A stretch of DNA of 18,697 nt from Candidatus Vampirococcus lugosii (GTDB lineage Bacteria; Patescibacteriota; Gracilibacteria; Absconditabacterales; Absconditicoccaceae). Below, one piece after another: positions 1 through 18,697 of the stretch (within the stretch, counting starts at the first letter, position 1; each line of letters begins with the position of its first letter). Under the pieces are notes generated by a model. It made no database searches and was not told the origin of the DNA. It saw only the letters and a program-made list of their open reading frames with translations. A program made the position numbers and the translations under genes. The stretch covers positions 1 to 18,697 of the forward strand of contig NZ_JAEDAM010000012.1 in the NCBI RefSeq assembly GCF_018420025.1. The letters run 5' to 3'.

Positions 1-3
1 CGC

Positions 4-28
4 AAATCCTTGTCTAAATCAAGGATTT
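4..28 (-). terminator. Candidate operon-end hairpin just 3' of the cas6-like stop: perfect 9-bp inverted repeat AAATCCTTG-N7-CAAGGATTT
   Basis: The inverted repeat is read directly from the sequence and lies 13 nt beyond the stop at 41-43 on the minus strand. The downstream U-tract cannot be assessed because the window ends. Confidence 0.3.
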
Positions 29-40
29 AGAAATTTTGTT

Positions 41-646
41 CTACAAAGATGAGGTATAATACCAAACATATCAAACTAATCAAGATTTAAGATATTTTTT
101 TAATTTTAATTGTTTAGTCATAATTGAAAATTCTCATATATATATATATATATTATTTTTTAAAAAATTTTTAAATTTATTTTCATCATATCATATATTA
201 TATATTTTATTTAATTTTTGATATGTAGAAAAAATAAATTTATCAGGATTTGGTAAAGTATACAAAATATTTCTATTTCTAATAAATGTAGGACTTATAT
301 AATTTATTTTAAATTTTTTAAAATTAACAAAATTAATTTTTTCAATATCAAAAATGTCAAAATCAAAATTTATTTTTTCCAACTCAAATTTTTGTCAATT
401 GATACTAATATTTAAATTTCATTTTGATAATATTTTCTTAAGTATTTCAGAATAAGCATCTTGTCAATTAATTGTAAGTCTAATTTGTAAATGATTATAT
501 TTTATATAAGATATTTTCAAAATTGATTTATAAATTTTTTCATCGTCATCAAAAACATTAAGAATAGCACCCAAAAGATGATAATAATATTCTGTATTTC
601 ATATCTTTTGTAAAGCTTTAAAATTTAATTTTAATAAATATAACAT
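41..646 (-). CDS. cas6: Cas6-like RAMP, putative crRNA-processing endoribonuclease (201 aa, atypically short)
   Basis: Translated with TGA=Gly: MLYLLKLNFKALQKIGNTEYYYHLLGAILNVF...KINYISPTFIRNRNILYTLPNPDKFIFSTYQKLNKIY...KSGLVGYVWYYTSSL*. The layout resembles Cas6, and the gene is last in the csm operon, 14 nt after csm3. It is in frame with track ORF 191..382. No terminal GxGxxxxxGxG loop was found. Confidence 0.5.
136..153. repeat. (AT)9 dinucleotide microsatellite inside the cas6-like CDS
   Basis: 18 nt of perfect AT repeats, encoding IYIYI on the minus strand. Confidence 0.9.
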
Positions 647-660
647 ATTATTTAATTTTA

Positions 661-1281
661 TTAATTAGAAACTATTTCTATTCTTCAATTACCTCTACTT
701 CATCATCATCAAATATAAGTTTTTTGTAAATAATCAATTCATTTTACCAAAATATCTTCAAGCTCTTGTTGACTTATTCAATACTCTCATTCATGAGGTA
801 ATAAAATTATTTGTCATTCAAATTCTACTCAAGCAGGAACTCTTTCTATATGTCTTGGATTAGCAGTTCATTTCAAAAACCTTGGCACAGTATTTTCCGA
901 TTTATCTTCAAAAAAATCAGATTTCATACTTTCAAATTTTTCTTTCCATTCTTCACTAAGATAAAAATCTTCAAATATAATTCTAGAAGATATTTTATTA
1001 TCTTTGTTTGCCATTCAAAAAGCTTTTGAAACTTCAGTATTAATATCTTGTACAGGATTTCATTTTTCATCAATTTTATTAGAATAATCAATCATTTCTA
1101 TTAAACTTCTCATTTTTCATTTAATACTACTACCTGGAATATATGGACATCATGTTAAAGGATTTTTTATTACAGATGAATCTATTCATCAAATTTTAAG
1201 ACCTTGTTCTGATCATCATATATGTAAACCAGTTTTCAAAATTATTTTATATTTTTTAACAATAGGATTTAACATTTTCAT
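661..1281 (-). CDS. csm3: Csm3, the Cas7-family backbone/RNase subunit of the type III-A complex (206 aa)
   Basis: MKMLNPIVKKYKIILKTGLHIGGSEQGLKIGGIDSSVIKNPLTGCPYIPGSSIKGKMRSLIE...ENTVPRFLKGTANPRHIERVPAGVEFEG...YIGGGGSRGNGRIEIVSN*. These are canonical Csm3 motifs, including the Asp of GGID. The frame was verified codon by codon and the length is 621 nt. Confidence 0.9.
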
Positions 1282-1331
1282 ATTTTTTTATAATTTATTT
1301 ATTAAATATTTATTAAAATATTATTTAATTA

Positions 1332-3911
1332 TTATTTAACTATTAAATAATAATTTCAAGTATCTTCCAATAATTCTTTTAATTCTAATGAATCATAATC
1401 TATATCTTTTATCATATTATATATTTCATCAATACTATTTGCACTAATATTTCATTGTCTTGAATTATTTTCAAGTTCTGCTATGATAACAAATCATCAA
1501 TTTTCTACTCAACGAAGATTAAGTGAAATATAATAATAATTTTTTCAATCCAAAGGATCATTAGGTAAACTAGTTAAATATCTAGGAATAAGATAATCTT
1601 GTATTTCATTAATTTTAATCATTCAATCACTTTCTGGATAACTTCATATACTAGAATGATAGATTGCCAAAGCTGTTCAAACTTGTCATAAATGTGATAA
1701 TCTTGCACTATCTCTTTTAGGAGATAAATATTCATAAAAAATATCTTCTGATTCCAAATAATTATCTGGAAAATCTATATTTATATTATCTAAATCTTCA
1801 TAATCATAATTATATGACATATCAAAATTCATAGATTTTAATCATATATTTTCTCAATATAGAAATGCTATCATTCAATTCATTTCTTCTGATATATTTT
1901 CTATATCTATATTTATACTTAATTCATTAATATTTATTATTCATGAATAATCTATTTTCACTCAATTATAATTTGCAATTCATTCAAAATTTACTCATTC
2001 ATTTTCTTTAATATTTATATCAAAATCTATATAAAATAATTCTTCTTTTATTTTTCAAGAAATATTTATTTTGGATTTTTCTGAATGTAATTCTGATAAA
2101 TCTAATGATGTTTCAACATATGTTCTATAATCACCTAAATTTTGATTAAGATAATCTTGATCAATATAATTTTGATAATCTAATAATGCTCTTGAATTTG
2201 TATCTGTATAATTATCTTTATAATTAAATTCAATTTTATTATTTTCATAATAAAAACTATTTTGTAAATCTGTTGATTTTATATATTCAATTCAATTTTT
2301 TGATACTATAATTTCTGTATTTTCATCATCATAATTATATCTTTCATATAAAGAATATTTTCAATTTCCTATATCTTCAACTATTAAATAATAATTTTTA
2401 AAATCTCTTTGAAAATCATCTTTTTTAAAATCATCTTCATCTTCATTAATTAAATATAAAAAATCAATAAAATTTTGATTATATAAAAGTTTATATTTAT
2501 TATCTCATAATTTTTCATAAACTGTAAAAAGTTCTTTATTATTAAGATATTCATATATTTTTTCTTCTTTTTCATTTACTTCATCTATAATTTTTACAAA
2601 TTCTGACAACTCATATCCTATATTATTATATGCTACATTATTATAGAATTCTTCATTTTCAAATTTTATATATTTTCATAAATTTTCATTTATTTTTTCT
2701 TTTATAAGATTATACATTTCTTTTTCTTCACTATACAAAAATTGTTTTAATCAAGAATTCTTAAATTCATTAATTTTAAGATAAAAGTCATTTTTATTTT
2801 GTTTTATATCAATATCATTATTTAATGATACATTTTCTTCTAATAAATCAGTTTCAAGATTAGTATTAAGTTTTATATTTCAATCAATTAAATCTTTTGT
2901 TAAATCATAATTTAAAATATAATCTAAAATAGAATTTAACTTTATATAATTATCTCATTTTGCATCCAAATTTAAAGATAAATTTCATTTTTCTTTACCT
3001 ATACCAATAATTCTATCAGAATTTAATAAATTTTCATTATTACTTCTTATAATATTACTTATTTGTTTTGCATCTTTTGCAATACTTTGTTGAAATCATA
3101 AAATAACATCATCAAATTCTTTTAATCTATTATTATATTTTTCTTCATAAAAATCATTTTTTTGATTTTCTTCTTTTTGAATTTCTTCATTAAAATCATT
3201 AATAATATTATTAACTGTATCTTCACAAGTTTCTTTAATACAATAATCAATTTTTTCTTTTATTTTTTCATCTGTAATTCATACAAATGTTTCATCTCCA
3301 ATAATAGTAAAAGGAACTCATTCTATAACAACTCAAAGTTGTTCTGAAATTTTATTTATTAATTTTCAATTTTCAGAATTATACCAAATTTCAAATTTAT
3401 TTATATTAATTTTATCTTGATATTTTTCACTATTTTCTATATTTTCCCATATTTCATTTTGTTTACTACATGCTGGACATCCATCTCACCAAAAATAGTA
3501 AACTTGTATTGGTCATTTTTCTAATATATTTTTTTCAATTTCATCTTCAATTTCTATTTCTCATTTATTTTCAATTTTTATCTCTCATCATAAATAATTT
3601 ATTCTTTCAACAAATCATTCAATAGCAAAACTTATCATCATATAATCTAATTCCCGAAAATTTCTTTTTTGTTTCACTATTTCTAATTTAGAATAGAATT
3701 CATATAATAAATCTAAATTATTTGTATTTGATAAAACATTTGTTAATTGTTTTTTAAAGTCATCAAAAATATCTTTTTCTTCTTGATTAAGTTCTTTATA
3801 CAAATTATTTGTTATCTCTTTATTTTCTTGTATTATTTCTTGTATATTATTTGCAAAACTTCAATTTGTTAATGTTATAAGCATTATTATTAATATAATT
3901 ATTTTTTTCAT
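1332..3911 (-). CDS. Large secreted protein (859 aa) with an N-terminal signal peptide, a thioredoxin-fold CxxC domain and a C-terminal pilin/pseudopilin-like globular domain
   Basis: N-terminus is MKKIIILIIMLITLTNGSFA/NN. Thioredoxin-like segment is VYYFWGDGCPACSKQ...GVPFTIIGDETFVG, with CPAC at 3468-3479. The C-terminal segment RDSARLSHLGQVGTALAIYHSSIGSYPES...YLTSLPNDPLDGKNYYYISL resembles the core of type IV pilin/T2SS pseudopilin domains. It is in frame with track ORF 3615..3803 and is 2580 nt long. Confidence 0.75.
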
Positions 3912-3943
3912 TTCTTTTTCTTAGTTTATTAATTAAAAATGTA

Positions 3944-4417
3944 CTAATTTGCTTTTGGATTAAAATATTTATGATAAGCAACAAATACTTCCAAAAAATC
4001 TTTAAATTTTTGTTTATCATTTAATTCTTTATAAATTCATTTCAAAAACCTTAAAAATCATTCAGGAAGTAATTTTCTTGTTTCTTGATAACCAACTTTA
4101 GCAAACCATATTTGTATTTTAATATTTTTTTGATTTTCATCTCAAGCTCAATAAATTATATCATAATATGTATCATAAATTTTTCTAATTGATGAAGCAG
4201 ATTTTAGTTTTTCAAAAGAACTTGATACACTTTCAAATCTTTCCAAACTTAAAGAATTTATTAAATCATTTGAATCAAAATTATCTAAATAATTTTTCAT
4301 AAATATTGATTTATTATAATTGTATGATTTATTATAATTATTATTATATGTTTTATTATTTGAATTTTTATTATAAGAATTATTTCATTTGTCAGAATAT
4401 CATGGTATATATATCAT
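3944..4417 (-). CDS. csm2: Csm2, the Cas11 small subunit (157 aa; an alternative start at 4300 gives 118 aa)
   Basis: ...SASSIRKIYDTYYDIIYGAGDENQKNIKIQIWFAKVGYQETRKLLPEGFLRFLKGIYKELNDKQKFKDFLEVFVAYHKYFNPKAN*. This helical pattern and the C-terminal F..vaYhKy are typical of Csm2. The N-terminal 39 aa are low-complexity and N/Y/K-rich. Confidence 0.75.
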
Positions 4418-4445
4418 TTTTTAATTATTAGTTTAATATTTAAAA

Positions 4446-6941
4446 TTATATTTCTCTATTTTCATATATTTGATTTGTCATATTCATAAGTAGTTTATCA
4501 ATTTCTTTGATATTGTATTTAAATCAATTATCAAAACTATTTTTATCAATTTGTCATATAACTTTTTTTATGTTTTCTATCATTAATTTAGCATTATAAT
4601 TTTCTTTTACATTTTTATTTATAGAATAAATAATTTTTGCTCATAAATGAACTATTTTATATAATTCTTCTGGATTTTTAGAATTTTGACTTTCAAAAAA
4701 ATTTCTAATTTCCCAAAGATGATTATATATTCTATATTGTCCTGTGCTTTCCAATCATTCCCAATTGTTTTTGATAATATTAGTTAATTTAATTTCATTA
4801 ATATCACTTATTTTCATATTATCTTGATATATACAAACTCATCTATAAGATAATTTTTCTTCTTCAATAATATTTTTATTATTTAAATTAGATTTATAAT
4901 CTTGTTTTGCAGATTTTAATAAATTTTCTGTATCTTCATAAACTCTTTTGAATGGAGTTTTATTTTTGAATATACTAATTCATAAGCTAAAATGTAATTT
5001 ATCATTATTTGCAATAAATTTTTTGAAGCAATCTTGATAAATATCTGCAAAATTTAATCTATCTTTGAAAGGAAGAACAAAAATAAAATCGTCTCAACCA
5101 CTAAATACTGTATAGACATCAGGAAAAGTATTTTGTAATAATTCTTGAGTAAATTTTCCAAAAAACAATTCCATAAATCTACTAAATTGAACTAATCTAC
5201 TTACACTATAAATATCTTTAAATCAATGAGATAAAATAATACTCATATTATCAATATCTCCACAAATCATAGTAAGATAAGATCTATTTTTACTAGCAAG
5301 TTTATCAAAAGTTTTTACTTCATCTCATTGTATAGGTACATATAAATTTATTGATTTTCATATTAATAATTTATTTTTTTCTGATTTATCTATATTCCAA
5401 TCATTAAATAAAACTTTTAAACTTCATTTTCATTCAAAATCTAAATCAAAAACAAATTTATCATTTTCAATAAAATTTAAATATATACAATTATTTTTTA
5501 CTAATTTTTCACCAATTTCAATTTCTTTTTGACAATGTAAACAAATACTATTATCATAATCATTTTCATCATCGCTATTCGTGTAATTTATTCAACAATG
5601 TTTACACAAAACTTTTCAAGACACTTTTTGATAAGAAAAAATTTTTTGTAAATTTGAAACTGAATAAATACTTGTTTTATTTTGTGATAAATCATCAAAA
5701 AGTTCTTTGAAAGTATTATTAATATTATTTTTTATTTTAAAAATATTTTTTAATAAAACTTCTTTTTCTATAAGATTTATTTTTAAATCTGTATTATAAT
5801 TAAGAATAAAATAATTATTTATTTCATTTGCTATATCTTTAATACTAATCTTTTGATCTGCCAAAATTATAAATTTACCACCTGCATTTATAAGGACATT
5901 AGCAGGAGATAAATCTAATTTATTAATAATATAATGAATTACTGCTTCTGTAAGCATTTGTACTTTAAAAGATCTAGCTCTAAGTCTTTTTGAAAGTTTT
6001 GATTGATTTTTGATTCAATCAAAAATATATTTTTGTATACTAGGAAAATCTCAAGCTATAAGTTTTACTTTTTTTTCAAATACTTTATCTGTATCAGTAT
6101 TTTCTTTTTCATATTTGAAATCTTGGTATACAAATTTAGATTTGTAAAGAACATTTGCAATTGCAACTACAGTTTTGGTATGGTCATATAAAGAAATATC
6201 TCAAATACTTTTGTATGCATCACTTGGAACCATAGTAAAATAATTTTGTAATAATAATTCAAGTTTATATATAAATTCTTTAAATTCTTTATCAGAACTA
6301 TCATTATTTAAGTTTGATTCTGAAATTAAATTTTTTAAATCTTTTTGACAATTTTCATTAAGTTTTTTGAATCAATCACTTATATCTGTATTTCATATAT
6401 TTTTCATCAAATTTTGTAAATAAGCATCTTCAAAACTTCTTCCTTTATCCGTTGGAAAAAAAGATTTTATATTTAATTCTCATAAAGATTTTGGTAAATA
6501 AGTATATTTAGCTTTATTAGTTTTTGTATCTTTAAAAATATTTTCAAAAATACTTGTAAGTCATATATGTTTTATATTTTCATATTGTTTATCTGTAGCT
6601 GTTTCATCTATTCTATCTATTCTTTCATTTGAACTAATATTATCAGCCATATAAACTATCCAAGCTAAATTTTTTGTATTATCATTTTCAAAATTGTAGT
6701 TTTTCCAATCTCTTGCATGATGTAAAGATGCAATTAATCATATTTGTTTCCATAAATCATTAAAATCATTATCAAGCATAAACTCAAAAACTTGTTGAGC
6801 ATGAGCTATTTGATAAGGATTGAATCAATTTTTTGTTTTTGAATTTAAATTTCTATTCTGTCATCATCTTCGCATAAGTTTCCCTAAATCATGAAGATAA
6901 CTAGCTATTATTATTTTGTACAAATCTATATTTTTATTCAT
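4446..6941 (-). CDS. cas10: Cas10/Csm1 large subunit (831 aa) with HD nuclease and GGDD cyclase motifs intact
   Basis: MNKNIDLYKIIIASYLHDLGKL... (HD at 6888-6893), SLYDHTKTVVAIA, KLIAGDFPSIQKYIF, LRARSF, INAGGKF. Zinc finger is CKHCG...CLHCQ. Palm2 has LTMICGDIDNMS and VYTVFSGGDDFIFVLPF (GGDD at 5088-5099). It is in frame with track ORF 5616..5957 and is 2496 nt long. Confidence 0.92.
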
Positions 6942-6957
6942 TTATTTAAATATTAAT

Positions 6958-8139
6958 TTATTTAATTAAATCATTTATTATTTTTAATGTATTATCTTCT
7001 TTTTCAATTAATTTATCTAAATTTTTTAGATGTACTATAGGAACACCTAAAGTATCAAATAAGGCTTTTCCAATTCTATTTTTTAAATTATATGGTGATG
7101 TATATGATTCAATAAAATCATAAGCTTCATTAAACTCTCAATCAATATATTTTGATATCATATATCAGTATACATTTTTAGTTTCTTCTACATCAAAATG
7201 TGATATATCATCAATATCAATATCAATATAATTAATTGATACAATTTCTTCTTCAGAAATAACTTTTTCAATAGCATCATCAACAGTATTTTTGAACATA
7301 TTAAATTCCATTCTAAATGAATTTAAAAGACTCTCTTTATTAATTCTATTCTCTTTAACTATTGATTTTAATTCAATTAAATATTCTTCAGGTATATCAT
7401 ATGTATTAAGTAAAATCTCTATTGTATATATATTATTTTTAATATTCATAACACTAATTAAAATATTTATATATAAATTTGGAGAATCAAAAATAGTTTT
7501 TGAAAGATTATAAGCAATATCAATATATTTTAAGCAAGTTCAGTAATCTCAAATATGACAAGAATATATTGCAACTCCAAGTATATTTTTATTTAATTTT
7601 TTTACATTATCTTTAAGATAGATAATATCTGTATTAATATTTACTGATTTATCTAATTGAAAATGTTCGTAATCATTTAAAATATCATTAACTTCATAAA
7701 CAATTTTTTTAAATTCATCATCATTATAATAATAATCAAATATATTTTCATATTTTTTAATTCAATCTTTAATTATATTAGGTATTTCTTCATTTTCAAA
7801 AAGATTTTCATAATATTCATAATCAGGATTATAATCACCAAAATCATATCAAAAATATGAATTTTCATAAAAACTAAATATTTTTCAAGGTGTAAATCAA
7901 TCTTCACTATTATTATCTAAACTAAAAAGATCTCATTCTCATAATTCTAAAAAATACTCATTAATTACATAAAGTCAATTTTCTTCTTTAGGTAAATTTT
8001 CTACATAATTGACTAACTCAAGTTTAGAAGTATCATAATCAGGTATATTATGTGATCTATGAAGATAAATAAATCATACTATAAATAATAGTACTATAGA
8101 AACTATAAATACAAACAATATTTTTTTAAAAATTTTCAT
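6958..8139 (-). CDS. Membrane-anchored protein of unknown function (393 aa), located between csm4 and cas10
   Basis: MKIFKKILFVFIVSIVLLFIVGFIYLHRSHN... has a single N-terminal TM helix or signal anchor. The rest is acidic and Y/N-rich, with a possible TPR-like helix pair (LGVAIYSCHIGDYGTCLKYIDIAYNL). No RAMP, CARF or nuclease motif was recognised. It is in frame with track ORF 7165..7449, is 1182 nt long, starts 5 nt after the csm4 stop and ends 16 nt before the cas10 start. Confidence 0.7.
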
Positions 8140-8144
8140 TTTAT

Positions 8145-9059
8145 TTAAAATAAGTATCAAAAGTTAAAGCTATTTTCTATTTTATAATAAGTTCATTTAA
8201 GTTTTTCATTTGTGTAAATCAAAGATCATGGATATACAAAATTCATATTTCATTTAAATATATTTTTTTGTGTTGTTTTGGTATTTTTATTTTGTATATC
8301 TAAATTTGATTTATTAAGATCAAAAGTTTTTATTTCTTCTTGTGTTGGCAAATAATTATTTAATATATAATATATTCATTCTTTTTTCATATTTTCTATA
8401 TAATCAAATAATTCTTTTTCTTTATCGTTCAAATCCTCCAATAAGATAGTTTTTATTTTTCAATATCATATTGATTTATATTTCCCAAAACCAACAGTAT
8501 TAAATATAATTTGCATACTATTATAAAATTTTTGTCGCATATTTTCATCATATATTTTTATATACAAAACTATATTTTCATCAAAATAATTTATATTTTC
8601 CAATACATAAGGTGTAGTTTCTCATAAATTAAATCTTGTTGTAAAGTTTTTGAAATGTGAATTTATTTTATATGATGGAATATTTGATTTAAATTTATCT
8701 ACTAATTTTTTAAATTTTTCAAAATCATCTCACTGAAAAAAATAATCAAAAATATTTTTATCTATAGGAAAATATTTTATATTTTTATTTATTTTTCTAT
8801 TTGGTTCATTTTCCAAAATATTATCTAAACTTATATTGCTTCAAATTTTTAATTTAGGATTAAAATAAAAAGGTTTTGGTAAATATCATTCAAAAAATCA
8901 ATTACTAATCAAAAAAGGAGCATTTCAATTATTAAATTCTTGAAAAATATCTTTTAGATTATCAAAATCTAAAGCAAAAATATATCATAATATAGTATCT
9001 GATTCTAATTCAGTAGCAAAACCAGATTTAAAATTTAGTTTAATTTTTTTAATTTGCAT
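8145..9059 (-). CDS. csm4: Csm4, the Cas5-family RAMP that partners Cas10 (304 aa)
   Basis: MQIKKIKLNFKSGFATELESDTILGYIFAL...APFLISNGFFEGYLPKPF...NTVGFGKYKSIGYGKIK...YYILNNYLPTQEEI. These match the Csm4/Cmr3 hallmarks (sDTl, iSsaFP..lPKP, G-rich loop GxGxxxSxGyG). The frame was verified codon by codon to the TAA at 8145-8147. Confidence 0.8.
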
Positions 9060-9076
9060 ATTTAATTTATAATAAA

Positions 9077-10090
9077 TTATTTAAATTCTAATAAAAGCCA
9101 TCATACAGGATTTCAATTTTCATCAAGATATATACTTTTGTCTCAAACTCAAAATGTCCTAGAACTTTTATGATCCATTATTTTTAATCATTTTCTATGA
9201 TTAAATTTGTAAATATGGTCTTCCAAAATTTCTTCCCAAAATATTTTGTAAGACAAACTTTTTTTGAACATTCAAATTTTAATAGGATATTTTCATTGAT
9301 CATATAAATCATTTAACTTATCTATAAAATCAATTCTTATTCAAATATTATCTAAAATTTGTTCTTCTCTTGTTATCAAAATATTTGAATAATCTTTTAT
9401 TTTCTGAATAAAATCATCTCATAAAGAAATATTTTTTTCATTTGGATATATATCAATTTCTATATCAAACTCTCAAGAATTTATAGATTCCAATATTTGC
9501 CATATTCAATGTTCTTTACCTGTATTTGCTTTTTTATTTACTCATAATATTTTTTGAATATATTTTTCATAATTTTTTATTTTAACATCATTGAATCATA
9601 TAAAATTAAATAATTCATTATCTAATTGTTTATTTAGTGAATTAATATATTCTTTATTTTCTATATTTGAATAATCATTATAAAGTTTGTCATATAAAAA
9701 AACAGTCCTAAATATTCCTTTAAGAGTACTTCAAGGTATTATAGGAGTATTAGTAAATTTATCATAAATAAATTTTTTTATTTGTCATTGATTATTTTTT
9801 TCTTTTGCATTTTGTAAAACTTTGATAGCTTCTTTTTTAATTTCAATTCTTTCAATAATTTCAAAATTTGAAATATCGATTTTATCTTTTATTATTTCTA
9901 ATCTTTTAAAATCTCAAAATTGAATACAATTTAATACATCATTAAACTTTTCTTTATTATCAATTTTTTCCAACCAATTATTATTTACAACTAATAATTC
10001 ATTTCATCTTATAAAAAAATCAAATCTTTCATATAATTCTCAATTATTTATATTTATACTACTAAGTATAGAACAAGAAATTTTTTTCAT
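9077..10090 (-). CDS. csm5: Csm5-like Cas7-family RAMP (337 aa)
   Basis: MKKISCSILSSININNGELYERFDFFIRGNELLVVNNNWLEKI...TNTPIIPGSTLKGIFRTVFLY...SSRTFGVGDKSIYLDENGNPVGWLLLEFK*. It has the RAMP motif P.IPGS.lKG..R and a Csm5-type C-terminus (G..pvGW..l). Length is 1014 nt. Confidence 0.7.
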
Positions 10091-10121
10091 TTTTTAAAAT
10101 AAAAATTTTAAATATTAATAC

Positions 10122-10149
10122 ATTCTAATTTTTTTTTAAAAAAAGTCAA
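10122..10149 (-). promoter_or_regulatory. Candidate sigma70-type promoter of the csm operon: TTGACT-16 nt (T6 A9 T)-TAGAAT
   Basis: The minus strand reads TTGACTTTTTTTAAAAAAAAATTAGAAT, and the -10 box lies about 30 nt upstream of the csm5 ATG at 10090. A near-identical motif occurs at 15668. Confidence 0.45.
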
Positions 10150-10167
10150 AACAATTTTTATATTTAT

Positions 10168-10195
10168 TTGAATTTAATATTAATTTATCTATAAT
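10168..10195 (+). promoter_or_regulatory. Candidate promoter for csm6-cas1-cas2: TTGAAT-16 nt-TATAAT
   Basis: Hexamers read directly, 35 nt upstream of the ATG at 10231. Chance matches are common in AT-rich DNA. Confidence 0.35.
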
Positions 10196-10230
10196 ACTAT
10201 ATATTTATAATTAAATAATTTTTTAAAACA

Positions 10231-11565
10231 ATGAAAAAAGAAAAAGTATTATTAATATGGTCTTTTGGTACTTCTGATATTTACTTGGATGGTAAATTAA
10301 TAAGAGATAATTTTTTGTCAAAAACAAAAGATATTGCTAAAAATTTTGATACTTATTACAATGAAAAAAGAATTAATATGAGTATTTTAGAAAATTTTGT
10401 AAATGAATTTTATAATAATAAAGAAATAATTATTAAGTGAATTTTTACTGACCAAAATTGATTTGAGCAAGATACAATTTATTTACAAACAATTTTGATG
10501 AAATATATTCAAAAATGATCTATTTCATCAAAAATTAAATCTGCTAGAGAACATATAATTTTGGATGAAGCAAGAAGATTTGATATTATCAAAAATAAAT
10601 TAGATTCTTATTTAAAAAATATACCTACAAATATATTTGAAGAAATAATGATAAATAATACTTCTGGAACTAAATGACTTAGTTCTGCTTTACTTTTTTC
10701 ATCTTTATTGAATTTTGAATTATGAAAATTATCTTTTTATTATGGTGAACAAATAGATAAAGATACTTTATTTATGAAACAATCAAATATTATATATTTT
10801 GTACATAAACAAAATATTGATAATTTTTTGGAAAATAAAGATTTTGAATCTTGTATTTCTTATTTACAAAATAATAATTTAATCTCTTCTTTTAAAAAAG
10901 AATTTGATTATTCCAAATATATGTTTGCAAGAATTAATGCTGATTATGATAAATGTAAAGAAATTTATAAAAAATGAAATTTAGATTCCAAATTTGCAAT
11001 TACTAAAAATACTGTAAATAAAATACAAGAAATGATAAATTGAATAATTTTTACTTTTGATAAAAAAAGATTTATAGAATTTTTGGGTAGAATATATAAT
11101 TTTACTGATGTAGGACTTAGATTTTTTATAAATAAATTTTTTGAAACTGATTTTGAAAGTATTAAATACAAAGATTTACAAGATTTTGTACAAAAATATC
11201 CTGATTTGGAAAAATTTTTGAATAATTATAAAGTAAGATTTAATAATAAAGCTTCTTTTCTTAATTGGAATATAAAAAATTCAGATCATATGATAAAAGA
11301 AATATGATTTATAAATACTAAAGTAATGTTGTCATTACTTGATTTTATATCTACTAAAAATTGAGAATATAAAAAATATAAAGATTTTTTTGTGAGATTA
11401 GAAAAATTAAATGAATATAGAAACAATACTTTGATAGCTCATTGAATGAATCAAGTAAATGAAAAAATTATTTTTGAAAAATATTGATATGATACTATCA
11501 AAACTGATTTTATTGATTTATTGGAAAATATAGTTTGAAAAAATAAATTATGGATTGAGTTTTAA
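10231..11565 (+). CDS. csm6: CARF-HEPN ancillary ribonuclease, Csm6/Csx1 family (444 aa)
   Basis: The N-terminus KVLLIWSFGTSD and NNTSGTKGLSSALLF resemble the CARF beta1 strand and the tGGtK.m loop. The C-terminus EYRNNTLIAHG is a HEPN R-x6-H motif (R at 11419-11421, H at 11440-11442). It joins track ORFs 10231, 10774 and 11083, which share one frame, across TGA codons. Confidence 0.65.
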
Positions 11566-11587
11566 TTAAATTATAATACACATAAAA

Positions 11588-12595
11588 ATGTTTATATATC
11601 TTACCAAAAATTGACTTAATGTAAGCAAAAAATGATGAAAATTAATAATTTATGATATAAATGATGAAAATACACAAGAAACTCCTATTAGTTTGATAGA
11701 ATGAGTAGTAATATTTGGTAGAGTGCAACTTACAACAGATGTTATTAGAGAATTTTTGAAATGAAAAGTTCCAGTATTTTTCTTATCCAAACATTGATCA
11801 TATTTTGGAAAATTGGATAGTTTGGAACAAACTAATGTAGAATTATTATATAATCATATCAAAGCAAGTATGGATAGTGATATTTCGTTGAAATATTCAA
11901 AATCTATAATTTCATCAAAAATAAATAATAGTATTGTTATGTTGCAAAGATGGACAAGATTTAAAGAAATTTATTGATGTGAAAATAAAATACAAAAATT
12001 AAGAGATTTACAAAAAAATATTGCTGAATGTAATAATTTAGATTCTTTGAGATGATATGAATGAACTTGTGCAAGAATTTATTTTGAATGATTTGCAAAA
12101 TTTGTAAAAGAACCGTTCAAATTTGAATCAAGAAATCGCAGACCTCCGAAAGATCCAGTAAATGCAATGTTAAGTTTGTGATATACATTATTGGCACAAA
12201 CTATACAAATGATATTGGATATACAATGAGTTAATACTCAAATTTGATTTTTTCATCAACCAAAAGATTTAAGAACTTTATTAGTTTTGGATATGATGGA
12301 AATGTATAGAGCTTGGATAGTAGATGATATGATTTTGAAAATTATAGAAAATTGAAAAATTAAATTGGAAAATTTTCAAATAATTGAAGAAAATCCAAAA
12401 AGACCTGTTTTGTTAGATGATGATTGATTAAAAATTTTTCTTACAGAGTATTACAAAACTATATTTAAGTGAAAAGATGAAATGAGTATTCATAATACTA
12501 TGAAAAAACTTAAAACAATAGAAATAAATATAGAAGAATTTAAACAAACTTTAGTAAAAAAAACTTTTGATTATGAGGGTTTTAAGATTAAGTAA
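11588..12595 (+). CDS. cas1: Cas1 integrase (335 aa)
   Basis: MFIYLTKNGLNVSKKGGKLIIYD...LIEGVVIFGRVQLTTDVIREFLKGKVPVFFLSKHGSYFGKL...LRGYEGTCARIYFEGFAK...SRNRRPPKDPVNAMLSLGYTLL...GFFHQPKDLRTLLVLDMMEMYR. These are canonical Cas1 motifs, several with TGA-encoded Gly. Confidence 0.93.
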
Positions 12596-12602
12596 TGAAA
12601 AA

Positions 12603-12923
12603 ATGTATTTAAGTATAAGTTATGATATTAGCAATACTAAAGCAAGAAATAGAATAGTAAAATTGCTTGAAAGTTATGGTTTCAGAGTACAAAAATCAGT
12701 TTTTGAAGTGCAATTAAATGAAAGACAATTTAAAATTTTGAAAAAACAATTGCAAAAAATTTTGGATCGAGCCAAAAAACAATATCCAGAAGAACATAAT
12801 AATGTAGATTCTATAAAATTTTATGTATTGTCAAAAATTTGAGAATGAAGTTTGGATGGTAGAATAGATGGATTATGAAGTGGTTATGAAAAAATTTATT
12901 TTGAAGAATTTATGATAATATAA
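12603..12923 (+). CDS. cas2: Cas2 (106 aa; an alternative upstream start at 12567 overlaps cas1)
   Basis: MYLSISYDISNTKARNRIVKLLESYGFRVQKSVFEVQLNERQFKILKKQL...FYVLSKIGEGSLDGRIDGLGSGYEKIYFEEFMII*. This is the canonical Cas2 N-terminus, and the track ORF is extended through three TGA codons. Confidence 0.9.
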
Positions 12924-12943
12924 CAAAAATATATTTAAATCTA

Positions 12944-13270
12944 TTAATCAATCCAAAAAGTATTTGAACAATAATCACATTTGATGTATGATTCTTTTTT
13001 ACATTTTTTTTGAATTTTAGCTCAACAATTAGGACAAATAATATTATTTAATTTAGTATTATTTTGTTTTGATGATTTGGTAAAACATTTCAATACAATG
13101 TAAGGTGCTCAAAAAAGGGAACTAATAATTAATCGACCAAAAACAACTTCAATTTCAAATCCTTCTTGTCCTGAGATAAAGGCTATAAAAAATAATAAAG
13201 AAATAAATAAACAAATATAAAAAGGTATTTGTAAAATAATTAATATTGTATTTTTTATTTTTATTCACAT
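12944..13270 (-). CDS. Small membrane protein with a C-terminal zinc ribbon, paralog A (108 aa)
   Basis: MGIKIKNTILIILQIPFYICLFISLLFFIAFISGQEGFEIEVVFGRLIISSLFGAPYIVLKCF...ICPNCGAKIQKKCKKESYIKCDYCSNTFWID*. It has hydrophobic N-terminal helices and a CxxC...CxxC motif, and is 327 nt long. Confidence 0.55.
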
Positions 13271-13393
13271 ATTATATTTAATTTTAATAATTAAAAGTAT
13301 AAAAAATATTATTTATAATAAAAATTTATAATTCAATTATTGAAAAATACAAGAAATACAAGAAATAATTTAAATAAAATATATTTAAATCTA

Positions 13394-13789
13394 TTAATCA
13401 ATCCAAAAAGTGCCTAAACAATAATCACATTTGAGATATGATTTATTTTTACATTTTTTGTGAATTTTAGCTCAACAATTAGGACAAATAATATTATTTA
13501 ATTTAATATTATTACTTAAATCAGTTTTATTACTTAAATCAGTTTTATTACTTAAATCAGTTTTATTACTTAAATCAGTTTTATTACTTAAATCAGTATT
13601 ATTACTTAAATCAGAATTATCATTTTTTAATGATTTTTTAGAATATTTCGATATAATGTAAGGTGTTCAAAACATGGAACATCGAATAATAATTGCCGAA
13701 ACAAATTCAAATATTCAATCTTCTTCTGACATATAGCCTATAAGAAATAATAAAAAAAAATGTATTAGTAATATAACTATAATTATCAT
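13394..13789 (-). CDS. Small membrane protein with a C-terminal zinc ribbon, paralog B (131 aa), with an internal hexapeptide repeat insertion
   Basis: MIIIVILLIHFFLLFLIGYMSEEDGIFEFVSAIIIRCSMFGTPYIISKY...NSDLSNNTDLSNKTDLSNKTDLSNKTDLSNKTDLSNNIKLNNIICPNCGAKIHKKCKNKSYLKCDYCLGTFWID*. Length is 396 nt. Confidence 0.55.
13511..13618. repeat. 18-bp tandem repeat x6 (attacttaaatcagtttt; the last two copies each carry 1-2 substitutions)
   Basis: Copies were counted directly at 13511, 13529, 13547, 13565, 13583 and 13601. The repeat is in frame within paralog B and absent from paralog A. Confidence 0.95.
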
Positions 13790-13911
13790 TGTATTTTTTG
13801 TTTTTATTAATTAAAAGTATAATAAAAATTATTATTTAAAATAAAAATTTATAATTCAATTATTGAAAAATACAAGAAATAATTTACTAAAATAAAAAAA
13901 TAATAAAAAAC

Positions 13912-13939
13912 TTGCAAAATAAAAATAAATTATTATACT
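13912..13939 (+). promoter_or_regulatory. Candidate promoter for the leader and CRISPR array: TTGCAA-16 nt-TATACT
   Basis: Hexamers read directly, about 190 nt upstream of the first repeat. Confidence 0.35.
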
Positions 13940-14129
13940 GATAAATAGTCTATTGTGTGATGTATTTTATTAGAAAAATAATAAAAAATGTCAAAAATTT
14001 CTCGGCATAGTTTAGAACTGGTGTTTCGTGCTGTTGGAGATGAGTTTTGAGAGAAAAAACAAAAAATTAAAAATTTTCTCGGAAAGCTATCTCAGATAGT
14101 AGTTCTAAACTGGTCGTAAAATTGTATCG
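13940..14129 (+). promoter_or_regulatory. CRISPR leader with a locally GC-enriched, repeat-rich core (13988-14129)
   Basis: It abuts the first repeat on the side opposite the degenerate terminal repeat. It contains a direct repeat AAAAATTTCTCGG / AAAAATTTTCTCGG (13993, 14069), an 11-bp perfect inverted repeat AGTTTAGAACT / AGTTCTAAACT (14009-14019, 14101-14111) and a small palindrome CTATCtcaGATAG (14087-14099). Confidence 0.6.
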
Positions 14130-15648
14130 GTAGACTAAAAGCTCGAAATTACGAGCATCGAAACAACAATTTTGATTTATAAACCATTATTTTTTTTTAA
14201 GTAGACTAAAAGCTCGAAATTACGAGCATCGAAACTCTCACTCCCAGATTGAAACCCAGGAGAAACTACTCGTAGACTAAAAGCTCGAAATTACGAGCAT
14301 CGAAACATAATCTCCTCTCCGGAGATTATAAACCCTTTTATTTCTATCAGTAGACTAAAAGCTCGAAATTACGAGCATCGAAACGGAGATTATAAAACTA
14401 TTAATTCATATTATATTTTTTTTCAGTAGACTAAAAGCTCGAAATTACGAGCATCGAAACAGTATTCTTCAAGTTTAAATGAGCTTTTTCAGTTTTCTGT
14501 AGACTAAAAGCTCGAAATTACGAGCATCGAAACCCTCTTCTAATCAATCTGTTTCATTTATGATAATCATATGTTTATTGTAGACTAAAAGCTCGAAATT
14601 ACGAGCATCGAAACTCAAACCCAAAATTATAAACAATTTCAAGTTCTTCTGTAGACTAAAAGCTCGAAATTACGAGCATCGAAACAATTTGAGGTTCATC
14701 AAATCCAAAATTGTTAATAATTTCAAGTAGACTAAAAGCTCGAAATTACGAGCATCGAAACTCAAGAATATCAGTGTTTAATTCAACTGAGCCAGTCCAT
14801 AGTAGACTAAAAGCTCGAAATTACGAGCATCGAAACCCAAGACATCAAGCAATTGAGTGCCTTCAAGCACCCAAGTAGACTAAAAGCTCGAAATTACGAG
14901 CATCGAAACTATCTGCTGCGACTTCAAAATAAAACACTAATTCTCTGTAGACTAAAAGCTCGAAATTACGAGCATCGAAACTTCACAAGTCTCTAGCCGC
15001 TTCCAGCATGTCGGAAGCGACTTCGTAGACTAAAAGCTCGAAATTACGAGCATCGAAACTGACCTTTGATTTATAAATCATTTATTGTTTTTAATATAGT
15101 AGACTAAAAGCTCGAAATTACGAGCATCGAAACTCTCATACCCGATTTTCTTCAGGTATAAGAAAAAATAGTAGACTAAAAGCTCGAAATTACGAGCATC
15201 GAAACCCTCTTCGGAGATTATAAAACTTTTTATTTCTATCGTAGACTAAAAGCTCGAAATTACGAGCATCGAAACTCTGAAGAGGAGGTTATAAATCATT
15301 TTATAATTATCTCTTTGTAGACTAAAAGCTCGAAATTACGAGCATCGAAACAAATAACAACTCTTCAACCTCTTCTACACCATCATTCTGTAGACTAAAA
15401 GCTCGAAATTACGAGCATCGAAACCAAAAGCTTTCTTTATTAATTTCAAAGCTTTTTTTGTTCTTTGTAGACTAAAAGCTCGAAATTACGAGCATCGAAA
15501 CTGGGGACACTTACTTTTATAAATCATTATTATATTTTTGTAGACTAAAAGCTCGAAATTACGAGCATCGAAACCGGTCTCGTCCAAAGACGAAGCCAAT
15601 AGCTTAATGACTTGTAGACTAAAAGCTCGAAATTACGAGCATCGAAAA
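14130..15648 (+). CRISPR. CRISPR array with 21 copies of the 35-nt repeat GTAGACTAAAAGCTCGAAATTACGAGCATCGAAAC and 20 spacers of 35-46 nt
   Basis: Repeat starts are 14130, 14201, 14272, 14350, 14426, 14499, 14580, 14651, 14727, 14802, 14875, 14947, 15025, 15099, 15171, 15241, 15317, 15390, 15467, 15540 and 15614. The repeat has an internal hairpin GCTCG-AAATTA-CGAGC and a 3' end ATCGAAAC, which is a type I/III-style 8-nt tag. The last repeat ends GAAAA, which sets the polarity. Confidence 0.97.
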
Positions 15649-15667
15649 AGATTAGATTAAATTTTAC

Positions 15668-15695
15668 TTGACTTTTTTAAAAAAAAATGTATATA
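15668..15695 (+). promoter_or_regulatory. Candidate promoter: TTGACT-16 nt (T5 A9 TG)-TATATA
   Basis: The sequence TTGACTTTTTTAAAAAAAAATGTATATA lies 20 nt after the last repeat and 39 nt before the ATG at 15734. It is near-identical to the csm operon promoter motif. Confidence 0.4.
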
Positions 15696-15733
15696 CAATA
15701 TACATTCAAAGCTAATTGTTATGGAGGCAAGAA

Positions 15734-15919
15734 ATGTTTTACAAAAAGAAAGATGTTTATGATATTTACAATTCAATCCAAGAAGAGACATTTATACAAA
15801 AAATACTTTTTTATGTATTTGTAATAGTGTCTCTTATGGTTTTGTTTTGTGGGTTTTCTTTTTTGGTGTTTCTTACACACTTTATAATAAAAATATTTAA
15901 TCATATGATTTTATCATAG
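15734..15919 (+). CDS. Small hydrophobic protein (61 aa, one TM helix), function unknown
   Basis: MFYKKKDVYDIYNSIQEETFIQKILFYVFVIVSLMVLFCGFSFLVFLTHFIIKIFNHMILS*. It is preceded by a strong SD (GGAGG, 6 nt upstream of the ATG) and followed by a strong terminator. The track ORF start at 15716 is less likely than 15734. Confidence 0.5.
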   Translation: MFYKKKDVYDIYNSIQEETFIQKILFYVFVIVSLMVLFCGFSFLVFLTHFIIKIFNHMILS

Positions 15920-15932
15920 ATTAATAAGTATT

Positions 15933-15965
15933 ACTCTCATGCGGATTTCCATGAGAGTTTTTTTA
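15933..15965 (+). terminator. Rho-independent terminator: 9-bp stem ACTCTCATG/CATGAGAGT, 8-nt loop, T7 tract
   Basis: Read directly from the sequence. It is the only obvious terminator downstream of the array, so it probably also ends the pre-crRNA transcript. Confidence 0.8.
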
Positions 15966-16083
15966 AATAAAAAATTAATTAAAAAAAATTAATTAAAAAT
16001 ATTAAATTAAATAATTTTTAATTAATCATAAAAAATCTCTAAATATTTTAAAACAAAAAAATAATTATTTATTATTTTTTAAA

Positions 16084-17340
16084 TTATACTGTAATATTAA
16101 AAGGATTTACTCACCAAAACCTTGCTAAATCCAAAAAGATTATATAAACTCATAAAGACATAAGTAAGACAAAAAATACTATATTAAAATAATTTTCTAT
16201 AACAAAATATTTTTCTGGATGAAATTTTCAAATTGATTGAATAATAACTCATACTGCTCTACCTCAATCTAATGCTGGGAAAGGTAAAATATTAAATATA
16301 GCTAATGCTAAACTTATAATACCTCCAAAAGCAATATATTGCCAAATAGAATTAGATAAAATCATTTCTCAAACTTTTACTGCTCATACAGGTCATGAAA
16401 GATTTTCTACAGCTTCTTTTGCTTGTTTTCAATCAAAAGTTAATAATTTTTGTCAAATATTTCATAATACATGAAAAGTAATTCTTGTTTGTGAAAATAT
16501 TTCACTGACTCAAGCTATAGATCATTCAATAAATCACATTTGTACGACTTGTAATTTATCAATAAATTCTTCTCATCTTATACTAGGAATAGGATATATT
16601 CAAAATTGACATAATTCATTATTTATATTAATATCTGAATAATCTATTATATTACCATCTCTAAGTATTTGCATTGATATATTTTTATTACATAATCATT
16701 CTTTTTTAAAATAATTAATATGTGAGTCTTTTTTAAAATAATGAGGAGAAAATTTTAATAAATTAATATCTTCTCAGTTTATTGATAAAATAATATCATT
16801 ATCTTGTATTCATACTTCTTCTGCAATTGTTCAAGTTGCCAAAAAAACTTCCAATTGAATACTCTCAATTCATCATTCAAAAAGATTATTTTCTTTTACA
16901 AATGTATAATCTGGCATTAAATAACTATTTGTATTTATTCATATTTCTCAATCTGGAATTATTCATATAGGTTGTATTCATTTCCAAAAAGCAACTGAAA
17001 AAAATAACCAAGCAAAAAATAGGTTAACTAAAACTCATCAAAATAAAATTAATAATTTTTTTCATAATGATTGAGTTATAAAACTATCTTTTGCATAAAA
17101 ACTTCATTCATCATCTGGATCTTCTCATTTCAACCTTACAAATCATCAAAGAGGTAATCGATTTATTGTATATTCTGTTCATGATTTATCAGTATATATT
17201 TTGAATGCTTTTGGAGGTATTCATAGTCAAAATTCCAAAACTTTTACTCAAGATTTTTTGGCAGCAATAAAATGTCATAATTCATGAACTATTACTAAAA
17301 ACATAAACAATAAAAATCATGCTATAATAGCTATCCACAT
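16084..17340 (-). CDS. rseP: RseP-type site-2 protease, M50 zinc metalloprotease (418 aa)
   Basis: MWIAIIAGFLLFMFLVIVHELGHFIAAKKSGVKVLEFGLGIPP...RLPLGGFVRLKGED...FNILPFPALDGGRAV. It has the HExxH and LDGG motifs with TGA-encoded Gly, and is 1257 nt long. Confidence 0.9.
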
Positions 17341-17892
17341 ATTTAATTTAAATTAAAATTATAAAAAACAATACAAAAAAATTTGTACTTAAATATATAT
17401 AAATATTTTTATATCATAATCAATATATATTTATTTTAAATAAAAATAATGTATAATAAATTTTATGAATTTAATTAATAGGTTGTAAGTTACTTAATTA
17501 CTACAATTCTCTTAATTTAACTTTTTAAGTCTTACTTTTTGTAATAAAAAAAGCAAACTTAATGAAATAATATATTATAAATATTAAATACAAGTATATA
17601 GTGTTATAATTGATCCAAAGATGTTAAAAAAAATCTTATTGAAAGATCATAAAAATCTGATAATTAAGAATTTCATATTCCTATATGACAATTTATCAAA
17701 AACAAAACTGATTTTTTTTGAAATTAATAAATTCAAATACAATATATATGTAAAGAAATTGATTAAATAAGACATTTTGAAAAATTACAAAAATCTTGAT
17801 TATATAATAAAACTATATTCTTCACTAAAGAGAAAAACACTTTTTTAAATTAAAATAATAAATTAAAATAATAAATTAAAATACAATTATTT

Positions 17893-18546
17893 TTACAATA
17901 TCTCATTCATTATTTTTTTTGTTATATCTTCTTTTTTCATCATTTCTCAATTTATAGTACAATCAATTTTTATCCAATCATCAAAAATATCTACAATTTC
18001 ATTTGCTGTTTTACAAGCATTTTTTATATGATTTATATCTTCTTCATGTATATCCATTTTTTTTCAATTTTTTATATAATTTCTATTTTCTTTTTTTAAA
18101 ACTAAATTTTGACTATTTTCAGGATTTATATTTAAAAATATAATTTTATCCGCTTTTGGTATTCCAAAAATTTCAAATTCAAGCTCATATAACCATTTTA
18201 TAAATTCTTTTACTTCTTCTGATTTTTTTATTTTACAAGCTTGATGAATCATATTTGCTGATACATATCTATTTGAAATTATATAATCATATTTTCCAAA
18301 ATCTTTAACTATTTCATTCATTGCATCATATCTATCTATTGCATAAAATATTGATGCTAATTTTGCAGAAACATTTTTTCAATATCATCAATTCAAATAC
18401 TTTTCTACAAAATATGCAGAATTATTACCATATCTAGGAAAATCAAGAATTAATACTTTTTTTCATTTATCTTTCAATTCTTTTTTTATTAAATCTACTT
18501 GAGTTTTTTTACCACTTCAATCTACACCATCAATAACTACAAACAT
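17893..18546 (-). CDS. tmk: Thymidylate kinase (217 aa)
   Basis: MFVVIDGVDGSGKKTQVDLIKKELKDKGKKVLILDFPRYGNNSAYFVEKYLNGGYG...ISNRYVSANMIHQA. It has the P-loop and the Tmk pattern, is in frame with track ORF 18064..18321, and is 654 nt long. Confidence 0.9.
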
Positions 18547-18642
18547 AATAAATTTTAATTTTTTTTAACATTACTAAATCCCTTTCATTATAATTTTTTC
18601 TTTCACAAAATCAACATCTTTTCCTCGCCCGGGCGGGAATAA

Positions 18643-18674
18643 AAAAAACTAGAAGTAATTATTTCTAGTTTTTT
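18643..18674. terminator. Bidirectional terminator-like hairpin: A-tract, CTAGAA-N8-TTCTAG, T-tract
   Basis: AAAAAACTAGAAgtaattatTTCTAGTTTTTT is read directly. On the minus strand it is followed by T8, which fits termination of a gene lying beyond the right edge of the window. Confidence 0.55.
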
Positions 18675-18697
18675 AGTAATATTTAATATCTTAAAAT

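Follow-up and report, generated by a model that had tools for sequence, protein, structure and literature searches.

Type III-A systems with Csm6 are known from Staphylococcus epidermidis and Streptococcus thermophilus, and the type III-A locus of Candidatus Vampirococcus lugosii has itself already been described (Moreira et al. 2021). The V. lugosii locus carries the same full set of Cas10 (HD + GGDD), Csm2-Csm5 and Cas6 as those two systems and, like them, a CARF-HEPN Csm6, Cas1, Cas2 and, alongside, an array whose 35-nt repeats end in ...ATCGAAAC. Unlike in them, csm5-csm4 precede cas10 instead of following csm3, the csm6-cas1-cas2 block is inverted, the genes are all in code 25, Csm4 and Csm5 have diverged beyond the reach of Pfam/TIGRFAM thresholds, and two non-Cas genes (g6 and g3) break the effector operon. 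Membrane connections are a known theme of type III systems (bioRxiv 10.1101/270033). The CorA, Cam1, Csx23 and TM-CARF/Lon membrane effectors are likewise TM-segment proteins of type III loci, and combine a cytoplasmic sensor (CARF, SAVED or SAM-AMP-binding) with recurrence across many loci. By comparison, no sensor was detected in g3 or g6, the predicted location of both is almost wholly outside the cytoplasm, and g6 never recurs with cas genes.

The window (the whole stretch of DNA analyzed, 18,697 nt) was one entire contig of V. lugosii. Translation with table 25 (UGA = Gly) yielded 15 ORFs >100 aa, against 1 with table 11, as expected from the code-25 reading of an earlier note on this DNA. 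Eight of the table-25 ORFs, all on the minus strand, tile positions 41-10090 in the order csm5, csm4, g6, cas10, csm2, g3, csm3, cas6 (Table 1). The tight co-directional packing described earlier was upheld, and gaps recomputed from the coordinates (17, 5, 16, 28, 32, 50 and 14 nt from csm5 to cas6) matched the earlier values exactly. The proposed Cas identities were confirmed by Pfam, NCBIfam and PADLOC profile searches under table 25.

Table 1. Annotated features of the window, in order of position.
Feature	Position	Strand	Evidence or description
Hairpin AAATCCTTG-7 nt-CAAGGATTT	4..28	-	Read from sequence; directly 3' of cas6 stop
cas6 (201 aa)	41..646	-	PADLOC Cas6 6.9e-6; PF10040 7e-4; weak matches
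csm3 (206 aa), backbone RNase subunit	661..1281	-	TIGR02582 1.2e-54, 185 bits (cut-off 90)
g3 (MBS8121729.1, 859 aa)	1332..3911	-	Acidic modular protein, predicted secreted/anchored
csm2 (157 aa), small subunit	3944..4417	-	PF03750 5.5e-9, 37.2 bits (cut-off 24.8); PADLOC 8e-10
cas10/csm1 (831 aa)	4446..6941	-	TIGR02578 2.2e-124, 416.8 bits (cut-off 170)
g6 (MBS8121717.1, 393 aa)	6958..8139	-	Acidic, mostly helical, one predicted N-terminal TM helix
csm4 (304 aa)	8145..9059	-	PADLOC Csm4 1.5e-22
csm5 (337 aa), first gene of operon	9077..10090	-	PADLOC Csm5 1.8e-11; TIGR01899 1.1e-6
Divergent intergenic region csm5 (-)/csm6 (+)	10091..10230	.	Promoter-like hexamers both ways
csm6/csx1-type CARF-HEPN ancillary RNase (444 aa)	10231..11565	+	PADLOC Csx1 1.3e-18, CARF-HEPN 2.5e-12
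cas1	11588-12595	+	83% identity with A. praedator Cas1, which has the Pfam Cas1 domain
cas2	12573-12923	+	86% identity with A. praedator Cas2, which has the Pfam Cas2 domain; cas1 and cas2 together 11588..12923
CRISPR array	14130..15648	+	21 copies of 35-nt repeat GTAGACTAAAAGCTCGAAATTACGAGCATCGAAAC

A complete III-A module is predicted, with Cas10, Csm2, Csm3, Csm4, Csm5 and Cas6 accompanied by an array and a CARF effector. It is the Csm2 small subunit that tells III-A from III-B. The canonical order cas10-csm2-csm3-csm4-csm5 was not found in the window; membership of III-A stands, because the subtype is not defined by gene order. Cas10 had palm2 and Csm1_B Pfam domains above their cut-offs (PF22335, PF18211), and its HD motif (H17 D18) and GGDD cyclase motif (G615-G616-D617-D618) were invariant relative to the divergent Gracilibacteria locus L002 (alignment A4). 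Csm5 scored 28.4 bits against TIGR01899 (cut-off 38.3) and shared 58% identity with Csm5 of Candidatus Absconditicoccus praedator. Csm4 had no Pfam match and was 40-48% identical to the product of the gene upstream of cas10 in 8/8 relatives. By these comparisons, both subunits are judged divergent yet recognisable. Cas6 (57% identity with A. praedator Cas6) was ~35-40 residues short at its C-terminus when aligned with five relatives and was without their C-terminal glycine-rich loop; 40 nt separate the end of its ORF from that of the contig. Most Cas proteins were basic, unlike g3 and g6.

Csm6 was 74% identical to its A. praedator orthologue. In the region between csm5 and csm6, matches to promoter consensus only were found on the csm5 side (TTGACT-16-TAGAAT at 10149->10122, minus strand) and on the csm6 side (TTGAAT-16-TATAAT at 10168-10195, plus strand). 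A scan for promoter-like sites returned 127 against 134 expected by chance, uninformative at 20% GC, with the top-scoring site falling within g6. Internal terminators, named earlier as evidence that would separate the genes, were not seen in a sequence scan of the operon. The hairpin after cas6 is a possible operon terminator, any T-run of which would be beyond the contig.

The Cas10 protein belonged to a clade of about 20 proteins (35-57% identity, E <= 1e-141), with generic III-A Cas10 proteins next at <= 28%. The corresponding III-A loci appear to occur solely in CPR bacteria that read UGA as Gly (Absconditabacteria/Gracilibacteria). Nine loci were compared, namely the window and eight relatives (L002, L009, L010, L011, L013, L014, L015 and L016). 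A. praedator (L009, CP054059.1) and the other code-25 CPR loci share with the window the clade and the backbone csm5-csm4-cas10-csm2-csm3-cas6. The A. praedator locus reads csm5-csm4-cas10-csm2-csm3-[GIY-YIG]-cas6-csm6-...-cas1-cas2. It carries neither g6 nor g3, having instead the GIY-YIG gene between csm3 and cas6; the locus is flanked by IS1595 transposases, and its csm6-cas1-cas2 genes are co-directional with the effector genes, whereas those of V. lugosii are divergent. The other layouts were csm5-csm4-cas10-csm2-[g3 homologue]-csm3-cas6-csm6-cas1-cas2 (L002), csm5-csm4-cas10-csm2-[Fic]-csm3-cas6 (L010), csm5-csm4-cas10-csm2-csm3 (L013), csm4-cas10-csm2-csm3-csm5-cas6 (L011, L014 and L015) and csm4-cas10-csm2-csm3-cas6, without a csm5 match (L016). 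Thus csm4 stands before cas10 in 8/8 relatives and csm5 also leads in 4/8. Trees grouped the window with L009 and L002 with L010 as sister pairs. Cas10 of the window was 57-59% identical to that of A. praedator, its closest relative, and identities with L002 were 45-47% for Cas10, 42-44% for Csm4 and 42% for Csm6.

The order called scrambled in the earlier note is therefore no one-off; it is the standard layout of the code-25 CPR Cas10 clade. Since csm4 comes before cas10 throughout that layout, with csm5-csm4 leading in a subclade, the unusual order of the window is best read as inherited and normal for the lineage rather than as a local rearrangement. The locus is a standard Csm/Csm6 system in UGA=Gly CPR layout, exotic only if read alone, and with more genomes it now has clear CPR relatives, contrary to the 2021 description (Moreira et al.). 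Logan contig L001, considered as a 97%-identical insert-bearing relative, was rejected: its DNA is 100% identical to window positions 1579-8579, and the 3% protein difference reflects only UGA read as Trp. The DNA of L003 is likewise identical to part of L002, and that of L006 to most of L005; these identities therefore left no population variation for dN/dS. A single-sequence Cas10 scan of genome contigs and a Csm5 alignment scan of metagenome contigs returned no match.

Neither embedded gene matched a curated family, which could suggest annotation artefacts or decaying pseudogenes produced by reading UGA as sense. This is scarcely credible: both ORFs run unbroken, for 393 and 859 codons, through DNA of 18% GC, homologues of both were found at 36-45% identity, and UGA codons encode conserved Gly residues throughout the cassette, among them those of Cas10 GGDD and Csm3 GGGGSRG. 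Codon usage was the same as in the neighbouring genes: TGA supplies 75-84% of their Gly codons and their GC3 is 4-5%, values like those of the cas genes. The homologues effectively refute an artefactual or pseudogene origin, and the composition marks g3 and g6 as long-resident code-25 genes. As the earlier note had proposed, an exported or anchored nature is predicted for both from a single N-terminal hydrophobic segment in each. Its suggestion that they are accessory effectors gained no support from profile searches, which detected no nucleotide-sensing or Cas-interacting domain in either; CARF, SAVED and other sensor or nuclease domains were absent from Pfam, NCBIfam, PADLOC and PHROGs results.

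For g6, a TM segment was found at residues 1-30 with no further hydrophobic segment (pI 4.47), and no family was matched in Pfam, NCBIfam, PADLOC or PHROGs. Only 3 homologues (P0005, P0006 and P0007) were recovered among 1.84 billion representatives. P0005 is an 809-aa V. lugosii paralogue of g6 from the same sequencing run (18.8% GC). The family shares an invariant Cys194/Cys202 pair. A Rosetta-stone interpretation of P0005, with a g3-like N-terminal half, was rejected (blastp E > 1, hhalign probability 0.2%). A structural model built on a 4-sequence alignment (pLDDT 45.3) was unusable, Foldseek returning generic helical repeats only (best E = 0.48). The recurrent linkage to cas10 that marks ancillary effectors was absent, with cas genes near 0/3 homologues and g6 itself in 0/8 related loci. 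Of the two options in the earlier note, the passenger is thus supported for g6, as two of the observations named there as refuting were made: in A. praedator csm4-cas10 and csm2-csm3 adjoin without an insert, and all homologues of g6 lie outside CRISPR contexts. We take g6 to be a lineage-specific passenger, a probable V. lugosii-specific insertion.

With gaps of 5 and 16 nt, g6 is the immediate neighbour of both csm4 and cas10, and Csm4 and Cas10 make up the base of the complex. This position might instead suggest that the two inserted proteins anchor or position the Csm complex at the membrane as structural partners of Cas10/Csm4, in line with the membrane anchoring proposed for other, uncharacterised type III-linked TM proteins (bioRxiv 10.1101/270033). 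We consider this highly improbable, given that g6 occurs in 1/9 loci, in this genome only, that its family is never cas-linked, and that csm4 and cas10 are directly coupled in all relatives (spacing -1 to 12 nt in 8/8, a gene between them only in the window). In both g3 and g6, moreover, a positively charged N-terminus and single N-terminal hydrophobic segment predict that the bulk of the protein is outside, a location that the conserved Cys pair of g6 and the CxxC thioredoxin motif of g3 would fit.

For g3, the only hydrophobic segment was residues 1-23 (signal peptide), the pI was 4.38, and cysteines were present at 145/148/224/229 only. Its modules comprise a helical conserved N-region to 118, a thioredoxin-like insert at about 119-250, a conserved coiled-coil and beta-rich core at 252-725, and a C-terminal domain at about 730-859 that is weakly pseudopilin-like. 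Comparison with its one detectable homologue, P0004 of L002, showed residues 1-118 and 252-725 to be conserved, and the insert and C-terminal domain to be lineage-specific. The insert (about 119-235) contains C145-P-A-C148 and matched Thioredoxin_2 (PF13098 5e-5, 24.0 bits) under the gathering cut-off of 27; the C-terminus matched T2SSG (PF08334 E 0.02, 15.4 bits) under the cut-off of 21, over the globular part only. No prepilin motif precedes this domain, and it had no meaningful PDB sequence match. Type IV pilins and pseudopilin G combine a prepilin leader, a hydrophobic alpha1 and a globular domain; g3 does not show this combination. An AF2 model from a 2-sequence alignment (pLDDT 33.7) was unusable.

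The weak resemblance of the C-terminus to T2SS protein G/pilins raises a further explanation, that the embedded genes tie CRISPR to the predator's uptake of host DNA, with g3 serving a type IV pilus or competence apparatus and Csm processing the imports. ComEA (Vamp_21_186) has been noted in the locus, with the proposal that CRISPR may degrade imported host DNA (Moreira et al. 2021). This account is very unlikely, as Vamp_21_186, numbered beyond cas2 (Vamp_21_166), is distinct from both g3 and g6, none of the ORFs scanned contained a helix-hairpin-helix or ComEA domain, the pilin-like match is sub-threshold and its domain missing from the L002 homologue, and A. praedator, likewise a predator, is without g3.

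P0004 occupies the csm2-csm3 slot of L002, so that g3 was carried by 1/8 related loci and 2/2 family members were cas-linked (n=2). The homology search was word-limited (8000 candidates scored), and relatives in or outside CRISPR loci may be missed. An alignment scan of genome contigs re-found L002 and nothing else, one of metagenome contigs gave no match with poor search patterns (mainly the signal peptide), and tblastn against viral contigs and phages gave none. The sister locus of each g3 carrier (A. praedator and L010) is without g3, and given these sister pairs its distribution is patchy. On linkage to cas10, which the earlier note had left to comparative genomics, the picture is mixed: the same slot is used in one divergent locus, while g3 is missing from seven others and L010 has an unrelated Fic gene there. 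Both copies keep an intact reading frame over 2.1-2.6 kb despite the frequency of TAA/TAG stops in the DNA, which indicates selection for some function.

It is possible, though unlikely, that g3 is a true CRISPR-linked accessory protein of the cell envelope, co-expressed with Csm and adding a surface layer of defence; it may, for example, mask or modify a pilus or receptor that phages exploit, or it may control the entry of DNA. Both known family members lie between csm2 and csm3 with gaps of 27-32 nt, and core identity (45%) matches that of Cas10/Csm4 between the same two loci; an identical junction and a divergence like that of Cas10/Csm4/Csm6 are the pattern expected of a co-evolving accessory gene. 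The modular build, with a conserved core and lineage-specific insert and C-terminal domain, and the CPAC and weak pilin-like signals in those parts also favour such a role, and swappable outer domains would mirror an arms race. Recruitment of membrane proteins is known for type III loci (bioRxiv 10.1101/270033; see also PMC10808066 and PMC11014256). Against this, g3 is missing from both carriers' sister loci and from 7/8 relatives whose systems are still complete, the unrelated Fic gene fills the slot in L010, no cOA or SAM-AMP sensor domain was detected, nothing apart from the signal peptide is predicted to be cytoplasmic, the L002 copy is without the thioredoxin-like and pilin-like modules, and n=2. 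A stronger version appears more doubtful still: the g3 family would be a new CRISPR-linked secreted modular surface protein, fixed at the csm2-csm3 junction, co-diverging with Cas10 and coupling an envelope function (e.g., a block on the adsorption of phages, on entry by way of pili or on the uptake of DNA) to Csm expression, and the junction would be a dedicated slot for exchangeable modules (g3 twice, Fic once).

The account we favour, and hold to be probable on a small evidence base (9 loci, 2 g3 genes), is a canonical III-A (Csm) operon of inherited layout in which both embedded genes are read-through cargo. Cas6 would process crRNA, the Csm complex would bind target RNA, Csm3 would cleave it, and Cas10, with HD and GGDD intact, would cut DNA and synthesize cyclic oligoadenylate, a signal that would activate CARF-HEPN Csm6, the product of the neighbouring divergent gene. 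The two non-Cas genes would sit in permissive intergenic slots and be read through from the operon promoter. The identities and order of the genes, their presence or absence in the relatives and their native codon usage are observed; we infer the co-transcription of the two genes, their extracytoplasmic location and the absence of a role in interference. By this account, g6 would be a copy from a family of membrane-anchored helical domains, the rest of which is unrelated to CRISPR. As a secreted modular surface protein, g3 probably already occupied the csm2-csm3 slot in the ancestor shared by the V. lugosii and L002 subclades, and was subsequently lost in A. praedator and swapped for Fic in L010, which shows it to be dispensable for the Csm system. 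Both genes are thus most likely hitch-hiking cargo and not parts of the immune machinery.

Passenger genes in defence operons (GIY-YIG, Fic/Doc, IS) offer a parallel, and the sister loci hold unrelated GIY-YIG and Fic genes at inter-subunit junctions, which fits a tolerance of these junctions for insertions. In contrast to such passengers, neither g3 nor g6 is a recognisable mobile-element gene, no flanking repeats were noticed, and g3 has been retained while its sequence diverged by about 55%. The system is not lost when unrelated genes, whether for a secreted protein, a membrane protein, GIY-YIG or Fic, occupy inter-subunit junctions; such cargo bears on automated Cas typing and, in tiny genomes poor in promoters, on predictions by 'guilt by association'. 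If the CRISPR linkage of g3 were true, its family would be the first outside the cytoplasm with a specific tie to type III CRISPR, and would hint at coordination of surface and intracellular defence in epibiotic predators.

The window (18,697 bp, 20% GC) gave a single ORF of >100 aa under the standard bacterial code and 15 long ORFs under table 25, in which TGA is sense. Conserved glycines were encoded by TGA, for example in the GGDD motif of Cas10 and the GGGGSRG motif of Csm3, and across the eight genes of the operon 74–90% of Gly codons were TGA (43–91% over all 15 genes). V. lugosii belongs to the phylum Absconditibacteriota. Profile searches with table 25 proteins matched every Cas/Csm identity that an earlier note, made from sequence alone, had assigned. 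Its tight co-directional operon was likewise reproduced exactly: six cas/csm genes and two non-Cas genes, g6 (between csm4 and cas10) and g3 (between csm2 and csm3), lie on the minus strand with intergenic gaps of 17, 5, 16, 28, 32, 50 and 14 nt. Promoter-like hexamer pairs were not commoner in the window than chance (127 vs 134 in shuffled sequence), and the best-scoring site fell within g6. The scan of the window found no terminator-like site within the operon; a 9-bp hairpin lay at the contig end, 3′ of the stop codon of cas6. Co-transcription of the whole operon, inserts included, is plausible.

Coordinates of features in the window and in related loci
Feature	Position	Strand	Match or remark
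csm5	9077-10090	-	PADLOC 1.8e-11; TIGRFAM score under cut-off
csm4	8145-9059	-	PADLOC 1.5e-22
g6	6958-8139	-	NCBI: hypothetical protein, Candidatus Vampirococcus lugosii
cas10/csm1	4446-6941	-	TIGR02578 2e-124
csm2	3944-4417	-	PF03750 5.5e-9
g3	1332-3911	-	
csm3	661-1281	-	TIGR02582 1e-54
cas6	41-646	-	PADLOC 7e-6, weak
csm6/csx1	10231-11565	+	CARF-HEPN
cas1 + cas2	after csm6/csx1, block 10231-12923	+	
Small-protein gene	12944-13270	-	
Small-protein gene	13394-13789	-	paralogue of the preceding gene
Tandem repeat	13509-13614		perfect, 18 nt, 5.9 copies; encodes DLSNKT repeats
CRISPR array	14130-15648		21 repeats; downstream of cas1/cas2
Region past last repeat	15649-16083		
67-codon ORF	15716-15919	+	TM segment
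Hairpin	near 15950		G+C-rich
Thymidylate kinase	17893-18546		
Thymidylate kinase	L014 7488-8162		
Thymidylate kinase	L016 2725-3402		
P0005	L005 575-3004		run SRR13241708; 809-aa paralogue of g6
Fic gene	L010 8535-9257		csm2|csm3 slot
GIY-YIG gene	L009 13984-14265		
IS1595-family transposases	L009 7203-7868, 20154-20849		
CRISPR array	L011 15590-18423		

The Cas6 ORF ended 35–40 residues short of the C-termini of five relatives and was missing their conserved C-terminal glycine-rich loop (F.G.G....LG.G.V). Just 40 nt separated its stop codon from the end of the contig; the protein may be genuinely truncated, or its shortness may be an artefact of the contig end or of MDA.

A Cas10 profile built from the window protein and the first-found relative retrieved about 20 Cas10 proteins (35–57% identity, E <= 1e-141), past which identity fell sharply to ordinary III-A Cas10s (<= 28%). 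Neighbourhoods of eight clade members were recovered and re-translated in code 25.

Gene order in eight related type III-A loci
Locus	Source	Order
L009	Ca. Absconditicoccus praedator	csm5-csm4-cas10-csm2-csm3-[GIY-YIG]-cas6-csm6-...-cas1-cas2
L002	'Gracilibacteria' MAG JASMTN010000025.1	csm5-csm4-cas10-csm2-[g3 homologue]-csm3-cas6-csm6-cas1-cas2
L010	metagenome contig (ENA)	csm5-csm4-cas10-csm2-[Fic]-csm3-cas6
L013	Logan assembly contig	csm5-csm4-cas10-csm2-csm3...
L011, L014, L015	metagenome contigs (ENA, Logan)	csm4-cas10-csm2-csm3-csm5-cas6...
L016	metagenome contig (JGI)	csm4-cas10-csm2-csm3-cas6...; no csm5 match

Because csm4 precedes cas10 throughout the clade (eight relatives and the window) and the csm5-csm4-first layout is shared by a subclade of five loci (window, L009, L002, L010 and L013), the order that the earlier note had taken for an unusual scramble is an inherited layout. 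The inversion of csm6-cas1-cas2 relative to the effector operon was private to V. lugosii among the loci sampled; these genes were co-directional and downstream of cas6 in each relative where they were recovered (L002, L009, L014, L015 and L016 compared). The A. praedator locus carried a GIY-YIG gene between csm3 and cas6 and was flanked by IS1595-family transposases. The CRISPR repeat of L011 differed from the window repeat at 7–8 of 35 positions, and repeats of the remaining loci had no recognisable similarity to it at <= 8 mismatches.

The N-terminal signal or TM segments that the earlier note gave to both inserts were found: a single strong TM helix at the N-terminus of the g6 product (393 aa), and a signal-peptide-like start (MKKIIILIIMLITLTNGSFA) in that of g3 (859 aa). 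Neither protein has a further hydrophobic segment. Both are acidic (pI 4.4–4.5), unlike the majority of the Cas proteins, which are basic. AlphaFold models of the two were of too poor quality for use. When 5.8 billion proteins were searched through a word index, g6 matched nothing beyond itself and a copy of it from the same sequencing run, mistranslated with UGA as Trp. Exhaustive phmmer searching of 1.84 billion representatives yielded three homologues, P0005 (809 aa, 36% identity across g6 residues 21–374), P0006 (614 aa) and P0007 (494 aa), each with at least one TM helix ahead of the g6-like domain; the Cys pair C194 and C202 was invariant in the family. P0005 was encoded next to an M20 peptidase gene on a contig of 18.8% GC, obtained from the sequencing runs of V. 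lugosii. Its N-terminal half (~430 aa) was beta-rich and unrelated, with a second hydrophobic segment ahead of the g6-like domain. Since none of the three homologues had cas neighbours and none of the eight related loci had a gene between csm4 and cas10 (spacing -1 to 12 nt), g6 is a paralogous gene for a membrane protein that was inserted specifically in this lineage. Two outcomes that the earlier note had named as refuting its reading, relatives lacking the insert and homologues outside CRISPR contexts, were both observed for g6.

The sole detectable homologue of g3 (P0004, 717 aa) lay in L002, in the identical position between csm2 and csm3 and separated from its neighbours by 27 and 30 nt. 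Once re-translated in code 25, both proteins had in common the signal peptide and helical N-region (residues 1–118, 44% identity) and a coiled-coil and beta-rich core (residues 221–725, 45%). To these the V. lugosii protein adds a thioredoxin-like insert containing a CPAC motif (PF13098, E 5e-5, slightly under threshold); its C-terminal domain is unlike that of P0004 and faintly resembles T2SS protein G/pilins (E 0.02). The conserved core had no Pfam, NCBIfam, PADLOC or PHROG match, and narrow scans of JGI metagenome contigs, IMG/VR and GenBank phages found no g3 relatives. Between the window and L002, the g3 core was as divergent (45% identity) as Cas10 (45–47%), Csm4 (42–44%) and Csm6 (42%), which is consistent with co-inheritance. 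NJ trees of Cas10, Csm3, Csm4 and Csm5 all gave two sister pairs, window/A. praedator and L002/L010 (Cas10 of the latter pair 74% identical), and g3 was absent from the sister of each carrier; in L010 the slot held a Fic gene (PF02661, 4.9e-18). The simplest history would place g3 in the common ancestor of these four, with a single later loss and a single replacement; otherwise the same junction would have gained the gene twice. Under either history the Csm system manages without g3.

Membrane proteins are a known theme in type III loci (bioRxiv 10.1101/270033). Those reported include Cam1, Csx23 and CorA, and the characterised ones have cytoplasmic sensor domains and recur widely. Unlike them, g3 and g6 have neither a sensor domain nor wide recurrence. 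For g3 this counts against the main rival reading, a true CRISPR-linked envelope accessory, which we consider unlikely; its support is the linkage to type III-A operons (2/2) with divergence equal to that of the Cas proteins.

Moreira et al. 2021 (PMC8080830) described this locus as class 1 type III with Cas1, Cas2, Csm3, Cas10 and 20 spacers; no discussion of the two inserts appears in their text. The locus as such is already in the literature, and the feature is real and was correctly observed. The ComEA placed in the locus (Vamp_21_186; PMC8080830) is numbered after cas2 and so is neither g3 nor g6. It may lie somewhere between cas2 and the region past the last CRISPR repeat; none of the ORFs scanned gave an HhH or ComEA signal. 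The interval from cas2 to the array also holds two paralogous genes, each for a small protein that starts with TM helices and ends in a CxxC...CxxC zinc-ribbon; the tandem repeat encoding DLSNKT units lies in the second. Past the last, degenerate repeat, a short ORF and a hairpin (TCTCATGCGGATTTCCATGAGAG) followed by a T-run were observed.

Recent HGT from other phyla was inferred for the locus (Moreira et al. 2021, PMC8080830). That inference is weakened, because a code-25 Cas10 clade exists, codon usage is fully native and three clade members have a thymidylate kinase gene (42–43% identical) no more than a few kb away from the type III locus. The shared kinase gene is a hint that the chromosomal neighbourhood is conserved and the inheritance vertical, contrary to the HGT origin.

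Given intact motifs and family membership, the interference machinery would act as in any III-A system: Cas6 would yield mature crRNA, the Csm complex would bind target RNA with Csm3 as its RNA-cleaving subunit, and Cas10 would serve both as an HD nuclease and as a GGDD cyclase that signals to the CARF-HEPN Csm6. The two inserts are probably cargo carried on operon transcription in a compact, promoter-poor genome, g6 as a recent arrival and g3 as an older one, and their products would go to the membrane or cell surface and take no part in interference. V. lugosii invests heavily in its membrane and cell surface (PMC8080830). Overall, the locus combines a clade-typical gene order with a passenger, g6, and an intriguing, thinly sampled orphan, g3.

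What the first reader, a model, noticed from the sequence alone, without database searches (positions are those of the whole stretch)
1332..3911. An 859-aa secreted thioredoxin-fold plus pilin-like protein between csm2 and csm3
It has a signal peptide (MKKIIILIIMLITLTNGSFA). It has a thioredoxin-like domain with a CPAC active site (3468-3479) and the downstream GVPF motif, then a long Asn/Asp/Glu-rich repeat-like middle. The C-terminal domain resembles the globular core of type IV pilins and pseudopilins (RDSARLSHLGQVGTALAIYHSSIGSYPES...LPNDPLDGKNYYY) but lacks the usual N-terminal pilin helix. This combination suggests a cell-surface redox or adhesion protein, yet the gene separates csm2 from the catalytic csm3. 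Surface-protein genes are prominent in episymbiotic CPR bacteria, so a physical operon link to CRISPR interference is intriguing.
Basis: partly seen in the sequence, partly recalled or inferred. Interest (0 to 1): 0.65.

Follow-up and report, generated by a model that had tools for sequence, protein, structure and literature searches.

The report
Exported modular protein inside csm operon
A gene for an exported, acidic surface-type protein sits between two CRISPR type III-A genes in this glycine-recoding (UGA=Gly) CPR bacterium. It is most likely a long-resident passenger, because relatives occur outside CRISPR loci and the closest related CRISPR operon lacks it.

Summary
With UGA read as Gly (code 25), 3911-1332 (- strand) is an intact 859-codon gene between csm2 and csm3. 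It has one N-terminal hydrophobic signal segment, a thioredoxin-like insert (CPAC, cis-Pro VP, second Cys pair) and a C-terminal domain weakly but consistently resembling GspG pseudopilins. It lacks a prepilin site and hydrophobic helix. The middle is N/D/E-rich but not repetitive.

The conserved part of the family is the signal peptide, an N-terminal helical domain and a ~475-aa orphan core. An exhaustive HMMER scan of 1.84 billion representatives found four members with E-values of 1e-30 or better.
- Two members (window and a Gracilibacteria MAG) lie between csm2 and csm3.
- One is monocistronic with its own terminator.
- One lies beside an ABC exporter.

The thioredoxin insert and the pilin-like tail are lineage-specific add-ons that also exist as stand-alone lipoproteins.

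The closest csm operon, in Ca. Absconditicoccus praedator (Cas10 57% identical), and five other related loci have csm2 directly next to csm3.

Best reading: a cell-envelope protein gene inserted once into this operon lineage, fully adapted in composition, probably co-transcribed, and dispensable for interference. A true CRISPR-linked role remains possible (~10%).

The parts
1332..3911 (-). Whole gene 'X': 859 aa in code 25, with 38 UGA=Gly codons and a TAA stop at 1332-1334.
   Evidence: The same sequence is held in the protein database as P0001.
3852..3911 (-). Aa 1-20, MKKIIILIIMLITLTNGSFA. Sec-type signal peptide or N-terminal anchor: Lys-Lys n-region, hydrophobic core, S-F-A before Asn21.
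   Evidence: It is the only Kyte-Doolittle window above 1.6 in the protein. An equivalent segment is present in all four family members. SignalP was not available.
3576..3851 (-). Aa 21-112: conserved N-terminal domain, predicted helical. Part of the family core.
   Evidence: 42-47% identical to P0002 and P0003. Helices appear in the AF2 model, but that model has low confidence.
3162..3575 (-). Aa 113-250: thioredoxin-like insert, present only in the window protein. It holds CPAC (3468-3479), the cis-Pro loop GVPF (3309-3320) and a second Cys pair CIKETC (3225-3242). These are the only four Cys residues in the protein.
   Evidence: Pfam Thioredoxin_2 E=1.1e-4, below cutoff. About 140 of the 150 best library hits match this segment, best E=3.6e-27. 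The motifs F-x-G-x-G-C-P-x-C and V-P are invariant, and C-x4-C is present in 4 of 5 aligned sequences. The segment is absent from P0002-P0004.
1737..3161 (-). Aa 251-725: orphan family-defining core. Acidic, N/D/E/Y-rich, mixed alpha/beta, with no internal repeats.
   Evidence: 28-45% identical across P0002-P0004. No Pfam, NCBIfam, PADLOC or PDB match. BLAST self-comparison gives only the identity hit.
1335..1736 (-). Aa 726-859: GspG/pseudopilin-like globular domain. It has the amphipathic second half of the pilin helix plus a beta-sheet, but no prepilin cleavage site and no hydrophobic first half of the helix.
   Evidence: T2SSG E=0.026. Profile vs PDB: the three hits below E=0.05 are GspG/EpsG, E 0.02-0.03. 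It is 67-68% identical to the stand-alone lipoprotein P0006 and to P0010, which scores T2SSG E=4.6e-4. AF2 model of P0006: domain pLDDT about 55-78, top 11 Foldseek hits all pilins but not significant.
3944..4417 (-). csm2, the upstream neighbour. There is a 32-nt gap to the ATG of X.
   Evidence: PF03750 E=5.5e-9. Junction sequence.
661..1281 (-). csm3, the downstream neighbour. There is a 50-nt gap after the stop of X.
   Evidence: TIGR02582 E=1.2e-54, 185 bits vs cutoff 90.
4446..10090 (-). The rest of the effector operon upstream: csm5-like (9077-10090), csm4-like (8145-9059), a 393-aa N-terminally hydrophobic (predicted membrane-anchored) protein of unknown function (6958-8139) and cas10 (4446-6941).
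   Evidence: Orthologs in L001 and L008.
41..646 (-). cas6-like gene, the last gene of the operon within the window.
   Evidence: PF10040 E=7e-4, below cutoff. 57% identical to the A. praedator gene whose product hits PF10040 CRISPR_Cas6.

Best explanation
X is a lineage-specific, Sec-exported cell-envelope protein of the UGA=Gly CPR clade (Gracilibacteria/Absconditabacteria).

Architecture:
- The conserved scaffold is a signal peptide, a helical N-domain and a ~475-aa acidic core.
- This scaffold carries interchangeable extracytoplasmic modules.
- In the window protein these are a DsbA/thioredoxin-type CPAC domain with a structural second disulfide, and a GspG-like pseudopilin head domain. 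Lacking the hydrophobic helix, the head domain cannot polymerise into a fibre.
- Inferred function: the protein acts at the cell surface, in binding or adhesion and thiol-disulfide exchange.

Origin of the gene's position:
- The gene was inserted once between csm2 and csm3 in an ancestor of this csm5-csm4-cas10-csm2-csm3-cas6 operon lineage.
- It has since diverged in step with the cas genes and is probably co-transcribed with them.
- It is a passenger and is not needed for type III-A interference.

Shown: gene structure, domain content, family distribution, presence or absence across loci. Inferred: export, surface function, co-transcription, passenger status.
For: Export and non-Cas character:
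- One N-terminal hydrophobic segment, conserved in all four members.
- Net charge about -77 (166 D+E vs 89 K+R).
- All four Cys lie in the thioredoxin insert, including a conserved C-x4-C pair.
- Of the top relatives of the insert that were read, several begin with a signal- or lipoprotein-type N-terminus, and two are multi-thioredoxin fusions to a membrane domain.
- The C-terminal module also occurs as a stand-alone lipoprotein, P0006.
- No CARF, SAVED, nuclease or defence-family match.

Family distribution:
- Four clusters with E<=1e-30 among 1.84 billion representatives. No further core-type match appears among the 150 listed hits (E down to about 7e-12); core-only matches weaker than that would not have been listed.
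- P0003 is monocistronic. It has a 290-nt upstream region, a divergent neighbour and a clear stem-loop plus T-run terminator.
- P0004 sits with a secreted protein and an ABC ATPase plus permease, with no cas gene within 10 kb.

Dispensability:
- All ten Cas proteins of the window are closer to Ca. Absconditicoccus praedator than to the other X-bearing locus. Examples: Cas10 57 vs 45%, Csm6-like 74 vs 42%, Cas1 83 vs 60%.
- That operon has csm2 and csm3 26 nt apart.
- Five more related loci also have them adjacent.

Single old insertion:
- The two cas-embedded copies are each other's closest relatives: 45% identical, against 28-35% to the non-cas copies.
- That 45% equals the Cas10 divergence between the same two loci.
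- GC, GC3 and UGA-Gly usage match the neighbours, and there are no flanking repeats.

The operon tolerates foreign genes: a second, unrelated 393-aa N-terminally hydrophobic (predicted anchored) protein gene lies between csm4 and cas10 in the window only. A. praedator has a GIY-YIG gene between csm3 and cas6.
Against: - The gene has been kept intact at exactly the same junction in two lineages whose Cas10 proteins are only 45% identical. That argues for some benefit of the position, or at least of co-expression.
- Half of a four-member family lying in cas loci is far more than expected for a random envelope gene.
- Type III loci are known to be enriched in membrane-associated ancillary genes (bioRxiv 10.1101/270033).
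- Related Vampirococcus encodes ComEA inside its type III locus (PMC8080830).
- Export is inferred from sequence only.
- The fold of the core is unknown: the AF2 model has pLDDT 34.
- The sample is tiny: two independent cas-embedded loci and two non-cas loci.
Confidence: 0.7

Rival explanations
1. X is a genuine type III-A ancillary envelope protein. Co-expression with Csm couples a surface function to interference, for example shielding or altering a phage receptor, or a pilus/DNA-uptake-associated role that feeds imported nucleic acid to the CRISPR system.
For: - Same position in two operons that have diverged to 45% Cas10 identity, with X diverging in parallel.
- Tight spacing and no terminator-like site in the operon.
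- The cas-embedded copies are monophyletic.
- Precedents: membrane proteins are enriched in type III loci (10.1101/270033), and ComEA lies inside the Vampirococcus type III locus, with a proposed link to DNA uptake (PMC8080830).
- The window operon carries a second gene for a predicted membrane-anchored protein.
Against: - Absent from the closest csm operon and from five other related loci.
- Two of four family members are outside cas loci.
- No cytoplasmic sensor domain that could receive a Cas10 signal. The protein has a single N-terminal hydrophobic segment, so almost all of it is outside the cell.
- The eye-catching domains are not conserved between the two cas-embedded orthologs.
Confidence: 0.12
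2. X entered the csm2-csm3 junction twice independently, meaning the junction is an insertion hotspot. It was never present in the A. praedator lineage.
For: The Cas-protein relationships are ((window, A. praedator), L001), with X in the first and third. One gain plus one loss costs the same number of events as two gains. These operons do accept insertions at other junctions.
Against: - The two embedded copies are each other's closest relatives, and their divergence equals that of Cas10.
- There are no flanking repeats, mobile-element remnants or compositional break.
- No other gene occupies this junction in six related loci.
Confidence: 0.08
3. X is an intracellular subunit or accessory of the Csm complex, for example a divergent large subunit, and the N-terminal hydrophobic stretch is not a signal peptide.
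For: Position inside the effector gene block. No experimental localisation exists.
Against: - The operon already encodes a full set of Cas10, Csm2-5 and Cas6.
- Orthologous operons work out the same set without X.
- X is strongly acidic, and its hydrophobic N-terminus is conserved.
- Both add-on domains have relatives whose sequences begin with a signal peptide or lipoprotein-type N-terminus.
- No RAMP, Cas or PADLOC similarity.
Confidence: 0.03

Closest known systems
Extracytoplasmic thioredoxin-fold oxidoreductases (Pfam Thioredoxin_2 / DsbA-like; CPxC active site)
   Same: The insert at aa 113-250 has F-W-G-D-G-C-P-A-C, a cis-Pro V-P loop and length typical of the fold. It aligns in register with PDB thioredoxins. 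It matches a large family of thioredoxin modules at E down to 3.6e-27. Of the top relatives scanned, three exceed Pfam thioredoxin, glutaredoxin or Thioredoxin_2 cutoffs; several begin with a signal- or lipoprotein-type N-terminus, and two are fused to a membrane domain.
   Different: - It scores below Pfam's own gathering cutoff (20-23 vs 27 bits).
- It carries an extra conserved C-x4-C pair.
- It is inserted in the middle of a large orphan protein rather than standing alone.
- Redox activity and its direction are untested.
Type II secretion major pseudopilin GspG/EpsG (Pfam T2SSG; PDB 3fu1, 4lw9, 3gn9) and type IV pilins
   Same: The C-terminal 134 aa align with the amphipathic second half of the pilin helix and the following 'LPxDP...YxY' strand region of GspG. 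The predicted topology is one long helix followed by an antiparallel sheet. The top Foldseek hits are all pilins.
   Different: - No class III signal peptide or prepilin-peptidase site.
- No hydrophobic first half of the helix, so it cannot insert in the membrane or polymerise.
- It sits at the C-terminus of an 859-aa protein, or behind a lipoprotein signal in P0006.
- All similarity scores are sub-threshold.
Membrane-associated ancillary genes of type III CRISPR-Cas loci (CorA, Csx23, Cam1, membrane CARF proteins; Shmakov et al., bioRxiv 10.1101/270033; PMC11014256; PMC10808066)
   Same: A non-core gene for an envelope-located protein inside a type III locus.
   Different: The known examples have cytoplasmic sensor domains (CARF or other nucleotide-binding domains) and multi-pass or TM-effector parts, and they are consistently cas-linked. 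X has no sensor domain and is almost entirely extracytoplasmic. It is cas-linked in only 2 of 4 family clusters and is absent from the nearest related operons.
ComEA gene inside the type III CRISPR-Cas locus of Vampirococcus lugosii (PMC8080830)
   Same: Another UGA=Gly CPR bacterium with an envelope, non-cas protein gene embedded in a type III locus.
   Different: ComEA is a known DNA-binding competence protein. X has no ComEA or helix-hairpin-helix similarity. In neither case has a functional link to CRISPR been tested.

Membership tests
Thioredoxin-fold (Thioredoxin_2 / DsbA-like) | CxxC active-site motif at the N-terminus of helix 1 | tested here: met
   CPAC at aa 145-148 (3468-3479). G-C-P-x-C is invariant across five aligned homologs.
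Thioredoxin-fold (Thioredoxin_2 / DsbA-like) | Conserved cis-proline loop opposite the active site | tested here: met
   V-P of GVPF (aa 198-201) is invariant in the alignment.
Thioredoxin-fold (Thioredoxin_2 / DsbA-like) | Score above the curated family threshold | tested here: not met
   PF13098 scores 20.1-23 bits against a cutoff of 27. The link is only transitive: the insert matches P0007-P0009 at E~1e-25, and those exceed Pfam thioredoxin or glutaredoxin cutoffs.
Thioredoxin-fold (Thioredoxin_2 / DsbA-like) | Beta-alpha-beta-alpha-beta-beta-alpha fold | tested here: inconclusive
   The full-length AF2 model has pLDDT 34 and is unusable.
Type IV pilin / T2SS pseudopilin (GspG) | Class III signal peptide with prepilin-peptidase site (G|F/M-T-L-x-E) | tested here: not met
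   The sequence before KRDSARLSHLG is acidic linker. The only signal sequence is the Sec-type one at aa 1-20.
Type IV pilin / T2SS pseudopilin (GspG) | Hydrophobic N-terminal half of the long helix (the polymerisation and membrane segment) | tested here: not met
   No hydrophobic window outside aa 1-23.
Type IV pilin / T2SS pseudopilin (GspG) | Globular head: amphipathic second half of the helix packed on an antiparallel beta-sheet, with sequence similarity to T2SSG | tested here: inconclusive
   - T2SSG E=0.026 (15 bits vs cutoff 21).
- Homolog P0010 scores 20.7 bits.
- The three PDB profile hits below E=0.05 are all GspG/EpsG, E 0.02-0.03.
- Foldseek top 11 hits are all pilins, but E>=0.24 and TM<=0.37, on a model with pLDDT about 55-78 in the domain.
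CRISPR-associated ancillary gene (CRISPRicity sense) | Most family members are encoded in or next to cas loci | tested here: not met
   Two of four clusters are in cas loci. P0003 and P0004 have no cas genes on the DNA held: 10 kb upstream for P0003, whose contig ends 92 nt downstream after a terminator, and within 10 kb for P0004.
CRISPR-associated ancillary gene (CRISPRicity sense) | Present in the most closely related CRISPR-Cas systems | tested here: not met
   Absent from A. praedator (the closest for all ten Cas proteins) and from five other related loci.
CRISPR-associated ancillary gene (CRISPRicity sense) | Co-divergence with signature cas genes | tested here: inconclusive
   X is 45% identical and Cas10 44.6% identical between the window and L001. 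This is only one pair.
CRISPR-associated ancillary gene (CRISPRicity sense) | Signal-sensing or effector domain known from type III ancillaries (CARF, SAVED, nuclease, protease, TIR) | tested here: not met
   No Pfam, NCBIfam or PADLOC hit of that kind.
Sec-exported protein | N-terminal signal peptide with n-, h- and c-regions and small residues at -3/-1 | tested here: met
   MKK / IIILIIMLITLT / NGSFA|NN by inspection. Conserved in all four members. No dedicated predictor or localisation experiment was available.

The most novel reading that the evidence does not exclude
X, and perhaps the second anchored protein in the same operon, is a true envelope-side ancillary of a type III-A system in UGA=Gly CPR bacteria. 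It would be co-expressed with Csm to couple a surface process (phage-receptor shielding, or pilus/DNA-uptake-associated capture of foreign nucleic acid) to interference. That would be a CRISPR accessory acting outside the cytoplasm with no second-messenger sensor.
Probability: 0.1. Interest if true: 0.7.

Novelty: new variant of a known kind. Interest (0 to 1): 0.3.

Why it matters
As it stands, this is mainly an annotation result.
- It defines a small orphan family of exported modular proteins in UGA=Gly CPR bacteria.
- It shows domain accretion from stand-alone lipoprotein modules: a thioredoxin and a pseudopilin-like head.
- It documents that type III-A operons in these reduced genomes can carry passenger envelope genes for long periods. 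That is a caution for guilt-by-association predictions of CRISPR-linked genes.

If the minority reading were true, it would be a first case of an extracytoplasmic, sensor-less CRISPR ancillary. It would also bear on the proposal that CRISPR systems of predatory or episymbiotic CPR bacteria are tied to DNA uptake.

Tried and rejected
- Table 11 ORF calling gave only short fragments and was replaced by code 25.
- Full-length AF2 with a 2-sequence alignment gave pLDDT 33.7 and was unusable.
- Word-indexed protein searches with X and with the 4-member profile recovered only P0001 and P0002, because candidates were swamped by low-complexity words.
- Pattern scans for X relatives found little. GTDB genomes returned only the known L001 contig. 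Two JGI metagenome scans and one IMG/VR viral scan found nothing.
- The promoter scan is uninformative at this A+T content: 124 sites found vs 133 expected.
- Rfam and tRNA scans of the window found nothing.
- No PDB sequence relative of the core. No PADLOC hit.
- hhalign shows no relation between X and the 393-aa anchored protein.
- The context of P0006 is not on record, and P0005 lies on a 1.3-kb contig only.
- I considered calling the C-terminal domain of P0002 RTX-like and rejected it. The Gly/Asp motifs do not fit GGxGxD, and no Pfam hit supports it.
- L013 and L014 looked like a 91%-identical relative, but they are the same strain. The differences are W vs G at UGA codons.
Full report
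**Reading frame and genetic code.** With the standard bacterial code the window shows only 15 ORFs of 61-113 aa. Treating only TAA and TAG as stops gives long ORFs that tile 17.2 kb of the 18.7 kb. UGA falls at conserved glycines, for example in the P-loop of thymidylate kinase and the GGGGSRGNG motif of Csm3. The window therefore comes from a code-25 (UGA=Gly) CPR bacterium with about 20% G+C. UGA supplies 74-90% of all Gly codons in every gene of the operon.

**The locus.** On the minus strand, from high to low coordinates:
- csm5-like RAMP (10090-9077)
- csm4-like (9059-8145)
- a 393-aa protein of unknown function with a hydrophobic N-terminus (8139-6958)
- cas10 (6941-4446)
- csm2 (4417-3944)
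- the gene in question, X (3911-1332)
- csm3 (1281-661)
- cas6-like (646-41)

Divergently on the plus strand lie a CARF/HEPN csm6-like gene, cas1 and cas2. A CRISPR array of about 20 repeats lies at 14130-15575.

**Checking the observation.**
- X is an intact 859-codon gene with 38 in-frame UGA codons. CPAC is at exactly 3468-3479 and GVPF at 3309-3320.
- The N-terminal MKKIIILIIMLITLTNGSFA is the only hydrophobic segment.
- The protein is very acidic (166 D+E vs 89 K+R). It has only four cysteines, all in the thioredoxin segment.
- The middle region is N/D/E-rich relative to the other proteins of the window, but it has no internal repeats.
- The gaps to csm2 and csm3 are 32 and 50 nt. A scan of 1-10300 found no terminator-like site. 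The promoter scan is uninformative at this base composition.

**Domain identities: thioredoxin insert.** Against Pfam, X gives only Thioredoxin_2, below the gathering cutoff. PDB thioredoxins align in register but weakly. The exhaustive profile search of 1.84 billion representatives was decisive. About 140 of the 150 best hits match profile positions ~110-260, down to E=3.6e-27. These include a 142-aa lipoprotein (P0005) and multi-thioredoxin proteins fused to a membrane domain (P0008, P0009) that exceed Pfam thioredoxin or glutaredoxin cutoffs. The alignment shows invariant F-x-G-x-G-C-P-x-C and V-P, and a second C-x4-C pair in four of five sequences.

**Domain identities: C-terminal domain.** The C-terminal 134 aa are 67-68% identical to a stand-alone lipoprotein (P0006) and to the C-terminus of P0010. 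Four lines of evidence point towards a pseudopilin head:
- T2SSG scores E=0.026 for X and 4.6e-4 for P0010.
- A four-sequence profile finds only GspG/EpsG structures below E=0.05 in the PDB: 3fu1, 4lw9 and 3gn9, E 0.02-0.03.
- An AF2 model of P0006 (domain pLDDT about 55-78) has one long helix followed by a beta-sheet.
- Its top 11 Foldseek hits are all type IV pilins, although none is significant (E>=0.24, TM<=0.37).

There is no prepilin-peptidase site and no hydrophobic first half of the helix. This is a pilin-like head domain, not a pilin.

**What the family really is.** Only four clusters share the core:
- P0001, the window protein.
- P0002: 717 aa, from a Gracilibacteria MAG (JASMTN010000025), also seen in a Logan assembly.
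- P0003: 571 aa.
- P0004: 689 aa.

The conserved scaffold is the signal peptide, an N-domain (aa 21-112) and the core (aa 251-725). The thioredoxin domain is an insertion unique to the window protein. The C-terminus is GspG-like in P0001 and P0004. In P0002 it is a different Gly/Asp-rich domain shared with the small proteins P0063 and P0130. In P0003 it is absent. The core has no Pfam, NCBIfam, PADLOC or PDB relative. The full-length AF2 model is unusable.

**Genomic context of relatives.**
- P0002 lies between csm2 and csm3 in an operon that is collinear and orthologous with the window's.
- P0003 is preceded by a 290-nt intergenic region and a divergent gene. It is followed by a clear stem-loop plus T-run terminator, and there are no cas genes in the 10 kb upstream.
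- P0004 lies in a cluster with a small membrane protein, a secreted protein, and an ABC ATPase plus permease, with no cas genes within 10 kb.

**Is X needed by the CRISPR system?** Csm3 homologs were used to retrieve related loci.
- All ten Cas proteins of the window are closer to Ca. Absconditicoccus praedator CP054059 than to the other X-bearing locus. Examples: Cas10 57 vs 45%, Csm3 72 vs 66%, Csm6-like 74 vs 42%, Cas1 83 vs 60%.
- The A. praedator operon has the same gene order, but csm2 and csm3 are only 26 nt apart.
- Five further related loci also have csm2 abutting csm3.
- L013 and L014 are the same strain as the window, not independent evidence.

**History.**
- The two cas-embedded copies are each other's closest relatives: 45% identical, against 28-35% to P0003 and P0004.
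- Their divergence equals that of Cas10 between the same two loci.
- X matches its neighbours in GC (0.18), GC3 (0.04) and UGA-Gly use, and it has no flanking direct repeats.
- The simplest history is one old insertion into this operon lineage, vertical co-divergence, and loss in the A. praedator line.
- The operon also accepted other foreign genes: the 393-aa N-terminally hydrophobic protein gene in the window only, and a GIY-YIG gene in A. praedator.

**Interpretation.** The most likely reading (about 0.7) is a Sec-exported, modular cell-envelope protein that rides in the csm operon as a long-resident passenger. Its surface role (binding or adhesion, plus thiol-disulfide chemistry in this ortholog) is inferred from domain content, not shown. 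A genuine CRISPR-linked envelope function cannot be excluded (about 0.1). In its favour are the conserved placement, the known enrichment of membrane proteins in type III loci (bioRxiv 10.1101/270033), and the ComEA gene inside the Vampirococcus type III locus (PMC8080830). Against it, X has no cytoplasmic sensor domain, is absent from the nearest operons, and half the family lives elsewhere. Published surveys of CRISPR-Cas in these lineages report type III-A systems in Gracilibacteria (PMC10746230); my term search of that paper found no mention of hypothetical or unknown-function genes in those loci.

**Verdict.** This is a new, small orphan family with an unusual but probably incidental location, of modest interest.

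Noticed in passing
window 6958-8139 (- strand): A 393-aa protein with a hydrophobic N-terminus (predicted membrane anchor) and no Pfam, NCBIfam or PADLOC match sits between csm4 and cas10. It has no BLAST counterpart in the orthologous operons L001 and L008 and is unrelated to X by hhalign. It is a second gene for a predicted envelope protein lodged in the same csm operon.
   Followed up: partly
window 12944-13312 and 13394-13810 (- strand): Two apparently paralogous small proteins lie between cas2 and the CRISPR array. Each has hydrophobic N-terminal segments and a near-identical C-terminal zinc-ribbon-like motif (CPNCG...CDYC). An 18-nt tandem repeat (5.9 copies, 13509-13614) encodes (TDLSNK)n in the second one.
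   Followed up: no
window 14130-15575: CRISPR array of about 20 repeats (GTAGACTAAAAGCTCGAAATTACGAGCATCGAAAC). Its G+C is 33-36%, against about 18-20% elsewhere in the window.
   Followed up: partly
window 10231-12923 (+ strand) vs L001 and L008: The csm6-like/cas1/cas2 module is divergent from the csm operon here. It is collinear and downstream of cas6 in the two orthologous loci, which implies an inversion in the window lineage.
   Followed up: partly
L008 (Ca. Absconditicoccus praedator CP054059) 4212-4877, 10993-11274, 17163-17858: A 93-aa GIY-YIG gene lies between csm3 and cas6, and IS1595-family transposase genes flank the type III-A locus. This shows that the operon lineage tolerates insertions and may be mobile.
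   Followed up: no
window, all genes of the csm operon: UGA is the dominant glycine codon (74-90% of Gly codons; 38 of 45 in X), and GC3 is only 4-8%.
   Followed up: yes
L001 10001-12154 (P0002 aa 561-717); P0063, P0130: The ortholog of X in the Gracilibacteria MAG ends in a different Gly/Asp-rich domain. That domain also occurs in small ~230-aa proteins of UGA-recoded organisms. It has no Pfam match.
   Followed up: partly
L011 12478-14688: A more distant related type III-A locus carries a Card1-type CARF protein followed by a UvrD-family helicase between cas6 and cas1.
   Followed up: no
window 3944-4417 (- strand): Csm2 has a roughly 38-aa Asn/Tyr/Lys-rich low-complexity N-terminal extension before the Pfam-matched region.
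   Followed up: no

What the first reader, a model, noticed from the sequence alone, without database searches (positions are those of the whole stretch)
14165..15539. Nine of 20 spacers fall into a few sequence families, so the array has repeatedly sampled the same target loci from diverged variants
Family A is S1 (14165), S13 (15060), S19 (15502) and S16 (15276). Their reverse complements read as an AT-rich stretch followed by ATGGTTTATAAATCAAAATTG, ATGATTTATAAATCAAAGGTC, ATGATTTATAAAAGTAAGTGTCCC and ATGATTTATAACCTCCTCTTC. These translate to MVYKSKL, MIYKSKV, MIYKSKCP and MIYNLLFR. The differences are synonymous or conservative, including a TCA to AGT serine switch, as expected for the 5' UTR and start of a conserved gene in diverged elements. 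Family B is S3 (14307), S15 (15206) and S4 (14385), which share GGAGATTATAAA(A/C)C. S3 and S15 are 30/33 identical and differ in a hairpin loop. Family C is the adjacent S7 and S8 (14615, 14686), which are 24/28 identical and encode (L)EI[VI][YN]NFGF. Eight of these spacers (all except S8) carry a TTATAAA core in the same orientation, GC-richer on the 5' side and AT-rich on the 3' side. The crRNA sense is antisense to the inferred mRNAs, as type III targeting requires. This suggests an arms race with a family of related mobile elements, and possibly acquisition biased toward gene 5' ends.
Basis: seen in the sequence. Interest (0 to 1): 0.75.

Follow-up and report, generated by a model that had tools for sequence, protein, structure and literature searches.

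The report
Related spacers in a type III CRISPR array
A CRISPR array in an uncultured bacterium that reads TGA as glycine took nine of its twenty immune memories from three short stretches of foreign DNA, a clustering already described for this type of CRISPR system in Streptococcus; the foreign DNA itself could not be found.

Summary
The window carries a complete type III-A (Csm) CRISPR-Cas locus from an Absconditabacteria genome that reads TGA as glycine. The array has 21 identical 35-nt repeats and 20 spacers.

- **Families.** Nine spacers form three families: A (S1, S13, S16, S19), B (S3, S4, S15) and C (S7, S8). Twelve same-strand spacer pairs score 12 or more, against about 0.3 in shuffles. 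TTATAAA occurs in 8 of 20 spacers, where about 0.6 is expected.
- **Independent acquisition.** Family members have different boundaries, so they are not duplications inside the array.
- **Orientation.** All 20 spacers have the base composition of the antisense strand of genes, as type III targeting needs.
- **Gene-start claim.** This part is not established. It fits S1/S13 fairly well, cannot apply to family B (no ATG), and other readings work about as well.
- **Targets.** No protospacer exists in any searchable collection, so the targets are unknown.
- **This array is unusual.** Among 22 related arrays it is the outlier for family structure, for the motif and for hairpin-forming spacers (6 of 20, against 5% in controls).
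- **Best explanation.** This looks like the adaptation hot spots known for type III-A systems: gene starts, promoter-proximal DNA and hairpin-forming DNA. They were hit repeatedly in related or repeated foreign sequences.

It is a new example of a known phenomenon.

The parts
14130..15648 (+). CRISPR array: 21 copies of the 35-nt repeat GTAGACTAAAAGCTCGAAATTACGAGCATCGAAAC (the last copy ends in A) and 20 spacers of 35-46 nt
   Evidence: Orientation rests on five points: the repeat ends in the 8-nt tag ATCGAAAC just after the hairpin GCTCG/CGAGC; the degenerate last repeat is at the far end; the leader is on the cas2 side; the minus strand of each repeat is terminator-like; cas1-cas2-leader-array has the same layout in relatives
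13900..14129 (+). Leader with a sigma-70-like promoter TTGCAA-16-TATACT (13912-13939) and the motif AAAAATTT(T)CTCGG at 13993-14005 and 14069-14083
   Evidence: The motif TTTTCTCGGAAAC is also in the leaders of L005 and L006
14165..14200 (+). S1, family A (newest spacer); reverse complement reads ...AAATA ATG GTT TAT AAA TCA AAA TTG
15060..15098 (+). S13, family A; 27/35 identical to S1; holds the perfect 14-nt palindrome TGATTTATAAATCA
15276..15316 (+). S16, family A by its ATGATTTATAA core but also matches family B (GGAGGTTATAAATCATTTTAT); nearly the whole spacer forms a 16-bp hairpin
15502..15539 (+). S19, family A (oldest member)
14307..14349 (+). S3, family B; 9-bp stem hairpin ATAATCTCC/GGAGATTAT (MFE -10.5, z = -7.7), followed by a T-rich tail
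14385..14425 (+). S4, family B; overlaps S15 (23/28) and is shifted 7 nt at its 5' end
15206..15240 (+). S15, family B; 32/35 identical to S3
14615..14650 (+). S7, family C; reverse complement reads EELEIVYNFGF
14686..14726 (+). S8, family C; 24/28 identical to S7 and shifted by 13 nt; reverse complement reads EIINNFGFDEPQI
14910..15024 (+). S11 and S12: a possible fourth overlapping pair (shared GCGACTTC; reverse complements read RELVFYFEVAAD and EVASDMLEAARDLG); not statistically significant
4446..6941 (-). cas10/csm1 (831 aa under code 25), with an N-terminal HD motif and GGDD
   Evidence: TIGR02578 at 417 bits, cut-off 170; Pfam palm2 and Csm1_B domains; GGDD visible
661..1281 (-). csm3
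   Evidence: TIGR02582 at 185 bits, cut-off 90
3944..4417 (-). csm2
   Evidence: PF03750 at 37 bits, cut-off 24.8
8145..10090 (-). csm4-like ORF (8145-9059; no family hit, assigned by position only) and csm5-like RAMP protein (9077-10090; weak hit)
41..646 (-). cas6 (weak hit)
   Evidence: PF10040, E = 7e-4, below the cut-off; Cas6 sits at the same place in L005
10231..11565 (+). csm6-like CARF protein with a C-terminal R-x6-H motif (weak hits only)
11588..12923 (+). cas1 (11588-12595; no reverse-transcriptase domain) and cas2 (12573-12923)
   Evidence: PF01867, E = 2e-80, and PF09827; Cas1 is 83% identical to that of Ca. Absconditicoccus praedator

Best explanation
**What it is.** This is the spacer array of a complete type III-A (Csm) CRISPR-Cas system in an Absconditabacteria genome that reads TGA as glycine. 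The organism is a close relative of Ca. Absconditicoccus praedator.

**What happened.** Cas1-Cas2, which carries no reverse transcriptase, took at least nine of the 20 spacers in separate events from three short regions of foreign DNA. That DNA was either a set of related mobile elements or several copies of a repeated element within one.

**Why one orientation.** Only insertions whose crRNA pairs with the transcript give immunity in a type III system, so all retained spacers point the same way.

**Why the clustering.** It is best explained by the acquisition bias already shown for type III-A systems. That bias produces hot spots just downstream of strong promoters, around gene starts, and at hairpin-forming or partly palindromic DNA that is transcribed but poorly translated. 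Retention by selection adds to it.

**What the families are.**
- A and B look like AT-rich gene-boundary or regulatory sequence: a compositional step at a TTATAAA core, plus palindromes and hairpins.
- C looks like ordinary coding sequence.

**Shown:** the array and its orientation, the cas genes, the families, independent acquisition, the strand bias and the excess of hairpins.

**Inferred:** the location of the targets, the hot-spot mechanism and the identity of the elements.
For: - **System.** Type III-A identity and code 25. Cas1 has only a Cas1 domain.
- **Families.** They are far beyond chance and all lie on one strand. Boundaries differ between members, by 1 to 14 nt.
- **Strand bias.** 20 of 20 spacers are antisense-like, and 235 of 305 across 22 related arrays. 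The codon-usage test agrees for the non-family spacers.
- **Hairpins.** 6 of 20 spacers are unusually stable, against 5.3% of random host 38-mers (Fisher p = 0.0007). S3, S16, S14 and S18 have z-scores from -3.7 to -7.7.
- **Coding signal.** Family A spacers give no clear coding-strand signal, while most other spacers do.
- **Composition.** GC drops at the core in 8 of 8 spacers.
- **Relatives.** A related array (L092, spacers 5/12/16) has a family that spans a gene start: synonymous changes after the ATG and a 2-nt indel before it.
- **Literature on S. thermophilus type III-A.**
  - Acquisition is independent of PAM and orientation.
  - Hot spots lie at partly palindromic DNA, promoter regions and 5' UTRs.
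  - Spacer density peaks 10-50 nt after start codons (PMC8860593).
  - Natural spacers cluster downstream of conserved early phage promoters, and blocking translation strengthens the hot spot (PMC13575424).
  - Strand bias arises by selection (PMC7515739).
Against: - No protospacer was found, so the position of any target relative to genes or promoters is unverified.
- The 21 related arrays show no hairpin excess (5.6% against 5.3%). Most have few or no families. A general structural preference of this lineage's Cas1-Cas2 is therefore not shown, and the peculiarity may lie in the targets.
- A host-derived start-site matrix finds no excess of start-like sites.
- No -35 box or extended -10 element accompanies the TATAAT/TATAAA core (read directly from the sequence).
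- In the crRNA sense, S3, S15 and S18 look like hairpin plus T-run terminators. If so, they would be on the wrong strand unless the terminators work in both directions.
Confidence: 0.5

Rival explanations
1. Family A is the 5' UTR and start codon of one conserved gene (M-[IV]-Y-K-S-K...) in diverged elements. The repeated hits record an arms race in which escape variants forced re-acquisition at the same locus.
For: - All S1/S13 differences after the ATG are conservative or synonymous: V/I, AAA/AAG, L/V (read from the sequence).
- A TAA stop lies within a few nt upstream of the ATG in all four members (TAATG, TAAATG, TAAAATG), as at tightly packed gene junctions.
- Upstream sequence is SD-less and A-rich, like host gene starts.
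- The L092 family in a relative is a convincing gene start.
Against: - The same bases also read N-[DG]-L-stop or K-G(TGA)-F-I.
- None of 64 host genes starts with ATGATT.
- Neither the start-site matrix nor the codon test supports it.
- S16 diverges straight after MIY, into a 54% GC hairpin arm.
- Family B has no ATG, yet shares the core and flanks with family A.
- Near-duplicates such as S3/S15 (3 mismatches) add little protection in a mismatch-tolerant type III system, which argues against escape-driven re-acquisition. The tolerance is from my own knowledge, not from a tool result.
Confidence: 0.2
2. One element, many copies. Families A and B, and perhaps the adjacent pairs, come from paralogous copies of a short repeated element inside a single small mobile element. 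The repeat could be operator or promoter sites, intergenic terminators or a repeated protein motif. The 'variants' would then be paralogues, not diverged strains.
For: - Across A and B only a core of about 12-14 nt is conserved (TTATAAA-nC-nTT), with divergent flanks. That is the pattern of repeated functional sites.
- S13 carries a perfect 14-nt palindrome, which looks like an operator.
- Family A and B members are interleaved along the array.
- Related pairs are adjacent three times: S3/S4, S7/S8 and S15/S16.
Against: - The adjacency is not significant (p = 0.09).
- The close pairs (S1/S13, S3/S15, S7/S8) have differences spread along their whole length, as orthologous variants would.
- Nothing can be checked without the target.
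Confidence: 0.2
3. Chance similarity from AT-rich low complexity, or duplication of spacers within the array followed by mutation.
For: - The genome is 20% GC, and AT-rich 7-mers recur easily. Up to 7 shuffled spacers shared some 7-mer.
- A true spacer duplication does exist in a relative (L079, spacers 9 and 11).
Against: - 13 pairs score 12 or more, against a mean of 0.3-0.5 and a maximum of 3 in shuffles.
- The best pairs are 32/35, 27/35 and 24/28 identical.
- Boundaries differ within every pair, which repeat-mediated duplication cannot produce.
Confidence: 0.02
4. Motif-guided capture. The palindromic TTATAA(A) core itself directs where this Cas1-Cas2, or a partner nuclease, cuts prespacers.
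For: - The core lies 16-17 nt from the spacer 3' end in 5 of 8 spacers, drawn from three families (p about 0.001, or 0.005 with one member per close pair).
- S7 has the core, while its homologue S8 lacks it and has different boundaries.
Against: - Twelve TTATAA occurrences in 21 related arrays show no positional clustering.
- The arrays with the most similar repeat found (L081/L098, 5 differences in 35 nt by my reading) have no TTATAAA in any spacer.
- There is no nucleotide bias at spacer ends.
- S4, S13 and S16 do not fit.
- The test was chosen after seeing the data.
Confidence: 0.05

Closest known systems
Type III-A (Csm) CRISPR-Cas, e.g. Streptococcus thermophilus CR2 and Staphylococcus epidermidis
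   Same: - Cas10/Csm1 with HD and GGDD, plus Csm2, Csm3, a Csm5-like protein, Cas6, a Csm6-like CARF protein, and Cas1-Cas2 without reverse transcriptase.
- A repeat with a hairpin and an 8-nt 3' tag.
- Long, variable spacers (35-46 nt).
- Spacers antisense to coding-type sequence.
   Different: - The host uses genetic code 25 and has 20% GC.
- Two unannotatable ORFs (859 aa and 393 aa) sit inside the csm operon.
- The array is long (20 spacers), whereas natural S. thermophilus type III-A arrays average four (PMC13575424).
Type III-A adaptation hot spots (Zhang et al. 2021, PMC8860593; Noble-Molnar et al. 2026, PMC13575424)
   Same: - Many spacers come from a few narrow regions.
- Hairpin-forming and palindromic sequence is in excess.
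- The sequences look like gene boundaries or 5' regions.
- Spacers show no end motif.
- Retained spacers are antisense.
   Different: - There the protospacers were mapped and the promoter dependence was tested experimentally. Here the targets are unknown.
- The hairpin excess is seen in this array only, not in 21 related arrays.
Overlapping spacers from primed adaptation in type I systems
   Same: Several spacers come from one small region of a target.
   Different: - The window has no type I genes (no Cas3 or Cascade).
- The overlapping members differ in sequence, so they did not come from one DNA molecule at one locus.
- Priming is not known for type III systems (my own knowledge).
RT-Cas1 spacer capture from RNA (Marinomonas mediterranea type III-B; Vibrio vulnificus type III-D)
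   Same: It is associated with type III systems and is biased toward transcribed sequence.
   Different: Cas1 here is 335 aa and has only a Cas1 domain, and no reverse transcriptase is present in the window.

Membership tests
CRISPR array | Identical direct repeats separated by unique spacers of similar length, with a leader at one end and a degenerate terminal repeat at the other | tested here: met
   21 repeats of 35 nt and 20 spacers of 35-46 nt; the last repeat ends in A instead of C; the AT-rich leader holds a promoter
Type III-A (Csm) CRISPR-Cas | Cas10/Csm1 large subunit with an HD nuclease motif and a GGDD cyclase palm | tested here: met
   TIGR02578 at 416.8 bits against a cut-off of 170; Pfam palm2 and Csm1_B domains; SGGDD and an N-terminal LHD are visible. 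The Pfam HD hit itself is only weak (E = 0.003)
Type III-A (Csm) CRISPR-Cas | Csm2 small subunit and Csm3 backbone RAMP protein | tested here: met
   PF03750 at 37.2 bits, above 24.8; TIGR02582 at 185 bits, above 90
Type III-A (Csm) CRISPR-Cas | Csm4, Csm5, Cas6 and a CARF effector (Csm6) | tested here: inconclusive
   Csm5 scores 28.4 bits, below the 38.3 cut-off; Cas6 scores 20.7, below 25; the CARF hits are weak; the csm4-like ORF has no hit and is assigned by position only
Type III-A (Csm) CRISPR-Cas | crRNAs complementary to target transcripts (strand bias of retained spacers) | tested here: met
   Indirect: 20 of 20 spacers are antisense-like by composition; 13 of 20 by the codon test, which is 86% accurate on controls; ATG density is 14 against 5 between the strands. 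Direct mapping was not possible
Type III-A adaptation hot spot (promoter-proximal, gene-start or structured DNA) | Protospacers pile up in narrow regions | tested here: met
   Inferred from spacer families with offset boundaries
Type III-A adaptation hot spot (promoter-proximal, gene-start or structured DNA) | Hot spots coincide with hairpin-forming or partly palindromic DNA | tested here: inconclusive
   Met for this array (6/20 against 5.3%, p = 0.0007) but not for 285 spacers from related arrays (5.6%)
Type III-A adaptation hot spot (promoter-proximal, gene-start or structured DNA) | Hot spots lie just downstream of active promoters or near start codons | not testable with these tools
   No protospacer in IMG/VR, JGI metagenomes, GTDB genomes, GenBank phages, PLSDB or the protein collection
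Type III-A adaptation hot spot (promoter-proximal, gene-start or structured DNA) | No PAM | tested here: inconclusive
   No positional nucleotide bias inside the spacer ends across 304 spacers; the flanking sequence is unknown
RT-Cas1 RNA-derived spacer acquisition | A reverse-transcriptase domain fused to or next to Cas1 | tested here: not met
   Cas1 is 335 aa with PF01867 only; no ORF in the window resembles a reverse transcriptase
Primed adaptation (type I) | Cas3 and Cascade in the same locus | tested here: not met
   Only csm genes, cas6, cas1 and cas2 are present

The most novel reading that the evidence does not exclude
In this Absconditabacteria type III-A system a short AT-rich palindrome, TTATAA(A), acts as an internal landmark for prespacer capture. 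Under this reading Cas1-Cas2 or a partner nuclease preferentially excises fragments that place the motif about 17 nt from one end, which would be sequence- or structure-guided acquisition in a supposedly PAM-less system. The supporting facts are the core's fixed distance from the 3' end in 5 of 8 spacers from three families, and S7 versus its core-less homologue S8, which has different boundaries.
Probability: 0.05. Interest if true: 0.7.

Novelty: new member of a known kind. Interest (0 to 1): 0.3.

Why it matters
If the best explanation holds, this is a natural record, in a bacterium very distant from Streptococcus and using a different genetic code, of the hot-spot behaviour of type III-A spacer acquisition. 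So far that behaviour has been mapped mainly in Streptococcus thermophilus and staphylococcal systems.

It would suggest that the bias toward gene-proximal, structured and poorly translated DNA is a general property of type III adaptation.

On the practical side, the nine related spacers define three short conserved sequences. These could be used to fish out the still unknown phages or plasmids of Absconditabacteria from the source sample.

The finding does not open a new question by itself, because the targets are missing and the phenomenon is already described.

Tried and rejected
**Protospacer searches, all negative**
- GenBank phages, whole array, sensitive blastn. PLSDB plasmids.
- IMG/VR, eight scans:
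  - family B, 28-mer and degenerate 22-mer;
  - S1/S13 degenerate 20-mer, four chance hits whose flanks do not match;
  - S19 and S16;
  - two spacers from related arrays;
  - a back-translated pattern for the S12 peptide.
- JGI metagenomes, family B 27-mer. The empty result also shows that this array is not in that collection.
- GTDB genomes:
  - the repeat;
  - an A/B consensus pattern, which gave 45 hits, all by chance, none in Absconditabacteria and several inside unrelated coding sequence that reads G-D-Y-K-x-F-Y.
- The 5.8-billion-protein collection, queried with concatenated spacer-encoded peptides: 3 candidates, none scoring. Short peptides are near the limit of what that tool can report.
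- Rfam on the array.
- All fetched loci.

**Looking up the source contig**
Rejected or empty, because the tools translate with table 11.

**Hypotheses tested and dropped**
- A general enrichment of translation starts among spacers. Only L011 shows an ATGAAAAA excess.
- A general 5'-GC to 3'-AT gradient. It appears only in this array.
- Hairpin stems coinciding with spacer ends: 7 of 10, but 48% in random host windows.
- Nucleotide bias at spacer ends.
- Adjacency of related spacers (p = 0.09).
- S11/S12 as a fourth family, which rests on a single 8-mer.
- A promoter reading of the TATAAT/TATAAA core, which has no -35 box and no extended -10.
- A transposon-end reading, because the conserved block is only about 12 nt.
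Full report
**1. What is in the window**

The window is 20% GC. With the standard bacterial code it has only four ORFs of 80 aa or more. Reading TGA as a sense codon restores a dense set of genes. TGA falls at conserved glycine positions, including the second G of the Cas10 GGDD motif and the G-rich C-terminus of Csm3. The organism therefore uses code 25.

Cas1 is 83% identical to that of Candidatus Absconditicoccus praedator. A Logan contig from run SRR13241708 is 100% identical to window 11527-12908.

The genes are:
- cas6, csm3, csm2 and cas10/csm1;
- a csm4-like and a csm5-like gene;
- a CARF/HEPN-like csm6;
- cas1 and cas2.

Strong family matches exist for Cas10 (417 bits), Csm3 (185 bits), Csm2, Cas1 and Cas2. 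The others give weak matches or none. There is no reverse transcriptase. This is a type III-A locus.

The array (14130-15648) has 21 copies of a 35-nt repeat and 20 spacers of 35-46 nt. Its plus-strand orientation rests on these points:
- the hairpin followed by the 8-nt ATCGAAAC tag at the repeat's 3' end;
- the degenerate last repeat at the far end;
- the leader on the cas2 side, with a sigma-70-like promoter;
- a leader motif shared with relatives;
- the minus strand of every repeat looking like an intrinsic terminator.

**2.

TTATAAA occurs on one strand in 8 of 20 spacers. Its density elsewhere in the window is 0.82 per kb, which predicts about 0.6 occurrences.

Local alignment of all spacer pairs gives 13 pairs scoring 12 or more, 12 of them in the same orientation. 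Shuffles give a mean of 0.3-0.5 and a maximum of 3.

Identities over the whole overlap:

| Pair | Identity |
|---|---|
| S3/S15 | 32/35 |
| S1/S13 | 27/35 |
| S7/S8 | 24/28 |
| S4/S15 | 23/28 |

Members of a family start and end at different positions, offset by 1 to 14 nt. They were therefore acquired separately and are not duplications inside the array.

Families A and B are also linked. S16 carries the family A core ATGATTTATAA and also matches S3 and S15 (GGAGGTTATAAATCATTTTAT). This gives a common consensus of a GC-richer segment, then TTATAAA, then nCnTTTTAT.

**3. Orientation**

Host genes have A > T and G > C on the coding strand, and the spacers have the mirror composition.
- All 20 window spacers score as antisense.
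- So do 235 of 305 spacers in 22 related arrays.
- A codon-usage classifier that calls the strand correctly for 86% of host 38-mers puts 13 window spacers on the reverse-complement strand. It is neutral or negative for S1, S2, S4, S13, S16, S19 and S20.
- ATG is three times denser on the reverse complement, as in real genes.

The crRNAs are therefore complementary to coding-type sequence, as type III interference needs and as selection is known to produce (PMC7515739; PMC13575424).

**4. Is family A a gene start?**

For:
- S1 and S13 differ after the ATG only by V/I, a synonymous Lys codon and L/V.
- A TAA lies within a few nt upstream of the ATG in all four members.
- Host genes likewise start after A-rich sequence without a Shine-Dalgarno motif.

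Against:
- The same bases read equally well as AAT-GAT-TTA-TAA (a gene end) or K-G(TGA)-F-I.
- None of 64 host genes starts with ATGATT.
- A start-site matrix gives no enrichment.
- Family A is the group without a coding-strand signal.
- S16 runs straight into a GC-rich hairpin arm.
- Family B has no ATG. On the reverse-complement strand it carries in-frame TAG/TAA stops, followed by a 9-bp hairpin that holds GGAGAGGAG.

I regard A and B as gene-boundary or regulatory sequence whose exact nature is unresolved. Family C reads well as coding sequence, but both strands stay open.

**5. The targets could not be found**

No spacer matched anything in the sources below.

| Source |
|---|
| GenBank phages |
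| PLSDB plasmids |
| IMG/VR, eight scans |
| JGI metagenomes |
| GTDB genomes |
| Protein collection, queried with spacer-encoded peptides |
| Rfam |
| All fetched loci |

The hits were chance matches whose flanks disagree.

**6. Comparison with related arrays**

Cas1 relatives and a repeat-family scan of metagenomes gave 22 non-redundant arrays with 305 spacers.

Diverged, offset, same-strand spacer pairs do occur elsewhere:
- L092, spacers 5/12/16;
- L089, spacers 5/8;
- L067, spacers 1/4;
- L011, a group sharing TTTTTCATAAT.

The L092 family is a convincing gene start, with synonymous changes after the ATG and a 2-nt indel before it.

The window array is nevertheless the clear outlier:

| Measure | Window array | Other arrays |
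|---|---|---|
| Related same-strand pairs | 12 | at most 6 |
| Spacers with TTATAAA | 8 | 0-1 |
| Spacers with unusually stable hairpins | 6 of 20 | 5.6% |

Random host 38-mers give 5.3% stable hairpins.

**7. Explanation**

Published work on S. thermophilus type III-A adaptation describes this kind of pattern:
- Acquisition is independent of PAM and orientation.
- Sharp hot spots occur at partly palindromic DNA, promoter regions and 5' UTR attenuators.
- Spacer density peaks 10-50 nt after start codons (PMC8860593).
- Natural spacers cluster downstream of conserved early phage promoters.
- The hot spot needs transcription and grows when translation is blocked (PMC13575424).

Near-duplicates such as S3/S15 add little protection in a mismatch-tolerant type III system (my own knowledge). 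This also points to a bias at acquisition rather than re-acquisition driven by escape mutants.

I therefore favour repeated hot-spot sampling of a few structured, gene-proximal regions in related elements, or in repeated copies within one element, followed by selection for the functional orientation.

The main weakness is that the related arrays show no hairpin excess. The peculiarity may then belong to the targets, for example a small element rich in regulatory repeats, rather than to the adaptation machinery.

**8. Leads that did not hold**

- Hairpin stems touching spacer ends: 7 of 10, but 48% in random host windows.
- Adjacency of related spacers: p = 0.09.
- Nucleotide bias at spacer ends: none.
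- Position of the TTATAAA core: it lies 16-17 nt from the 3' end in 5 of 8 spacers (p about 0.001-0.005). This remains unexplained, but the 12 TTATAA occurrences in related arrays show no such pattern.

**9. Verdict**

The array is a striking but explicable example of a known property of type III-A adaptation, in an unusual host. Interest is modest (0.3). It would rise if the targets were recovered and showed motif-guided capture.

Noticed in passing
whole window; e.g. 4446-6941 (-) and 661-1281 (-): The genome uses genetic code 25 (TGA = Gly). Only four ORFs of 80 aa or more exist under table 11. TGA encodes conserved glycines, including the second G of the Cas10 GGDD motif. Tools that translate with table 11 cannot look up these proteins.
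   Followed up: yes
1332-3911 (-) and 6958-8139 (-): Two large ORFs with no family assignment sit inside the csm operon. One is an 859-aa protein with a signal-like N-terminus and a thioredoxin-like CPAC motif (only a marginal TrxA hit). The other is a 393-aa protein with an N-terminal membrane helix. The A. praedator locus (L005) has neither at the corresponding places.
   Followed up: partly
12944-13270 (-) and 13394-13789 (-); tandem repeat at 13500-13643: Two paralogous small ORFs lie between cas2 and the leader. They share a C-terminal CPNCGAKI...KC.YC..TFWID tail that looks like a zinc ribbon. The second contains six copies of an 18-nt tandem repeat encoding (DLSNKT)n.
   Followed up: no
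13993-14005 and 14069-14083 (leader); L005 and L006 leaders: The leader motif AAAAATTT(T)CTCGG occurs twice in the window's leader. It is conserved as TTTTCTCGGAAAC in the leaders of Ca. A. praedator and a Mono Lake relative, so it may be a leader-anchoring or integration signal.
   Followed up: partly
every repeat, minus strand, e.g. 14141-14156: On the minus strand each repeat reads as an intrinsic terminator (GCTCG-TAATTT-CGAGC followed by TTTTAG). This would stop antisense transcription through the array.
   Followed up: partly
6967-6988, matched by S13 (15060-15098): Positions 15-36 of S13 match 21 of 22 nt at the 3' end of the 393-aa ORF in the cas operon. The crRNA would be complementary to that transcript. 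At this base composition it is probably chance (my rough estimate is p about 0.03), and the match is too short for self-targeting.
   Followed up: partly
14910-15024 (S11, S12): These adjacent spacers share GCGACTTC at S12's 3' end and near S11's 5' end. Their reverse complements read RELVFYFEVAAD and EVASDMLEAARDLG. They may be a fourth overlapping pair, but one shared 8-mer is not significant.
   Followed up: partly
the eight spacers that carry TTATAAA: The core lies 16-17 nt from the spacer 3' end in five of the eight spacers, drawn from three families (p about 0.001-0.005). The pattern is absent from related arrays and remains unexplained.
   Followed up: yes
L092 (metagenome contig ERZ773099 NODE-19657), spacers 5, 12, 16: Three spacers of a related array cover the same gene start (MKI[EQ]KLK). 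The changes after the ATG are synonymous and there is a 2-nt indel before it.
   Followed up: partly
L011/L014, spacers 2, 9, 10, 18: Four spacers of a more distant relative share TTTTTCATAAT near their 3' ends (reverse complement ATTATGAAAAA). ATGAAAAA occurs at 6.8 per kb in that array's spacers, against 0.95 per kb inside host genes, which suggests several unrelated gene starts were sampled.
   Followed up: partly
L005 (Ca. A. praedator CP054059.1, 796955-817806) and L006 (Mono Lake, JGI 3300001335): The A. praedator type III-A locus is flanked on both sides by IS1595-family transposase genes and holds a GIY-YIG ORF. The Mono Lake relative has a short Cas10 (537 aa), a SAVED-domain protein and a UvrD-like helicase next to cas1.
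   Followed up: no
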